Shown: in pieces, positions 1 through 64,000 of the stretch | Numbering within the stretch: the stretch's first letter is position 1 | Layout: each line of letters starts with the position of its first letter | From: Patescibacteria group bacterium | Lineage (GTDB): Bacteria; Patescibacteriota; Saccharimonadia; UBA4664 | Length of the DNA stretch: 64,000 nt | NCBI GenBank assembly: GCA_028288925.1 | Contig: JAQGHG010000010.1 | Span: forward strand, 8,057-72,056 | Direction of reading: 5' to 3' | Translations under genes and position numbers: made by a program | The notes under the pieces: generated by a model | The model's input: the letters and a program-made list of their open reading frames with translations, nothing else | Databases searched by the model: none | What the model was told of the DNA's origin: nothing

Positions 1-2
1 AT

Positions 3-1415
3 CTGGAGCACTTGGCCGACACCTGCATTGCCGAGGGCCGGCTGAGCTCGCCGTATTATCCCTCGCCATATCCGATTGAGTATTTTTTGTCGCGCTGGTA
101 CCGCGGAGCGTACCGAGGGCAGTTGCAAGAGCGGATAGTGGCACGGCAGAAGACCGGGCGGTGGGGCAATCCGCTCGATACGGCACTGGCAGTGAGCGCC
201 TTGCTAAACATCGGGGCCGAGCCGGCGGCCGTGGCCGGGGCGGTAGATTGGCTGCGGGCTCAGCGCCCAGATGATATAGCGCCGTATGCCTTTTGTCTCG
301 ACCCGGCGATCGAGGGCCGGCCGTACGTTGCGGGTTCGCGGGCACTGACGGCGGCGTTTTGCTTGGAGGCCATAGCGAAATACGACGAGGCGGCGCGGGC
401 GGATAGCGCAAAGACGCCGGCCAAGGCCGCTAAGGCCTCCGGCGCTTTAGACGACCGGATCCACGAGCAGGTAGTCGCCCAAGCGATGGCGCGGTTTGAT
501 CAATCCGAGCGCGCCATACAAAGTGCGGCGCGCCAGATGCACGACCGCCTGCTGGGCGGAACGGCGGCGAGTCAGATTGCCCTCCTTCCCTACCTGTTCC
601 GGCAGGCACTGGGCGAGAACGGCCGGAGCATTAGCGACGAGCGGGTAGTGGCCCTGGGCGTGATCAGCTTCTACGGTTGGTTGGCCTACACGGTATACGA
701 CGATTTTCTGGACGAGGAGGGTGAGCCGCCCCTACTGCCACTGGCCAATATTGCGCTGCGAGAACTGGTACTGGCCCTGCACCGGGAGGCGGCGGACACG
801 CGCGGGTTTGGCGCCGTAGCCTGGCCGGCCCTCGACCGGCAGGAAGCCGCTAACGCCTGGGAGGTGACCCACTGCCGGGTACGCCGCCAGAGCGACCTCG
901 TGCGGGTGCCGCCGCCGGAATATGCCGATCGGCGGGTGCTGGCGGAGCGCTCGATGGGGCACGCGCTGGGGTGTCTGGCCATCACGATGGAATTGGGCCA
1001 CGGAATGGATAGTTTAGAGGTGCGGGCTGTGCAGGCGTTTTTCCATCACTTTCTGATCGCGCGGCAGCTATGCGACGATGCTCAGGATTGGAAAGCCGAC
1101 TTGCAGAAGGGGCAAATTAATGCGGTGGGAGCGTACTTGCTGAGTGGCATGAGCAAGCGAGGACCGTCGGTGCGCCACCTGTATGCACAGCTTGATCAGT
1201 TCTTTTGGGAGCACGCCGTCGGCGAGATAAACGAATGGATTTTTGGCGAGTTGACGCAGGCCCGGGCGGCCCTGAAGGGCGCCGCCTTCATCCAGAAACC
1301 TGAGGTGCTCGAGGCCTTGCTGGCGCCACTCGAGGAAGCCGCACACAAGGCCCAGGCCCAGCAACAACAAATGGTTGAGTTCTTGCGGACGTATCAGCCG
1401 GAGAAGCCGGCCTAA
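3..1415 (+). CDS. terpenoid synthase/cyclase-like protein (5' end probably outside window)
   Basis: Frame open from window start, so the gene is likely truncated. Asp-rich YDDFLDEE (DDxxD) plus a second acidic motif LCDDAQDWKAD fit a class I isoprenoid-synthase fold. N-terminal WGNPLDTALAVSALL resembles a prenyltransferase/squalene-cyclase repeat. Confidence 0.4.
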   Translation: MEHLADTCIAEGRLSSPYYPSPYPIEYFLSRWYRGAYRGQLQERIVARQKTGRWGNPLDTALAVSALLNIGAEPAAVAGAVDWLRAQRPDDIAPYAFCLDPAIEGRPYVAGSRALTAAFCLEAIAKYDEAARADSAKTPAKAAKASGALDDRIHEQVVAQAMARFDQSERAIQSAARQMHDRLLGGTAASQIALLPYLFRQALGENGRSISDERVVALGVISFYGWLAYTVYDDFLDEEGEPPLLPLANIALRELVLALHREAADTRGFGAVAWPALDRQEAANAWEVTHCRVRRQSDLVRVPPPEYADRRVLAERSMGHALGCLAITMELGHGMDSLEVRAVQAFFHHFLIARQLCDDAQDWKADLQKGQINAVGAYLLSGMSKRGPSVRHLYAQLDQFFWEHAVGEINEWIFGELTQARAALKGAAFIQKPEVLEALLAPLEEAAHKAQAQQQQMVEFLRTYQPEKPA

Positions 1416-1432
1416 TTTCGAGAGTAAAAGAA

Positions 1433-1828
1433 TTACTCTTCTAGCAATTGCTTTATAGGATCAAAATAATAATCCCGCCAACCGTCCGTCATACTTACAA
1501 GTTCATCGTCGCCGACATTTGTTTGTGTGAGATGAACTATGGTCTTATTGTCACCATCTGCCTGAAGTGAAAAAGTAACGTTATGAAGCCGCCTGGGGTA
1601 GTCGTGTTCGTACCAGTTCTGCTCCAAGCGTTCCTCCGCCTCAATTTTCGTGATTGTGCCATGAATATCACCGCCCCAGTAGCTAAACTCGCCACCGATC
1701 GTCGCATCAACTTTGGCCGAGCCCGCGCCCCATTGCTCGGCCGCACCGGCACTCGTCAATGCCTTCCAAACCGCACTTCGTGGACATTTTATAAGGTAGT
1801 CTTGGTGGATTGTATGCATATACAACAT
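1433..1828 (-). CDS. SRPBCC superfamily protein (Aha1/AHSA1-like)
   Basis: CPRSAVWKALTSAGAAEQW... is a typical SRPBCC/Aha1 N-terminus. Start moved to ATG 1828 because the longer ORF overlaps the tRNA. Gene is conspicuously low-GC. Confidence 0.55.
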   Translation of the reverse strand: MLYMHTIHQDYLIKCPRSAVWKALTSAGAAEQWGAGSAKVDATIGGEFSYWGGDIHGTITKIEAEERLEQNWYEHDYPRRLHNVTFSLQADGDNKTIVHLTQTNVGDDELVSMTDGWRDYYFDPIKQLLEE

Positions 1829-1855
1829 TTTATCAGACAAGATAAGAATAATTCC

Positions 1856-1941
1856 TGGTGCGCGAGAGAGGAGTCGAACCTCCACGTCCTTGCGGACACT
1901 AGTACCTGAAACTAGCGTGTATACCATTTCACCACTCGCGC
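1856..1941 (-). tRNA. tRNA-Leu (anticodon CAG), class II with long variable arm, encoded CCA
   Basis: Reverse complement GCGCGAGTGGTGAAATGGTATACACGCTAGTTTCAGGTACTAGTGTCCGCAAGGACGTGGAGGTTCGACTCCTCTCTCGCGCACCA. 7-bp acceptor stem; anticodon stem CTAGT/ACTAG with loop TTCAGGT; long variable arm; GGTTCGACTCC T-arm. Confidence 0.9.
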
Positions 1942-1996
1942 GAGTAGCTGACTGTAACTGGCCTAGAATAGCATAATTTCCCGGCGGATGGAAGAT

Positions 1997-3757
1997 CTAG
2001 CGGGCGGGCACGAAGCGTTGGCGGACTGTCCAGTGCTCGACGCCGTAGTAGCGGTCGGACGGAACGACCAGCCGGTGGGCTAGTATGCCGTCGACCGAAT
2101 CGCGCACGCCGTAGACGTAGCCGGACTGATAGAGCACGGCGGCCGGCGCGTCGGTGTTCCAGGTCTTTAGGAAGGCATCGTATTTGGCCTCGCGGATGGC
2201 CGGGTCGCTCTTGATGCGGGCGGTCTCTAGGGCGCGGTCGGTGTCGGCGGAGTTGTAGCCCGAGAGGTTTACGCCGGGGTCCTTGGCCTGGCTGGAATGC
2301 CAGTACGAGTAGACGTCGGGGTCGGAGCCCAGGTTGACGCCATAGAGTAGCATTTGGAAATTGCGCGGACGCATGTAGGTTTGTTGGAGTTCGGTGCTGT
2401 CGGCGGTGACGATGGTGAGCTGGATGCCCAGGCCGGCCCATTGGCGCTTGACCTCGCGGGCGGCTCGTTCTAGCTCGCCGCCTTCCAACGTGACGAGCTT
2501 GAGCTGGAGCTTGGCGCCGTCCTTGGTCCGGACAGCGCCGGCTTTGCCCTGGCTCCATCCGGCGTCCGTAAGCGCCTGGCGGGCCGCGGCGGTATTCAAC
2601 GGGGCCGGCGCGTAGCGGTTGGTATAGCCAATCTGGCCCGGCAGGAGCGGCTGGGACACGTCCGTACCTTGGTCGCCGGCCGCATGCTGCAAGATCTGCT
2701 GGCGGTCGAGCGAGCGCGAGAGAATCTGGCGCAGGGCTTTGTCTTTGAGGAGCGGATCGTTGGTGGCAAAGAACAGCGTTTGCTCTTCGGGCAGGGTCAA
2801 ATGGTGGTCGATGAGCTGCGCTTCGTGGCGCGAAGTTGGGTCGAGCTGCGGTTCGACGCGGCCCGGCGAGGTTACTTGATGTTGGGCGTATGCGACGAGG
2901 GCTTGGGCGGACGTGTCGTAGAATTTAAAGTCGAACTCGTCGAGCTTGGGCTTGCCGAGATGATAACGCGGGTTCGCCGTGAGCTCGATTTCCCGTGCCG
3001 AAGGCGCGAAGGTTTTGATTTGAAACGGTCCGGTGCCGATGGGATGCTGGTTGAACGAGGCCTCGCGCAATTGCGACGGCTCGACGTTTTCGAGCAGATG
3101 CCGGGGCACGATGCCGACGGTAGTGGAGTCGAGGAAGGAGTTTAGCGGCTGGGGCAGCACGAACACAACGGTGGAATCGTCCTTGACCTCAACTTTAACT
3201 CCTTGCCAAGAGGAGGCCAGCGGCGAGCGCGAATCGGGGTTTTGGATAGCGGTGAGGGTGAAGGCGACGTCGGCCGAAGTAAACGGCACGCCGTCATGCC
3301 ACTTGACGCCCTTGCGCAGGTGGAAGGTGTAGCTTTTGCCGTCGGGCGTGATAGCCCAAGACTCGGCCAGGTCGGGGATGAGCTGGCGGCGGGAGTTGTA
3401 GCGGGTAAGGCCGCTAAAGATCAGCCGGTTCACGTCCGAGGCGGCCGTGGATTCGGGCAATACCGGGTTGAGCGTCTGCACGGTACCGACCGCCGCCTCG
3501 GTGTAAATGCCGCCCGGCACCGGCACCGCGATACCGGCCGCGCGCCGCAGGCCGCCAATCCCCTGCCAAAGGCCGATCAAACCGATGGCCATTACCAGCC
3601 ACCACAGGGTCAAGAAGCGGCGCACCAGGTTGATTTGGTGCCACTTGCCCCAGATGTGCCGGTTGACGTAATTCGTAGCCCACTTGCGCAGGATGCGGGT
3701 ATCTCTCCTGATGCGGCGGACCTGCCGCCGATAGCGAAATCTCAGATAGTTGAACAT
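1997..3757 (-). CDS. ABC transporter substrate-binding protein, family 5 (OppA/DppA-like), N-terminal membrane anchor
   Basis: Family-5 SBP length with N-terminal TM; motifs such as DLAESW...DGKSYTFHLRKGVKWHDG. Confidence 0.8.
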   Translation of the reverse strand: MFNYLRFRYRRQVRRIRRDTRILRKWATNYVNRHIWGKWHQINLVRRFLTLWWLVMAIGLIGLWQGIGGLRRAAGIAVPVPGGIYTEAAVGTVQTLNPVLPESTAASDVNRLIFSGLTRYNSRRQLIPDLAESWAITPDGKSYTFHLRKGVKWHDGVPFTSADVAFTLTAIQNPDSRSPLASSWQGVKVEVKDDSTVVFVLPQPLNSFLDSTTVGIVPRHLLENVEPSQLREASFNQHPIGTGPFQIKTFAPSAREIELTANPRYHLGKPKLDEFDFKFYDTSAQALVAYAQHQVTSPGRVEPQLDPTSRHEAQLIDHHLTLPEEQTLFFATNDPLLKDKALRQILSRSLDRQQILQHAAGDQGTDVSQPLLPGQIGYTNRYAPAPLNTAAARQALTDAGWSQGKAGAVRTKDGAKLQLKLVTLEGGELERAAREVKRQWAGLGIQLTIVTADSTELQQTYMRPRNFQMLLYGVNLGSDPDVYSYWHSSQAKDPGVNLSGYNSADTDRALETARIKSDPAIREAKYDAFLKTWNTDAPAAVLYQSGYVYGVRDSVDGILAHRLVVPSDRYYGVEHWTVRQRFVPAR

Positions 3758-3776
3758 GCCGGCTACGAAATCCTAC

Positions 3777-3998
3777 TTATTTCTTGGAGAGAATACTCAG
3801 GATCACAGAAAGCACAAAGATAACCGCCAGAACAATGGTGGCGTTGAAAATGACGGCCTCGGCGCCGCGCCGTGAGCGATAAAACGACGTGTCGCCACCA
3901 AAGGCCGCCCCTAGGCTCTGGCCGCGGGACTGGATAAGTACGGTCAGGATCATCAGCAAGGCCGAGATCACGGTAATTACATTAAATAGGCTTTTCAC
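3777..3998 (-). CDS. secG: preprotein translocase subunit SecG
   Basis: 73 aa, two TM helices, LIQSRGQSLGAAFGG SecG signature; GTG start. Confidence 0.75.
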   Translation of the reverse strand: MKSLFNVITVISALLMILTVLIQSRGQSLGAAFGGDTSFYRSRRGAEAVIFNATIVLAVIFVLSVILSILSKK

Positions 3999-4350
3999 GC
4001 TTGAACTCCAGAATATCGATTAGCAGATAGTTGACGATCCAGATGATGACAGTAGCCACAATGGCTGTCCAGAAGGAACGCAGATGGAAGCTTGGGTAGA
4101 TCTTGGTGACCAAATACAGCATAAAGGCGTTGATCACGAGGGTAAAGAGGCCGAGGGTAAGGACGATGGCCGGTAGCGACAGCAAGATCACCAATGGACG
4201 GATGACAGCGTTGACGATGGAAAAAATAAGAGCTGCGATGACGAGCACCCGCAGCTTATCATTGTAGTTGATACTACCGGTCATTAATTCAGCCGCGGCC
4301 CAAAGGCCGAGGAAGTTAACCAGCCAACGCAGGATAAACTTACGAATCAC
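3982..4350 (-). CDS. DUF360 / phage holin-4-like family membrane protein (YvlD-like)
   Basis: 122 aa, four predicted TM segments; overlaps secG by 17 nt. Confidence 0.5.
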   Translation of the reverse strand: MIRKFILRWLVNFLGLWAAAELMTGSINYNDKLRVLVIAALIFSIVNAVIRPLVILLSLPAIVLTLGLFTLVINAFMLYLVTKIYPSFHLRSFWTAIVATVIIWIVNYLLIDILEFKREKPI

Positions 4351-4410
4351 CCCCCTATGATAGCATAATCCGTCCCGCTAGGCTAGCTGCGGTGGCGTCG
4401 TAATGAGGCT

Positions 4411-4442
4411 CGTAGGGGCAGAACTTGCGTTCCGCCCCTACG
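4411..4442. other. 9-bp inverted repeat hairpin (CGTAGGGGC...GCCCCTACG) downstream of small membrane gene
   Basis: Perfect reverse-complement arms with a 14-nt loop. Confidence 0.4.
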
Positions 4443-4479
4443 CTGGTTGCCTTTTCGTCCCTCGGGTTCGGTAAGCCGC

Positions 4480-4668
4480 CTATTTTATCCCTGCACGGCG
4501 CCCGCTCCAGCCTAGGAGCACTACGCCGACGAAGATGAGAAGTGCACTTACCGCAAAGATGATGTAATCGGTGGCTCCAGGTGGTTGTTCGGTGGACATG
4601 ACTCGCCATGCCCCAAAAATGAACAACGCGATCCCAGAAAATCCGAGGGCCAATCCGAAGCATCCCAT
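4480..4668 (-). CDS. small two-TM membrane protein (62 aa)
   Basis: Start reassigned to internal ATG preceded by GGGAGGG RBS. A TTGACA -35-like box lies about 100 nt upstream. Confidence 0.5.
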   Translation of the reverse strand: MGCFGLALGFSGIALFIFGAWRVMSTEQPPGATDYIIFAVSALLIFVGVVLLGWSGRRAGIK

Positions 4669-4915
4669 GTTCCCTCCCAAACGACCAAAAACGATCGTTT
4701 TCAAGGCATCATCACGAGTGCGATGACGTAGGTTACTTAATCAGTTGCGAATATGATTGTCAATTTTTAGGCGTTGTTTTCGAGTATTTACTTTTTCTTG
4801 CGCAGAAGTTTTTGGATGGCGAAGACGCTGGCGCCGGTTATTTTCATTTTGGGCTGGCGTTTGCGGTCGCGGCTAGTGGCGCGGCGGAGGGCCCGGTCGA
4901 TCTGGTGAGCCCGGC

Positions 4916-7051
4916 TCATGAGGCTGCCTCCGGCGCGATCACGTCCAGATGGCGGCGGAGGAAATCGAGCTGCAGCTTGAGCAGGTTTTCGGCGACTTCC
5001 TCTTGAGGGGTCATATGTGTGACGCCGGAGAGGGGCAAAACCTCGTGCGGCCGGCCGGCCGCGAGCAGGGCGCCCGAGAGCCTCAGGGAGTGCGCCACTA
5101 CTACATTGTCGTCGGCTAGCCCATGAATAATTTGTAGCGGTCGCTCCAGCCGGGCGGCGGCGGTGAGTAATGAGGTTTGGTCGTAGACAGCCGGGTTGGC
5201 CTGGGGATCGCCCAAGTACCGCTCGCTGTAATGGGTGTCATAGAGCCGCCAGTCGCTGACGGGGGCACCGGCTATCGCGGCCGCGAAGATGTCCGGTCGA
5301 AAGATGACTGCGGCGGCGGCCAGGTAGCCTCCAAACGACCAGCCCCGAATGGCGACTTTGCGACTGTCGAGCTGAGGATATTTGGCCAGGACCGTCTGCA
5401 GAGCCTCTACTTGATCCTCGATAGCTGGATTTAGGAGATCGCGATGGATGGCTTTTTCCCAGGCCGGCCCTCGCCCAGGCGCACCGCGGCCGTCCGCCAC
5501 TATCACGGCAAAACCGGCGTTGGCAAACCATTGGGCCGACAGCAAGGCGTGGCTGGCAGCTACAGCATACTGGGCGTGTGGTCCGCCGTAGGGGCTCATG
5601 AGCACCGGCAGCGGAGACGTGCCGTCGTAATGTTCCGGCAGGATTACGGCTGCTTCGAGGTGGCGCTTGGTGCTCGTAAGCCATGCGGGCCGGGGCTGGA
5701 GCGGCGGGACGGCGGCATGCGTAGCGATCTCCCCTATCCGTTTGAGCGCGCCATCCATCCAGAGGTGCACCTGCGGCGCCTCGTAACGGCAGGTGCTCAG
5801 GGTATTCTCATGGATGATCACGGTGGAACCGCCGACGGTGGCGCCGTGAACGCCCTCGCCCCGAGTGAGCTGGGTGGGCTTACCCTCGGGCGCCACCGCC
5901 CAAACCTGCCAAGAGCGAGGGGTCGGGTCCCAGGCCTCGAAGATGAGAGTACCGTCGTCTGTCCGCCCGCTAAACTGGCGCACATTGAGGTGAGGTGGCG
6001 TAACGGCTTTACCGTTTACCGTGAGGTGGCGGACGTCTGTGTCGGCCAGATCCACGATCTGGCCGTCTGGGAATTGGGCCGGCAACCCAGCGTGAATCTC
6101 GATCCAACGGGGATCTTTTTGCTCGGCTTGGAGCTGGGCATCGCCCGAAACAGGGTCTATTAGGTAGTGCTTGATGCGCGTTTGGTCGCGCGACTGAACT
6201 ACTATCAGAGGTGATGCCGAGGCCCATCTGACTGCTACCAGATAGGGATAATCGCGGTGGTCCCAGGTGATCGCGGTCTTATCCCCGCTCGCGGCGTCGA
6301 TGAGGCTCAGCGTGACGCCGGCGTTGGCCGTGCCGGCCGCTGGGTACTTAATGGTGGTGGGAGCCGCCGCCGGGTTGCTGGGATCACTGATAAACCAATC
6401 CGTCACCGGCTGGTTGTCGACCCGGGCGGCGATCAGCCGGGTACTGTCCGGCGACCACCAATAGCCCCGCTGGCGGTCCATCTCTTCGGCCGCTACAAAG
6501 TCCGCCACGCCCCAGGTGACGTGTGGGACGTCGGGTTTGGCTAGCTGTTTAACTTGGGGCTCGGCGGCCGAAACATCCAGACGGCCGAGCGCTCCGCCGG
6601 ATATATATGCTACGTAGTGGCCGTCGGGGCTCAGGCGGGGGTCGTAGGCCGATTCGCCTTTTAAGACGCGGGCCGGTTGCCGGCCGGGTTTTTCCGGCGC
6701 CAGGTACAGGTCGCCATTTAGCGCGAAAACGACCCGCTGCCCATCTTTGGATACGCTGTAGCTAGTGATGCCGGCCGAACGTTCCCGCAGGCGCTCGCGG
6801 CGGCGGCGCTCCTCGGCGGGCAATTCGCCGCTTTCGCCCGCGGCCAATGTGAGCGGATCGGCCACCAGCACCGCTGCGGCCATTTGGTCGTTGGTTATAT
6901 CAATGCGCCAGAGACAATTTACGGTATCTTCGCCGTGCCGTGAGCGCAAAAAGTAAATCCGCCCACCCCCGCCCGTAACGGTGACAGTCCGGGGATGGCC
7001 CAAGGTAAAGTTGCGAGTACGGGCGTTTTGACGGGGGAAAGAATCTGCCAT
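4916..7051 (-). CDS. S9 family serine peptidase, dipeptidyl-peptidase IV-like (beta-propeller + alpha/beta hydrolase)
   Basis: 710 aa; C-terminal GWSFGG nucleophile elbow and HGLADDNV; N-terminal propeller region. Confidence 0.85.
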   Translation of the reverse strand: MADSFPRQNARTRNFTLGHPRTVTVTGGGGRIYFLRSRHGEDTVNCLWRIDITNDQMAAAVLVADPLTLAAGESGELPAEERRRRERLRERSAGITSYSVSKDGQRVVFALNGDLYLAPEKPGRQPARVLKGESAYDPRLSPDGHYVAYISGGALGRLDVSAAEPQVKQLAKPDVPHVTWGVADFVAAEEMDRQRGYWWSPDSTRLIAARVDNQPVTDWFISDPSNPAAAPTTIKYPAAGTANAGVTLSLIDAASGDKTAITWDHRDYPYLVAVRWASASPLIVVQSRDQTRIKHYLIDPVSGDAQLQAEQKDPRWIEIHAGLPAQFPDGQIVDLADTDVRHLTVNGKAVTPPHLNVRQFSGRTDDGTLIFEAWDPTPRSWQVWAVAPEGKPTQLTRGEGVHGATVGGSTVIIHENTLSTCRYEAPQVHLWMDGALKRIGEIATHAAVPPLQPRPAWLTSTKRHLEAAVILPEHYDGTSPLPVLMSPYGGPHAQYAVAASHALLSAQWFANAGFAVIVADGRGAPGRGPAWEKAIHRDLLNPAIEDQVEALQTVLAKYPQLDSRKVAIRGWSFGGYLAAAAVIFRPDIFAAAIAGAPVSDWRLYDTHYSERYLGDPQANPAVYDQTSLLTAAARLERPLQIIHGLADDNVVVAHSLRLSGALLAAGRPHEVLPLSGVTHMTPQEEVAENLLKLQLDFLRRHLDVIAPEAAS

Positions 7052-7522
7052 TTAGCCCTCCTGAACAGCCCGAAGCCGCATTATGTCTTGGGAGTGGCGG
7101 TTTACGAGCCGGTTTTGGCTTTTCATCTCATGTTTGATCTCGACAAGATCTTTTTTCACCTTGCTCATATCCTGTTTGAGCCCGGCGACGTCTTGCTTGA
7201 GTTCGGAAACATCGTGCTTGAGCCCAATGACATCTTGTTTGAGCCCGGCGACGTCGTGTTTAAGCACGGTGACGTCATGTTTAAGTTCAGCGACGTCTTG
7301 TTTAAGTTCGGCGACGTCTTGTTTAACTGCCCCCAACTCTTTTTCTATGCTATCGAACCGTCCATATACGGCCAGGAAGTCTTGCTGGATAGCCGCCATA
7401 TCGTCTTCGTAACGATTCTCAAACACCCGGAACCGAGTATCGACCGATTGATCGACGATCTGCCGGATGTCGGGAAGGATCGCTATTTTGAGCTCATCGA
7501 GAGTAAAATCTACCGTTGCCAT
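7052..7522 (-). CDS. coiled-coil tandem-heptad-repeat protein, paralog family A (N-terminus MATVDFTLDELK)
   Basis: Eight imperfect 7-aa repeats (LKQDVAE-type). Stop TAA directly abuts the peptidase ATG (TAAATG), and a GGAGGG RBS sits inside its 3' end. Confidence 0.7.
   Translation of the reverse strand: MATVDFTLDELKIAILPDIRQIVDQSVDTRFRVFENRYEDDMAAIQQDFLAVYGRFDSIEKELGAVKQDVAELKQDVAELKHDVTVLKHDVAGLKQDVIGLKHDVSELKQDVAGLKQDMSKVKKDLVEIKHEMKSQNRLVNRHSQDIMRLRAVQEG
7176..7331. repeat. ~7.5 imperfect 21-bp tandem repeats inside the CDS
   Basis: ttgagcccggcgacgtcttgc / ttgagttcggaaacatcgtgc / ttaagttcggcgacgtcttgt ... Confidence 0.8.
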
Positions 7523-7573
7523 GACTTGGTTCCTGTTCTCATCCGAGTATACCCTTTAATTTTGTATCTATTG

Positions 7574-7589
7574 TACCGAACAAAAGCCG
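7574..7589 (-). promoter_or_regulatory. conserved promoter-proximal element TACCGAACAAAAGCCG (gene orientation CGGCTTTTGTTCGGTA) upstream of repeat-protein gene
   Basis: Near-identical 16-mer upstream of the paralog at 41038..41053; GTTCGGTA also upstream of uvrA. Confidence 0.45.
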
Positions 7590-7604
7590 TATGTAAAGAC
7601 CCTA

Positions 7605-9131
7605 TTAGCGTTCTTCGGTGGACATGTCGTCGGAAGTAGCCTCGAGGGTCGGCGCGGGCGTTTGACCCAGGTGCTCCTTGATGGCTTGAGCCTTGGCCGG
7701 ACCGATGGCGGCTGAGACCTCTTCGAGCGTGGCGAGCTTGACGCCGCGCACCGAGCCGAAGCGCCGGATGAGGAGTTTGCGGGTAGCCGGGCCGACGCCG
7801 GGGATCTCGTCGAGGAGGCTGTGGGTGGCGCGCTTGCCGCGAAGGATGCTCTGGTACGTGATGGCGAAACGGTGGGCTTCGTCGCGCACACGCTGGAGCA
7901 GCTGGAGGACATGGCTGGAGGCCGGCAGCAGGATGCTCTCGAAGTCTGTGTTGGCGGTGACCCAGGCCTCGTTGTCCCAGTGGCCGGCGACCCCCTCTTG
8001 CTTGAGGTGGCGGCGAATAATTTCTTCTTCGCGCTTGGCTAAGCCGATAGCCGGGACGCTCAGGCCTTGGGCATCGAGTACGCTAAGGGCGGCGGCGAGC
8101 TGGCCTTGGCCGCCGTCGATCAGGAGCAGGTCGGGCTTGGGCCATTCGGCGGCGTTTTTGGGGCTGAAGCGCCGGGTGATGACCTCGCGCATATGGCCGT
8201 AGTCGTCGTTGCCGGTGAGGTTCATCTTGAAGCGTTTGTACTCGTCGCGGTTGGGCACACCGTCGTTAAACACCACCATGCTGGCCACATTGTCGACGCC
8301 GCCGAGATGCGAGATGTCGTAGGCTTCGATCCGGCGCGGAATGCTCTTGAGCTCCAGGCGTTCGGCCAGTCCGGTGAGCGCCTGGTCGCGCGTGAGGTCG
8401 AAGGCTTCTTTGTCGCCAAATACCATTTGTTTGCCAAACGAGCGCAGGTCGGTGAGCTGGTCGCGCAGACGGGCGGCGTGCTCGAAGTCTTTCTTTTTGG
8501 CGGCGCGCTGCATTTCGGTTTCGAGCTGGGTCATAAGCTTGGTTTGCTCGCCCTTGAGGTAGAGCTCGAGCTTGCGGATGCCGCGGCGGTAATCGATGGC
8601 GTCGATGGCGCCTTCTTCGGGACCAGGGCACAATCCAAGGTGGTATTGTAGGCAGCCGCGCTTGGGCCAGTTGGCGTGGGTGATGTAAGGGAAGACTTTG
8701 CGCAGCATACGCATGGCCCGGCGCAGCGAGTCGCTGGAGGTGAAGGGACCGTAGTAATGAGCGCGGTCGTCGAGCGGCCGCCGCACATAACTAACGACCG
8801 GGAAGTCGTCGGCCGAGATTTTGACGTACAGGAAGTTTTTGTCGTCCTTGAGATCGATGTTGTACTTGGGCTTGTAGCGTTTGATGAACTCTGACTCCAG
8901 AAATAGCGCCTCGACCTCGCTACCTACGGTGACCCACTCGGTGTCGGCGATATCGGCTACCAGGAGCCTCGTTTTGGGGTCGCGGTGCTTGTTTTGGAAA
9001 TAGCTCATGACGCGGTTTTTGAGCACGGCGGCTTTGCCGATGTAAATAATTTTACCCTTGGCGTCACGGTGGAAATACACCCCGGGCTCGGCCGGGAGGG
9101 TCTTGAGTTTGTCGCGGAGGTGGTCGGTCAT
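7605..9131 (-). CDS. uvrC: excinuclease ABC subunit C
   Basis: GIY-YIG N-terminus (PAEPGVYFHRDAKGKIIYIGKA), UvrC middle region and C-terminal HhH. Start set at ATG 9131 (MTDHLRDK); the 200-aa upstream extension of the ORF is rejected. Confidence 0.9.
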   Translation of the reverse strand: MTDHLRDKLKTLPAEPGVYFHRDAKGKIIYIGKAAVLKNRVMSYFQNKHRDPKTRLLVADIADTEWVTVGSEVEALFLESEFIKRYKPKYNIDLKDDKNFLYVKISADDFPVVSYVRRPLDDRAHYYGPFTSSDSLRRAMRMLRKVFPYITHANWPKRGCLQYHLGLCPGPEEGAIDAIDYRRGIRKLELYLKGEQTKLMTQLETEMQRAAKKKDFEHAARLRDQLTDLRSFGKQMVFGDKEAFDLTRDQALTGLAERLELKSIPRRIEAYDISHLGGVDNVASMVVFNDGVPNRDEYKRFKMNLTGNDDYGHMREVITRRFSPKNAAEWPKPDLLLIDGGQGQLAAALSVLDAQGLSVPAIGLAKREEEIIRRHLKQEGVAGHWDNEAWVTANTDFESILLPASSHVLQLLQRVRDEAHRFAITYQSILRGKRATHSLLDEIPGVGPATRKLLIRRFGSVRGVKLATLEEVSAAIGPAKAQAIKEHLGQTPAPTLEATSDDMSTEER

Positions 9132-9216
9132 GAGAGTATTATACCTCATACTTCTATTGACATGGATAGCGCTTTGTGTTACTATGTGTTTACTCGAAAG
9201 AGTACCCCCCCTGTTC

Positions 9217-9456
9217 ATGCGGCTGATGGCCGCTGACGAAAGGCTTGAAAAAATGGCCGACCGCGCAGACTCCCCGAGGCCGTTCGAATTCGACATCCTG
9301 GAGGCGCCCTCTACTACGAGTCTCAAGCAGGCTCTGGCCTCCCTCCTAAGGGTGACCGGCCTCGGCATCGCGGATGTGGACTTGCAGTACATCGCCTTTG
9401 ATGGCCCCAAAGGTGCCGTGTTCACGCTCCTGGTCACGCGCAAGAGCGCCATGTGA
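9217..9456 (+). CDS. small hypothetical protein (uncertain)
   Basis: Only the part of ORF 9058..9456 that does not overlap uvrC or its promoter; weak RBS; followed by a strong terminator. Confidence 0.25.
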   Translation: MRLMAADERLEKMADRADSPRPFEFDILEAPSTTSLKQALASLLRVTGLGIADVDLQYIAFDGPKGAVFTLLVTRKSAM

Positions 9457-9523
9457 CCCACCCGCCTCTCCCCATCCAGCCGCCTATGGCTGTGCGGGGA
9501 GAGGCCACCCCAGCACTTATACC

Positions 9524-9556
9524 AAAAAAGACCCGCGCCTGGCGGGTCTTTTTGTG
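9524..9556. terminator. bidirectional intrinsic terminator (GACCCGC-gcctg-GCGGGTC flanked by A6 and T5)
   Basis: 7-bp GC stem; A-run on one side and T-run on the other; immediately downstream of the minus-strand gene that ends at 9574. Confidence 0.75.
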
Positions 9557-9573
9557 CTGACGAGGCGGCTGCC

Positions 9574-9843
9574 TTAAGCGGCCTGGTCGAAGTCTTCTTG
9601 GGTCTCTTTGGCGGTGTTGCTATCGCCGCGGTGGCTGTTCTTGCCACCTTCGCTAGCGACTTTGCGTACCTCATCCTTGTCGCGGTTGGCGAAGTTGCCG
9701 GGGTTGTTTTCCTTACCCTGCTTCTGGCCAATCTCCGAGTAGAACTCCGGACCGCGTTCGTCGCGGACCTTCTCGCCGCCTTTGCGGCCGGCCTCGGCCG
9801 TGGTCATTGTGTCGTCTTTTTGGTCGTCATTCTTGGTTGCCAT
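9574..9843 (-). CDS. KGG-repeat general stress protein (YciG/GsiB/Con-10-like)
   Basis: Short hydrophilic protein with RKGGE / GQKQGKEN / GGKNSHRG repeats; strong AAGGAGGAAG RBS. Confidence 0.7.
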   Translation of the reverse strand: MATKNDDQKDDTMTTAEAGRKGGEKVRDERGPEFYSEIGQKQGKENNPGNFANRDKDEVRKVASEGGKNSHRGDSNTAKETQEDFDQAA

Positions 9844-9939
9844 AATTATCTTCCTCCTTACGTGGTACCTAAATTACCAGCTTGAGCGGCGCAGCGTAAC
9901 TGGTGATCTCACAAAGTGGACGGTGGACCATGGAAGATA

Positions 9940-9957
9940 ATACTGTCATAACAGTAT
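9940..9957. promoter_or_regulatory. palindrome ATACTGT-cata-ACAGTAT upstream of KGG stress gene
   Basis: Perfect 7-bp inverted repeat about 85 nt upstream of the start codon. Confidence 0.35.
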
Positions 9958-9986
9958 AAGCGCTTTAACCATTGATGAAGCTGGTC

Positions 9987-12845
9987 CTATGTGTGAACCG
10001 CTGTTTTGGAAGTCTTTTTGGCAGCCGCTGCCTCGAAGATGCGCTTGAGGTATTTGCCGGTATGACTACCGGTTTCTTTGGCGACTTGCTCGGGTGTGCC
10101 GAGGGCGATGACCATGCCGCCGCCGGAGCCGCCTTCGGGGCCCATGTCGATGAGCCAGTCGGAGCATTTGATGACGTCCAAGTTGTGCTCGATAACGAGC
10201 ACCGTGTTGCCGGTATCGACCAGCGCGTTGAGCACTCCCAGCAGGCGGTTGACGTCCTCGAAGTGGAGGCCGGTGGTGGGCTCGTCGAGGATATAGAGGG
10301 TGCGGCCGGTGCTGCGGCGGGCGAGCTCGGCGGCGAGCTTGATACGCTGGGCCTCACCACCGGAAAAGGTAGTAGCGGACTGGCCGAGGTGGATGTAGCC
10401 TAGGCCGACTTTGTTGAGGGTGTCGAATTTGCGGCGGATGGCCGGATGGTTCTCGAAGAAGGTGACGGCTTCTTCGACGGTCATATCGAGCACGTCGGAG
10501 ATGTTTTTGCCTTTGTAGTGGATCTCGAGCGCTTCCCGATTGTAGCGCTTGCCTTTGCACTCTTCGCAGGTCACGTACACATCGGGCAGGAAGTGCATCT
10601 CGATCTTGATGATGCCGTCGCCACGGCAGAGCTCGCAGCGGCCGCCTTTGACATTGAAGCTGAACCGGCCGGCTTTGTAGCCACGTATTTTGGCCTCGGG
10701 GGTCTGGGCGAACAGCTCGCGGATGTCGGCGAAGACGCCGGTGTAGGTGGCGGGGTTGGAGCGCGGGGTGCGGCCGATGGGCGATTGATCGACGCTAATG
10801 ACCTTGTCGAGATTTTTGAGGCCTTGGATCTCATCGTGCTTGCCGGGGAGGTCGCCGGCACGGTGGTAAACTTGGGCGAGTTTCTTGGCCAGGATGTCGT
10901 TGACGAGGCTGGATTTGCCCGAGCCGGACACGCCGGTCACGCTCACCAGCATGCCGAGCGGGATGGTGACGTCGACATTCTGGAGGTTGTGCTCGCGGGC
11001 GTTTTTGATGATGAGCTGCTTGTGGTTGCCTGGGCGGCGCTTGGTGGGCGTCATGATGGCCTTGGTGCCGGAGAGGTATTGGCCGGTGAGGCTGCCGGGG
11101 GTAGCGGCTACCTCTTCGGGGGTGCCGGCCGCCACGATCTCGCCGCCGTGCTCGCCCGCCGCGGGGCCCACATCGATGACGTAGTCGGCCATACGGATGG
11201 TATCTTCATCGTGCTCGACGACGATGACGGTGTTACCAAGCTCGCGCAACCGTATGAGTGTGGCGATGAGGCGGTCGTTGTCGCGCTGGTGGAGGCCGAT
11301 GCTTGGCTCATCGAGGATGTAGAGCACGCCCATCAGGCTAGAGCCGATCTGGGTGGCCAGCCGGATGCGCTGAGCCTCGCCGCCAGCTAGCGTGTTGGCA
11401 CTGCGGTCGAGCGTGAGGTAGTTGAGGCCGACGTCGCGTAGGAAGGTCAGGCGGGCGCATATCTCTTTGAGAATTTGGACGGCGATTTGAGCTTCGCGCG
11501 GCCCTAATTCCAGTGTTTCGAACAGCTTGGCCGCCTCGCCGATAGAAAGCATGGTGAGGTCAACGATGGATTTGCCACCCACCGTCACGGCCAGGATTTC
11601 GGGCTTGAGGCGCTTGCCGTGGCAAACGGGGCATTCGCGCTCGGCCATGTATTTTTCGATCTCTTTGCGCACGAATTCCGAATCGGTCTCATGGTAGCGC
11701 CGCTCCATATTGGGGATCACACCTTCGTAGACGGTGTGATAGGTGCGGCCGCCGGGGCCGCGCATGGTGATCTCGGCGTCACCGGAGCCATACAGGATGA
11801 CACGCAGGTCGGCCGGCTTCATGTCCTGGACCGGCGTGTCGAGCGAGAAGTCGTAGGTCTTGGCGACGCCCTCGAGCAGCTTGGTGTACCAGCTGAGGCG
11901 GCTAGTGGTCTTGGCCCACGGCCGGATGGCGCCTTCGGCCAGGGTGAGACGGCGGTTGGGTATGACGACTTCGGGATCGACCTCGAGCTTGGTGCCGAGC
12001 CCGGTGCAGTGCGGGCAGGCGCCGTGGGGCGAGTTGAACGAGAAGTTGCGCGGCGCGATCTCGGGCAGCGAGATTTCGCGGTGTACCGGGCAGGCATAGT
12101 GCTCGGAGTGAATGTGCTCGGTGCCGTCTTCTGCTTGGAGCACTTTGATGATGCCGTCGCTGAGGTTGAGGCCGTGCTCCACGCTCTCGGTGAGGCGCTG
12201 GCGAATTTCGGCGTCGACGGCCACGCGGTCGACCACGGCTTCGACGGTATGCTTCTTTTGTTTGTCGAGAGCCGGGAACTCATCAATATCCATAACGGCG
12301 CCGTCGACGCGCAGCCGCGTGTAGCCGGCCTTCTTGAGCTCGGCCACTACCTGGCGATGCTCGCCTTTTTTGTCGTCTATGACCGGCGCGATTAGCATAA
12401 CCCGCGTACCGGCCGGGAGTTCGAGGATTTGGTCGACGATCTGGCCGGGCGTCTGGCGGGTGACTTCGTTGCCGCAAATAGGACAATGCGGTATACCCAC
12501 GCGGGCATAGAGCAAACGCAGGTAATCATAAATTTCGGTGACGGTACCGACGGTAGAGCGAGGGTTGCGCGAGGAGCTCTTCTGGTCGATGGAGATGGCC
12601 GGACTTAAGCCGTCAATCTGGTCGACGTCGGGCTTCTCCATAAGGCCAAGGAATTGCCGCGCGTAGGCCGAAAGCGATTCGACATAGCGGCGCTGACCTT
12701 CGGCATAGATGGTATCGAAGGCAAGCGACGATTTGCCCGAGCCGGAAAGGCCGGTAATAACGACGAGTTTATCGCGCGGTATCTCGACGTCGATATTTTT
12801 GAGGTTGTGTTCCCGGGCGCCCCGGACAACGATCTTATCTGTCAT
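9987..12845 (-). CDS. uvrA: excinuclease ABC subunit A
   Basis: Two ABC ATPase modules ([12 protein letters not shown]... and [10 protein letters not shown]), zinc-finger CxxC pairs; ~953 aa. Start set at ATG 12845 ([17 protein letters not shown]). Confidence 0.95.
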
Positions 12846-12963
12846 ATACCTCCCCACCCCGGGCAAAATGGCCCGGACATTACGAACAGGAATTGTACAC
12901 ATATTTAGTGCATTTTGCAATGGTAGGCTGTGACGAAACGACCGGCCTACCTTCGCCATTATG

Positions 12964-12980
12964 CCGAACGTTTACCGAAC
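12964..12980 (-). promoter_or_regulatory. direct repeat GTTCGG-N5-GTTCGG (gene orientation) about 120 nt upstream of uvrA
   Basis: CCGAACgtttaCCGAAC on the + strand with 11-bp periodicity; shares GTTCGGTA with the repeat-protein promoters. Confidence 0.35.
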
Positions 12981-13084
12981 ATACAAGTATTGTCATATTT
13001 GCAATTTTAGTTTATAGTTACAGTGCTTTCACGAGATCCTCTCGAGAAGTAGCCCCTACTACCCTCCCGAAGGGAGGTTGTCTT

Positions 13085-13894
13085 ATGCCCAAGCCCGACT
13101 GGCTGCTCATCTACGACGAAGGGCGCGCCCGTCGAATCCAGTTCCGGATCGGTGTATTCATCTGGGACGCGGCCGTAATAGCCACGCTCATGTGGTGCAT
13201 CCGCCACGGCGCCGGACCGGTTGCTTTTGCCCTTGTGGCATTCGCGGGACCGATCATGGTGTTCGCCCTTGCCAAGTACGAGGGCGGTAAGCTGAGGGAA
13301 TTCTGGGACCTGCGCAAGTTGTCCTGGGGATTCCTCTCCCAGGCTTTCGTGCTAGGGCCCCTGACGTGGCTCGAAGCGTCTCAGTGGGACTCGCTTGGTC
13401 CAAACCCTAGCTGGGTCCCCGACTGGATTCCCGACCAGTGGTACGACACCTGGCAGTGGACGGTCGTCTGCAGCGCGGCCGGCGCGGCTTTCACGGCCGC
13501 AGTCCGGATCGGCGAACGCGTCAACTTCGACCCGCTGCGGTATCACGGGCGCGGCAAAACGTATCATGATGTGGGAGCACACATGATCGTGATCACGGTT
13601 CCCGTGCTCTTCGGTGCGATCCCGCTCCTCATCAACGGGCACTGGGGCCTGATATCGGTGCCGGTGCTGGTGTCAGTACTCGTTCTGTCGTGGCTCGGAC
13701 TGGGTCAGGTTGACCTCAAACGGGCCAAGCTGGTCGGCAGCAAGTGGAGGATGGTACGCGAACTCCTCCACGCCCAGATCGACCAACACGGCAGGTCGAT
13801 CATCCCATCGATTCCAAACCTCCCCAACATGAAGGAGTACCTGAAGATGAGAGCCCAGAAGCTCGACTACGGCGGCCCCTACCGCCCTGGGTGA
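13085..13894 (+). CDS. hypothetical multi-TM membrane protein
   Basis: Start at ATG 13085 preceded by GGGAGG; several hydrophobic segments; no recognisable domain. Confidence 0.55.
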   Translation: MPKPDWLLIYDEGRARRIQFRIGVFIWDAAVIATLMWCIRHGAGPVAFALVAFAGPIMVFALAKYEGGKLREFWDLRKLSWGFLSQAFVLGPLTWLEASQWDSLGPNPSWVPDWIPDQWYDTWQWTVVCSAAGAAFTAAVRIGERVNFDPLRYHGRGKTYHDVGAHMIVITVPVLFGAIPLLINGHWGLISVPVLVSVLVLSWLGLGQVDLKRAKLVGSKWRMVRELLHAQIDQHGRSIIPSIPNLPNMKEYLKMRAQKLDYGGPYRPG

Positions 13895-14096
13895 TCCAAG
13901 GGGGGTGTGGTGTCCCGGCCGGCTGCTTCAGCTGGTTGGGGCGCCTTCCTATGGAATTATTCAAAAAACTCCTCGCCTAACGAGCTGGGAGTTTTTTTGA
14001 TCTATATGATAATGACGGGGGCGCCCCAGTCCGTCAGCCGCAATGAGGGCGGATCTTCAGTTGTCCCCAGCGTCACAACCAGGTAGCATAAGGGTA

Positions 14097-14933
14097 ATGA
14101 TTCGCCACACTGTCACCGTTATGGGTAAGGAAGTTGCTTATTGGGAGCGCAATCCCAGTATGCCGCGGACGATTGTGATGTTGCATGGCTTCCGTGGGAA
14201 CCATAAGGGGCTCACAGATATGGTGCAGCATTTCCCCGGGTTTCGGCTGATCATGCCAGACCTGCCGGGGTACGGCGAGTCCGAGACGCTGTTTGTGCCG
14301 CACACGCTCACGAATTACGCGCGGTGGCTGGATGAGTTCGTGGGCGAGCTGGACTTGGAAGATTGGGTGAGCTGGAGCCACTCGTATAGCGGTAGTATCG
14401 CGCTGATTCAGGCCGCTGAGGGCGCCCACAAACCGGCCGCCGTGGTGAGCGTGTCGCTGGCGGCGGTGCGGCGCGATGTGGCGAGCGCGGTGAGTACGCT
14501 GTACTACTGGGTCGGTCAATTTTTGCCGCATAGAGTGCGCCGGCGCTGGATTGCCAGCCGCACCGTAGACCACGCCACGGGGCGATGGCTGTTTATGACC
14601 GCCACCACCCGGCGGCGCAAAGCACTCATGAGGCGCGGTGACCGCAACTTGCCCATCCTCAACGTGCAAGTAGTGACCGAAGAATACATGAGTGCCCGGC
14701 AGACTCCGCTGGAGCCCTATGCCGCGGCGGTGGATATGCCGGTGCTGATCGTCGCCGGCGCGCGGGATATCATTGTGCCGCTCAAACAGCTCGAACAGCT
14801 CGTGAGCCTAATGCCCGACGGCGCGCTGACGGTCATGGAAGACCAAGGCCACCTGGCGCCCATCGAGCGGCCGGCCGCCACGGCCACCATTACCAAGCGT
14901 TTTATCAATGGTTTAGAGGGATCGCGGCCCTAG
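14097..14933 (+). CDS. alpha/beta-fold hydrolase
   Basis: IVMLHGFRGNHKGL, nucleophile elbow HSYSG, C-terminal DQGHLAPIE. Confidence 0.7.
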   Translation: MIRHTVTVMGKEVAYWERNPSMPRTIVMLHGFRGNHKGLTDMVQHFPGFRLIMPDLPGYGESETLFVPHTLTNYARWLDEFVGELDLEDWVSWSHSYSGSIALIQAAEGAHKPAAVVSVSLAAVRRDVASAVSTLYYWVGQFLPHRVRRRWIASRTVDHATGRWLFMTATTRRRKALMRRGDRNLPILNVQVVTEEYMSARQTPLEPYAAAVDMPVLIVAGARDIIVPLKQLEQLVSLMPDGALTVMEDQGHLAPIERPAATATITKRFINGLEGSRP

Positions 14934-15361
14934 CGGTTGAGCGGTGTGAGGTCGGAGGTCGCGGTAATTACGGTGTAGGTAAAGCACTGCCGGCCCAGGC
15001 CGTGTTCACTGGGATCGGGCGACGTCCGAAGCTCGGGTACGGTGGGGCCGGTCGAGTTTTTATCTACGTGATGGACTGTCATAAAGGTGGCACAAAGTTG
15101 ATAATGAGTGTCGTCCAAACGGGCGTATGAGTATTCCGAGAGAGACCGCTTGAGCTTTTCGCTGCCAGTATTGATCTGACTCAGGCTGGACGGAAGCATA
15201 TTTTGGTTCGAATAATCAGTCTCAGCGCCCGATTGAAGGATGTTTAGGTCCGCGACCGCATCGGTGTCGTGCGCCGGACCGCGGCGCAGCATAATATTGC
15301 CGCCAATGGCCGCGGCCGTTACGAGAGCCAGCACCACGAAGAATATATAATACCGCTTCAT
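14930..15361 (-). CDS. hypothetical membrane-anchored/secreted protein
   Basis: MKRYYIFFVVLALV signal-anchor; start 2 nt after the stop of the upstream gene. Confidence 0.5.
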   Translation of the reverse strand: MKRYYIFFVVLALVTAAAIGGNIMLRRGPAHDTDAVADLNILQSGAETDYSNQNMLPSSLSQINTGSEKLKRSLSEYSYARLDDTHYQLCATFMTVHHVDKNSTGPTVPELRTSPDPSEHGLGRQCFTYTVITATSDLTPLNR

Positions 15362-15362
15362 G

Positions 15363-16055
15363 CTAATTGTTCCCGCGCCGGTGCTCATCGTGCCAGTAAT
15401 AGGCGAATATACCGCCGGCAATGACAAGCGTTATGAGTAGGTGGATGAAGTTACCGAGGGGGCCGGTAGCGGCGGAACTGCCGAGGATGTTAAAATCGGT
15501 GGCGTTATTGCTGCCGGACATCAAGCTATAGACGAAGAAAATAATGTTGCCAAGACCGACCAGGAAAGTGATGACGAGCGTTAGCTGGACGGCGTGCTTG
15601 CGCGAGGGATCATTGTGGAGGCTAGCATCGCGGTGTTCGGCCCTCTGGAGGCGCAAGAACAGACCCGCGAAGACCGGCAGGCCCACCACGAGGGCAGCTA
15701 TAGCATACGAAGCAAAATAGTTATCAATCGAAGTATCCCCGCCTAACAAGGTATTGACGTTCGAGTGCAGTACAGAGCCAAGGGACAGCGCCGACACCGC
15801 CAGCGCGATGAACATGATGATGTATTCGAGGCCGCGGGTGGTGAAGTTCTGGACGACAGCCTGGGGTTGCCGAGCCGGGACGGCGGGGGCGTAGGCCGGT
15901 GGCGGGGGCGGAACCTGGAGCTCGCCGCCGCCCGAGAGGGCGACTTCTACCATACCTGGGTCCCAGCCGGCTTCAACCATGTCGGCTTTGATACGTTCGT
16001 CTTTGTGGCCTTTGCGGCGGGCAGACTCGATGTAGCTATGCAGCGCAGTATTCAC
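15363..16055 (-). CDS. hypothetical membrane protein with N-terminal cytoplasmic domain and Pro-rich linker
   Basis: GTG start; four or five TM helices after PPPPPAYAPAVPARQP. Confidence 0.5.
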   Translation of the reverse strand: MNTALHSYIESARRKGHKDERIKADMVEAGWDPGMVEVALSGGGELQVPPPPPAYAPAVPARQPQAVVQNFTTRGLEYIIMFIALAVSALSLGSVLHSNVNTLLGGDTSIDNYFASYAIAALVVGLPVFAGLFLRLQRAEHRDASLHNDPSRKHAVQLTLVITFLVGLGNIIFFVYSLMSGSNNATDFNILGSSAATGPLGNFIHLLITLVIAGGIFAYYWHDEHRRGNN

Positions 16056-16122
16056 GGAGAGCTCCCATTGTGTTGGAGCAATTGTGCGGCTAAAGTACTT
16101 GCGCTGTCAAATTAGACTGCGG

Positions 16123-16377
16123 CTAAAAGATCGAAGTGGAAGTCCCCGAGCTGGCCCTGTCGGCGTCCCGGGCGGCGGCATCGGCGCGGTCCTGAGCGGC
16201 TTGGGCGTCCCGGGCTACGTTTCGGGCTGTATCACGGGTGCTAGACGCCCCACGCTCCAGTTCGGTAGCCGTGTCACGAAGCGCCCGTGCTTGGTCTTCT
16301 AAACTGTCAGCTTGGTCTGTCTTGGCACGAGCCTCATCTTCCATTTCAGTGGCTTTACGGTCGAGATCCGGATCCAT
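16123..16377 (-). CDS. small acidic coiled-coil protein (84 aa), hypothetical
   Basis: Good RBS AAGGGATAAGGT; Asp/Ala/Arg-rich helical sequence. Confidence 0.45.
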   Translation of the reverse strand: MDPDLDRKATEMEDEARAKTDQADSLEDQARALRDTATELERGASSTRDTARNVARDAQAAQDRADAAARDADRASSGTSTSIF

Positions 16378-16451
16378 ACCTTATCCCTTTCGCTTACAAC
16401 TTAGTATTTTAGCGAGGTTGGATAAAGTTCTCTTTGTGTATTCCTACAAGA

Positions 16452-18455
<2,004 letters not shown>

Positions 18456-18497
18456 ATCTTGCCGATTATACCATTGTCTGAATCTCAAAGCCTCTGG

Positions 18498-18566
18498 CGA
18501 GGTCCGACCTTGAGCGAACGACTGTAACTAAGCTTAGCCCGGTGGCTCGCTCAAGGTCGGACCTCG
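18498..18566. promoter_or_regulatory. long perfect hairpin (20-bp stem CGAGGTCCGACCTTGAGCGA / TCGCTCAAGGTCGGACCTCG) with 29-nt loop containing palindrome CTAAGCTTAG
   Basis: Lies between divergent uvrB and the GT2 gene, probably in the uvrB 5' region. Confidence 0.6.
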
Positions 18567-18749
18567 GCTATTTGCCTATGGGGGAGGTGGGATCCAGACA
18601 CTCCTTATAGTGCAATGGTACAAAGTTTTGCGCCAAGATGATGATTTATTTTAGTTACTTTGCACAGTTCATGCACCCAGGACACCCGCGTAAAATGGCT
18701 TAGTAGAGCAATATTTTTCAAGGTGCGGCTATGAGAGTTACGTATTAGT

Positions 18750-20030
18750 ATGGCGGTCCGTTCGCCGGTTAGCCGCCGCCGGATTAGCTTGTGGATGCTG
18801 TTTTTCGTCGCGATATACGCGGTACTGATTGTTAAATTGATTACGTTTCAGCAGTACCAGACCGACCCATTGTTCAATGTGTACAGCATTACCATTTCGC
18901 TCTATATTTTGAGCCGGTTTGTATTGGCTTATTATTACGACGCCGCTTATTGGGAGACGGATCCGGAGTATGTGCCGACGGTGACGTTTGGCGTTCCGTC
19001 TAAGAATGAAGCGGCCGGCATCCGCTCGACCATTATGGGCATCGCCGCCGCCGACTACCCTAAGGACCGGTTTAATATCGTGGTGGTGAATGACGGCTCC
19101 ACCGACGACACGCTGGCCGAAATGTACGCGGCCCAAAAGGAGGCCCAGGCCATGGGCGTGGCGGTGGAAGTGGTGGATTGGGCGGTCAACCGCGGCAAGC
19201 GCGAGGGTATGGCCGAGTGCATCCGGCGCTCGGACCATGAAATCATCATCTTTATTGATTCGGACAGCTTAATCGAGCCGGAAACCACCCGCGAGATGGT
19301 CAAGTACTTCACCGATCCCAAGATCGGCGCCGTGACGGCTCATGGCTATGTGGCCAACGCCGAAAAGAATTTACTGACGAAGATGCAGGCCATGAAGTAC
19401 TTTGTCTCGTTTCGGGCGTACAAGGGGGCCGAGTCGCTGTTTGGCTGTGTGACCTGTTGCAGTGGCTGTGGCGCCGCCTACCGGCGCGAGAGCCTGACGG
19501 CGGTGGTGGATGAGTGGCGGCAGCAGCGGTTCCTGGGCGCCCTGTGCACCTTCGGCGACGACCGCGCGCTGACCAACCTCGTGCTGCGCCAGGGCCTGAA
19601 GGCCGTCTACGCGTCCGAGGCGCGGGTGTACACCAAGGTGCCGGAGTCCTGGCGGGTGTACATGACGCAGCAAATGCGCTGGAAGAAATCGTGGATCCGC
19701 GAGAGTCTGCGGGCGAGCTTGTTTATGTGGCGCAAGCATCCCATTATGGCGGTGTCGTATTATGTGGGGCTGATTTTGCCGTTTTTGGCGCCGCTGGTGA
19801 TTCTGCGGGCGGTGGTGTATTACCCCTCGTTTACGCATCATTTGCCGGTTTTTTATCTGTTTGGTTTGGGGCTAATGGGTCTGATTTACGGCCTGTACTA
19901 CCGGCTGTACACCGATGAGCGCGATTGGGTGGCGGGGACGCTGGCGACGTCGTTCTTTGCCATCGTGCTGATCGCGCAATTCCCCTACGCGCTGGCCAAC
20001 ATCCGGGACGGCCGCTGGGGGACGCGATGA
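18750..20030 (+). CDS. processive family-2 glycosyltransferase (PgaC/IcaA/NodC/HasA-like N-acetylglucosaminyltransferase)
   Basis: VVNDGSTDDT, FIDSDS, QQMRWKKSW (QxxRW), multiple TM helices. Confidence 0.8.
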   Translation: MAVRSPVSRRRISLWMLFFVAIYAVLIVKLITFQQYQTDPLFNVYSITISLYILSRFVLAYYYDAAYWETDPEYVPTVTFGVPSKNEAAGIRSTIMGIAAADYPKDRFNIVVVNDGSTDDTLAEMYAAQKEAQAMGVAVEVVDWAVNRGKREGMAECIRRSDHEIIIFIDSDSLIEPETTREMVKYFTDPKIGAVTAHGYVANAEKNLLTKMQAMKYFVSFRAYKGAESLFGCVTCCSGCGAAYRRESLTAVVDEWRQQRFLGALCTFGDDRALTNLVLRQGLKAVYASEARVYTKVPESWRVYMTQQMRWKKSWIRESLRASLFMWRKHPIMAVSYYVGLILPFLAPLVILRAVVYYPSFTHHLPVFYLFGLGLMGLIYGLYYRLYTDERDWVAGTLATSFFAIVLIAQFPYALANIRDGRWGTR

Positions 20031-21580
20031 GGCGCTGGAGCAAGTGGGCGGTGGCGCGCAAGTCGGTCTTGCTGCTGCTGATAGCCGGCATGATGACGGC
20101 CGGCCTGATGGCGTTCCACCGCAACCGCATGGTTTTGATGCACCAGCAGCCATACTACGCGGCGCTCTACCTACAGATAGCCCGGTACAAAGCCGGGAGC
20201 CTATTGGGCAAGTACTTCGACCGGCCGGTTCAGGCCAGCTCCAGGCCGGGCCACGCCGTATCGGTGCCGGTGCTGGTGTACCATGGGGTGCGCCCGAAGC
20301 CCGAGGGCGAGAATATCGACGTTACCAACTTTGCCGAGCAGCTCATCGCGCTCAAACGCGACGGCTGGCAGACAGTGAGCATCCAGGATTATTACGACTT
20401 TATGCGTCACGGCAAGCAGCTGCCGCTCAAGTCGTTTGTGATTACATTCGACGACGCGCGCAAGGATAGTTATTACCCGGTGGATCCCCTGCTGGCGGCG
20501 CTGAATTTCCATGCCACGATGTTTGTTATTACAAAGTCTTCGTTTGATCCGATAGAAAACAAGTTTTATCTGGACAAGGCTGAACTTTTGCGTATGCGTG
20601 ATAGTGGCCGCTGGGACCTCCAGCCGCACGCCGCTTACGGCCATTATCTCTACCCGGTGGACGCCAAGGGAACGCTGGGGCATTTCTACGACAATAAGCT
20701 CTGGCTGTCGGACGCCAAGCGTCTGGAGACCGGGCAAGAGGTGTCGGAGCGGACGCTGGGCGACCTTGAGCTGGCCAAGCGCGAGATGAAGCAGGAGGTG
20801 GGCAGCAGCGGCATCGCGTTCGCGTTCCCGTTTAATGAATTTGGGGCCGGGTCGCTGAACTTTCCCGGTGCTCAGGCGGCGCTGACGAATAATGCCGGGA
20901 AAGTTTTTCCCATAGCGTTTTACCAAATCTGGCCCAACAAGGGTAATTCGCAGAATTATCCGCAGGACCCGTCGTTTTTGATGAAGCGTATTTTGATTGA
21001 ATCGGACCTGAACGCGTCAAAGCTGCTCAAGATTCTGCATACCAGCGGGGCCAAACCGCTGCCGTATACCAACGATATGACGCGCAAAACCAGCGACTGG
21101 CTAAGTACGTGGGGCGATGAGCATTGGGGACCGGGCGGTCTGACCATCGACGCCAGCCCGGACGGCACCGGCGCGGCTATGTTTGTAGACGGCGGCGGGG
21201 CCTGGCGCGATTACTTGGTGAATGCCCGGCTGCACTTGGAGCGCGGCCAATGGGCCCGGGTATTGGGCCGCTTCCGCGATGACCGCAACTATGTATCGTG
21301 CAGTTATTCTTCCCGCGGCGTGCTCATGGAAGAGACGGTCGACGGCGTGACGCATGAACTCGAAGATATTGATATGCCGGTGCCCACGGGTGATTTCCGA
21401 GCGGAACTGGGCGTAAATGGATCGCGCGTAGAGTGTAAGATTGATGGTAAGATTGTGACCTACGATGATGGATTAACTCCGGTGTTGGGGTATGGAAGCG
21501 CGGGCTTTTCCTCGTATGATCCCGCCAAGCATAACAGCCAGGTGCGGATTAGCGACATGCGTGTCGAACCGTTAGAGTAG
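20027..21580 (+). CDS. polysaccharide deacetylase (CE4/NodB domain) with C-terminal beta-sandwich domain
   Basis: ATGA overlap with the GT2 gene; VLVYHGV...ITFDDARKDSYY NodB motifs; N-terminal TM. Confidence 0.75.
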   Translation: MRRWSKWAVARKSVLLLLIAGMMTAGLMAFHRNRMVLMHQQPYYAALYLQIARYKAGSLLGKYFDRPVQASSRPGHAVSVPVLVYHGVRPKPEGENIDVTNFAEQLIALKRDGWQTVSIQDYYDFMRHGKQLPLKSFVITFDDARKDSYYPVDPLLAALNFHATMFVITKSSFDPIENKFYLDKAELLRMRDSGRWDLQPHAAYGHYLYPVDAKGTLGHFYDNKLWLSDAKRLETGQEVSERTLGDLELAKREMKQEVGSSGIAFAFPFNEFGAGSLNFPGAQAALTNNAGKVFPIAFYQIWPNKGNSQNYPQDPSFLMKRILIESDLNASKLLKILHTSGAKPLPYTNDMTRKTSDWLSTWGDEHWGPGGLTIDASPDGTGAAMFVDGGGAWRDYLVNARLHLERGQWARVLGRFRDDRNYVSCSYSSRGVLMEETVDGVTHELEDIDMPVPTGDFRAELGVNGSRVECKIDGKIVTYDDGLTPVLGYGSAGFSSYDPAKHNSQVRISDMRVEPLE

Positions 21581-21607
21581 ACGCGGACGAGGCGAAGGAG
21601 GGTTGAT

Positions 21608-22546
21608 GTGCAGCGGAGATTTGTAACCATGGCTCTGACGGCGGCCGTAACACTGGCGCTGGCAGGTTTAATACTGGGGACTATTGCCCTGGCCCGGCAT
21701 CAGCGCTCGGGGCGGGCTAGCCCGCCATCCACGGAGTCTGTGCGCGCTCCCGGAGGGTCTCCTGGTGCGCGGCCGGAGATCTCGCGCAGCTTTAGCGATA
21801 CCTTTCGTACTAGCGGCACGCTGGCGGAGACCGGCGGCATGGGCGAGAGCGCGAGCCCGAATTGGTGGCTCAATTCGGGTGGCCTGGTTTCGTTTTTGAA
21901 CGGTTACGGGCAGACCATCCAGGGCGCGCTGCCGGCGAATTCCCGCTGGCGCCAGCAATATGACAAGAATAATCCGGCCGATACCGACGGCGGGCTGCAC
22001 CCTCAGAATATTTTTCGCCTGGTGACGCGCTCGCGCTTCCGTCAACTGCGGCAAGAGGTCTTCTTCCGCGTCGACGCCGACGAGCTGTCTCCGAGCTCCC
22101 AACGGGCCGCTTCGAACGGTGTGCTGCTCTTCAACCGGTATCAAGATGGCAATAATCTCTACTACACTGGTCTGCGCGTGGACGGGCACGCGGTTATTAA
22201 GAAGAAACAGAGTTTAACCAAGGGGGCGGGCGGCACGTACTTTACCATGGCCGAGAAGCCAGTCTTCGAAGGCGAGTATAATCGTGCTACAAAGCCAAAT
22301 CTTTTGCCGAAGCAAACCTGGATCGGGCTCCGCAGCGTCGTGACCACGCTGGCAAACGGCACGGTGGATGTGCAATTGTGGTCCGACCTCGGCAAGACTG
22401 GAAATTGGCAGCCGCTGCTGGAGGCGACCGATGACGGCCGCGGCTTTGGCGGCGCGCCGATTACCGCTGATGGCTACGGCGGTGTCCGCACAGATTTTAT
22501 GGACGTAAGTCTACGCCAATATTCTATTTCGGAATTAAATCGTTAA
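21608..22546 (+). CDS. hypothetical exported protein (signal-anchor), possible LamG-like beta-sandwich
   Basis: GTG start with AAGGAGGG RBS; no confident domain. Confidence 0.5.
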   Translation: MQRRFVTMALTAAVTLALAGLILGTIALARHQRSGRASPPSTESVRAPGGSPGARPEISRSFSDTFRTSGTLAETGGMGESASPNWWLNSGGLVSFLNGYGQTIQGALPANSRWRQQYDKNNPADTDGGLHPQNIFRLVTRSRFRQLRQEVFFRVDADELSPSSQRAASNGVLLFNRYQDGNNLYYTGLRVDGHAVIKKKQSLTKGAGGTYFTMAEKPVFEGEYNRATKPNLLPKQTWIGLRSVVTTLANGTVDVQLWSDLGKTGNWQPLLEATDDGRGFGGAPITADGYGGVRTDFMDVSLRQYSISELNR

Positions 22547-22605
22547 AATAACTAAAGCTTTTGTGGCTTGAGTATGGTTAATTCTATGCTTATGGAGGCA
22601 CACAA

Positions 22606-23979
22606 ATGACACCAGTGAGAGAAGCTATATTCCGTTCGGGCCGGTTTTTTTTGGTAACGTTATCAGTACTTCTCGCGCCATTGGTGTTTCATACAATTCC
22701 GGCGGCACAGGCCGCTCCGCAGACGGTGGTGAGCTTGACGTTTGATGACGGCTCGGCCGATCAGGCCACGGCGGCCCAACTACTGGCAAACCATGGTATG
22801 CACGGCACGTTTTACGTCAATAGTGCCCGGCTCGGCACGAGTGATTACCTGACCTCCGCCGGGGTGAAGCAACTACAGGACGCCGGCCAGGAGATTGGCG
22901 GGCATACGCTCAGCCATCCCGACCTCACGACACAGAGCGCGGCGCAGCAACAGCACGAAATCTGCGACGACCGGACCGCGCTCAAGAACATGGGGCTAAC
23001 TATCAATAATTTCGCCTATCCCTTCGGCTCTTATGACGGCACGACCCAAAATATCGTCCGCCAGTGCGGCTACGCGAGTGCGCGGAGCGTGGGCGGCATC
23101 AGCTGTAGCGGCTGCGATCCGGCCGAATCGATTCCCCCGGCCGATGCCTACGGGGTGCAGACACCGGATTCCATTAAATCCGACACAACGCTTGCCACGA
23201 TGGAGGCGTACGTAACCAAGGCTGAGGCCGGGGGTGGCTGGGTAGTGCTGGTGATGCACCACATCTGTAGCGGCGGCGGCTGCGATACGTACTCGGTGAG
23301 CCCGGCGACCCTAGACGCGTTCTTGGGCTGGCTGCAGGCGCGCGCGAGCCGCGGCACGGTGGCGCGGACGGTGGGTGAAGCTTTGGGTAGTAGCCCGACG
23401 CCCAGCCCAACGCCAACGTCCACTCCCTCGCCCTCACCCAGTCCGAGCCCGTCGCCCAGCCCAAGTCCGAGCCCGTCGCCATCGCCGAGCCCCAGTCCCA
23501 CGCCGGGGCTCCAGAATCCCTCCTTGGAGACCGACGCCAGCGCCGATCTGACGCCGGATTGCTGGCAGTTGGGCGGCTATGGCACCAATGCCTCCACCTG
23601 GACGCGCACAGCCGACGCGCATAGCGGTAGCTTCGCGGAGAAACTGCAGATCACGAGCATTACGGATGGCGACCGCAAGCTCGTCACCCAGCAGCACGAC
23701 AACACGTGCGCGCCCACCGCGAAGGCCGGGCGCACCAACACGCTCCAAGCCTGGTACAAGTCGGACCAGCCGGTATATCTGGTGGCGTATTACCAGGACG
23801 CCGCCGGGGTGTGGAACTTCTGGGACCAGAGCCCGGCGCTGCCGGCCAGTACGGTTTACGCGCGGGCGAGCTGGACTACTCCGGTGGCGCCCAGCGCGGC
23901 GGTGCGATTGAGCTTCGGCCTGAGCCTGCGCAAGGTTGGGACGGTGACGATGGATGACTTTAGTTTGGTACAGAACTAG
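22606..23979 (+). CDS. secreted polysaccharide deacetylase (CE4) + Ser/Pro linker + C-terminal carbohydrate-binding-like domain
   Basis: Signal peptide, LTFDDG...HTLSHPDL, then (SP)n linker. Confidence 0.8.
   Translation: MTPVREAIFRSGRFFLVTLSVLLAPLVFHTIPAAQAAPQTVVSLTFDDGSADQATAAQLLANHGMHGTFYVNSARLGTSDYLTSAGVKQLQDAGQEIGGHTLSHPDLTTQSAAQQQHEICDDRTALKNMGLTINNFAYPFGSYDGTTQNIVRQCGYASARSVGGISCSGCDPAESIPPADAYGVQTPDSIKSDTTLATMEAYVTKAEAGGGWVVLVMHHICSGGGCDTYSVSPATLDAFLGWLQARASRGTVARTVGEALGSSPTPSPTPTSTPSPSPSPSPSPSPSPSPSPSPSPSPTPGLQNPSLETDASADLTPDCWQLGGYGTNASTWTRTADAHSGSFAEKLQITSITDGDRKLVTQQHDNTCAPTAKAGRTNTLQAWYKSDQPVYLVAYYQDAAGVWNFWDQSPALPASTVYARASWTTPVAPSAAVRLSFGLSLRKVGTVTMDDFSLVQN
23395..23510. repeat. 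Ser-Pro-Thr low-complexity coding repeat (linker)
   Basis: ccgagcccgtcgcccagcccaagtccgagcccgtcgcc... Confidence 0.8.
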
Positions 23980-24521
23980 AGCGCGAGCGCGATTTCACTG
24001 GGGTCTTCGCCGCGGTTGGCGAGTTCGTGCATGCGAAGCGTGGCATCGGCGACATCGTCGGGGCGGGGCGCTTTGTGGAAGATGAATTTCTCGAGCGCGC
24101 CGGCCGTCTGCACTTCTACGTCGCCATAGTTGAAGATGGTCGGGAAAATGCCGGCCTTGTTGCCAGTGGCGTCCTGTACATGCTTATAGCTAAGCTGTGA
24201 GACCCGGCGGCTAAAGATCCCCTGCTGCTCGACCTGCACGAGGTGCACATTGGTAAAGACGAGCACGTTGCGCCGGTAATTGAAAATGCCGATAAAGAGG
24301 ATGAGGGCGCCGATTATGGGCATAATGACGACCATGGCTATTACCATGGCGGGCGGAAACGGGATGGTGGCGGGAAATTGAGTGTAGCCGAACCACAAGA
24401 GAACCGACAGGATAATTAATATGACAAAAGCGGCTACGGGCGGAATAATATCAATGATATGGCGGCGGATAACCCGCAATATGCGCTCGCCGGGATCGGG
24501 CCGAAAGCCGTATTCATTCAT
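23976..24521 (-). CDS. bacterial PH domain (bPH_2/YdbT-like) membrane protein
   Basis: Two TM helices followed by a PH-like domain. Confidence 0.6.
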   Translation of the reverse strand: MNEYGFRPDPGERILRVIRRHIIDIIPPVAAFVILIILSVLLWFGYTQFPATIPFPPAMVIAMVVIMPIIGALILFIGIFNYRRNVLVFTNVHLVQVEQQGIFSRRVSQLSYKHVQDATGNKAGIFPTIFNYGDVEVQTAGALEKFIFHKAPRPDDVADATLRMHELANRGEDPSEIALAL

Positions 24522-25576
24522 TAGCTAACCTTACCAAAGCCGGAAACCGCCAGCAAGACGATGATGACGGCTAGGCCGCTGATCTGGGCGGCAGCCGTGA
24601 GGCGGTAATGGGTGGTGCGCCAGCGGGCGAGGCCTTTGCGCCAGACGGTCATGTGGGTGTGGAAGTAGACCGCCAGGAGAATGATGAGCAGGAAGATGGT
24701 GACGAGCGTGCCCCAGGTGAGCGTGCGGCCGAGCGACAGTGGCTTGAAGAGGCTGTAGCTGACCGGCGCGGGAGCACTGGTGCCGGCACTCACCCGGCCT
24801 TTGACGGCCGGCACTACCGGTGTAGAGGTAGGTACAGGCGTGGCGGCCGGGGTAGCCACTGCCACCGTGGGGGCCGGGGTAGGTTCGGTGGTAGGCGCGG
24901 GAGTAGCAGCCGGCTGGACGGGGGGCTTGGCGGCCGGGGTGGGTGGCGCGGCCACGGTCGCGGTCACCGTATTAGCTCCCGTGGAGCCATAGTGCGCCAC
25001 TACCAGGGTAGTCTGGCCGCCCACGAGCGTGCCGTTTTGGACAGCAAAGCCGACGTCGGTGTAGTTGGCGTTGAGGATGTTGGCACGGTGGCCGGGCGAG
25101 TTCATCCAGCCTTGTGTGGCGCCGGCCGAGGTGTCGAAGTCTTTGGCCAGGTTTTCGCCGGCGTATTTGTAAGGATAGCCGGCTTGATTAAACCAATACC
25201 ACGGCTGGATTCCACTGGGGCTCACATGCGCCCAGTAGTCTTCGGCGAACATATTGCCGGCCTTGAGGCTGGCGCTTTGGTTGAGCCGCGAGTCTAGGCG
25301 CAGCGCGGGGAGCCCGGCGGCGGCGCGCTCGGCATTGGTCTGGTTGAGCAGGTCGACCGGCGTAATATCGCTGGCGTAGGCCAAGACATGCCCGCTGCCC
25401 CCCACCAGCCGAGCCGAGGCCGGCTGCAGCGCATAGGCCGAGGCCTGCACGCCCAATATAAGCACGGCCATAACCGCCAGGCCGTGCGCGCGGATGAGAT
25501 GCGGCCGGTGATTATTGTGCTTGTGGGGGACAAACCAATGGCGGATGTGGCGGAAAGTTTTGGACGGATGCTTCAT
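24521..25576 (-). CDS. CAP/SCP/PR1-like (YkwD) extracellular protein with Pro/Thr-rich linker and C-terminal TM anchor
   Basis: NAERAAAGLPAL...GENLA...NSPGHRANIL CAP motifs. Confidence 0.75.
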   Translation of the reverse strand: MKHPSKTFRHIRHWFVPHKHNNHRPHLIRAHGLAVMAVLILGVQASAYALQPASARLVGGSGHVLAYASDITPVDLLNQTNAERAAAGLPALRLDSRLNQSASLKAGNMFAEDYWAHVSPSGIQPWYWFNQAGYPYKYAGENLAKDFDTSAGATQGWMNSPGHRANILNANYTDVGFAVQNGTLVGGQTTLVVAHYGSTGANTVTATVAAPPTPAAKPPVQPAATPAPTTEPTPAPTVAVATPAATPVPTSTPVVPAVKGRVSAGTSAPAPVSYSLFKPLSLGRTLTWGTLVTIFLLIILLAVYFHTHMTVWRKGLARWRTTHYRLTAAAQISGLAVIIVLLAVSGFGKVS

Positions 25577-25580
25577 TAGA

Positions 25581-25606
25581 TATAAAAAGCCTTGTGCTTA
25601 AGGCTA
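25581..25606 (-). terminator. intrinsic terminator (AGCCTT-6nt-AAGGCT + T-run on minus strand)
   Basis: Immediately downstream of the gene that ends at 25631. Confidence 0.6.
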
Positions 25607-25630
25607 TTGTATACGGTTTTTGGCTCGTGC

Positions 25631-26809
25631 CTAGCGGTCAAACAACCAGAGCCCTATTTCTTCATCATAAAGACGCTTGGCGAAGTCATGGAAGACAATG
25701 GCGTCGGGAGAATTAAGCGGCTGGTCTTTTTTCCAATACGACCAGTTCGTGGCTTCGTCGACGGCGCTTTTGTCCTGCGAAAACAGATTGATAGATACTT
25801 GGTAACCCTGGCCTTTGAGCTTGAGCGCCTCATCTACGATGCCGCCCAGAATGGCCTGCCGCTTCTCGGGTGTGAGCGTGACCGTGTCGTGTTCGTCTAA
25901 GGTGTACTTACGGCCGAAGGAACCGGTGTTGAGCCAAATCTGCTTAACGCCGAGCTGGTCGGCCGCTTCTTTGGCCAAAGTCGCGTTGAGGTACTCGCTG
26001 GCGTCAAAGATGCCGGCACCTGGCTTTTTGGCACGGGGCGTCCAAGGGAAGCCCTGTAGGCCGAAACTATCAATGAGGCCGCGACTAATACCTTTGACAT
26101 AGGGCACGAGGCTGACATATTCGCCCTTGGCCCAGTCGAAGTCGTCGTTAGTGTACGTAGCGGAGTTGAGCATCACGCTAGCTTTTGATTTAGGGAAGTA
26201 GGTCTTCTGGATGTTAACGAAACGGTTGATATTGGCGGCGAAGTCGGCGGGGGTGGAGTTATGGTGGTTCCAATACGGGAGATTCGCCTCAGGGAAGGCC
26301 ACCCACATGCCCATCTGCTCGTCGGTGACACCGTTTGCCTTGAGGTTTGTAAAGTAAGCTGTAATCCAGGGGTCATAGAGGCCATCGCGAAATTCAGTAA
26401 AGTCAACGCTCCCCCAGCTAGCCACCGGCTCCATCACTACTAGTGGCATAACGCCATAATGTTTAAACTCTTTCAGACGCACAGCCATATCAGCGGCCAT
26501 CTGCTTGGCCTCTAGGGCGTCTTTTGGCATATCGGTGAATGTCATCATGGCGCTGGCGGCATATGAGCTACAGGCAGTCTGGAAAGCAGGCAAGGTACGG
26601 AGCTCGGGGGCGCTAGCCTTCTCAAGCCCACGAACAGGATCCCGGGCGTCACATCTGCTGCTGACGGTGTAAGTCTTGGCTTTATGCAGCCAGAGTTTGG
26701 GAAGGCTCACGATATGCTGGCCGCGTAGTCCCACTGAAGCAGTGTCCACGGCAAAGAGCGCCACAAGAAAGAAAATAAGGGTACAGATGATAATATCGCG
26801 GCGTTTCAT
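25631..26809 (-). CDS. hypothetical secreted protein (possible glycoside-hydrolase-like)
   Basis: N-terminal signal-anchor MKRRDIIICTLIFFLV. ATGA-coupled to the upstream GT2, which suggests a polysaccharide-processing role. Confidence 0.45.
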   Translation of the reverse strand: MKRRDIIICTLIFFLVALFAVDTASVGLRGQHIVSLPKLWLHKAKTYTVSSRCDARDPVRGLEKASAPELRTLPAFQTACSSYAASAMMTFTDMPKDALEAKQMAADMAVRLKEFKHYGVMPLVVMEPVASWGSVDFTEFRDGLYDPWITAYFTNLKANGVTDEQMGMWVAFPEANLPYWNHHNSTPADFAANINRFVNIQKTYFPKSKASVMLNSATYTNDDFDWAKGEYVSLVPYVKGISRGLIDSFGLQGFPWTPRAKKPGAGIFDASEYLNATLAKEAADQLGVKQIWLNTGSFGRKYTLDEHDTVTLTPEKRQAILGGIVDEALKLKGQGYQVSINLFSQDKSAVDEATNWSYWKKDQPLNSPDAIVFHDFAKRLYDEEIGLWLFDR

Positions 26810-28071
26810 CCTACGCCCTCTACACCCTTGCGATCCCAGCGCTGCCATTCTATATCTTCGCCGCGCATAACCATAAACAGGCTCTTTAGGAGCACGATGT
26901 ACTCAACCCAGACGAGCACATAGAACAATGGCCAGGTTAGAGGAAAGAGCCCGAGCACGTGCAGCTGGAGTTTTTGATGGCTAAACAGGGCCACCACAAG
27001 GTATGTGACGGAGACAAACATAACACCTAGGGCAAGTGAGATGAAATCGCCCGACAAGAAGCTATAGGTAAGCAAGAGACTGATGCCGATGGGTTCAAAT
27101 AGGAGCTGAAGTTCGGCCAGTAAGGTATATGGCAACACAAACCACGCCAATGAACGATTGTGCCGCTTATCCCGAGAGAAGAAGATGCGGCGGTACTTCA
27201 TAAACGTGTCGAATCGGCCTTTCTTCCAGCGCAAGCGCTGATTGATAAGGCCTTTGATGGTGGATGCTCCTTCCGTGTGACAGATCACGTCCTCGGCATA
27301 GACGGAATTGAGGCCGTAGTATCGAGTGCGCAGCGACATCTCGATGTCCTCAGTCTTGTTTTCGCCGTCAAATAGGCCGAGGCGATCGAAGGTGGTGGTA
27401 CGGCGGAAGGCGGCGCAGGCTCCGCCGTAGATGTATTCGGCTCCCAGAACGGAGTGGGCTCGTTTGTAGTAAAAACCAAATAGGTATTCGAGCGACTGGA
27501 GACGCCCGATGAGGGTAGCATTGTAGGCGACCTTGACGTTGCCTACAACCGCGTCCACGCTAGGGTCCTTGAAATATTCTACGAGGTTACTGATAGCATC
27601 GCGCTCAAAAACCGTATCGGCGTCCATGGTTACCACGATGTCGCCGCGGGAATGCTCGATGCCGTGATTGAGGGCGTGCCCCTTGCCGCCATTTTCCTTG
27701 TAGAAGTATTTGACCCGCGGGTTAGTCCGCCGAACAAGCTCCGGGTGTTGCGATAGGAACCTCATCATCTGGTTGTGCGAGCGGTCTGTGGAACCATCGT
27801 TTACCACTATAACTTCGAGATTGGGGTATGAATTGCGCAAGAGTGACCGGACAGTTTTGAGAAGACCAACCTCTTCGTTCCAGGCTGGTACGATCACCGA
27901 TACGCGCGGTTCATAGGGCTGGAGGTGCAGACGGGCGACCCGGCGGCGACGCAACGCTTCCTTGACGGTGTGTAATGGCGAGATGAGCAAGAACACATAG
28001 TATTTGATGAGCATGGCGCTGGCGAAGAAGACCGCCCAGCCCCGCAAAATTTCAAACCAGTGAGTATCCAA
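26806..28071 (-). CDS. processive family-2 glycosyltransferase (PgaC/IcaA-like)
   Basis: TTG start; VVNDGSTD, TMDADT, QRLRWKKG (QxxRW), N- and C-terminal TM helices. Confidence 0.8.
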   Translation of the reverse strand: MDTHWFEILRGWAVFFASAMLIKYYVFLLISPLHTVKEALRRRRVARLHLQPYEPRVSVIVPAWNEEVGLLKTVRSLLRNSYPNLEVIVVNDGSTDRSHNQMMRFLSQHPELVRRTNPRVKYFYKENGGKGHALNHGIEHSRGDIVVTMDADTVFERDAISNLVEYFKDPSVDAVVGNVKVAYNATLIGRLQSLEYLFGFYYKRAHSVLGAEYIYGGACAAFRRTTTFDRLGLFDGENKTEDIEMSLRTRYYGLNSVYAEDVICHTEGASTIKGLINQRLRWKKGRFDTFMKYRRIFFSRDKRHNRSLAWFVLPYTLLAELQLLFEPIGISLLLTYSFLSGDFISLALGVMFVSVTYLVVALFSHQKLQLHVLGLFPLTWPLFYVLVWVEYIVLLKSLFMVMRGEDIEWQRWDRKGVEGVG

Positions 28072-28075
28072 TGTT

Positions 28076-28729
28076 CTACTGTCCTATATTCTGCAGGCTA
28101 ACAAACTCTGCTTTGGCGGTAGTGATAGTGCCCGTGGTAGTATCTTCTAGATCAAGTAAGAGCTGCCCCTGACGGCTCTCGGGGAGAAGGTACTGTCCCG
28201 TCTTGGCCTCCATATGGCTTACGGTCGTAATGCGATACATGTAGCGCCAGCCTTTGTCGGTGTCGACAAAGATATTGCCGTCCACTGTGAGTGCGCTTGG
28301 GTCGTCGATAGTACGCCAACCTTGCCGTAAGTACACCAGGAGATCGCCAAGGTTACCGCTTTTGGCGGTGGTGAGCAGAAGGTAGTGGCCTGTGTTTGAG
28401 CGGGCCTCCCAAGTGTTGTTGGGGGTGGTGATAGCCGGAGCCAGAGGGAGCTTTACCTGGCGGCTGGCGATGCGCAAGGTGGTGGGGGCACCATAGCCGC
28501 CGATGCGCTTGGAGGGATCGGCGGCGTAGGCCGACTTGGGAACGCTGGGGGCGAAGGGTTTGGCGTCGACTTTGGCGACAGCGGTAGCAAACGGTAAGTC
28601 TTGATCGAAGGCCGTCTCATAGCTATTAGTAAAGATGTAAACGGTGAGCACGCCGGACGCCAACATCAAGAGGGTCGTAATGGTACGACCGAAGACACGG
28701 CGGGCACTGACGTGGCGTCGACGCTTCAT
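28076..28729 (-). CDS. sortase-fold-like protein lacking catalytic Cys (no Cys in sequence)
   Basis: Signal-anchor; NTGHYLL (His) and GDLLVYL...YRITTV resemble sortase strands; the expected TLxTC is replaced by LLLDLEDTT. Confidence 0.3.
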   Translation of the reverse strand: MKRRRHVSARRVFGRTITTLLMLASGVLTVYIFTNSYETAFDQDLPFATAVAKVDAKPFAPSVPKSAYAADPSKRIGGYGAPTTLRIASRQVKLPLAPAITTPNNTWEARSNTGHYLLLTTAKSGNLGDLLVYLRQGWRTIDDPSALTVDGNIFVDTDKGWRYMYRITTVSHMEAKTGQYLLPESRQGQLLLDLEDTTTGTITTAKAEFVSLQNIGQ

Positions 28730-28995
28730 CGTTGCGGCACCTTCTTGAGCTTTAGCACGAATAGGATGAGGAGAACGACGGCGTTTACAATAACTACGCT
28801 GCTCACAAAGAAAGCGAACAGCACGACCAGGGCTTGGTAAGGGCTAACGGACACTATTGTTTCTCCAACCTATACGCGGCTATTTTGAATGGTAGCGCTA
28901 GCTTCCGTTTTTATCACGTTTGGCCCTCAGAGTCAAAGCTGCGGGCTTGGCATAAGCATTATCACAAGGCGCGAATGCCAGCTCTACAGGCCTGC

Positions 28996-29025
28996 AAAAA
29001 CCCCGCTTGGGGCGGGGGGTTTTTA
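28996..29025. terminator. bidirectional intrinsic terminator (A5-CCCCGC-ttggg-GCGGGG-T5)
   Basis: Directly downstream of the deacetylase gene that ends at 29059. Confidence 0.7.
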
Positions 29026-29058
29026 TTGCATCGGACTGATTCCTGGACCAGGAAGGTG

Positions 29059-30915
29059 TTACTTGCCGACCTGCGGCAGGACTTCCTTGATAGCCTGGGC
29101 GATGGTGAGGACACCAAGGCCGGAGTTTTTGATGATCTGGAGCTCGGCGTCCAGGTCGGCCGGCTTGGTGAGGTAGTCGGTATCGGTGGGGTCGATCGGC
29201 GTGGCTCCGACTTCGTGGTAGACCAGGATGAGCCAGGTCTTGTCACGCGCGGCTTGGTTGACCCATGCCTGCACCTGCGCCGGCGTAGTGCTGGCGTAAA
29301 TGTTCTGGACCTTGAGAGTCGTGAGGCTCAGGTTGTCCTTGGTGTTGTAGCCGGAGTCGGTGGAGCGCTGCGTCTGGTAGTACTTGAGGCCTTCGGTGAT
29401 AGTCTTGGCGTTGTAGGCGCCGAAGGGATAGGCGAAGTTGCTGATGGTGCCGCCGAAGTTGGCCTTAAGGGTGGTCTGGCTGTTTTTCATTTCGGCGGTC
29501 AGCTTGGCGGCCGTAAGCGTCGTGAGATCCGGGTGGGTCACGGAGTGCGAAGCAATCTCGCTCCCCTGAGCCTGCAGGGCTTTGATCTGGGTAACGCTCA
29601 TGTAGTCGGGCTGGTCGGTGAGCTCGCCGGAGATGATGTAGAAGGTGGCGGGCTCGTTGTACTTCTTGAGCAACGGCAGGGCGTTGGTGTACTGGTTGGT
29701 CCAGCCGTCGTCAAAGGTGAGGGTGACGAGGCCGCGGCTAAACGGTGAGGGCTGGTAGATCCCAAAGCTGTAGTCGTCGGTGGTCAAGTAGCCCTTGGCG
29801 GCGATGAGGTGGAAGACAGTAGCCGAGACGGCACCGGCCGGCATGTCGAATTCGGCTGAGGCTTGGGCCCAGGTCGTGGACGGCAGAACTTTGCCGAGGT
29901 AGAAGTATTGGACAGTACCGTTACTCATCGTGACGCCCACATCGATCTCGGTGTCGGTGTTTGACTGGTACCAGTCGGTGAAGCGGTAGTGACCGCCGAC
30001 TTTGACCGGCTGGGGGGCGTAGTTCCAGTTGGCCGAGCCGCTGGTATAGCTGGTGACGTTTACTTTTACACTGCGGGAGCTGGCATGGCCGGTGTTTTCG
30101 TAGGTAAAGGCCGGGGTGTTGGTGCCCCAATAGTCGGAGGCCCAGCCTTGAGGCGTGGCGCCGTTGGCCGTCTCAAGACCAGGGTTGGGTATGCCGGCTG
30201 CCGGTGTGGGCGTAGGAGACGGGCTGGGCGTGGGGCTCGGCGTAGGCGAGGCAGAAGGGTTGGGGGTAGGCGAAGGGCTGGGACTGGCCGAGGGAGAGGG
30301 GGTGACGGTAGGAGAAGGGCTGGGCGTAACGGTGGGCGACGGAGAGGGGCTGGGAGTCGGGCTAGGGGTCGCGGCGGTCTCGGCCAACGAGTAGTTGTCG
30401 GTCTTGAGTGTACCGTTGCCGGCAATCACATGGAAGACCGTGACGTTCTTGGCGCCGGCCGGGGTAGTAAAGTCGACGCTCAGCTGCTTCCAGCTCGCGC
30501 TAGCCGGCACGTCGGCCAGCCAGACATAGCTGTAGTTGCCGGCCGCATCTTGGACCTGAGCATCAAGTTCGGTAGCAACACCCGACTGATACCAGTCGCT
30601 AAAGGTGTACTTGGTGCTAGCAGCTACGGCTACGGGGCTAAAGTACCACTTGGCGTCACCGCTGGAATAGCCCGAAACGGTCAGCCCTAGCGAACGGGCG
30701 CCGTTTTGGGCCCCGGTGGAGTCATAGCTGAAAGCGGCCGTGTTGGTGCCCCAGCCACCTTGGCTCCAGCCGGAGGGAAGGGCGCCTGCGGCTGTTTCGA
30801 CCGACGGATTTGTAATGAGGTTTGCCCCGGCCGCACGTGCCACTTCGGCGAGTGGCTGGGCAATGATGGCTAGGATTAAAGTGATACCAGAAAGAGCGGC
30901 AATGAGGCGCTTCAT
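29059..30915 (-). CDS. secreted protein: two tandem beta-sandwich (CBM-like) domains + Ser/Pro/Thr linker + CE4 polysaccharide deacetylase
   Basis: Internally duplicated N-domains ([17 protein letters not shown] / [17 protein letters not shown]); LTFDDGW...HSVTHPDL. Confidence 0.8.
30185..30375. repeat. Ser-Pro-Thr low-complexity coding repeat (linker)
   Basis: [27 protein letters not shown]... Confidence 0.8.
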
Positions 30916-31096
30916 ATTTGAGTTCCTTTGAGCTTAGATTCCGGTCGGGCGCCAGTCTCCTACGGACCTAACGTCCAACCGGCCCGGGAGCGCTCTCTTG
31001 AATGCGCGATGCTCCCGGACGGTTGATGTGATGATTGCGGCATCCTAACTCGCGCGGGGTCAGGATACCAGGGGGTGTGGGTTTTTGACCGGCGCC

Positions 31097-31207
31097 TTAA
31101 TGGATGACACCGAAGAGTGAGAGCAGTAAACCGCCCGTACTCACGAGATGATATCCAACGAAGGCGACCAAAAATCCGGTACCAGCCAGCTTAACATAAC
31201 GCTTCAT
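31097..31207 (-). CDS. 36-aa hydrophobic peptide (MKRYVKLAGTGFLVAFVGYHLVSTGGLLLSLFGVIH)
   Basis: Starts 2 nt after the stop of the LPQTG mini-protein; not in the ORF track because it is under 60 aa. Confidence 0.3.
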   Translation of the reverse strand: MKRYVKLAGTGFLVAFVGYHLVSTGGLLLSLFGVIH

Positions 31208-31209
31208 GA

Positions 31210-31389
31210 TTAGCGCTTGTTAAATTTGGCCATGGCGGCGTAGACGATCGCCCAAACGGCGAGGCCGGCGGCGGCGGCGATGGCAATCGCGACAGCGCTG
31301 TGCATGCCCGTCTGGGGCAGAACGGCGGCGGTGGCGGCACCGAGAACGGCGGGAACAACCCCACCCTTGCCAGGTTCAATGCTCGACAT
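31210..31389 (-). CDS. 59-aa mini-protein ending in an LPXTG-type sorting signal (LPQTG + 22-aa hydrophobic stretch + KFNKR)
   Basis: AAAGGA RBS 7 nt upstream of ATG 31389; the C-terminal tripartite sorting-signal architecture is clear in the sequence. Confidence 0.5.
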   Translation of the reverse strand: MSSIEPGKGGVVPAVLGAATAAVLPQTGMHSAVAIAIAAAAGLAVWAIVYAAMAKFNKR

Positions 31390-31412
31390 ATTATGTCCTT
31401 TCGTTAAATTAC

Positions 31413-32504
31413 TTACCTTGCGACATTGGTCACAATGCGGTATCGGCGGCCAGCTACATCCCACCCGGCTTGGGGTGAGTTGAATTTGCGCTGGACGACG
31501 ATTTCGTACCAGGACCGAATAAATATGATCAAGCTAACAAAGCGCAGTATGTAGAACAAGGGAAAGGCGCCCATTACATTGGAGCGGGGGTTTTTGGCCG
31601 CGGCCCACATCGTAAACAGGGTGAAGATCAGGAGGTCGCTAAGGAACATGAGGGCTAGCGGACGATAATTTTGCCCCCACCAAGCCATGAAAGGCAGAAC
31701 GGTAAGCTGGGCGACCAGAATCCACTGCTCGAACATGACATAGCTCAGGTAGGCATCGATCTTTTGCGGGTGAAGCCCCACGCGATGGCGCATCATTACC
31801 TGGAAGTTACCCCGGTACCAGCGGCTGATTTGCTTCATGTAGTCAGTGAGGTCTTTGGGGTCTTGCGTGAAGGTTTTGGCCTGCGGAATGTAGGCAATCT
31901 TGCCGAGCCGGCCGCGGTGAATCTGCAGGGTGATGTCCATGTCCTCGGTGAGTGAGTCGACAGAGAAATCCAGCTTGTTCAGAATATCGGTACGGAACAC
32001 CGAGGTGGGTCCAGGGATAACCGGAATGACACCAAGGAACGCTTGGATCCGGCGCAAGATCTCCAGACCAAGCGTGTACTCATAGGTGCGGTACTTGGAG
32101 ATCCAGCCACCTTGCAAGCTCTGGATGTACCCGGTAGCGGCAACGTATTCGCGCGACAAGCGTGACTGCAGCTCACTAAAATAGGTGATGGCGAAGACGC
32201 CGTCGGCGTCGGCGATGTGCAGCCACTCGTAGCGGCTGATGATGCCGAAATGCTCGATGGCGTGCAGGATGGCCTTGGCCTTGCCACTCTGAGGCTGGTC
32301 GAGAATATTCTTGGCGGCTAACAGTTCTGAGGCTATTTTGACCGTGTCGTCCTTGGAGCCGTCGGACACTACGAAGATGTCGGCCGGGTGCTGGCCCGCG
32401 GCGATTGCCGAGTGTATAGTGTCGGCGATAACCATCTCCTCGTTGTGCGCGGGGATGACGAGAGCGAGCTTGCGTTTCTTAAACTGGTAGCGATTGAAGA
32501 TCAT
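31413..32504 (-). CDS. family-2 glycosyltransferase (QxxRW processive type)
   Basis: LVIPAHNEE, SDGSKDDT, ADADG, QISRWYRG; C-terminal TM helices. Confidence 0.75.
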   Translation of the reverse strand: MIFNRYQFKKRKLALVIPAHNEEMVIADTIHSAIAAGQHPADIFVVSDGSKDDTVKIASELLAAKNILDQPQSGKAKAILHAIEHFGIISRYEWLHIADADGVFAITYFSELQSRLSREYVAATGYIQSLQGGWISKYRTYEYTLGLEILRRIQAFLGVIPVIPGPTSVFRTDILNKLDFSVDSLTEDMDITLQIHRGRLGKIAYIPQAKTFTQDPKDLTDYMKQISRWYRGNFQVMMRHRVGLHPQKIDAYLSYVMFEQWILVAQLTVLPFMAWWGQNYRPLALMFLSDLLIFTLFTMWAAAKNPRSNVMGAFPLFYILRFVSLIIFIRSWYEIVVQRKFNSPQAGWDVAGRRYRIVTNVAR

Positions 32505-32638
32505 GATTTTCTCAAAAAAGAAAAGGGTCCCTGAACTACATTCAGAAGTACCCTCTCTTGAACTTTTCCTTAGCTAGTACGTTACCTCATTTTTGTAGTT
32601 GTGTCAAGCTTATGTTAAAACAATACTTCTTATGATTG

Positions 32639-34033
32639 TTACGGCTTAACCTGAGACTTGATTTCGGTGTATGCCTGGTGCATGGTCTCGATGGTGAGAC
32701 CCGATACCTTGATGGCTTGGAGGTCGTGTTCGAAGTCTGCCGGGTGGCGGGCGTAGGAGCTGGGGCCGTTATCGATCTGGTGATACACCAGGATGAGCCA
32801 AGCGTGGTTGACGCGGGCGGTCTCTAGCCACGAATTGAGCTGCTCGGCCGAGGTGTTGGCGGTCATGTTCTGGACCATCAGACCGTAGGGATCGAGGTTG
32901 TCGGCGGTATTGAACCCGACATCGGTGGAGCGTGAGGTCTGATAGTTTTTCTGGACTTGGGCGGTGGTGGCAGCGTTGTAGGCGCCGTACGGCGGCGCGA
33001 AATCTGTCGGCTTGCCGTAGCACCTGGTGAGGTCCTTGTCGGAACGTTCAAGTTGGAACGCGGCGGCTTCGGCCTTCTGTTTCGTGAGGTCGGCGTGGTC
33101 TACCGTGTGCGATGCGATCTCGTGCCCGGCGTTGCGGAAGTCGTACAGTTGGCCGGGGGTAACGTAATCCTTCTCTTGGCCGACGTAGCCGGAAATGATG
33201 TACTGCGTGGAAGCGATGTTGTAGCGCTGCATAAGCGGCAGGGCATTGTCGTGAATGGAGCGCCAGCCGTCGTCAAAGGTGAGGGTGACGATGGGCCGGC
33301 TGAAGCCCTGTACCGTGGCCGGCTCCAGCGAGAAGTCGTCGGTCTCGAGGAAGCCCTTGCCGGCTAGAGGATGAAAAACCATGGCTTCGGTAACATCCTT
33401 GGGTATAAAGAATGACGCCTGGTACTGTGTCCAACCCGACGCGGGGGCGGCGACCTTGAGGTTGATGTATTGAGTGTGGCCGGCGGCGTCTCTGAGCATC
33501 AGGATAGCCCGGGTAGAAACATCCGAACGGTAATAATCGGAGTAGCGGTAGTAACCGCCAGGCTGTACCTTCACGGCATTGTAGTACCAGTCGGCGTCGC
33601 CGTCGGTGTAATTGGTAATGGCCGTCCGAACAGCATTAGCTGAGCCGTGGCCGGGCACGAGGCCGAAGGTGGCGTTATTTTTACCGTAGATATTGGTGCT
33701 CCAGCTGTACGGCGAAATACCGGTGGTATCCTCCACGTCGCCGTTCGGGACGAGGTCGGCGCCGGCAATCTCGGTGCTCCTAAGCTTAGCGCCCTTCGCT
33801 ACCGGAGTAGCTACGGTGGTGGCTCGAGAAGTTACCGCGTCGCCGGTATCGGAATCGGCGGCCACGACCTCAGCTTTGTCGCTGTGGTGCACAAAGGCGC
33901 CGGCACTACAGCGCGATTCAGTAATGGCGCGGCCGAGGTCTAGGCCGTTACGGCCGGCCACGTAGGAACCGCTGGCAATAGTGAGCGTAATAGCTGCTAC
34001 TATGATGGCTTTGCGAGGGAATTTCATTTGCAT
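32639..34033 (-). CDS. secreted beta-sandwich (CBM-like) + CE4 polysaccharide deacetylase (paralog of 29059..30915)
   Basis: LTFDDGWRSIHDNALPL...HTVDHADL. Confidence 0.8.
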   Translation of the reverse strand: MQMKFPRKAIIVAAITLTIASGSYVAGRNGLDLGRAITESRCSAGAFVHHSDKAEVVAADSDTGDAVTSRATTVATPVAKGAKLRSTEIAGADLVPNGDVEDTTGISPYSWSTNIYGKNNATFGLVPGHGSANAVRTAITNYTDGDADWYYNAVKVQPGGYYRYSDYYRSDVSTRAILMLRDAAGHTQYINLKVAAPASGWTQYQASFFIPKDVTEAMVFHPLAGKGFLETDDFSLEPATVQGFSRPIVTLTFDDGWRSIHDNALPLMQRYNIASTQYIISGYVGQEKDYVTPGQLYDFRNAGHEIASHTVDHADLTKQKAEAAAFQLERSDKDLTRCYGKPTDFAPPYGAYNAATTAQVQKNYQTSRSTDVGFNTADNLDPYGLMVQNMTANTSAEQLNSWLETARVNHAWLILVYHQIDNGPSSYARHPADFEHDLQAIKVSGLTIETMHQAYTEIKSQVKP

Positions 34034-34104
34034 ATGTTATCCCGCTTTTGTCTAATTGTCAAGTATATGTTGCGGCTGCGTTTCTTATGCCCCTACTTCT
34101 ATTC

Positions 34105-34746
34105 TCAGGGACAATCGCGCGTTTCTTTGGATGCGCGAAAACTAATCGGCGCGGGAAGCCTGGCGGTGCGCACGATGTAGTAACGGTCGGTGACCTTCTG
34201 CGTGACGATACATTTGGCACCTGATATTTGCTCGGTAACGTCGACGGCAGTGCCAGCGGGGCTCGTGATAATACCCGTAACCTTCAGGTTGTACCCACCG
34301 GTAGCGCGAGGGCCTTCGCTGAGCGCGATGACGTTGCTGGTAGTGAAATCGACGGGCAAAAGCGGCGGCAACGGCTTAATATTGGCGTGGACCGCGGCCC
34401 AATACCGCTCCCACTGTGCCTGGGAGGTGATGATTTCCTGGCGTTGGGGGTAGGCGCCACGGCTGTCGCCTTCTACCAAAAGTTGAAACTCTTGCGAGAC
34501 ACCAGGCTCGGATATGGGGACCGGCGAGCCGCGCGGACCCACATAGGTGTGACCCTTTGCTACACAAGCGGGCGGTTCGCTCTCCATGATCGGGTAGCCG
34601 GCCCGGGCGCAAGCCGCGTATGAATCGATGGGCTCGGTAGGATGGCCCCGCAGCAGCCAGACCGCGCCGGCTAGCATGACGGCGAGACCCGTGAATACGA
34701 TGATTCGGTGCTTGTGCTTGGCCCAAATGAGAGCTAGCGGTGTCAT
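34105..34746 (-). CDS. exported protein, PrcB C-terminal-domain-like
   Basis: N-terminal TM; FQLLVEGDSRGAYPQRQEI...GGYNLKV...DRYYIV pattern. Confidence 0.35.
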   Translation of the reverse strand: MTPLALIWAKHKHRIIVFTGLAVMLAGAVWLLRGHPTEPIDSYAACARAGYPIMESEPPACVAKGHTYVGPRGSPVPISEPGVSQEFQLLVEGDSRGAYPQRQEIITSQAQWERYWAAVHANIKPLPPLLPVDFTTSNVIALSEGPRATGGYNLKVTGIITSPAGTAVDVTEQISGAKCIVTQKVTDRYYIVRTARLPAPISFRASKETRDCP

Positions 34747-34752
34747 CGTGGC

Positions 34753-35349
34753 CTACAGCTCTTTCGTGAGATCTTCGGGGAGTTTGCTGTTCTTGGATTC
34801 GACTATGTCGATGAGCTCGTCGACGAGCGCCACCGGATCGTGGCCGAAGATAATGCCGGTACGGGCGCGCTTGGCGGCCTTGAGGACGCGCTCAACTTCT
34901 TCGGTCATGCCGCCGGAGCCTAGCAGGACACCGATGGGTTTGCGCTCCTCGATGGCGATGGTGAGCTCGTTGAGTGTGCCGATGCGGCCGCCGACCATTA
35001 CGACGGCGTCGCAGGAGCGCACCAGCAGCAGGTTGCGGCCGGTGTACTCGAAGCCGGTGAAGACCACGGTGTCGAAGGCGTCGAGGGGCAACTGGTACTT
35101 CTTGACGTGGGCCAGGCGGCTGGCGGCCGGCGAGAAGCCGATGGAGGTGACGTGTTCGCCGCCGGCTTTCTTGGCGGCGATGGCCGCGTAGTACGGCAGA
35201 CCGCGGGTGGCGCCGGTGACTACCAGATGCCCCCGCCGGACGATCTCGTGCGCGACCTCGCCGGCCAAGCCTTTGGCCAGCTCGACGCTATCGCCGCGGG
35301 CCGCGCCGGATACGCAGATTTGGTAGCGCAACGGCGGCATTTTTGGCAT
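34753..35349 (-). CDS. LOG-family / TIGR00725 Rossmann-fold nucleotide-binding protein (nucleoside 5'-monophosphate phosphoribohydrolase-like)
   Basis: VSGAARGDSVELAKGLAGE...MVGGRIGTLNELT (PGGxGTxxE-like). Confidence 0.7.
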   Translation of the reverse strand: MPKMPPLRYQICVSGAARGDSVELAKGLAGEVAHEIVRRGHLVVTGATRGLPYYAAIAAKKAGGEHVTSIGFSPAASRLAHVKKYQLPLDAFDTVVFTGFEYTGRNLLLVRSCDAVVMVGGRIGTLNELTIAIEERKPIGVLLGSGGMTEEVERVLKAAKRARTGIIFGHDPVALVDELIDIVESKNSKLPEDLTKEL

Positions 35350-36596
35350 TATTTGACCTCCCGCGTGAGGCTTTCGGGCTTAATGATGGCGTTGTCGAGC
35401 TTGCCGAGGAGTTGCTCCTCGAGGACTTTTTCGCCCAGATAGCGCGCGAATACTTCGTTCCAGAGCGCCTCACGGAAATGGTACAGGTAGCGGTCCGGGT
35501 AGGCTATGGCATTGGAATAGCCCAGGCTGAGGTCCATGAGGTTGAACGTGACGGTGTCGTGAGATTCGCCCTTGAGGACGGCTACGTAGTCGAGACCGCG
35601 CCAAAAATCGAGTTCGGGATCGATTTCGTAGAGGATGTCTTCGGCGCGGCGCCAATGCAGGTCTTCGGGCTGGACGTGCGGCTCGAAGATTTCGGGATGA
35701 TTCTCATTCTTGAGCTTGCCGAAGTAGCGCTGGATGACGCGCCAGTGGATGTGGGCATTGTCGGTTATTTTGACGTGCGCGGGGTCGGCGATGAGGGTGT
35801 CGGAAACTATGGCGCCGAAATTCTTTTTGGCTTGCATAAGCTTAAAGAACGAACTGTAGAGACGGATTTCATTGAAGTAATGAAACAGCAGCGGCATGAC
35901 CTTGAGCGTAATACCCGTCATGTGGGTTTCCTTCATGGGCATAATGGCGATGGCGCCCATTTCTTTGGAATGGGTGATGTTGTGGCGTTTTTTGGCGATA
36001 AAGTGCTCGGCGACGTCACCCCATTTTTCGACTGCGAATGGTACCACCCGAATGCGGCGCGGCTCGAAATCCTCGGGGGTAAGGTCGAGATATTGGCGGT
36101 CGAAGCCGTTGAGCCAGTCGGCGTCTTCGACGAAACGCAGGGCCAGGAAGAGCTCATAAATATCCTCGTGCTCGAGCAGGGCCGAGACCAGGTGGTAGCC
36201 GAGGCGGTCCATGATGGCCATGGGTGGGTTGCGGCGGAGCATGTCGCGGGCCTTGGCCTCGGTGAGAAACCAGCCGTCCTTGGGCAATGGCGCGGCTTCG
36301 GCGGCTTTGACGATGAGCGGGATCATTTCGCGCAGATCGCTGGGGTCGGCGCCGCCGATGGCCTTGGCCAAATGGGCGTCGTGGAGGCCGACCTGCTTGA
36401 TGAGCGCGTCGTAGAGCTCCGGTCCGGTCGCATCGGCGGAAAGTCCAAGTTGTTTGGCGGTGCGGGCGGCTTTTTGGGCAATCTCGGCGCCCAGCTTTAC
36501 ATCTACGCCTTTTTGGTGCGTGCGCAGCTCGAGCTGGTGCAAGGCGTGGTCGAAGAGGGGTTCTTTGGCCTGGAGAAAGCGCCCGATGGTACTCAT
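35349..36596 (-). CDS. conserved hypothetical cytoplasmic protein (415 aa), no recognisable domain
   Basis: Start/stop overlaps (ATGA, TAATG) with the flanking pfkB and LOG genes indicate one operon. Confidence 0.6.
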   Translation of the reverse strand: MSTIGRFLQAKEPLFDHALHQLELRTHQKGVDVKLGAEIAQKAARTAKQLGLSADATGPELYDALIKQVGLHDAHLAKAIGGADPSDLREMIPLIVKAAEAAPLPKDGWFLTEAKARDMLRRNPPMAIMDRLGYHLVSALLEHEDIYELFLALRFVEDADWLNGFDRQYLDLTPEDFEPRRIRVVPFAVEKWGDVAEHFIAKKRHNITHSKEMGAIAIMPMKETHMTGITLKVMPLLFHYFNEIRLYSSFFKLMQAKKNFGAIVSDTLIADPAHVKITDNAHIHWRVIQRYFGKLKNENHPEIFEPHVQPEDLHWRRAEDILYEIDPELDFWRGLDYVAVLKGESHDTVTFNLMDLSLGYSNAIAYPDRYLYHFREALWNEVFARYLGEKVLEEQLLGKLDNAIIKPESLTREVK

Positions 36597-37564
36597 AGCG
36601 TAGTGATCTTTAATTTCATGCGTTTGACGCGCTGGGTCTTGAGGATGCCGGTCTTGCCGCCGATCTGGGCGACGACGCTGGAGGCGTTGGCGGCCGCCAG
36701 GCTGAGGGCGTCTTCCATAACGAGGCCCCGGGCGAGGCCGGCCACGAAGCCGGAGCCGAAGGCGTCGCCGGCGCCGAGGCGGTCCACGGGTTTCGCCTTC
36801 TGGTAGACGCCGGCCTGGTAGAGCTTGCCGGTGGCCGAGGCGTAGGAGCCGGCCGGGCCGTTGGTGCCGATCACATAGGGGCAGGTGTCGGCGGCGCGGA
36901 CGACGGTCTCGCGGACGTCTTCGCCGCCAAACAGTACGCGCAGCTCCTCGGCGTTGGCTTTGAGCACCGTCACGAGCGGCAGGAGGCTGCGCAGCTTCTT
37001 GGTCTGCGCCAGCTCGGCGTTGCCGGGATCGAGCGCCACTTGGATGCCGTGATTGTTGGCGTGCTTGAGCAGCTTGCCGAGCAGGTCCATGTTGCCAGCT
37101 AGCGAGGTAATGTAAAACCAGTCGGCTTCGAGCGTGCGGATGGCAATCTCTTTGGCCTTGAGTTCGTGTGAGGCGCCGCGGTGTGTTAGGATGGTGCGTT
37201 CGCCGCTGGGCGCCAGCAGGATGGTGGAATAACCGGTGCCGAGCTTGGTGTCATAAACGAGACGGTCGAGCGCCACGCCTTCGCGGCGCAGAGCCCGCAC
37301 GACTTCGCCGCCGGCTGGGTCGTGGCCGATCTTGCCGACGTATCCCGCCTGCAAGCCTTGCCGGGCAAAGGTAACGGCCGCATTAGTGGCGCCGCCGCCG
37401 GTATCGAAGTAGACATTGTCGACATCGATCTTGGCGCCGAGCGGGAACTGCTCGACGTAATCCCGGGTACGGACATCGCGCCGGGCATGCAGCGCTTTGC
37501 CGCTCAGGAAGACGTCTTGAGTAGCGGCGCCGAATGTTAGAATTTTGACATTTATATCAGCCAT
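36593..37564 (-). CDS. PfkB-family carbohydrate/nucleoside kinase (ribokinase-like)
   Basis: DTGGGATNAAV and GAGDAFGSGF motifs. Confidence 0.8.
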   Translation of the reverse strand: MADINVKILTFGAATQDVFLSGKALHARRDVRTRDYVEQFPLGAKIDVDNVYFDTGGGATNAAVTFARQGLQAGYVGKIGHDPAGGEVVRALRREGVALDRLVYDTKLGTGYSTILLAPSGERTILTHRGASHELKAKEIAIRTLEADWFYITSLAGNMDLLGKLLKHANNHGIQVALDPGNAELAQTKKLRSLLPLVTVLKANAEELRVLFGGEDVRETVVRAADTCPYVIGTNGPAGSYASATGKLYQAGVYQKAKPVDRLGAGDAFGSGFVAGLARGLVMEDALSLAAANASSVVAQIGGKTGILKTQRVKRMKLKITTL

Positions 37565-37644
37565 TACATCTGATGATAGCAGTTATGCTTTGAGAATGAT
37601 AGCGCTTTTGGTTGACTATTATCTCTTATTGTGGTATTTGTTTA

Positions 37645-37944
37645 TTTATCGTGTGTGCGAATTTGCGCAGACGCCGTAATGCGGTCTAACGGCCGCTCAC
37701 AACTTGTCCGAGATTGGAAATAGATGACCATCACCATCTTTGATGGCTGCGCCGTCCCCGTCGCTGCGCCCGCGCGTCCCGGGAGACACCGGCGCCATGT
37801 CCGTCGCTCGGCGGCTTGGGCGGTCGCCACGGCACTCCCCCGCCTCGTTTGGTGGCTCGTGAAGGCCATAGGCCGGGCCGTGGGAAGTGACCCGCTGATG
37901 TGGATCGTCGTCCCCCGCCCTTTTTGGGCGGTTTTTTGTTTGTG
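37645..37944 (+). ncRNA. candidate small RNA (TTGACT -35-like box at 37611, GC-rich structured body, strong intrinsic terminator 37914..37944)
   Basis: Terminator CCGCCC-ttttt-GGGCGG + TTTTTTGTTTGTG lies inside the only + strand ORF, so that ORF is unlikely to be a real protein. No protein gene follows on the + strand. Confidence 0.3.
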
Positions 37945-38098
37945 CGCGGCTTCATCGGTTTGCCATTATGCAATTAAAATGAATGCCCTAGATGGTTATG
38001 GCTTTGTGTAGCTAAATATTTCTCCCTCGACAGCAAAGAGTGTTCAGTTTTATTGAATAGTGAGAGCTCTGCGTATAGCAACCGTGAGGTAGGGCTCT

Positions 38099-38989
38099 CT
38101 AGCCCTGAGTTTTGCCGGCCGAGCCGAAGACATCCATCTTGTGTTCAACGACGGCCTGGATCGCATCGAGCACCGGGCCCATTAGCTTGATGACGGCGAA
38201 TTGGTCGGGGTTGGCTTTGAGCTGGGTTTCGAGGGTAGTGCGGAAGGCCCGGCGCATTTCGGAATTGATGTTGATCTTGGAGACGCCGCGCTCCACCGCG
38301 CCGCGGAACTGGTCGTCGGGCGTGCCGGAGCCGCCGTGGAGCGAGAGGTAGCCCGGCACTTCCTCGCGGATAGCGGCGAGCAGGTCGAGGTCGAGCTGCT
38401 TGGGCACGGGATACAGGCCGTGCAGGTTGCCGACGGCCACGGCGAAGGTGTCGATGCCGGTGGTCTCAATGAACTTAAAGGCTTCTTTCGGCTTGGTGAA
38501 GGTCTTCTTTACGACCTCGTAATCCATGGCTTCTTTGAACACATTGGAGCCGCCGCCGAAGTAGTGCGGCTCGCTCTCTACCATCGCGCCGGTCTTTTTG
38601 GCGTACTCGACGACTTCTTTGGTGGCGGCTATAATTTCCGCTTCGGTGTCGTCATGATTGGCTTGGCTGACATCAATGTGAATAAATTCAAACCCGGCGT
38701 CAATACCGGCCTTTGCATCCTCTACACTGGGCGAATGATCGAGGTTGATGTACATTTCGATGTCGAATTCGGTCTTATAATTATCAACGATGCAGCGCAG
38801 ATTATGCAGGCCGATGAGCTTGGCTTCGTCCTTGGAGACCTCGACGAGCACCGGGGACTTCTTGGCGGCGGCGGCGCGGGCGATGGCCAGGAGCGTCTCT
38901 AGATTGTCGATATTAAAAGCGCCTAAGGCAAACTTTTCTTGCCTGGTACGGGCGTAGAGTGCGCGGGCGGCTTCGGTGTTGGAATGCAT
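38099..38989 (-). CDS. fba: fructose-bisphosphate aldolase class II
   Basis: GAFNIDNLE, LDHS, LHGGSG motifs. Confidence 0.9.
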   Translation of the reverse strand: MHSNTEAARALYARTRQEKFALGAFNIDNLETLLAIARAAAAKKSPVLVEVSKDEAKLIGLHNLRCIVDNYKTEFDIEMYINLDHSPSVEDAKAGIDAGFEFIHIDVSQANHDDTEAEIIAATKEVVEYAKKTGAMVESEPHYFGGGSNVFKEAMDYEVVKKTFTKPKEAFKFIETTGIDTFAVAVGNLHGLYPVPKQLDLDLLAAIREEVPGYLSLHGGSGTPDDQFRGAVERGVSKININSEMRRAFRTTLETQLKANPDQFAVIKLMGPVLDAIQAVVEHKMDVFGSAGKTQG

Positions 38990-39067
38990 TGAGATTGAGA
39001 TCCGCTTATGGTTGAACTTAGCATAACACGGAAGAAGCTTCCTTTAGCGGGATGGCAAGTTAGGAGC

Positions 39068-39493
39068 TCATTTGGCAAGCTTGCGGGCAAGGGCCCAGCC
39101 GATAACGAAATAGATACCATAGATGAGATAGAGCACGAAGGCGAGGATAGCGAGTTGGGCGGTGGTTTGGGTGCGCCCGAGATTGGTAAAGGTGAGAACC
39201 GAGGACGAGATGAGGGCCAGCGTGGTGGCGACACCGGTAGCTACCAGAATGGGCTTGCGGGCGCGACGTTTGCCGAGTGTAACCCATACCCAGGCGGCCA
39301 TGCCCAGCCCGTAAACGGCTAACGCCAACACCATAGTGACGATGAGCGCGGGCAGGTAGCTGTGGAAGACCGTGGTGAGGGGTAAATATCCCGGGAGGCG
39401 TCCGCTCAGCCAAAAAGCGCCCATACCCGCGGCAAAGGTGAAGAGGAACTGGATATCTGTACCTGAGAAGACCGATTGTTTGCCGACAGTCAT
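39068..39493 (-). CDS. hypothetical 4-TM membrane protein
   Basis: Hydrophobic profile only. Confidence 0.45.
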   Translation of the reverse strand: MTVGKQSVFSGTDIQFLFTFAAGMGAFWLSGRLPGYLPLTTVFHSYLPALIVTMVLALAVYGLGMAAWVWVTLGKRRARKPILVATGVATTLALISSSVLTFTNLGRTQTTAQLAILAFVLYLIYGIYFVIGWALARKLAK

Positions 39494-39511
39494 ATAAAAG
39501 CGCTCCTGTTA

Positions 39512-39540
39512 GCTATACGTGCGATTATTACCCGTATAGC
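39512..39540. other. hairpin GCTATACG-14nt-CGTATAGC between tkt C-half and downstream gene
   Basis: Perfect 8-bp inverted repeat, followed on the minus strand by AGGAG and a T-rich stretch. Confidence 0.4.
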
Positions 39541-39548
39541 ATAGCAGA

Positions 39549-40532
39549 TTATTTGCGCTTGATGAGCTCTTGGGCCTTGGCGGTGATATGCGGCGCGGTG
39601 AGGCCGAAGTGCTCCATGAGCTCGGCCGGGGTGCCGGATTCGCCGAAGTGGTCGAGCAGACCGATGCGGCTCATGGGGACGGGGTGATGGTCGGCCAGGG
39701 TCTCGGCCACGGCGCCACCGAGGCCGCCGGCGACCTGGGCTTCTTCGGCCGTCAGGACGGCGCCGGTCTTCTTGGCGCTGGCTACGATGGTGATAGTGTC
39801 GAGCGGCTTGACGACGGCCGCGTTGATGACCTCGGCTTCGATGCCTTGCTTGGACAGCGCTTCGGCGGCCACGAGCGCCTGGTACACCAGCGCGCCGCAC
39901 GCCACGATGGTGAGATCTGTGCCGGCGCGCAGCACTTGGGCCTTGGAGAGCGAGAATGGTGACTTGTCGGTGGTAATAACGGGTGATTTTTCGCGAGCCA
40001 AGCGCAGGTAGGCCGGGCCTTTGTGGCTAGCTAGCACTATGGTGGCTTTAGCCGCCTCGACGGCGTCGGCCGGCACTACCACCGTCATGTTGGGCAGCAC
40101 GCGCATGAGCGCGATGTCTTCGAGCATCTGGTGGGTGGCGCCGTCGGGCCCCACCGAGACGCCGGCGTGCGAGCCGACGATCTTGACGTTGGTCTGGTTG
40201 AGGCAGATGGTAGTGCGGATTTGTTCCCAGTTGCGGCCGGGCGAGAAAGCAGCGTAGCTAGAGACGAACGGCGTCTTCCCGGCCAGGGCCATGCCGGCGG
40301 CGACGGTCACGAGGTTTTGCTCGGCGATGCCGACTTCTACGAAGCGCTCGGGGTAGCTCTTGGCGAAATCATCCATCTTGGTGCTGATGGTGAGGTCGGC
40401 GCAGAGGGCCACAATGTCTTTGTCCTTGTGGGCGGCTTCAAGCAAACCGCGACCGAAGCCCATGCGGTTGGCTTCTTGTTTGACTTCCGGGCTGAGAAGA
40501 TCCGGGGCGAGATGTTGTTGCGGGTCGATCAT
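39549..40532 (-). CDS. transketolase, C-terminal subunit (pyrimidine-binding + C-terminal domains)
   Basis: Split-transketolase C half (FGRGLLEAAHKD..., EDIALMRVLPNM...). Confidence 0.9.
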   Translation of the reverse strand: MIDPQQHLAPDLLSPEVKQEANRMGFGRGLLEAAHKDKDIVALCADLTISTKMDDFAKSYPERFVEVGIAEQNLVTVAAGMALAGKTPFVSSYAAFSPGRNWEQIRTTICLNQTNVKIVGSHAGVSVGPDGATHQMLEDIALMRVLPNMTVVVPADAVEAAKATIVLASHKGPAYLRLAREKSPVITTDKSPFSLSKAQVLRAGTDLTIVACGALVYQALVAAEALSKQGIEAEVINAAVVKPLDTITIVASAKKTGAVLTAEEAQVAGGLGGAVAETLADHHPVPMSRIGLLDHFGESGTPAELMEHFGLTAPHITAKAQELIKRK

Positions 40533-40572
40533 GATCTTATGATACGGTTCTCGGGCCGAAAAGACAAAATAG

Positions 40573-40986
40573 TTATGCTCTGTCGCTAGCAGAGGAGGCT
40601 GTGCGGGTACGAAGAACCTGCTTGATGTGGCGCAAATCGGTCCGGACTATGGCGCTGTCCCCCTCTAGGCGGTCGAGACGGTCTTCGATGTGATCAAAAT
40701 GATCATCCACCGCCTGCATAGCAGGATTAAAGTTCTCGTCTATAAAACTCTGGAATTGCTCTAGCACCTGATTGGTGCTTTCTTGGATCATGTGTCTCGT
40801 ATGACCGCGCTCTACTTGAAACATCTGCTCGGTGTGTTGGCGCTCAGCACGGAGCAGTTGCCCGGTGTGTTGGCGTTCTAATTGGAGCATTTGTGCGGTG
40901 TGCTCACGTTCCGCAATGAAACGTTCATCGAGGCCCTCATCAATCACTTTTTTGATATCTTCGAGCGTGAAATCGACCGTCGGCAT
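40573..40986 (-). CDS. coiled-coil tandem-repeat protein, paralog family A (N-terminus MPTVDFTLEDIKK)
   Basis: Shares its N-terminus with 7052..7522; three 11-aa repeats (ERQHTGQLLRA/ERQHTEQMFQV/ERGHTRHMIQE); inserted between the two transketolase genes. Confidence 0.65.
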   Translation of the reverse strand: MPTVDFTLEDIKKVIDEGLDERFIAEREHTAQMLQLERQHTGQLLRAERQHTEQMFQVERGHTRHMIQESTNQVLEQFQSFIDENFNPAMQAVDDHFDHIEDRLDRLEGDSAIVRTDLRHIKQVLRTRTASSASDRA

Positions 40987-41037
40987 AGAGGACCCCCTTA
41001 TTCATTCCCAGTATATTGCTCACCTTCGCACTTATAC

Positions 41038-41053
41038 TACCGAACAAAAACCG
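41038..41053 (-). promoter_or_regulatory. conserved promoter-proximal element TACCGAACAAAAACCG (gene orientation CGGTTTTTGTTCGGTA)
   Basis: 15 of 16 nt identical to 7574..7589, at a similar distance from the start codon. Confidence 0.45.
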
Positions 41054-41090
41054 ATACTACAATCTTTTTTATGAAGCCGAGGCCGGGGCT

Positions 41091-41954
41091 TTATTCGTGC
41101 TCGGAGCGGATTTGGCCGCCGAGGGTGCGGAGCTCGTGCAGGGCGATGCGGGCTTGATCGGCGGCGGGCGGCGCGCCGGGCACATTGGCAAAGTAGCCGT
41201 GCCAGTGGTAATCGTATTGCATGTAATCGACGCCTTTGCCGGGGATGGTGTGGGCGATGATGACGGTGGGACGCTCGACAATGGCCTTGGCCAGATTGCA
41301 GGCGCTAATGATGGCGTCCATGTTGTGGCCGTCGATCTCGATGACGTGCCAGCCGAAGGCGGCGAACTTTTGCGCCACGTCGCCCAGGGGCATGACGCGC
41401 TCGGTGGGGCCGTCGATCTGGATGTTGTTGCGGTCGACGATTACTGTGAGGTTAGTGAGCTTCTTGGCGGCAGCGAACATGGCGCCTTCCCAGATATTGC
41501 CTTCGTCGAGCTCGCCGTCGCCGGTGATGCAATAGACGCGGCCGCGAGAGCCGTCCATACGCAAAGCCAGGGCCATGCCGGCGGCCTGGCTGAGGCCCGA
41601 GCCGAGCGGGCCGGAGGTGGTTTCGAGGCCGGGCAGGCGCACCCGCTCGGGATGGCCCTGGAGGCGCGAGCCAAATTTGCGCAAGGTTTTGAGCTCGCTC
41701 ACCGGAAAGTAGCCGGCGCGGGCCATGGTGGCGTAGCGCACAGGCACGGTGTGGCCGTTTGAGAGCACCAGGCGGTCACGGCCGGGCCACTCCGGCTGCT
41801 TGGGCCGGTGCTCCATGACCTCGAAGTAGAGGGCGGTAAAGATATCGGCTAGGCCAAGCGGACCGGCGCTGTGACCGCTCCCCGCTTCCACCAGCATCTT
41901 GATGATGTCTTCGCGGATTTCGTTGGCTTGGAGTTCTAATTGCTTGTGCGTCAT
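41091..41954 (-). CDS. transketolase, N-terminal subunit (thiamine-diphosphate-binding)
   Basis: SGHSAGPLGLADIF, GDGELDEG motifs. Start set at ATG 41954 (MTHKQLELQ); the upstream Ser/Pro-rich extension is rejected. Confidence 0.9.
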   Translation of the reverse strand: MTHKQLELQANEIREDIIKMLVEAGSGHSAGPLGLADIFTALYFEVMEHRPKQPEWPGRDRLVLSNGHTVPVRYATMARAGYFPVSELKTLRKFGSRLQGHPERVRLPGLETTSGPLGSGLSQAAGMALALRMDGSRGRVYCITGDGELDEGNIWEGAMFAAAKKLTNLTVIVDRNNIQIDGPTERVMPLGDVAQKFAAFGWHVIEIDGHNMDAIISACNLAKAIVERPTVIIAHTIPGKGVDYMQYDYHWHGYFANVPGAPPAADQARIALHELRTLGGQIRSEHE

Positions 41955-42003
41955 ACCATAAGCATAATCATAAATTACGATTTTGGCGATGGGGTTCGCG
42001 GGG

Positions 42004-42663
42004 TTAGCTCGTACCTTCGGCGATGGCCTGGACGGCGATGTAGGCGATTTCGGGATCCTCGGCGTCGTGGATGAAGCTGCCGACATCTAGCAGGTTGGCG
42101 CCGGCTTCGATGGCTTGGCGGGCGGTCACTTGGTTGAGGCCGCCGTCGACGGCTATCTCGAGGTCGGGACTGATGGCGCGGGCCTGGGCGATCTTCTCCA
42201 GGCAGTCGGCGCGGAATTCGCCGCCGTTGTGGCCGAGCTTGCCGGTAAAGACCACTAAATGATCGATGGTGGGCAGGATGTCGCGGACTTGCTCGATGGT
42301 AGTCTCGACATTCACCGCCAAACCGACCTTGATGTCGACAGACCGGAGTTCCTTGGCAAAGGCTTGATGGTCGAACGGCGCCTCGAAGTGAGTGATGACG
42401 AGTTCGGGCTGCAGCGCGCAGATATCTTCGAAGTGGCCTTCGGGATGGTTCATCATGAGGTGGAGATCGAACGGCACGCCGTCGATGTCGTAGATTTGGC
42501 TGAGGCCGACGGTTTTGACGTCGGTGAAGACGCCGTCGCCCACATCGATGTGCAGGCGCGTCGCGAAGGGTTTGACGTTGTTGATGCGGCGGGCGTAGTC
42601 CTCGGGCGTGGTGGCGTTGATGGTGGGTGCGACACTAGCCATAGAGCTGCTCGATTTGATCAA
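42004..42663 (-). CDS. rpe: ribulose-phosphate 3-epimerase
   Basis: ATRLHIDVGDGVF...DLHLMMNHPE...VDGGLN; true start may be the internal ATG 42642. Confidence 0.8.
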   Translation of the reverse strand: MIKSSSSMASVAPTINATTPEDYARRINNVKPFATRLHIDVGDGVFTDVKTVGLSQIYDIDGVPFDLHLMMNHPEGHFEDICALQPELVITHFEAPFDHQAFAKELRSVDIKVGLAVNVETTIEQVRDILPTIDHLVVFTGKLGHNGGEFRADCLEKIAQARAISPDLEIAVDGGLNQVTARQAIEAGANLLDVGSFIHDAEDPEIAYIAVQAIAEGTS

Positions 42664-43078
42664 GGCGGTGCTGATATTTGGGACTTTTGGAAAATTCGGT
42701 GGCCAGCCAGGCGTCGGCGGCCTTGATACAGTCTTCTTGTTTGGTGTAGAGAGGCGCTAGTACGAGCACGTTGACGTCATCGTCGCGGCGCGCGTGAGCC
42801 GCCACTTCTTCGTTCCAGGCGATGGCGGCGCGGATGCCACCGATGCGATTGGCAGCGATGGCCATCCCCTGCCCCGATTTGCACATGAGGATGCCGAGGC
42901 TGTCGTCTTCGCCCAGGACTTTGCTGGCTACAGCGAAGGCGTATTGGGGGTAATTGTCGAGGGGATCGTAGGTGTGGGCGCCGAGATCTTCGATATCGTG
43001 CCCAGCTTGGGCAAGATGCTCTTTTAGGACCTTTTTGAGTTCGTAGCCGCCATGATCGGCGCCCAAATAGATTTTCAT
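42635..43078 (-). CDS. rpiB: ribose-5-phosphate isomerase B
   Basis: MKIYLGADHGGYELK...GILMCKSGQGMAIAANR RpiB/LacAB signature. Confidence 0.9.
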   Translation of the reverse strand: MKIYLGADHGGYELKKVLKEHLAQAGHDIEDLGAHTYDPLDNYPQYAFAVASKVLGEDDSLGILMCKSGQGMAIAANRIGGIRAAIAWNEEVAAHARRDDDVNVLVLAPLYTKQEDCIKAADAWLATEFSKSPKYQHRLDQIEQLYG

Positions 43079-43207
43079 TGGTTGGCTTTTTTTACTACAT
43101 TCACCTTATAGGCTGGCTTTTGTTCCCGCAAGTTTGGCCCGGGCGGGTAGGTGCCCTCACATCGAGTAGTATCAACATACGAGTACCTATGCTAATGAGG
43201 AGCTCCC

Positions 43208-43546
43208 ATGCGCCGGCCATCCCGTTTCCCGCAACCGCTAGATACGAAGCAATTCTATATTTTGCTAGCGTTGAGCCTAGAACCAATGCATGGCTACGCG
43301 GTTCACGAGCAAATCCTAACAGATACTAAGGGAACGTTTTATTTTTACCCGGCCTCGCTCTACCGGCTCCTGGTGGAATTGAGCAAGCAGGGGCTAGTGG
43401 AAGTGGTGCGCCAAGAGCGCGGTCTAGGCGGCGTAGGGGCTACCCGGACGGTTTATCGCCTTACCGGGCAGGGTCGTCGCATGCTCAAATCCGAGGGCGT
43501 CCAATGGCAAGACGCCGGACGCCTAGCGGCCCGCAGAGTACCTTAG
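43208..43546 (+). CDS. PadR-family transcriptional regulator
   Basis: YILLALSLEPMHGYAV...ASLYRLLVELSKQGLVE winged HTH. Confidence 0.8.
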   Translation: MRRPSRFPQPLDTKQFYILLALSLEPMHGYAVHEQILTDTKGTFYFYPASLYRLLVELSKQGLVEVVRQERGLGGVGATRTVYRLTGQGRRMLKSEGVQWQDAGRLAARRVP

Positions 43547-44553
43547 GCGATAGTCTTGCCGACGTTGATGACCTGCTCGACGAGGCGGTTGGAGTAGCCC
43601 CATTCGTTGTCGTACCAGGCCACAACCTTGAGCAGGTTGCCGCCGACGACATTGGTGAGCGCCAGGTCGACGATGCCGGAGTGCGGGTTGCCGATGAAGT
43701 CGGAGCTGACGAGCGGCTCGCTGGTCACATCTAGCACGCCCTGGAACCGAGGCTCTTTGGTGGCGGCCACGAGGGCTTTGTTGACCTCTTCGATGGTGAC
43801 GTCCTTGCTGGTGACGAACGTAAAGTCGGACAGCGACACCACGGGCGTAGGTACGCGCACGCTCAGGCCGTCGAACTTGCCTTTGAGCGCCGGGAAGGCC
43901 TTGGCCGCGGCGGTGGCAGCGCCGGTGCTGGTGGGTACGATGTTTTCGGCGGCGTTGCGGCCTTCGCGCACGTCCTTGGAGGGCGCGTCTTGCAGGGCTT
44001 GGCTGGCGGTGTAGCTGTGGATGGTGGTCATCATGGCCTTTTCGATGCCGAATTTCTCCTCGATGACGACCGCCACGGGCGTGATGCAGTTGGTGGTGCA
44101 GGAGGCATTGGAGATGACGGTGTCGCCGGGCGTGAGGTCGTGCTCGTTGACGCCGATCACGAAGGTGCCGGCGCCTTCGCCCTTGGCCGGGCCGGAGATT
44201 ACCACCCGCTGCGCCCCGGCGGTGAGGTGTTTGCTGGCGTCTTCGTATTTGGTGAAGCGGCCGGTGGATTCGATGACGATATCAATGCCAAGATCTTTCC
44301 AGGGCAGGAGGGCCGGGTCTTTTTCGGCTGTCACTTGGATTTTGTGACCGTCTACAATGATGTGCTGGTCGTCGTGCCCGACCTCTTCGTGATAGGTGCC
44401 GTAATTGGAATCGTGCTTGAGGAGATAGGCCAGTGTATCGGTGCTGGTGAGGTCGTTGACGGCCACGACCTCGAGTCCGGGGTGGTTCATAGCGATCTTG
44501 AAGGCATTGCGCCCGATCCGTCCAAAGCCGTTGATAGCGATTTTGTAACTCAT
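43543..44553 (-). CDS. gap: glyceraldehyde-3-phosphate dehydrogenase, type I
   Basis: INGFGRIGR, SNASCTTNC active site. Confidence 0.95.
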   Translation of the reverse strand: MSYKIAINGFGRIGRNAFKIAMNHPGLEVVAVNDLTSTDTLAYLLKHDSNYGTYHEEVGHDDQHIIVDGHKIQVTAEKDPALLPWKDLGIDIVIESTGRFTKYEDASKHLTAGAQRVVISGPAKGEGAGTFVIGVNEHDLTPGDTVISNASCTTNCITPVAVVIEEKFGIEKAMMTTIHSYTASQALQDAPSKDVREGRNAAENIVPTSTGAATAAAKAFPALKGKFDGLSVRVPTPVVSLSDFTFVTSKDVTIEEVNKALVAATKEPRFQGVLDVTSEPLVSSDFIGNPHSGIVDLALTNVVGGNLLKVVAWYDNEWGYSNRLVEQVINVGKTIA

Positions 44554-44720
44554 GTGTTGGTTTTGCCTTATTATTCTTTATTACCATATAAGCTCAGGCG
44601 GTTTCGGGCAAGGGGTACAAACGTGACGCAACCCCGACCACCCAGCGCAGAGCGCGGGACAGTCAGGGTCTGGGCGGATGGGGACGGTTCGCTCGGCGGG
44701 GAGCCGAGCAACGGGTGCCG

Positions 44721-44876
44721 TTAAGCACCGAGATGGTTGACGAACTGCGCTAGCGATGTACCGGCTACAGCCAGCGCCCTGAAGGCGTTGTTGACCACGC
44801 CGGCCGCGTTCGTCGGTTGGCTGAGCAGGTAGAAGATTACGAAGGCGAGAGCCACGTAGCGAAGGTTCTTCTTCAT
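44721..44876 (-). CDS. small exported peptide (51 aa; MKKNLRYVALAFVIFYLLSQPTNAAGVV...)
   Basis: Strong GGAGAGGAGG RBS 8 nt upstream of the ATG; signal-peptide-like N-terminus; under 60 aa so absent from the ORF track. Confidence 0.5.
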   Translation of the reverse strand: MKKNLRYVALAFVIFYLLSQPTNAAGVVNNAFRALAVAGTSLAQFVNHLGA

Positions 44877-44956
44877 CGGTTTTCCTCCTCTCCGAGAGGC
44901 GATGCCCTGGATGCCGTATTATTACTATCCTATATATTCGATATAAAAGCAAGACT

Positions 44957-45469
44957 CTAACGAGCGGCCGGCTCACCATTTTGGAGGTATATCGTGGTAT
45001 CGTGATCGTAGGCTTCGAGCATCTGGCGGAAGCGGTCTTTGAGGCGGTCGGAGATAAGTTCTTGGGCTTGCTGGCGGGTGGCCCAGCGGTGGTCGGAGAT
45101 CTCGTACTCTTCGAGCTTGAGCTCGCGCTCTTGCCGGCGGTCGACATGCGCCGCGAAGGTAAATACGAGGTTGCCGTTGGGGGTGCGGCGGCGGAAGAAG
45201 TCGACGCCGAGGAGGCGGAAACCGGTGGGCGCGAGGCCGACTTCTTCCGCTACCTCGCGCTTGGCAGCTTCTAGTGGCGACTCAGCGTCGTCGGTGGTGC
45301 CCACGGGGTATTCCCAATCCCCCCGCCAGCGGTGCTTGATGAGCAGAATGCGTCCGTCTTCGTTAAAGATAATGGCGCCGGCCGCCACCCACTTGGAGCC
45401 GTGGAGCAGAACCCAGAGATTGCGGTAACGGTAGCGGGAAAAGTATTTAAGCCTTCTTATAAGCTGCAA
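44957..45469 (-). CDS. NUDIX hydrolase
   Basis: Nudix box GTTDDAESPLEAAKREVAEEVGL. Confidence 0.85.
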   Translation of the reverse strand: MQLIRRLKYFSRYRYRNLWVLLHGSKWVAAGAIIFNEDGRILLIKHRWRGDWEYPVGTTDDAESPLEAAKREVAEEVGLAPTGFRLLGVDFFRRRTPNGNLVFTFAAHVDRRQERELKLEEYEISDHRWATRQQAQELISDRLKDRFRQMLEAYDHDTTIYLQNGEPAAR

Positions 45470-45971
45470 TTGACTCTTCTATGACTTTCCGGGCGGCGGC
45501 GGCATCGCCCCAGCCGTTAAAGCTGACGTCGGCGCCTTTCCAGCCCTTCTTCCAATCTTTGTAGTGCGAGTAGAAGTGGGTGACGACTTTTTGGAAGTTT
45601 TCGCCGAGGTCGGCGAGGTCTTTGATGTGGTCTTTGCTGACGTCGTCCACGGGTACACAAACGAGCTTTTCGTCGCGCTCGCCGTCGTCGATCATGTAGA
45701 GCACGCCGATGGCGCGGCTCGGGACTACCACGCCGTGCGGCACGGATTCATCGATCACCAGCAGCGCGTCGAGCGGGTCGCCGTCTTCGCAGAGCGTCTC
45801 GGGCAAGTAGCCGTAATCGGCCGGATAGCCCAGCATGGTGCCGTTGACGCGGTCGAGGAAGAGCGCGCCGGAGGCTTTGTCGACTTCGTATTTGTTGCGC
45901 TCGCCGCGGCGAATCTCGATAACGACATTAACAACTTCGGGGGCGTCTTTGCCCAAAGGGATGGTATTCAC
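45447..45971 (-). CDS. ppa: inorganic pyrophosphatase (family I)
   Basis: GTG start; DPLDALL, MIDDGERDEKL motifs. Confidence 0.9.
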   Translation of the reverse strand: MNTIPLGKDAPEVVNVVIEIRRGERNKYEVDKASGALFLDRVNGTMLGYPADYGYLPETLCEDGDPLDALLVIDESVPHGVVVPSRAIGVLYMIDDGERDEKLVCVPVDDVSKDHIKDLADLGENFQKVVTHFYSHYKDWKKGWKGADVSFNGWGDAAAARKVIEESIAAYKKA

Positions 45972-46147
45972 GGAAATCTCCAGGATTTATTGGTTGGGGC
46001 TATTGTACCACGGCCGGGCTGGCCGGCTGACCTTGGGCGTTTTGATGAACCCCCTTGCTGCCATGGCGGAAGTATTGGAAGAACAACCATTACGGCAAGC
46101 GTGGCGTGGCGCTATTCTGGGTAAGCAATTAAGTGAGGAGTAACACT

Positions 46148-46411
46148 ATGCTTTGGACTATTATTACTTGGATCGTCTTGGGCGCGCTGGCCGGCTGGAT
46201 CGCCTCGATGATTACCGGCACGGAGGCGCGAGTAAACGGCTGGATGAACGTCGTGGTCGGTGTGATCGGCGCGTTTGTCGGAGGTTTGGTGCTACAGCTA
46301 CTGGGAGCGGGAACACCGAGCGGGTTTAACTTGGCCAGCCTGCTCACGGCCATCTTGGGCGCCGTGATCTTGCTCTCGCTGGTGCGGGCGTTCCGCCGCG
46401 ACACTCTGTAG
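46148..46411 (+). CDS. GlsB/YeaQ/YmgE-family stress-response membrane protein
   Basis: GAGGAG RBS; WIVLGALAGWIA...GVIGAFVGGLVLQLLG. Confidence 0.7.
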   Translation: MLWTIITWIVLGALAGWIASMITGTEARVNGWMNVVVGVIGAFVGGLVLQLLGAGTPSGFNLASLLTAILGAVILLSLVRAFRRDTL

Positions 46412-46474
46412 CGCTGGTCGCACGCCACGATAAAATAACCTGCCATTGGGCAGGTTATTTTGTATATCCCGGTG

Positions 46475-46726
46475 CTACGCGAGCTTGAGTTCTTTTACCA
46501 ATTGGGGCTGGTTAAAGCCGAGGATGCCGACTTTGCTGTCATCGTCGTGGGTGATGACGGTAAACGGCACGCCCATTTGGCCGGACATCTTCATCATCTC
46601 TTCGGCGGCTTTGGGATCGGTTTCGACGTTGAGGTCCTGATACGGTACGCCTTTTTCGTCGAGGAATCGTTTTTCGGCCCGGCAAAAGCCGCACCAGCTA
46701 GTGGAATAGATTGTTACTTTTGGCAT
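46475..46726 (-). CDS. glutaredoxin-like protein (CxxC = CGFC), NrdH/Grx family
   Basis: Perfect AAGGAG RBS; KVTIYSTSWCGFCRAEKRFLDEKGVPY. Confidence 0.8.
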   Translation of the reverse strand: MPKVTIYSTSWCGFCRAEKRFLDEKGVPYQDLNVETDPKAAEEMMKMSGQMGVPFTVITHDDDSKVGILGFNQPQLVKELKLA

Positions 46727-46772
46727 AGGTATCTCCTTACCTCTACTATACCAAGTATAGCAAGCGTACGTC

Positions 46773-47408
46773 TTATGGCGTGGAGGGACCGGTGGCGTCA
46801 CCGAGCACCTGGCCGGCGGGCGGGGTGGGGACCGGAAGCGGAGAAGGGGCGGGAAGCCCGACGTTTGGCGTAGGCACGGGCGCGTCAGGTAGAACTATGG
46901 GCAGCGGTAGGGGCGATGGTACCGGGAGCGCATTTGAAACCACCGGAGGAATAAGTGGCGCGGGTTTGAGCGCGGGGCGGTTGGCCACGGGCCGCCGCGG
47001 CCGCAAGGCTGGTTTTAGCGGGGCCGCTGCTACCGTGGTACTGCCCTCGGCTGAAGGCGCCGGCGCCGGGGATAGCGTGGGGCTGGGTGGGTTGAGGCTG
47101 CGCACAACGGTGGACGAGGCGGGCGCGGGAGCGACAGACCACGGCGGCCGCCAGAGGTGCGCCACCGCCCGGCCGCCCGCGAATAGCAACGCCATGACCC
47201 CGCCCACGATGAGAATAATGACGGCCCTGGGCATGTGACGGCGCAGGAACTCTTGGCGGAGCTTGATAGCACTGGTGATTTTTTGCAGGTCGTGAGGCGC
47301 CAGATAGCGCCGGAGCTGGTCCATGGGCACGCGCAACCGGCGACCGTCAGTAAACGAAAGTAACACGGTTTGGTCTGTCTCGATGCTATAGTTTGCTAAT
47401 TCGCTCAT
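46773..47408 (-). CDS. hypothetical single-TM protein with long Pro/Ala/Ser-rich extracytoplasmic tail
   Basis: N-terminal ~60-aa cytoplasmic domain, one TM, low-complexity C-terminus. Confidence 0.5.
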   Translation of the reverse strand: MSELANYSIETDQTVLLSFTDGRRLRVPMDQLRRYLAPHDLQKITSAIKLRQEFLRRHMPRAVIILIVGGVMALLFAGGRAVAHLWRPPWSVAPAPASSTVVRSLNPPSPTLSPAPAPSAEGSTTVAAAPLKPALRPRRPVANRPALKPAPLIPPVVSNALPVPSPLPLPIVLPDAPVPTPNVGLPAPSPLPVPTPPAGQVLGDATGPSTP

Positions 47409-47469
47409 ACCAATATGTTACCACTTACGTTTTCGGGGATAATTTGGAGATAATCACAACTTTTGAGCC

Positions 47470-47634
47470 TTAATTGGAGATTTTATAGGCTAACCAGAGC
47501 CCAATGAACCCACCGGCCATGCTTAGCACAATCCCCCACCCCGAGAGGTCATTGCCGCCCCAAAGTCCGGGCAGCAGGCCACCGATGGTGCCGCCGATAC
47601 CGGCGAACAGGAGGTAGAGGCCGCGTTTGTTCAC
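47470..47634 (-). CDS. small GlsB/YmgE-like membrane protein (54 aa; VNKRGLYLLFAGIGGTIGGLLPGLWGG...)
   Basis: GTG start 5 nt after the dehydrogenase stop; GxxGG glycine-zipper similarity to 46148..46411; under 60 aa. Confidence 0.35.
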   Translation of the reverse strand: MNKRGLYLLFAGIGGTIGGLLPGLWGGNDLSGWGIVLSMAGGFIGLWLAYKISN

Positions 47635-47636
47635 CG

Positions 47637-48653
47637 CTATGACACCAGGTTTTCGGGCTTGCCGGCGGTAAATGCCAGGATGTTTGCCACGGATGTACCG
47701 CGAATGCGGCCCAAGGCTTCGGCGCTGTTGTAGGCGTTGTGGCTGGTAACGAGCACATTTGGCATCTTGGTTAGAGTGTCGATACCAAGGACGGCCCGGG
47801 CCGGCTCGTCGATATGATGCCCCTGAAGCAGCTGGATTTCGGAGGAGATCTGGAGAAATTCTTCGCCTTCCACCACATCGAGCCCGGCTCCGCCGACCTG
47901 GCCACTCTCAAGGGCCTCGATGAGCGCCGGCGTGTCGATGAGCTCGCCCCGGGCCGTATTTACAATGAAGGCCCCGGGCTTCATCTGGGCGAATTCCCGA
48001 GCGCCGAGGAGGTGGTGTGTCTCGGGAGTAGCGGGCGCGTGAAGCGTAAGGCAATCGGCTCGCGCGAGTAATTCTTTGAGCGGCAAGTACTCGTAGCCGA
48101 GCTCGCGCGCGGCCGCCTCATTGGGATATGGATCATAGGCCACTACTTTCATTCCGAAACCAAGACCAATGCGCGCGGCATGGCGACCGATCCGGCCGGT
48201 ACCGATAATGCCGAGCGTCTTGCCCGCGAGGTCGTGGCCGGTGAGTTTGGACGGCACGATGTCTCCAAACCGGGTGGCGTGAGCCGTGCGCATAAGCCGG
48301 CGCGAGACCGCCAGCAACAGCAGGAAGCTGTATTCGGCGACGGTGGCCTCGCCGTAGCCCGGCACGGTGGAGACAGTGATCTGGTGCGACTTGGCATAGG
48401 CGAGGTCCACATGGTCGAAGCCCGTACTGCGGCAGGCGATATGACGCAGATCCGGCATTTGCTTCATGGCCCCGGCCGTTACTTGGCTCGAAACATGCAC
48501 CGACAGGATCGTGGCGGAAGCGGCGAGATGGGCCGTGTCGGGTCTGAGGCCTTGGTCGGTAAAGACGAGTTTGTAATCCGAACCGAGCGCCTCCTGGAAA
48601 TGGGCCTGATCGGGCGCGTAGGCGTCGTAGAAGGCTATGGTGGGCTTAGCCAC
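47637..48653 (-). CDS. D-isomer-specific 2-hydroxyacid dehydrogenase (D-lactate / phosphoglycerate dehydrogenase family)
   Basis: GIIGTGRIGRHAARIG NAD-binding motif. Start set at GTG 48653 (VAKPTIAFYDAY); the 33-aa low-complexity extension overlapping galU is rejected. Confidence 0.8.
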   Translation of the reverse strand: MAKPTIAFYDAYAPDQAHFQEALGSDYKLVFTDQGLRPDTAHLAASATILSVHVSSQVTAGAMKQMPDLRHIACRSTGFDHVDLAYAKSHQITVSTVPGYGEATVAEYSFLLLLAVSRRLMRTAHATRFGDIVPSKLTGHDLAGKTLGIIGTGRIGRHAARIGLGFGMKVVAYDPYPNEAAARELGYEYLPLKELLARADCLTLHAPATPETHHLLGAREFAQMKPGAFIVNTARGELIDTPALIEALESGQVGGAGLDVVEGEEFLQISSEIQLLQGHHIDEPARAVLGIDTLTKMPNVLVTSHNAYNSAEALGRIRGTSVANILAFTAGKPENLVS

Positions 48654-49533
48654 CGAGTTTGTCCTGCAGGTAGGCCTTGAAAGCCGGAGCGATGGCGGGG
48701 TCGTCGAGAGCGACGTCGACGATGGCCTCGAGGTATTTCTCTTTGTTACCACAGTCGTGCCAGCGGCCTTCGATGTGGCGGGCGAAGACTTTGTCCTGGC
48801 TCATGAGCTGTTTGAGGGCGTTGGTGAGGTAGATTTCGCCGGTGTGGTCGGGCTGTTGAGCCTCGAGCAGGGGTATGATGTCGGGCGTCAGGAGGAAGCC
48901 ACCGGTGACGGCGTAGACTTGGCCGTCGTGGGTGGGGGCTTGCTCCACGGCCGGCTTCTCGACGAGCGTATTGAGCTCAAAGGTATGATCGTCGAGAGCA
49001 CTCTTGATGTCGACGACGCCGTAGTTTTTGGCCCGCTCGCGCTCGACCTGCGTTACCGCGATGACCGATTTGCCGGTTTTTTGGTAAGCGTCGAGGAGCG
49101 CGACGGCTCGCGGCACGGGACCATTAAAGAAATCGTCGGCGAAGAGGACGAAGAACGGCTTGCCGTTGAGGAGGTGAGCGGCATTGAGCACCGGCGTACC
49201 GTTGCCGTAGGTGCCTTTTTGGCGCAGATAGATGAAGTTTGCCATGTCGGCGACCTTCTTCATGCGCTCGGCGATGTCGGTTTTGCCTTTCTGCATGAGT
49301 TGGTTTTCGAGTTCGTATTGATGGTCAAAGTGGTCTTCGATGGTGCGCTTGTTGGCGCTGCCGACGATGATGATGTCGGTGACGCCGGCGGCGACGGCTT
49401 CTTCTACGACGTACTGGATGATGGGCTTATCAATGATGGGCAGCATTTCTTTGGGCATGGCTTTGGTCATTGGCAAGAAGCGGGTGCCCAGCCCGGCGGC
49501 GGCGATGACGGCGGTGGTAACTTTTTTATTCAT
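48646..49533 (-). CDS. galU: UTP--glucose-1-phosphate uridylyltransferase
   Basis: AVIAAAGLGTRFLPMTKAMPKEMLPI, VEKP motifs. Confidence 0.9.
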   Translation of the reverse strand: MNKKVTTAVIAAAGLGTRFLPMTKAMPKEMLPIIDKPIIQYVVEEAVAAGVTDIIIVGSANKRTIEDHFDHQYELENQLMQKGKTDIAERMKKVADMANFIYLRQKGTYGNGTPVLNAAHLLNGKPFFVLFADDFFNGPVPRAVALLDAYQKTGKSVIAVTQVERERAKNYGVVDIKSALDDHTFELNTLVEKPAVEQAPTHDGQVYAVTGGFLLTPDIIPLLEAQQPDHTGEIYLTNALKQLMSQDKVFARHIEGRWHDCGNKEKYLEAIVDVALDDPAIAPAFKAYLQDKLGG

Positions 49534-49546
49534 AATCGTTAGTTTA

Positions 49547-50689
49547 CTACAATTGGCGCCAAAATAGGCTGGAGCCTATCTCGGGCAAGCGCGCTATCCA
49601 ATTGCGCTGAGGCCAAACCGAGCTACGGATGTAGTGGGATTTCTTGAGATCTTCGAGAAATTGGAGGTCGAGCGTGGTGATAGTGCCGGGATCGGTGACG
49701 GAAATGTTGAGCTCGTCATTGAGGACGAGTGAGCGGTTGTCGAGATTGGTAGAGCCGAGGGTAGCCCACATGCTATCGGCGGTGATGATCTTGGAGTGGT
49801 GCATGGTGTGTTGGTACTCATAGATTTTGACACCGCTGTCCAAGAGAGGCTGGTACGTGGCGCGGGCGGCGAAAAGGGTGATCTTGTAGTCGGTAAAAGG
49901 ACCGTTGGTGAGTACGCGCACGTCGACGCCGCGCCGGGCCGCCGCGGCTAGCGCCTCCACGATCTTGGGGCTGGGTATAAAGTAGGCGCTGGTGATCCAC
50001 AGGCGGTGCTCGGCCGCGGCAAAGACCACATCGAGCAGCTTTTCGATCTGGGTGGGGCGCGAACGGGTCGAGCTGATGGTGGTATGGACGGCGACGGAGC
50101 CGCGGTCCAGCGGCGTGGGTAGCTCCGGCAGCCGCTGGCGGGTGGCTTCGCGCCAGTTTTCGGCGAAGCCGGCGTAGAGATCGAGACAGGCGGGGCCTTC
50201 GATGCGGCAGTGGGTTTCGCGCCAGTGATGCCGGTCTTGGGCCGAGCCGGTCCACTCGTCGGCGATGCCGACACCGCCGGTGAATCCGACGGCGCCGTCG
50301 ACGAGCAGGATTTTGCGGTGGGTGCGGTTGTTGAACTTGTGCAGATGCGGCCATCGCACCGGCCGGAACCACGCCACCTGCACGCCCGCGCGTTCGAGTC
50401 GCCAGAGGCTGCGCGTATCCATGGTAGCCGCGCCGATGGCGTCGAGCAGCAAGCGCACTTTGATGCCGGCGCGGGCCCGCTCGCAGAGGGCTTGCTCGAC
50501 CTCGCTGGCGATGCGGCTGCGCCAAAATACGTAGGTCAGGAATTCGATCTGAGTTTCGGCGCCGCGGATGGCCGCGAGCATCGCCGGAAAGATTTCATCG
50601 CCGTTTTGCAGGATGGTGATCTGATTTCCCGCCCGGTACGGTGTGCCGGTGGCTTCTTGGGTGATGTTGATATACCGGTTATGGCTCAT
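49547..50689 (-). CDS. phospholipase D-family protein / cardiolipin synthase (ClsB-like, no N-terminal TM)
   Basis: Two HKD motifs (HRKILLVDG, HSKIITAD). Confidence 0.8.
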   Translation of the reverse strand: MSHNRYINITQEATGTPYRAGNQITILQNGDEIFPAMLAAIRGAETQIEFLTYVFWRSRIASEVEQALCERARAGIKVRLLLDAIGAATMDTRSLWRLERAGVQVAWFRPVRWPHLHKFNNRTHRKILLVDGAVGFTGGVGIADEWTGSAQDRHHWRETHCRIEGPACLDLYAGFAENWREATRQRLPELPTPLDRGSVAVHTTISSTRSRPTQIEKLLDVVFAAAEHRLWITSAYFIPSPKIVEALAAAARRGVDVRVLTNGPFTDYKITLFAARATYQPLLDSGVKIYEYQHTMHHSKIITADSMWATLGSTNLDNRSLVLNDELNISVTDPGTITTLDLQFLEDLKKSHYIRSSVWPQRNWIARLPEIGSSLFWRQL

Positions 50690-50695
50690 GTTGTT

Positions 50696-51055
50696 CTATT
50701 TTACACGCCAATGGGTAGGTCCGAGCAAGCGTTGGCGGGAGAGTACCGCGGCGCGCTCCATTCGCCGGCGTTCTTGATCGAGCTGGGAGCGGCCTAATTG
50801 AGTGATTTGATAATATCGGCGGGGCTTGCCGGGCGCTATTTGGGGGCGCCCATTGTATTCGTCAATGAGCCGGCTCTTAGCCAGTGTGGCGAGCGCGCCG
50901 TAGAGCGTGCTAGATGAGAGTACCACGCTTCCGGCCGAGTCGGTAGACACTTGCTGCTGGATGTCGTATCCGTGAGCCGGCGCGTCGCAAAGCGCTAGTA
51001 GGATATGGAATATTTGAGGTGTGAGCGGGGTGTCGTACCCGCGGGTGGAATGCAT
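50696..51055 (-). CDS. PadR-family transcriptional regulator
   Basis: FHILLALCDAPAHGYDI...LYGALATLAKSRLI. Confidence 0.8.
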   Translation of the reverse strand: MHSTRGYDTPLTPQIFHILLALCDAPAHGYDIQQQVSTDSAGSVVLSSSTLYGALATLAKSRLIDEYNGRPQIAPGKPRRYYQITQLGRSQLDQERRRMERAAVLSRQRLLGPTHWRVK

Positions 51056-51065
51056 GCAGGGCAGT

Positions 51066-51086
51066 ATATGTCGTCAAACGACATAT
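51066..51086. promoter_or_regulatory. perfect palindrome ATATGTCGT-caa-ACGACATAT (ATGT-N9-ACAT, PadR-type operator) 10 nt upstream of padR start; degenerate second copy at 51121..51145
   Basis: 9-bp inverted repeat; PadR regulators commonly bind ATGT-N8/10-ACAT. Confidence 0.55.
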
Positions 51087-51321
51087 AGTCAATCGTTTTC
51101 GAGTAAGAAATTCGATATTCTATATGTCGTTTGGCGATATATAGGCTTATGGGTGCGTCGGGCCCTGAGTAATCCCCGCAACATCACCCACCTCCGGCGC
51201 CTTAGAGTCATACACCACGATCGCCACAGTAGGCCACTCTGGCAAACAGCTTTTGGGCCGCCACCAGCTTTCACCCACCGGACAGCGTCGCGCTTTCCGG
51301 CGGTTTGACGATCGACGAATA

Positions 51322-51576
51322 CTAATCCGGAATCCGGATGCGATCGGGGTTGTTGGCTTGCCACTGCTTGATGGCATCGATTTGTTTCTGGAGAATCTTG
51401 ATGAACTTTTCGGAGCTGCCGGCGTTGATGCGCAAGACTTTGTAGTGGTCGAGGAGCTGCGGCAGGAGCTTGTCGCGGCCGCGGAAGAGCATGAGCGGCT
51501 CATCGGCCGGGATGGGCGTGCCGTCAAGCTTGGTGATGTCGCCGGAGGTTTGGTACTTGGTGTCGATCTGTCGCAT
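51322..51576 (-). CDS. small hypothetical protein (84 aa)
   Basis: ORF only. Confidence 0.4.
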   Translation of the reverse strand: MRQIDTKYQTSGDITKLDGTPIPADEPLMLFRGRDKLLPQLLDHYKVLRINAGSSEKFIKILQKQIDAIKQWQANNPDRIRIPD

Positions 51577-51658
51577 GGTGAGACCTTTTCGTTAATTGGA
51601 TATTCTCAGCGTAGCGAGCTGGGTGAGGCCAATCTAGAGAAGAGGTCTTCGGTAGATA

Positions 51659-52393
51659 CTAAAAGATGTCGTGATGATAGATCTCTTCGATATAGAAGAG
51701 CGGAAGGTCGCGGAACGGCTGGCCGGCCAATTGGACAAGTACCTGGGAGAATTGCTTACTGCCGTTAGTCTCGAGAGCCTCAGCCCGCGCGGCTTCCGGC
51801 AGGGGCAGCCAGGTATGCAGGCCAAATTCGTTCTTGACTGCCAGATCACCCTCGTACTTATCGGCGACACAAACATGATAGATAATGTCGCTGTAAAGCA
51901 GACCCTGGCTATCGAAGCGCACTTTGCGGAGCATGCCGAGGAGCGTGAAATTCGCGCTGAGGCCGGCCTCCTCGCCGAGGCGACGCTTCGCTGCCCGAAG
52001 GACGGGCTCGCCGCGCCGTAGCCCGCCGCCAATAAACTCGCGCTGGCCGGCAAACGGCTGACGCAGACGGTGTTGGGATAAAATCTGAGGACCTTGCTCT
52101 GACTCCCGGATTACCAAGCACAAAACCGCGATCTTAAAGCGGTTGCTCTCCCCTTTTTCGTCGAGAGGATTGAGCTCAATAATATATTTCTTGCCGCTCG
52201 AAGTTAGGAAGTATTTTTCGTCTTCTTTAAAAACGAGCTGGTTCTTGACCAAATATTGCAGATGGTAATTGTAGAGATCGCTCTCGACGTCGTCGGGCTT
52301 CATGTCGGTGTAGCGTAGGCCGGCTGAGGCGACCCGCAGGCACTCGAGAATAGCCTGCTGGATGGGGTGGCGCGATGTCATAGGGGTAGCCAT
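51659..52393 (-). CDS. NUDIX hydrolase with N-terminal winged-helix-like domain
   Basis: C-terminal Nudix box GGGLRRGEPVLRAAKRRLGEEAGL; ~100-aa N-terminal wHTH-like region. Confidence 0.65.
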   Translation of the reverse strand: MATPMTSRHPIQQAILECLRVASAGLRYTDMKPDDVESDLYNYHLQYLVKNQLVFKEDEKYFLTSSGKKYIIELNPLDEKGESNRFKIAVLCLVIRESEQGPQILSQHRLRQPFAGQREFIGGGLRRGEPVLRAAKRRLGEEAGLSANFTLLGMLRKVRFDSQGLLYSDIIYHVCVADKYEGDLAVKNEFGLHTWLPLPEAARAEALETNGSKQFSQVLVQLAGQPFRDLPLFYIEEIYHHDIF

Positions 52394-52419
52394 GGGCTGA
52401 GTATATCAAATGGTATGAT

Positions 52420-52821
52420 ATGACCATGGATCTGCAAGTAGGGGTAAAAGCCCTGATTCGAGATAACGACGGCCGGTTTTTGCTGCTGCACCGGACCGAG
52501 CCGCTGCTGGACGGGAGTGGTATGCGATGGGATATTCCGGGCGGCAAGATCAATGCCAACGAACGGCTGCCCGACGCGCTGCAACGCGAAGTGCTAAAAG
52601 AGACCGGCCTAGCGCTGGAAGGTGAGCCCGTGCTCGTGGCTGCCCAGGATATCTTCATCATGGGCGCGGGCCAACATGTGGTACGGCTGACGTATGTGGC
52701 GCGGGCCAAGGGATTTGTCCGGCTCGGCGACGAGCACCAGGAGTACCGCTGGCTCAAGCGCGAGGGGGCGCTGGGCCTGCCGGTGGATGATTATTTGCGG
52801 GCGGTACTGGAGTCTCTCTAG
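52420..52821 (+). CDS. NUDIX hydrolase
   Basis: GGKINANERLPDALQREVLKETGL Nudix box. Confidence 0.8.
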   Translation: MTMDLQVGVKALIRDNDGRFLLLHRTEPLLDGSGMRWDIPGGKINANERLPDALQREVLKETGLALEGEPVLVAAQDIFIMGAGQHVVRLTYVARAKGFVRLGDEHQEYRWLKREGALGLPVDDYLRAVLESL

Positions 52822-53906
52822 GCTTCGAGGCGGACGATGCCGGCGTCGGCGTCGACGGTGACGCGCTGGCCGTCCTTGAGCTTGGTAGTGGCATCGCGGG
52901 TGGCGGTGAGGCAGGGTTTGCCGAGCTCGCGGGCGATGATAGCCGCGTGGCTCAGTATGCCGCCCAGATCGGTGACGATGGCGGCGGCCTGTTGCATGAG
53001 CGGCAGATAGTCCGGCGTGGTCATGCGGCAGACCAGGATTTCGCCGGGGTTCAGTGTCACGTTTTTAATGTCTTCAACTATGCGTATGCGACCCGTGGCC
53101 TTCCCCGGGCTACCAGCCTGGCCTGATACCAGTGCATTTTTGGTATGGTCCCCTATGGCCAAGGGCGTCTGATAAAGCCGTCCCAAGATGCGATTGTAGT
53201 CGATAAACCAGATCCCGAATTGGTCCGAAGCGGTACTCTCAAAGTAGCCCTCCAGATAGTTGTGAGCAAACGTAGCATCGAGTTCAGCCGCAAGGATGCT
53301 TTGTTTATCCGCGTCGGCTACCCGGAGGTGAGCTAGGAGAACTTTAAGATGCTCAAGCGCCGCCGGTTCGTCCTGATCCATATTCCAGGTATCAAAATCC
53401 CATGAAAAGCCTATGGGTGTATGGGCTTCGTAGTAGCCTTGAGTAAGTTCATTGTGACCACCCCTAGTAATCTCCCCGAATACCCCCTGGTGATTGACGA
53501 CAAAGATGGTGGCCCAGTTGGTTCGCTCTGCATGAGGTACAAAGTCGATGCGGTAATCGGAGGGATTAATGGTTTGGCCGGCGAGCCAATCCAGGGCATC
53601 GTTTATTGTTTTGCCACGCATTCGCAGTTTGGGCAATGCAGGATCATGGGGTATAACGCGAATGGCACAGAGTTCGTGGCCGTGGGTTTTGAGGAAAGCC
53701 TGGAACTTGGTTCCGCGCTCGATAACTGTTTTTGCCTCAAACTGCTGTGGTTGGTCAAACGGAAGCCCGATGAGCTCTTTGAGATGTCTGAGACGCTCGC
53801 GTTTGTTGTTGTCTTCGATACTCATGGCCTCAGCTCCAGCGTGGTTCATCTTCTGTAGCCATTCGGTGAGTGATATTTGCTTTTTATAGAAAGCGGCGTG
53901 GTCCAT
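52818..53906 (-). CDS. PEP-utilising-enzyme mobile (phosphohistidine) domain protein with ~250-aa uncharacterised N-terminal region
   Basis: C-terminal GRIRIVEDI...DLGGILSHAAIIARELGKPCL; own AGGAG RBS. Confidence 0.7.
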   Translation of the reverse strand: MDHAAFYKKQISLTEWLQKMNHAGAEAMSIEDNNKRERLRHLKELIGLPFDQPQQFEAKTVIERGTKFQAFLKTHGHELCAIRVIPHDPALPKLRMRGKTINDALDWLAGQTINPSDYRIDFVPHAERTNWATIFVVNHQGVFGEITRGGHNELTQGYYEAHTPIGFSWDFDTWNMDQDEPAALEHLKVLLAHLRVADADKQSILAAELDATFAHNYLEGYFESTASDQFGIWFIDYNRILGRLYQTPLAIGDHTKNALVSGQAGSPGKATGRIRIVEDIKNVTLNPGEILVCRMTTPDYLPLMQQAAAIVTDLGGILSHAAIIARELGKPCLTATRDATTKLKDGQRVTVDADAGIVRLEA

Positions 53907-53921
53907 TGAAGGGCTCCTGAG

Positions 53922-54755
53922 TTAGAGGGTGGTAATGGGACGGGCTTGGAGGATGTGGAGTTTGTCCCAGGCATAGGCCCACTCGAGGTCGAGCGGAAGG
54001 CCAAATTGGGCTTCGAGGCGGCCCGCCAGCTGGGTGAGTTCGGCGAGCTGGACCGGAGTGAGAGCGGGCTTGGTTTGACGGTCCGGAGCTACGGGCTGCT
54101 CTCTGAGACCGCTGGTCGCCCCCACCAGCATAACGGTTTTTTCGACGATGGTCTGATTGATGATTTGACCTGTGGTTTTATTAATAAGGTAATTATCGGG
54201 CGTCGCGATGCCTTGCACTAATAGCTCTCCCAGGCCATAAACGGCTTCTACCACGATCTGATCGCGGGCCTTGGTGACGGGATTGGCGGTAAAGAGCACG
54301 CCGGAAACGTCGCTTGGGATCATGGCCTGAACGATGACTGCCACGGGCATGTGGCTCCGGCCGGCGTCATAGGCTTGGGCGCGGGCGGCCGCGCCGGACC
54401 GGCGGCAATCGGCGATGCGCGCCAAGATGTCGCCGCGCTGCACGTACAGGTAGCTCTCGAACTGACCGGCCCATGATTGGCCCGGGCCGTCCTCCCCCAC
54501 CCCCGAGGAACGTACCGCCACGGAAGGCGTACCGAGCTGATCGAAGGCAGCGAGTATTTGGCTTTGCGAGGCTCCGATATCAGTGTCCGGCGGCACGACG
54601 AAGCCCGGCGGCACCGGCGCGCCGTACGCCATGAGCCGGCCGAGAGCGGCGGCTTTGCCGCCTACCGTGCCGAGGGGCGCTGCGGCGGCTTGCTTGAGGC
54701 CCCAGGTAATACGTGCGTTAGGTGAGATCATATATGCGATTATATCCTTATTCAT
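53922..54755 (-). CDS. pyruvate-phosphate-dikinase N-terminal (ATP-grasp PEP/pyruvate-binding, PPDK_N) domain protein
   Basis: GGKAAALGRL...VAVRSSGVGEDGPGQSWAGQFESYL...ANPVT. With the downstream ORF it forms a split PEP-synthase / rifampin-phosphotransferase-like enzyme. Confidence 0.7.
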   Translation of the reverse strand: MNKDIIAYMISPNARITWGLKQAAAAPLGTVGGKAAALGRLMAYGAPVPPGFVVPPDTDIGASQSQILAAFDQLGTPSVAVRSSGVGEDGPGQSWAGQFESYLYVQRGDILARIADCRRSGAAARAQAYDAGRSHMPVAVIVQAMIPSDVSGVLFTANPVTKARDQIVVEAVYGLGELLVQGIATPDNYLINKTTGQIINQTIVEKTVMLVGATSGLREQPVAPDRQTKPALTPVQLAELTQLAGRLEAQFGLPLDLEWAYAWDKLHILQARPITTL

Positions 54756-55141
54756 CCAGTATTTGACGACCGACCGAGGCCGATGTACATTTAAACGACA
54801 AATAGGCTATGCCCCGCCCCCCCCGTTTCTTTGTAAGAGCGGGGGGAGAACTTTTTAAGCGGCTCTCACGATATCTGCTATTTCTTGTCTTATTTTTGTA
54901 ATATCTTCATCGCCCACCCACCCATCGTGATTAATGAGCCGGCGCGCATCAAAGGCTCGGATCTGTGAGACCAATGCGGTTTTGTAGGATACAGACTGTT
55001 GAAAACGGGGCGGGTGAAGTCTGGGCCCTTGCCGTCCTCCTCGAACCCGACATTACACCCAACAGCTGCCCACCAAACCTCTTGCTCGTAATAGTGAGGG
55101 ATGGTTAACCGAACATAATGCGAACGTGCAAGCTTAAGGGG

Positions 55142-55627
55142 CTAGCGGCGGGCCCGGGCGCGTTTGTGGCGGGCTTCGGTGCGGCGGTCGGCTTCGCGCT
55201 TGGCCAGGTGGTGGGCGTCGTCCATTTCGGTGGCTAGGTCGGTGATGTCGACGCCTTGCTTTTCGGCGAGGCGGATGAGGGTTTTCATGATGACGGCGAT
55301 TTCTTTTTCGGCTTGGAGGTCGGTTTCGTAGTCGAGCTGGGCGCGGATTTCGGCTTTTTCGGCGCTGCGGTTTTGGCTAATCATGACGAAGGTCGAAAGG
55401 AAGATGGCTTCCAGCGACACGACCATGGTCAGGAGGCCGAAGGGAAATTTATCGAACATGTAGGAGGCGCCGAGCAGGCCGAGATTGGCCGCGATCCACA
55501 GGCCGAACCAGAGGGTGTGGAAGTAGACGAACTTGATGTTGCCGGCAAAGGCTGTAATGCCGTCGGACAGCTTATCCTCGAAATCCCGGAACTGCCTAAT
55601 ATACGAGTTAGGGTTGATGAGCGCCAC
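55142..55627 (-). CDS. DUF1003-family membrane protein
   Basis: MVVSLEAIFLSTFVMISQNR consensus with a coiled-coil tail. Confidence 0.6.
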   Translation of the reverse strand: MALINPNSYIRQFRDFEDKLSDGITAFAGNIKFVYFHTLWFGLWIAANLGLLGASYMFDKFPFGLLTMVVSLEAIFLSTFVMISQNRSAEKAEIRAQLDYETDLQAEKEIAVIMKTLIRLAEKQGVDITDLATEMDDAHHLAKREADRRTEARHKRARARR

Positions 55628-55672
55628 GTGGTGAGCCCTTTCGTTATACGCTTAAGTATAGAACCGTGGGGG

Positions 55673-56242
55673 CTATTTGACGATGAGCAGCAGGATGAGG
55701 CTGGCGGCGAGCAGGCCGATGAAGACAAGGGCGGCCATCTCGGTGAGCTGCTGCTCGCGGGCTTCGACCTCGCGCAGATTGCGGGCGGCCACCACGTAGC
55801 CGCCGTGATAGTGGACGATGACGGCGGCGAGGCGGGATTGATCGTTGGGCTGCCAGGTGACGCGGTTTTCCTGAGGGGCGGCGGTGTCTTTGCCGGTGTC
55901 GGCCTTGGCGGCCGCGAAGGCGCCGGCCGGAGGCAGCACGGTGGCGCCGTCGAGCGTACCGGAGGTGGCGACGACGCCGCGCTGCTCATCGGTGACGATC
56001 AGGAACGGCGCCAAGCTGGCGCGCATATTCACCTGGCGGGCCGGCACGAGCGCACTGGGCTTCTCGCCGGCGGCCAGGGCGGCGGCGGTGTCCTCGGCCA
56101 TCTGGATCTGCGGGTCGTTGGCCGCCTGGCGGTGGCTCTGCTGCACGGTGGCGTACACCAGCGTGGTGAGGCCGACGCTCATCACCAAGTATGGCAGCCA
56201 GAGCCGGACGAGGGGAATTTCGCGAAAGGTGGGTAATTTCAT
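55673..56242 (-). CDS. hypothetical bitopic membrane protein (N- and C-terminal TM, Ala-rich periplasmic domain)
   Basis: Hydrophobic profile; preceded by RR-box site 2 and an 11-codon leaderless mini-ORF. Confidence 0.5.
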   Translation of the reverse strand: MKLPTFREIPLVRLWLPYLVMSVGLTTLVYATVQQSHRQAANDPQIQMAEDTAAALAAGEKPSALVPARQVNMRASLAPFLIVTDEQRGVVATSGTLDGATVLPPAGAFAAAKADTGKDTAAPQENRVTWQPNDQSRLAAVIVHYHGGYVVAARNLREVEAREQQLTEMAALVFIGLLAASLILLLIVK

Positions 56243-56298
56243 AGTAAGGGCTCCTTAGGCCGTCAATTGGGAGAGTGCACTTTGCTTCATGTACTTAG

Positions 56299-56329
56299 CT
56301 TACGCCTGCGGTGTGAAGGGGGCGTGAAG
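56299..56329 (-). promoter_or_regulatory. RR-box site 2: CTTACGCCTGCGGTGTGAAGGGGGCGTGAAG (GTGAAG-N5-GTGAA) 9 nt upstream of a mini-ORF ATG (56290)
   Basis: Same spacing and architecture as the sites at 59054 and 63361; in gene orientation a -10-like TAAGCT lies 7 nt before the ATG. Confidence 0.5.
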
Positions 56330-56334
56330 ACCTA

Positions 56335-56736
56335 TTACTCGTGTTTGAGCACTTGTTTAAAGTCGGCCATTGTCATAATCCTAATACCTTTGTGCTCGCC
56401 CAGCACCAATAGGTCCTGATCGGCCGTCACCAAATAATCAACCCGTCCGGCGATAGCTGCTGCCAAAATATGGTCGTCGGATGGGTCGCGGCAGATTTGT
56501 TCGATAGTGGTAGGAGTGACTACCTCGGAAACTTTGGCGAGTGCTCGGGTGGCGGCTTTGGCTTTCTGCTTAGTGAGACCTAAAGCTTCTACGAGCACCC
56601 GCTCGGTTTCATCGAGGATGAACTCCGAGGTTATATGGGCTACCTCGTTGTGCAGCAGGAGGTTTCGAAACACCAGCAGCTCGCCACGGCGCGCCAGTAT
56701 CTTTATGAGGATATTAGTGTCGAAAAGTACCCGCAT
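56335..56736 (-). CDS. PIN-domain toxin (putative VapC-like TA toxin)
   Basis: MRVLFDTNILI...D...D acidic PIN residues. Confidence 0.7.
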   Translation of the reverse strand: MRVLFDTNILIKILARRGELLVFRNLLLHNEVAHITSEFILDETERVLVEALGLTKQKAKAATRALAKVSEVVTPTTIEQICRDPSDDHILAAAIAGRVDYLVTADQDLLVLGEHKGIRIMTMADFKQVLKHE

Positions 56737-56739
56737 TGG

Positions 56740-57021
56740 CTACTTTTGAGTTTTTTGCTTCTGGCGGATGGTTTTAACAGCGCGCACAAAATCTTCATCG
56801 GTGTCGTAGCCTAGCGCCTGGGCTTTGATGGCCACATCCTCGGACAGGGCCTCGAGCAAGAGCCAATTGTCGGCCCGGCTCTGCATTTCGGTGGCTTTGA
56901 GCCTGCCCACGAGAGCTTGGCGAATGTAGTCGCTACGGCTGGCGTATTCGGCCTTGGCGGCTACGTCGATCTTTTTGACGAGCTCTTCGGGCAGGGAGAT
57001 GTTGATGGTTTGGGTGGACAT
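56740..57021 (-). CDS. ribbon-helix-helix (CopG-like) antitoxin
   Basis: INISLPEELVKKIDVAAKAEYASRSDYIRQAL RHH; 3-nt gap to the PIN gene. Confidence 0.65.
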   Translation of the reverse strand: MSTQTINISLPEELVKKIDVAAKAEYASRSDYIRQALVGRLKATEMQSRADNWLLLEALSEDVAIKAQALGYDTDEDFVRAVKTIRQKQKTQK

Positions 57022-57090
57022 GATTTTTGCTCCCGGTTATACAACAATTGTATGGTTGTTGTATGGTTTGTGTCAATTGTATCTAGGGAG

Positions 57091-58371
57091 TTAATCGTGG
57101 CGCAGCGCGGTGATGGGATCGAGGCGGGCGGCGCGGAGGGCGGGCAGCGTGCCGGCGAGCAGACCCAGGGCCATGGCCCCAGCGATGATGAAGATCATAT
57201 CGGTAGCCGGGTACAGCAGGATGTGGGTACCGGGAAAGCCTTTAAAGACCGACTTGAGCAAGATGCGGTCAATGAGCGGCCCGATGGCTATGGCCAGCCC
57301 TACGCCCGCTACGCCGCCCCAGAAGCCGATGGAGACGGCCTCGGATAGGAAGATGGCGAAGATGCCACGCGGGCGCATGCCTAGCGCCTTGAGCAGGCCG
57401 ACCTCTTGCGTGCGCTCGAGCACGGCCATGAGCAGGGTGTTGATGATGCCCAGCGCGGCGGCCAGCAAGGCTACCCCGGCGAAGGCGCTCAGACCCAGCT
57501 GCACCATATTGATGACGGTGTTGAAGTGGGCGGTTTCGTCGGCGAAGGTTTGGGCACTGTAGCCGCCGGCGTCGAGCGCGGACTTCATGCTGGCGGTTTG
57601 GGCGGAGGTCTGGTTGGGGTCGGTGGTGGCGAAGAGGCCTTCGGCTTTGAGTTTGCCGGCGGTTTGGTAGCTCGCCAGGTCGGCCTGCTCCAGGTAGCTG
57701 ATGGTCGCTCCCGGCGCGTGCAGGGTGTCGCTGGCCACGGCCGCCACCTTAAACTGTACGGTTTCGGAGCGCAGCACCTGGCCGGGCTTGTCGCCGGCCT
57801 GGCTCAGGCCCACGGTCACGGTCTTGCCCAGGGCGTCGGCGGCCGAGGCAAAGCCCAGGGTCTGGATGTAGGCGTAGGGCAGCACGATGGCGGTCTTGTC
57901 GGCCGGGTCGGGGTATTTGCCGGCGGTCACTTCTGGGTTGTTGGCGGTGGGATAGTTGGCTTGGAGCTGCACCACGTATTTCTTGCCACTGCCGGCCTGG
58001 ATGTAGTCCGGATTTACCTTATACACGGGATATGCTCCGGTGACGCCGGCCGCTTTCTTCACGGCGGCCACGTCGGCGTCGGTCATGTAGACGGTGCCGG
58101 TGGCGGCGCTGTGGGTGGGATCGTATTCGAGCACATTATTGGCGCTGCGGCGCTCGTCTTTGGTGTTGGCTTTGAGCTGCACGCTCATGGTATTAGGCTG
58201 GCCGTAGGCCTGGATCTGCGCGTCTATGTAGTGCCGCACGCCCTGGCTGAGCGCGGTGACCATAGCGAGCGTGAAGGTGCCTACTAAAATGGCGGTCACC
58301 GTAAGGAAGGTGCGGGACTTGGAGCGGGCCAGGTTGGAGCTGCCGGTTTTGGCGTATTCGAGGAGTTTCAT
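57091..58371 (-). CDS. ABC transporter permease, FtsX/MacB-type (1 TM + large extracytoplasmic domain + 3 TM)
   Basis: FtsX-like C-terminal TM bundle; overlaps the ATPase gene by 1 nt. Confidence 0.8.
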   Translation of the reverse strand: MKLLEYAKTGSSNLARSKSRTFLTVTAILVGTFTLAMVTALSQGVRHYIDAQIQAYGQPNTMSVQLKANTKDERRSANNVLEYDPTHSAATGTVYMTDADVAAVKKAAGVTGAYPVYKVNPDYIQAGSGKKYVVQLQANYPTANNPEVTAGKYPDPADKTAIVLPYAYIQTLGFASAADALGKTVTVGLSQAGDKPGQVLRSETVQFKVAAVASDTLHAPGATISYLEQADLASYQTAGKLKAEGLFATTDPNQTSAQTASMKSALDAGGYSAQTFADETAHFNTVINMVQLGLSAFAGVALLAAALGIINTLLMAVLERTQEVGLLKALGMRPRGIFAIFLSEAVSIGFWGGVAGVGLAIAIGPLIDRILLKSVFKGFPGTHILLYPATDMIFIIAGAMALGLLAGTLPALRAARLDPITALRHD

Positions 58372-59045
58372 TACTGGATCTTCCCGTCTTTTATGATGAT
58401 GGTACGGTCGCAGAGCTTGGCCAGGTCGGCGTCGTGGGTCACGACCACCAGGGTGATGTGGCGCTTGCGGTGCAAGTCAAATAGCAGCTTGATGACGGTA
58501 TGGCCGGTCTGGGTATCCAGGTTGCCGGTGGGCTCGTCGGCGAAGATCACTTCGGGGCCGGCCACCAGGGCGCGGGCGATGGCTACGCGCTGCTTTTGGC
58601 CGCCGGAGAGGTCGGTGGCGCGGTTTTTGGCCTTGTCGGTCAGCTCCACTTGCTCTAGGGCTTCCATGGCGCGGCGGTTGCTCTCCGCGACGGAGATGTT
58701 GGCAATCTTGAGCGGCAGCGCCACGTTTTCGAGCACGGTCAGGCGCGGCTGCAGGAAGAATTGTTGGAATATGAAGCCAAATTTGGTGTTGCGCAAGGAG
58801 CTGAGCTCGCCCTCGCTCATGTGGCCCAGATCGTGGCCGCCGACCTTTACCGAGCCGGAGGTGGCGGTGTCGAGCCCGGCCAGCAGGTGCATGAGTGTGG
58901 ATTTGCCCGAGCCGCTCTTGCCCACTATGGCCACGCTCTCGCCCGGCGCGATGCTCAGATCCACGCCGCGCAGCGCCTCATAGGCCGTATCGCGCTTGCC
59001 ATAGGTTTTATGGAGTTGGTTGGTTTGGAGTAATGCGTTTGTCAT
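58371..59045 (-). CDS. ABC transporter ATP-binding protein (MacB/LolD/BceA-like)
   Basis: GKSGSGKST Walker A, LSGGQKQR signature, FADEPTGNLD Walker B. Confidence 0.9.
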   Translation of the reverse strand: MTNALLQTNQLHKTYGKRDTAYEALRGVDLSIAPGESVAIVGKSGSGKSTLMHLLAGLDTATSGSVKVGGHDLGHMSEGELSSLRNTKFGFIFQQFFLQPRLTVLENVALPLKIANISVAESNRRAMEALEQVELTDKAKNRATDLSGGQKQRVAIARALVAGPEVIFADEPTGNLDTQTGHTVIKLLFDLHRKRHITLVVVTHDADLAKLCDRTIIIKDGKIQ

Positions 59046-59053
59046 GGTCTTAC

Positions 59054-59084
59054 TTTACACCGGGGATGTGAAGGGGGTGTGAAC
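59054..59084 (-). promoter_or_regulatory. RR-box site 1: TTTACACCGGGGATGTGAAGGGGGTGTGAAC, 8 nt upstream of the ABC ATPase ATG
   Basis: GTGAAG-N5-GTGAA with 11-bp periodicity; in gene orientation a -10-like TAAAGT lies 7 nt before the ATG (leaderless). Confidence 0.55.
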
Positions 59085-59132
59085 GACGAACGGCCCGATA
59101 CTATTCATCAAAGATTCTGCTATTCTCGAGAT

Positions 59133-59822
59133 ATGCAGCCGTTTAATACCGAAATTGACCAAATTACGCAAGACGTCTCCTCATATGCTAAGAGGATTTT
59201 TGATGAATATGCGGAGCTTAATCTCGAGTTAAAATCTGATTATTCAAAAAGCGCGGTATGGATAAGTTTTCACCTGGGTTGTGATTATTTCTTGAGTGCT
59301 CGCGATACCTTGGAAGCGAGCCGACTCCTAGGAGGAGGTGCAATTGTCAGAACATGTATTGAGAATATAGCTGATCTTTTCTATATCTTCGCCTCGTCAC
59401 AAAAAGAGGGTAAGCGAGCTAAGGCTTACGTCGAAAGTCTAGAGACATTTAGACAGAAGATGATAGAGATAACGAAATTGGGCAGCGATGCCGTCTTTGA
59501 GGCTCGCATGGCGAAACAGGTTAATGACTGGACCACCTCTACCATTACCGATCGAATGAAGGTGACAGGTCAAGCGATGACGACAATCTATGACTTTCTT
59601 AGTTACTCGAGCCACCCCAACCCAGGCGCTCTTTCCTATCTCCTAATTCCAGGGTTCAAAAAAGCACAACAAAATTTACTGCAACAGGTCAATTGTACCG
59701 TGATGTTGCATTTAATTAGTCATGTTCTCATGCATGATGATCTCAAGTCAGTGACCCTAGAAGAAGCCGACGCCGTAGCTAGGCGCCTTGGCTCAAAAGT
59801 ATTACCTGATGGAGAGAGGTAA
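59133..59822 (+). CDS. hypothetical cytoplasmic alpha-helical protein (low-GC island gene A)
   Basis: ~40% GC against ~62% background. The ORF-track start at 59079 is a GTG inside the RR-box, so the first ATG (59133) is preferred. Confidence 0.5.
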   Translation: MQPFNTEIDQITQDVSSYAKRIFDEYAELNLELKSDYSKSAVWISFHLGCDYFLSARDTLEASRLLGGGAIVRTCIENIADLFYIFASSQKEGKRAKAYVESLETFRQKMIEITKLGSDAVFEARMAKQVNDWTTSTITDRMKVTGQAMTTIYDFLSYSSHPNPGALSYLLIPGFKKAQQNLLQQVNCTVMLHLISHVLMHDDLKSVTLEEADAVARRLGSKVLPDGER

Positions 59823-59835
59823 TTGATGGTGGTAT

Positions 59836-60519
59836 TCACTTGAGCATTAGGGGCAGGTTTGAAGTAACCCATCTCCAGTCAAAAAGGACTGCCTGCAAGA
59901 GAACGAAATACGCGATTAGAGCTATCTTTAAAGCCCACTTCTGAACGTTTAACCATCTAGGTTCGGGTGTTGTTTTTCCCTGAGTTGGCTTGAAGATGAC
60001 ATTTTCCATAGTCTCCATTTCGCCAAAACTACGAAACTTTGCTTCAGATAGTAATTTAGCCCTTGCGCTATTAGCAAAACCCCACATCTTATGGAAGCCC
60101 ACAAGTACCATATAATATTGAAGCCCAGCAGCAATGGAAACTCCGAGCGACAGAACGCCCAAGAGGGTCAGCCATTTCTGATCAAACGTCATCGACTTCA
60201 GAATCTCACCGTTAGAGAGCATAACTATGTTTGCCGACAACATTACAGTCGTTGCCAGCATTAGCTGACCACACATAGCCCTCTCTGTCTCGTTTTCCTC
60301 TAGAAAGGCTTTGTCTCTTTGGTGCACCGCTTTCTCGATTTCTCCATCCAGGAAATTCTTGAGCTCTGGCGTTTTCTGGGCGAGGTCAGAATATATTGGA
60401 CGGGTATCGGGAGTTGCACTCGACAAGGAGCCGCGTTCAGTCTTTGATCTACTGATTCTGGTCACTTGATGTAGGGGCTTCTGGTGCCGTAGAAGTAGGC
60501 TCACTAACCGCAGGTCCAC
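59836..60519 (-). CDS. hypothetical membrane protein (low-GC island gene B; start uncertain, GTG 60519 or ATG 60276)
   Basis: Three or four TM helices in the C-terminal two-thirds; a 68-aa ORF (60449..60655) overlaps in another frame, which may indicate a frameshift. Confidence 0.45.
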   Translation of the reverse strand: MDLRLVSLLLRHQKPLHQVTRISRSKTERGSLSSATPDTRPIYSDLAQKTPELKNFLDGEIEKAVHQRDKAFLEENETERAMCGQLMLATTVMLSANIVMLSNGEILKSMTFDQKWLTLLGVLSLGVSIAAGLQYYMVLVGFHKMWGFANSARAKLLSEAKFRSFGEMETMENVIFKPTQGKTTPEPRWLNVQKWALKIALIAYFVLLQAVLFDWRWVTSNLPLMLK

Positions 60520-60720
60520 TTACTTGGGTTTCAGCCGGATTGCTTACTTGACTCATGTCAGGGTAAATCGCATGGGGTGTGCGGTCATCAGAGCCTTTAA
60601 CCACACGACCAGTTGGAATATCTACGAGTTTAACTTCTTTGCTGTCTTCATTCATAATTGCTTGCCCCTTTATATTCTTAGTGTACTTCTTTCACAGTCG
60701 TTCTGTGTAGCCATTTTTCT

Positions 60721-61611
60721 CTAATCAGTGCTTGATGACTGGTCTTGCCTCTGAGATGCATGCCAAGCTGCTTTCTCCGCTACATCTGCATCCATAATCT
60801 CTTGACCCTCCCTGGAGACAACCTTCATTTCAGCCTTAACAGCTTCGTCAGTAATCGAACTTTTACGACTAGCGACGATCCCATTCGACCGCTTAATCAT
60901 ATCTGGGGTCTTGTCGACGTTGGTGGCCAACCGCACATAGGCCGTAATCTCTCTGAGCCTATGGGCGATTAGGTACTCGATGAAATCAACGATTCCGCTC
61001 ATCTGGCTACGGATGTGAGTTGTGTGGTTTTTATAAATCTCGGGGGACATTATTGCCTTCAGCCTCAACTCCCCCAGCTCATCCAAGGTTCTGCCGATAC
61101 CCTGGCTGTCCAAATTCAATCGGCGTATATCGTAGTAAAGGTCACTTAGCATTTGGGCCAGTTTAAGGTCCGCAAGTTTCAGGAAATGGGCTTCATCCGT
61201 TGGCAAGTGAACCGGTCGCCGAAAGTTGACCGCACCTTGATCACTTGCTTGGATTAGCGACTTGATTGCCACAATGTTGTCACCGAGCATGGCGTACAAG
61301 AGTACCAATTCACGATTGAGCTTAATCAGGTCATTGTAGTGCAATACGCGTCGTTCGTGGGCTAAGCGCCGATCTTCCGCCGCCAGGTCAGCTTTGAGCT
61401 TTCGTTGGTCCTTATACCAGTCGTTAATGACGATACCCAGAGTGGCGCCAAGGGCGCCGATTAGCCCGCCGAGAGCTGACGATACTGATTGCTGTCCTAG
61501 GGGACTAAGTATAGGCATACTGGGACGAAAACGAGCTACCAGATAGCAAAGTGAACCTAGTGCTACCAGAATGATGGCCGTGGAGCCATAAGCCCTGAGT
61601 TTTCGAGTCAT
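60721..61611 (-). CDS. hypothetical protein with two N-terminal TM helices and long cytoplasmic helical domain (low-GC island gene C)
   Basis: ~37% GC; ATG 61611 (GTG 61620 is the alternative); located 59 nt downstream of the histidine-kinase stop. Confidence 0.5.
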   Translation of the reverse strand: MTRKLRAYGSTAIILVALGSLCYLVARFRPSMPILSPLGQQSVSSALGGLIGALGATLGIVINDWYKDQRKLKADLAAEDRRLAHERRVLHYNDLIKLNRELVLLYAMLGDNIVAIKSLIQASDQGAVNFRRPVHLPTDEAHFLKLADLKLAQMLSDLYYDIRRLNLDSQGIGRTLDELGELRLKAIMSPEIYKNHTTHIRSQMSGIVDFIEYLIAHRLREITAYVRLATNVDKTPDMIKRSNGIVASRKSSITDEAVKAEMKVVSREGQEIMDADVAEKAAWHASQRQDQSSSTD

Positions 61612-61679
61612 AGTATCCACACCGGCTCCAGATTAGAGATACTATAACTCACGGTCGGCCAGATAGAAACTTCTGGATA

Positions 61680-62681
61680 TTAGTGAGGGATCGGTAGCTC
61701 AATGATAAACGTCGCGCCAGGACGGATGTTCTCGGCAGAAATGGACCAGCCGTGCGCTTCGGTGATTTCTTTGGCTATGGCAAGCCCTAAACCGAGGCCA
61801 CCGGTAGCGCGGGAGCGGGATTCGTCCACTCTGTAGAAGCGTTCGAAGAGGTCGGGGAGGCTTTCTTCCGGGATGCCTCGGCCGTTGTCTTGGACAGATA
61901 GCATACTGCCGTCGTAGGTGAGGGTGATTTGGGTGCCTTGGGAGTATCGGATGGCATTACTTATGAGATTGCCGAGCAGGCGTTCGAGGAGTTTGGGGTC
62001 GGCCTGGAGGGGTTGGGAGGTGAGATTGAGGTCGAGGGTGAGGTTGGCGGTTTTGAGCTCGTCGGCGTAGTGGCGGCTTAGGCGGCGGGCGAGTTTGGCG
62101 AGGTCGACGGGCTCGAGGTGGGGGCGGATGGCCGAGGAGCGGATGGAGGCGTAGTCGCCCAGGCCTTGGACGAGGTCACTGAGGCGTTCGGCTTGTTCGT
62201 AGAGGAGTTGGACGCGGTCTTGGTCCATTCTGAGGACGCCGTCTTTGACGCCTTTGAGCTGGGCGTAGAGGGCCGTGACGGGGGTGTTGAGCTCGTGGGA
62301 GGTGTCGGAGATGAGGTCGCGGCGGAGTTTTTCTTCGTGGGCCAGGCGGGTGCCAAGCTCGTTGACTTCGGCGATGACGGCGTCGAATTCCTGGACGTCG
62401 CTGGATCCCAGCTTGGCCTGGTAGTTGTTTTGGCGCAGGGAGGCGATGACTGCGGCGAGGTTGCGCAGGGGCTCGGACACCAGGCGGGCGGCCAGGATGC
62501 CGAGAATGAGCGGGATGAGGATAGCCAGGGTGGGCAGCTCCAGGAAGACGAGCGGGAAGTGGGTGCGGCCGGAGCGGACGTAGAAGGCGGTGATGATGAG
62601 GGCGCCGATGAACAGCGTGGGGCCGACCACCACGATGAGCAGCGCGATGCGGACGGAGAGGCGGCGGAAGAGGCGCTTCAC
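61680..62681 (-). CDS. intramembrane-sensing sensor histidine kinase (BceS/LiaS-like: two TM with very short loop, HisKA + HATPase_c)
   Basis: SHELNTP H-box, GLGLGLAIAKEI G-box; ATGA overlap with the RR gene. Confidence 0.85.
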   Translation of the reverse strand: MKRLFRRLSVRIALLIVVVGPTLFIGALIITAFYVRSGRTHFPLVFLELPTLAILIPLILGILAARLVSEPLRNLAAVIASLRQNNYQAKLGSSDVQEFDAVIAEVNELGTRLAHEEKLRRDLISDTSHELNTPVTALYAQLKGVKDGVLRMDQDRVQLLYEQAERLSDLVQGLGDYASIRSSAIRPHLEPVDLAKLARRLSRHYADELKTANLTLDLNLTSQPLQADPKLLERLLGNLISNAIRYSQGTQITLTYDGSMLSVQDNGRGIPEESLPDLFERFYRVDESRSRATGGLGLGLAIAKEITEAHGWSISAENIRPGATFIIELPIPH

Positions 62682-63352
62682 TCCCCTACCTCGCGGAACC
62701 GGTAGCCACGGCCGATGACGGTCTGGATGTAGACGGGGTGGGCCGGATCGGGCTCGAGGGCCTTGCGGATGGCTTTGATGTGGGCGTCGATGGTGCGGTC
62801 GAAGACGGCGTGGCCGGCGGGGTCGTCGTAGGACTGGTCCAGGAGCTGGTCGCGGGTGAGGACCTGGCCGGGCTGCTTGGCCAGCGCCAGCAGAATGTTG
62901 AACTGGGTGGTAGTGAGGGCGATGGCGCGATTGTTTTGGGTGACGCGCATGGCGGCGGGCTCAATGGCGATATCTTTGAACTCGAGGCGGGCGGGCGCGT
63001 GACGGCGGAGCAGGGCCTGGGCGCGGGCCACGAGGATGGGCGGTTTGAAGGGCTTTTTGATGTAATCGTCGGCGCCGAGGTCTAGGCCCAGCAGCTCATC
63101 GGTGTCCTCGGCGCGGGCGGTGAGCATGATGATGGGCACCAGGGAATCGGCGCGGATACGGCGACAGACTTCGAGGCCGGAGAGGCCCGGGAGGTTGAGG
63201 TCGAGGACAATTAAGTCGAATTTCGACTGCTCGAATAATTCGAGGGCGGCCGGGCCGGTGGCGGCTTCGGCCACGTCGTAACCCGCACGTTTGAGGTAGG
63301 CGGCTTCGACCTCGCGGATAGGGGCTTCGTCTTCGACGATGAGGATCTTCAT
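62678..63352 (-). CDS. OmpR/PhoB-family response regulator
   Basis: MKILIVEDE...D receiver; C-terminal winged helix (GYRFRE). Confidence 0.9.
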   Translation of the reverse strand: MKILIVEDEAPIREVEAAYLKRAGYDVAEAATGPAALELFEQSKFDLIVLDLNLPGLSGLEVCRRIRADSLVPIIMLTARAEDTDELLGLDLGADDYIKKPFKPPILVARAQALLRRHAPARLEFKDIAIEPAAMRVTQNNRAIALTTTQFNILLALAKQPGQVLTRDQLLDQSYDDPAGHAVFDRTIDAHIKAIRKALEPDPAHPVYIQTVIGRGYRFREVGE

Positions 63353-63360
63353 GGAGCCTA

Positions 63361-63391
63361 TTTTACACGAGGGGCGTGAAGCTGGCGTGAA
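63361..63391 (-). promoter_or_regulatory. RR-box site 3: TTTACACGAGGGGCGTGAAGCTGGCGTGAAT, 8 nt upstream of the RR ATG (likely autoregulatory)
   Basis: Same motif and spacing as site 1; in gene orientation TAAAAT lies 8 nt before the ATG. Confidence 0.55.
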
Positions 63392-63470
63392 TGCCCCCTG
63401 TGAGCTTTTTGAGGGCGGGTTGAACCTGCGCGAGTTTAAATTAGAGAAACAGCTGGTGTTGGTATATAAT

Positions 63471-64000
63471 TTAAAGATTCATGCTTCTGCTCTGCTACGT
63501 CTTCTACTTCATTGCGGCTACGCTCTCGCCGCTACAACGGCGTAAACTTTCACTCACATCCCCTACTAGCGGTTACACATTTGCCTTCGCCTTTAGGACT
63601 TCACTTGTAGTAGGTTGCCTCGGCTTACTCTTACCTTTCTTCTCACCAGCGGAATTCAAGGGAGAATCATCAACAATCTTGGTTCTGGCATTTGCTAGTG
63701 GTATATTCGGCACCATCTCAATCACAAGTCAATATTGGGCACAAAAACACGTTGAGGCAGGCACTACCATCCTCATTGGAAACATATACACTCCAGTGAC
63801 AATTATTTTGGCGTCCTTATTGCTAAGAGAAGGACTCACACCACTGCAAGCAATCGGGACTCTATTACTGCTTGCTGCAATGATAGTGGTCTCAAAAAAA
63901 CATCACCTTGGTAAACAGCGATTCGACAAATACTTCTTAACAATGCTTTTAAGCGGGATCGCTCTCGGAATCGCTCTAACTGCGGAACGTGCACTTATTA
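63471..64000 (+). CDS. EamA/DMT-family transporter (3' end beyond window)
   Basis: No stop codon before the window end; EamA-like LLLREGLTPLQAIGTLLLLAAMIVV; low GC; not in the ORF track. Confidence 0.55.

Follow-up and report, generated by a model that had tools for sequence, protein, structure and literature searches.

PrrC (EcoprrI) and RloC are abortive-infection genes embedded in restriction-modification (R-M) loci. Transmembrane defence effectors are known as Cap14 and Cap15 of CBASS, as SLATT 2TM proteins, as PycTM of Pycsar, and as retron-TM. The CPR/Patescibacteria are reportedly essentially devoid of CRISPR-Cas (PMC4742961). They are thought to depend on restriction and abortive infection, and the majority of their accessory genes lack an annotation. 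Here, we describe a window of 64,000 nucleotides from a Patescibacteria contig, in which a small low-GC block separates a histidine kinase gene from an ABC transporter operon (Table 1). Based on the evidence given below, this block is probably a horizontally acquired mosaic islet of three independently travelling accessory modules, in which the family of gene C would be a passenger of defence islands.

At a scale of 2.6 kb, the block is the GC minimum of the window. It contains 46.7% GC compared to 59.1% in the rest of the window, the next non-overlapping stretch has 53.1%, and the 2.6-kb sliding windows across the window have a mean of 58.6% with a standard deviation of 2.4%. The initial annotation had described a fall from about 62-68% to about 35-42% GC across a block of three genes. 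The block, its coordinates, and the high GC content of the flanks (59-69%) are found as described, but the lower range is too low (300-bp windows within the block have 41-50% GC), and the block contains four genes, the 68-aa ORF being a separate and conserved one. The codon composition of the block genes, with a GC3 of 0.44 for A, 0.51 for B, 0.35 for s68, and 0.54 for C, is clearly below that of the flanking RR, histidine kinase, ABC ATPase, and permease genes (0.81-0.85); the window median is 0.71. The block exactly fills the gap that extends from the RR box in the ABC promoter to the stop codon of the histidine kinase. Horizontal acquisition, which had been suggested before, is thus supported by the contrast in GC and GC3, by the exact boundaries, and by the location of the nearest homologues of C and A on contigs with 46% and 41% GC, respectively. 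It could be argued that the region is native and just a run of lineage-specific orphan genes that evolve rapidly and have an AT bias, given that the window has other short GC dips (intergenic regions, an RHH-PIN module, and an EamA gene at 63.4-64 kb) and that homologues are too rare to trace orthology. However, this is very improbable because GC3 is 0.3-0.4 below both flanking operons over four consecutive genes, because the boundaries are sharp and located at operon edges, and because the closest homologues of C and A are found in low-GC genomes among other neighbours.

Table 1. Features of the low-GC block and of its flanks (positions within the window).
Feature	Position	Strand	Remarks
ABC ATPase	58371..59045	-	gene 1 in the operon of the ABC/FtsX-MacB permease; native flank with high GC
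RR box TTCACACCCCCTTCACA in the promoter of the ABC operon	59067..59083	-	21 nt upstream of the ABC ATG; left block edge
Low-GC block	59085..61679	.	edges are the RR box of the ABC promoter and the histidine kinase stop codon
8-bp GATACTAT	59097..59104, again 61638-61645	+	possible target-site duplication, not significant
Gene A, 229 aa, DUF5677 (PF18928)	59133..59822	+	ATG 59133, identical to the NCBI start (JWN01_484); ORF opens with GTG 59079
Terminator-like hairpin	59769..59787	-	about 50 nt downstream of B, within the 3' end of A
Gene B, ~209 aa	59836..60465	-	GTG 60465; alternative TTG 60426; ORF opens with GTG 60519
Gene s68, 68 aa	60449..60655	-	AAGGGG ribosome-binding site
Gene C, 296 aa	60721..61611	-	ATG 61611; ORF opens with GTG 61620
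Histidine kinase (HAMP, HisKA, HATPase_c)	61680..62681	-	native high-GC flank; stop codon is the right block edge

The block has the deviant composition of a classical genomic island; the integrase, the tRNA target, and the direct repeats of such islands are missing. Neither the ORFs nor the Pfam matches of the block and its flanks include an integrase or recombinase, and no tRNA is located near the block, the only tRNA of the window being found at 1856-1941. The 8-bp GATACTAT is repeated at the two ends, but 126 of 2000 shuffles reach 8 bp (p ~0.06), and this terminal repeat was therefore rejected as evidence for a target duplication. As had been stated before, the block ends thus carry no significant flanking repeat. 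A scan of genome contigs with the histidine kinase revealed only distant kinases from unrelated phyla (at most 38% identity in the best segments) and none from the source lineage. Because the search gave no relative with an empty site, we infer the insertion rather than observe it. Rfam matches are absent from the region between 52 and 64 kb. The hairpin downstream of gene B might be the end of a C-s68-B transcript, which is a weak assignment: terminator-like sites are just as numerous in the region as expected by chance, and the promoter scan is likewise at chance level.

All four ORFs of the block are intact, and pN values of 0.24-0.42 compared to pS values of 0.80-0.92 indicate that they are real genes under purifying selection relative to their homologues. 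Gene s68 encodes an acidic (pI 4.3), soluble protein, and its stop codon overlaps or abuts the start of gene B, which is in the +1 frame. B is a membrane protein of basic character (pI 9.3). It has three TM-like segments, and a ENETERAMCGQLMLATTV motif located where the first of these begins is strongly conserved. The overlap of the two ORFs had been interpreted as a hint at a frameshift or programmed event. However, another locus (L003) contains a small upstream ORF, s65, and a B homologue in the same order and the same +1 relative frame. The identity between the loci is 42% for B and 30-37% for s68, and the B homologue has its own ATG within the last 14 nucleotides of the small ORF. Judged by this conservation, the 68-aa ORF is a separate gene and not the product of a frameshift. 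Apart from s65, the neighbours of the B homologue differ from those in the block, and the contig has a GC content of 54% overall and about 52% over s65 and B. Searches of B against Pfam, NCBIfam, PADLOC, and PHROG did not reveal any family, and gave only PDC-S06 in PADLOC (E=0.05) and a holin in PHROG (E=0.16).

This holin match, weak as it is, might indicate that the block is the remnant of a decayed prophage or mobile element, with s68 and B acting as a holin-like pair in lysis or exclusion, and with A and C being moron leftovers without current role. The foreign composition, the small membrane proteins, and the presence of Bro-N, terminase small subunit, or LexA/S24 genes at some C-family loci would be in agreement with such an origin. 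However, IMG/VR viral contigs do not contain relatives, as searched with the alignments of A, B, and C and with a distant C-subfamily profile, and no match to A, B, or C was obtained by tblastn in 50,697 phage and 72,556 plasmid records. In addition, structural, integrase, and repressor genes are absent from the neighbourhood of the block, and the four ORFs are intact and under purifying selection relative to their homologues. A prophage origin is therefore quite unlikely.

Gene A belongs to the DUF5677 family, which it matches above the Pfam gathering threshold (32.2 bits for a threshold of 27.1, with E=1.3e-7 and a match to positions 23-159 of the 166 in the profile), and the statement of the initial annotation that there are no recognisable domains was wrong for this gene. 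Nevertheless, at this E-value the match is weak, and DUF5677 is a family without known function. A precomputed PF18928 annotation is present for P0006 and for P0007, the latter being a 52%-identical homologue of A whose alignment begins at M19. The pN of gene A is 0.32 compared to a pS of 0.92. The protein is predicted to be soluble, and its AF2 model is all-helical and of low confidence (pLDDT 46.5, alignment of two sequences). Read by eye, the alignment of A and P0007 does not contain a conserved Rx4-6H motif. A was also compared as a HEPN-like candidate with the HEPN_AbiU2-like neighbour of a Saccharimonadales C-family gene, and was rejected with an hhalign probability of 0.15%. The neighbours of the A homologue on the 41% GC contig differ from those in this block. 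In a preprint, DUF5677 is reported as enriched in defence-rich contigs, at positions next to serine recombinases (PMC12632615). The same preprint names five of nine tested ORFs as protective, and the one DUF5677 ORF that it tested is not among these (PMC12632615).

Gene C had been described as a 2-TM protein with a long helical domain, and this is borne out by a high-confidence AlphaFold model (AF2 pLDDT 92.6, pTM 0.80), in which two TM helices lead into a long stalk helix, followed by a helical bundle in the cytoplasm. A profile search (E<=1e-3) revealed 51 representative clusters of related proteins, all of 154-294 residues. Proteins of this family begin with one or two TM helices, in which a glycine is nearly invariant, and continue with a helical domain of roughly 190 residues that contains the motifs HYNxL(V/I)xLE, DN, LxDxxLIN, and RRxNxD. 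C has every nearly invariant residue (G55, L149, N156, N169, and D171) and is thus a member of the family as defined here. The bundle contains a conserved polar cluster formed by H94-Y-N96, D114-N115, N156, R166-R167, N169, and D171. Neither Pfam nor PADLOC nor PHROG contains a family matching C. When the 52 C-family members were compared with PADLOC, three matches were obtained, each of a single member to another model with E-values between 7.6e-5 and 7.5e-3. As far as these three databases reach, the C family, with its roughly 50 representative clusters, is undescribed.

The structural comparisons were also negative. Foldseek searches with the C model against the PDB, evaluated at E<1e-3 or TM>0.5, had a best E-value of 0.067 and TM values of at most 0.28. 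Against BFVD, the best E-value was 0.076, and TM values reached at most 0.34 if normalised to the query and up to 0.43 if normalised to the target. Profiles of A, B, and C, when searched against the sequences of the PDB, retrieved nothing meaningful. None of the four proteins significantly matches a component of the known anti-phage systems in PADLOC-DB v2, for A and s68 there being no match at all. In general, N-terminally anchored helical bundles fit many non-defence roles too.

The genomic context of the C family was determined with a narrower subfamily alignment because the wide family alignments were too divergent for the locus scan. Of 31 metagenome loci fetched, two were near-duplicates and were dropped, and the remaining 29 contain 90 neighbours within three genes. 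The most frequent Pfam families among these are Methylase_S, ResIII, HSDR_N, DEAD, SWI2_SNF2, N6_Mtase, N6_N4_Mtase, Eco57I, and MmeI_Mtase. R-M genes are found within three genes in six of the ten locus groups whose context extends over 4 kb or more, and in three short loci, these being counts without a matched background. The association was measured mostly on a subfamily that is about 20% identical to C, and the closest relatives of C have shorter contexts. The adjoining systems are of types I, IIG, III, and IV, and comprise HsdR with GmrSD, an Eco57I/MmeI type IIG enzyme, HsdR with an HsdM-S fusion, and, twice, type III Mod and Res. The distance between the C-family gene and the R-M gene ranges from a 20-nt overlap to 11 bp, and the contact is often operonic. 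At further loci, the C-family gene overlaps by 17 nt with a HEPN_AbiU2-like gene beside Mrr_cat and Bro-N (P0030, Saccharimonadales), or is found in the context of three serine recombinases and a PIN gene (P0031) or of serine recombinases, Replic_Relax, and a methylase with Eco29kI and Vsr (P0011). The 63%-identical homologue of C on the 46% GC contig is located beside a Schlafen/AlbA_2 gene. Except for R-M components, an all-against-all BLAST of the 90 neighbours did not reveal any recurrent partner. The 199-aa gene upstream of the closest homologue of C was considered as an A-like gene, but it shows no similarity to A and has no Pfam match. In the window analysed here, there is no R-M system beside C.

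Relatives of C thus sit close to R-M, serine recombinase, HEPN_AbiU2, Mrr, Schlafen, and PIN genes, and the C family is repeatedly found near known defence genes in unrelated genomes, again judged by raw counts. For A and for s68 with B, one context each was available. Accordingly, the "defence-like" function suggested in the initial annotation applies to C by genomic association only, and weakly to A, whose family is reportedly enriched in defence contigs but not among the protective ORFs. Alternatively, the C family might comprise membrane proteins with a housekeeping-type or regulatory role, for instance as anchors or scaffolds, which accumulate in variable regions alongside R-M systems and are not defence effectors. 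In agreement with this, an enzymatic domain and a match to known defence models are both absent, four of the ten well-sampled locus groups do not have an R-M neighbour, and one member follows an HSP70 gene. We still consider such a role unlikely in view of the tight same-strand contact with five R-M architectures at unrelated loci, and of the patchy, mostly singleton distribution, which is typical of accessory genes.

The host locus itself resembles the Bce/MacB-type TCS-ABC peptide-response modules. It contains an OmpR-type RR, an ABC ATPase with an FtsX/MacB permease, and shared RR boxes before its operons, and the kinase has, from a reading of its sequence by eye, two TM segments with a short loop. 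The window contains three exact copies of the box TTCACRCCNNCTTCACR. All of them are minus-strand copies that precede an ATG by 21-22 nt, and they belong to the RR gene, to a gene for a 189-aa protein, and to the ABC operon. The block is located within this three-promoter regulon, and the four genes might be accessory parts of the peptide-antibiotic module, for example immunity or sensing helpers, that are transcribed by read-through from the autoregulated RR-HK operon. C, s68, and B indeed follow the histidine kinase on the same strand with a gap of 59-68 nt and no convincing terminator, and two of the block proteins are membrane-located, like many Bce/Lia-type accessory proteins. However, the coding strand of the block (59085-61679) does not contain an RR box, the codon composition is foreign, and A is on the opposite strand, converging on B. 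Furthermore, TCS and ABC genes are absent from the Pfam-marked neighbours of the A, B, and C homologues, many neighbours being unannotated or partial ORFs, and TCS/ABC families are not among the 25 most frequent of the 68 neighbour families of C. Unlike genuine parts of such a module, the block genes are found outside of it at all other loci seen. The functional tie to the TCS-ABC module that had been proposed is therefore not upheld, and an accessory role within it has a low probability.

The relatives of A, of s68 and B, and of C are very few, are always found in different, low-GC contexts, and never occur together. The roughly 40 C-family loci do not contain relatives of A, B, or s68, and profile comparisons show no mutual relatedness of A, B, and C that would suggest paralogues. 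Because these relatives lie apart in unrelated contexts, the block is considered a mosaic and not a cassette, and the idea of one coherent three-gene island is not supported. With the family of one gene being found elsewhere beside R-M systems, the mosaic islet resembles a patchwork made up of mobile passengers, probably of the phage-defence type. It would have landed in the intergenic gap that separates the RR-HK operon from the RR-dependent ABC promoter, in such a way that both transcription units stayed intact. C could be a stand-alone membrane-tethered sensor and effector of the abortive-infection or exclusion type, in which the polar cluster of the cytoplasmic bundle would detect an infection cue and the glycine-containing TM helix would act on the membrane. 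The second module, s68 and B, may be translationally coupled and membrane-acting, with B restrained by the small acidic s68, and A would be a third, soluble accessory factor with a DUF5677 domain. Any defence activity of the block genes, and any mode of action, we infer from genomic context only.

In a much wider reading, the C family represents new and widespread single-gene membrane-anchored anti-phage effectors, which are coupled to R-M systems as a PrrC-like back-up firing at the membrane when restriction is subverted, and which are characteristic of Patescibacteria/CPR and other groundwater bacteria largely without CRISPR. In that case, the islet would combine three defence modules that are all undescribed (DUF5677, s68 with B, and C). 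We regard this as possible but doubtful. Independent of it, an anonymous low-GC patch has become a precisely delimited, putative insertion inside a small regulon, a conserved pair of a small protein and a membrane protein has been recognised, and the C family has become testable: it comprises about 50 clusters, its fold is modelled with confidence, it has conserved motifs, and R-M systems recur in its neighbourhood. If the C family does not protect against phages, an ordinary horizontally acquired islet of orphan genes remains. If it does, it would be a new type of membrane-anchored effector and a candidate for an R-M-coupled second line of defence.

Compared to the known systems, s68 and B resemble small toxin-antitoxin or holin-antiholin modules in that two overlapping genes, whose pairing is conserved, encode a small soluble protein that is acidic and a membrane protein that is basic. 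They differ from these in having no family match, and only one homologous pair is known. The C family shares with the transmembrane effectors of CBASS, SLATT, Pycsar, and retron-TM the N-terminal TM region, here with the nearly invariant G55, the cytoplasmic domain, and the defence-island settings. However, its 52 members do not have Pfam or PADLOC matches to these effectors, and C is not accompanied by a cyclase, a SMODS protein, or another signal-generating partner, nor by a recurrent partner gene. The ABC-type NTPase and the anticodon nuclease of PrrC and RloC are not found in C, which like its family has no Pfam domain and folds into an all-helical bundle in the model. C does not show sequence or fold similarity to PrrC and RloC, it is membrane-anchored without an NTPase or nuclease domain, and its coupling to R-M systems is positional only. 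What the C family has in common with PrrC and RloC is that its genes are inserted into restriction loci, or directly border them, in the same orientation, which is the arrangement of a PrrC-type back-up effector.

The block at 59085-61679 is the lowest-GC 2.6-kb stretch of the window, with 46.7% GC compared to 59.1% in the remainder. Sliding windows of 2.6 kb over the whole window have a mean GC content of 58.6% (sd 2.4%), and the next lowest that does not overlap the block has 53.1%. GC at third codon positions (GC3) is 0.44, 0.51, 0.35, and 0.54 in A, B, s68, and C, compared to 0.81-0.85 in the flanking response regulator (RR), kinase, ABC ATPase, and permease genes and a window median of 0.71. 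The horizontal acquisition suggested in the initial annotation is thus supported. The observation of a low-GC block between flanks of 59-69% GC is confirmed, and three points are corrected: the GC values (the former 35-42% is too low, 300-bp windows within the block having 41-50%), the gene count (four genes, A, s68, B, and C, instead of three), and the domain content. "No recognisable domains" does not apply to A, which scores 32.2 bits against the Pfam family DUF5677 (gathering score 27.1). The structure model of A is all-helical and of low confidence. All four genes show pN values of 0.24-0.42, well under the saturated pS values of 0.80-0.92, each against its nearest homologue, and are real genes under constraint.

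Features of the window and of loci around homologues
Feature	Position	Strand	Remarks
A (JWN01_484)	59133-59822	+	soluble, DUF5677 member; ORF opens at 59079
B	59836 to about 60465	-	three TM-like segments
s68	60449-60655	-	AAGGGG ribosome-binding site 9 nt ahead of ATG
C (JWN01_487)	60721-61611	-	start ATG 61611, 296 aa
TTCACRCCNNCTTCACR copy 1	59067-59083	-	ahead of ABC ATPase (ABC operon)
TTCACRCCNNCTTCACR copy 2	63375-63391	-	ahead of response regulator (RR-HK operon)
TTCACRCCNNCTTCACR copy 3	56312-56328	-	ahead of mini-ORF and 189-aa membrane-protein gene (55673-56242)
RHH + PIN_3 pair	56335-57021	-	52-56% GC, GC3 0.60-0.72
EamA-family transporter	about 63440-64000	+	43-47% GC, extends past window end
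PPDK_N, PEP-utilizers ORFs	52818-53906, 53922-54755	-	15 nt apart
164-aa ORF	1433-1927		48% GC, GC3 0.49
tRNA-Leu	1856-1941		overlapped by 164-aa ORF
L003, s65+B pair	157-910		about 52% GC vs 60-63% in adjoining dehydrogenase gene
L039 (also L040, L041)	2599-3859		Candidatus Saccharimonadales; HSP70 gene, 18 nt, C-family gene
L050	316-8053		HsdR + GmrSD, 11-bp gap, C-family gene
L057	221-1788		C-family gene, then partial Pfam-less protein
L062			Eco57I/MmeI-type IIG enzyme, 3 bp, C-family gene
L066			C-family gene with HsdR plus HsdM-S fusion
L058, L070			C-family gene with type III Mod+Res on either side
L046-48			C-family gene with ResIII + HATPase_c_3 + HARE-HTH

The motif TTCACRCCNNCTTCACR occurs in three exact copies in the window, all on the minus strand and each 21-22 nt 5' of an ATG, followed by a conserved CCxxGxGTAA(A/G)xTA(A/G)G element with GTAAA or GTAAG. 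At the third site this ATG opens only a 10-codon mini-ORF, after which the 189-aa gene is preceded by AAGGAG. Judged from the motifs, the OmpR-type regulator seems to control a small regulon of three promoters, whose starts look leaderless or near-leaderless. The low-GC block spans exactly from the ABC box (59083) to the kinase stop (61680) and contains no TTCACRCCNNCTTCACR box. The block is not marked by any recombinase or tRNA, nor by a terminal repeat that is significant, as had been noted before for integrases and flanking repeats, and the 8-bp GATACTAT at both block ends has a p of about 0.06. An empty-site relative was not found, the genome scan with the kinase returning distant kinases only. 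The same regulon carries a second small insertion, the RHH (CopG/HicB-like) and PIN_3 toxin-antitoxin pair, which is flanked by the permease stop on one side and by the RR box ahead of the 189-aa gene on the other. In addition, the EamA gene lies directly upstream of the RR promoter and divergent from it, so that low-GC DNA is present on both sides of the two-component system. Elsewhere in the window, the adjacent PPDK_N (ATP-binding) and PEP-utilizers (mobile His domain) ORFs may once have been a single PEP-synthase or rifampicin-phosphotransferase-like gene that was split or frameshifted. The 164-aa ORF overlapping the sole tRNA gene is probably spurious, or else another small variable spot.

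For each gene, a set of 5.8 billion clustered proteins contains just one to three relatives. The C homologue P0003 is encoded on a contig of 46% GC, where a 199-aa ORF and a Schlafen/AlbA_2-HATPase_c_4 gene flank it, and the A homologue on a contig of 41% GC with unrelated neighbours. For B, the sole homologue found outside the source organism is P0005 (42% identity, contig L003), which is preceded by a 65-aa ORF, s65, that shares the motif RV(V/F)KGS..(T/A)PHA.Y with s68. As in the window, the small ORF overlaps the B homologue in the +1 relative frame, and the B homologue starts at an ATG of its own, located 14 nt within the small ORF. The frameshift or programmed event formerly suspected is therefore rejected, and s68 as a frameshift product is ruled out by this conserved arrangement. 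s68 (acidic, pI 4.3, compared to 9.3 for B) and B, which contrast in topology as well as in charge, form a conserved, translationally coupled gene pair. In L003 the pair adjoins an alcohol-dehydrogenase-like gene, identified by reading its sequence, and repeats the pattern of a foreign islet in another host. Relatives of A, B, or s68 were not present in any other fetched locus, and A, B, and C are mutually unrelated in profile comparison. The block is a mosaic and not a cassette. The rival reading, in which these genes work for the peptide-antibiotic module, is favoured by their position alone. The best-supported reading is a mosaic islet that would have been acquired horizontally and inserted into the intergenic gap of the TCS-ABC regulon, leaving the regulon undisturbed. 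The islet itself is ordinary, and the C family is the part of interest.

The NCBI version of C in this Patescibacteria-group MAG has 265 aa, begins at M35, and misses the first TM helix. The upstream ATG is backed by P0003 (63% identical), which aligns from it, and by the Logan gene call. A HMMER search with the C+P0003 profile over 1.84 billion representatives retrieved 51 proteins at E<=1e-3, of which ten reach E<=1e-10. All have 154-294 aa and cover about residues 88-280 of C. At the N-terminus they share one or two TM helices that carry a nearly invariant glycine, and after these come the motifs HYNxL(V/I)xLE, DN, LxDxxLIN, and RRxNxD. No consistent Pfam, PADLOC, or PHROG family was obtained for the member sets, and the family is undescribed. 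The AlphaFold model of C with the family alignment (pLDDT 92.6, pTM 0.80) agrees with the earlier description of a 2-TM protein with a long helical domain: it shows a TM hairpin whose second helix extends into a stalk of 88 residues that packs together with three more long helices.

A metagenome scan with the alignment of one subfamily yielded 31 loci of 30-44% GC. Among the 90 genes within three genes of a C-family gene in 29 of these (two near-duplicates were dropped), the commonest Pfam domains are Methylase_S, ResIII, HSDR_N, DEAD, SWI2_SNF2, N6_Mtase, N6_N4_Mtase, Eco57I, and MmeI_Mtase. Of the ten locus groups whose context extends over at least 4 kb, six have restriction genes no more than three genes away, as do three short loci. 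Beyond R-M components, comparison of the neighbours revealed no recurrent partner. In L050, a 433-aa protein without Pfam domain follows the C-family gene, the two being downstream of HsdR and the GmrSD type IV enzyme. Its homologue follows the C-family gene in L057, and it may be a subfamily-specific partner. The gene of P0030 (Saccharimonadales MAG) has a 17-nt overlap with a HEPN_AbiU2-like gene and adjoins Mrr_cat and Bro-N genes. In L039, where the overlapping HEPN_AbiU2-like gene encodes 183 aa and the Mrr_cat restriction gene is convergent, the arrangement may be a two-gene C-family/HEPN module. P0011 is surrounded by serine recombinases, Replic_Relax, and a methylase/Eco29kI/Vsr system, P0031 by three serine recombinases and one PIN gene, and P0008 has a Fic-like gene nearby. 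Scans of IMG/VR viral contigs revealed no relatives, nor did tblastn of C against phage and plasmid collections.

The defence-like function initially proposed fares differently for A and for C. For A it is weak, the sole literature lead being a preprint in which DUF5677 is reported to be enriched beside serine recombinases but does not belong to the five ORFs, out of nine tested, that are named protective (PMC12632615). For C it is plausible given the R-M and recombinase neighbourhoods. C, at least, is a member of a family with the behaviour of a defence-island passenger, and its architecture and neighbourhood suggest membrane-tethered sensing combined with abortive infection or exclusion.
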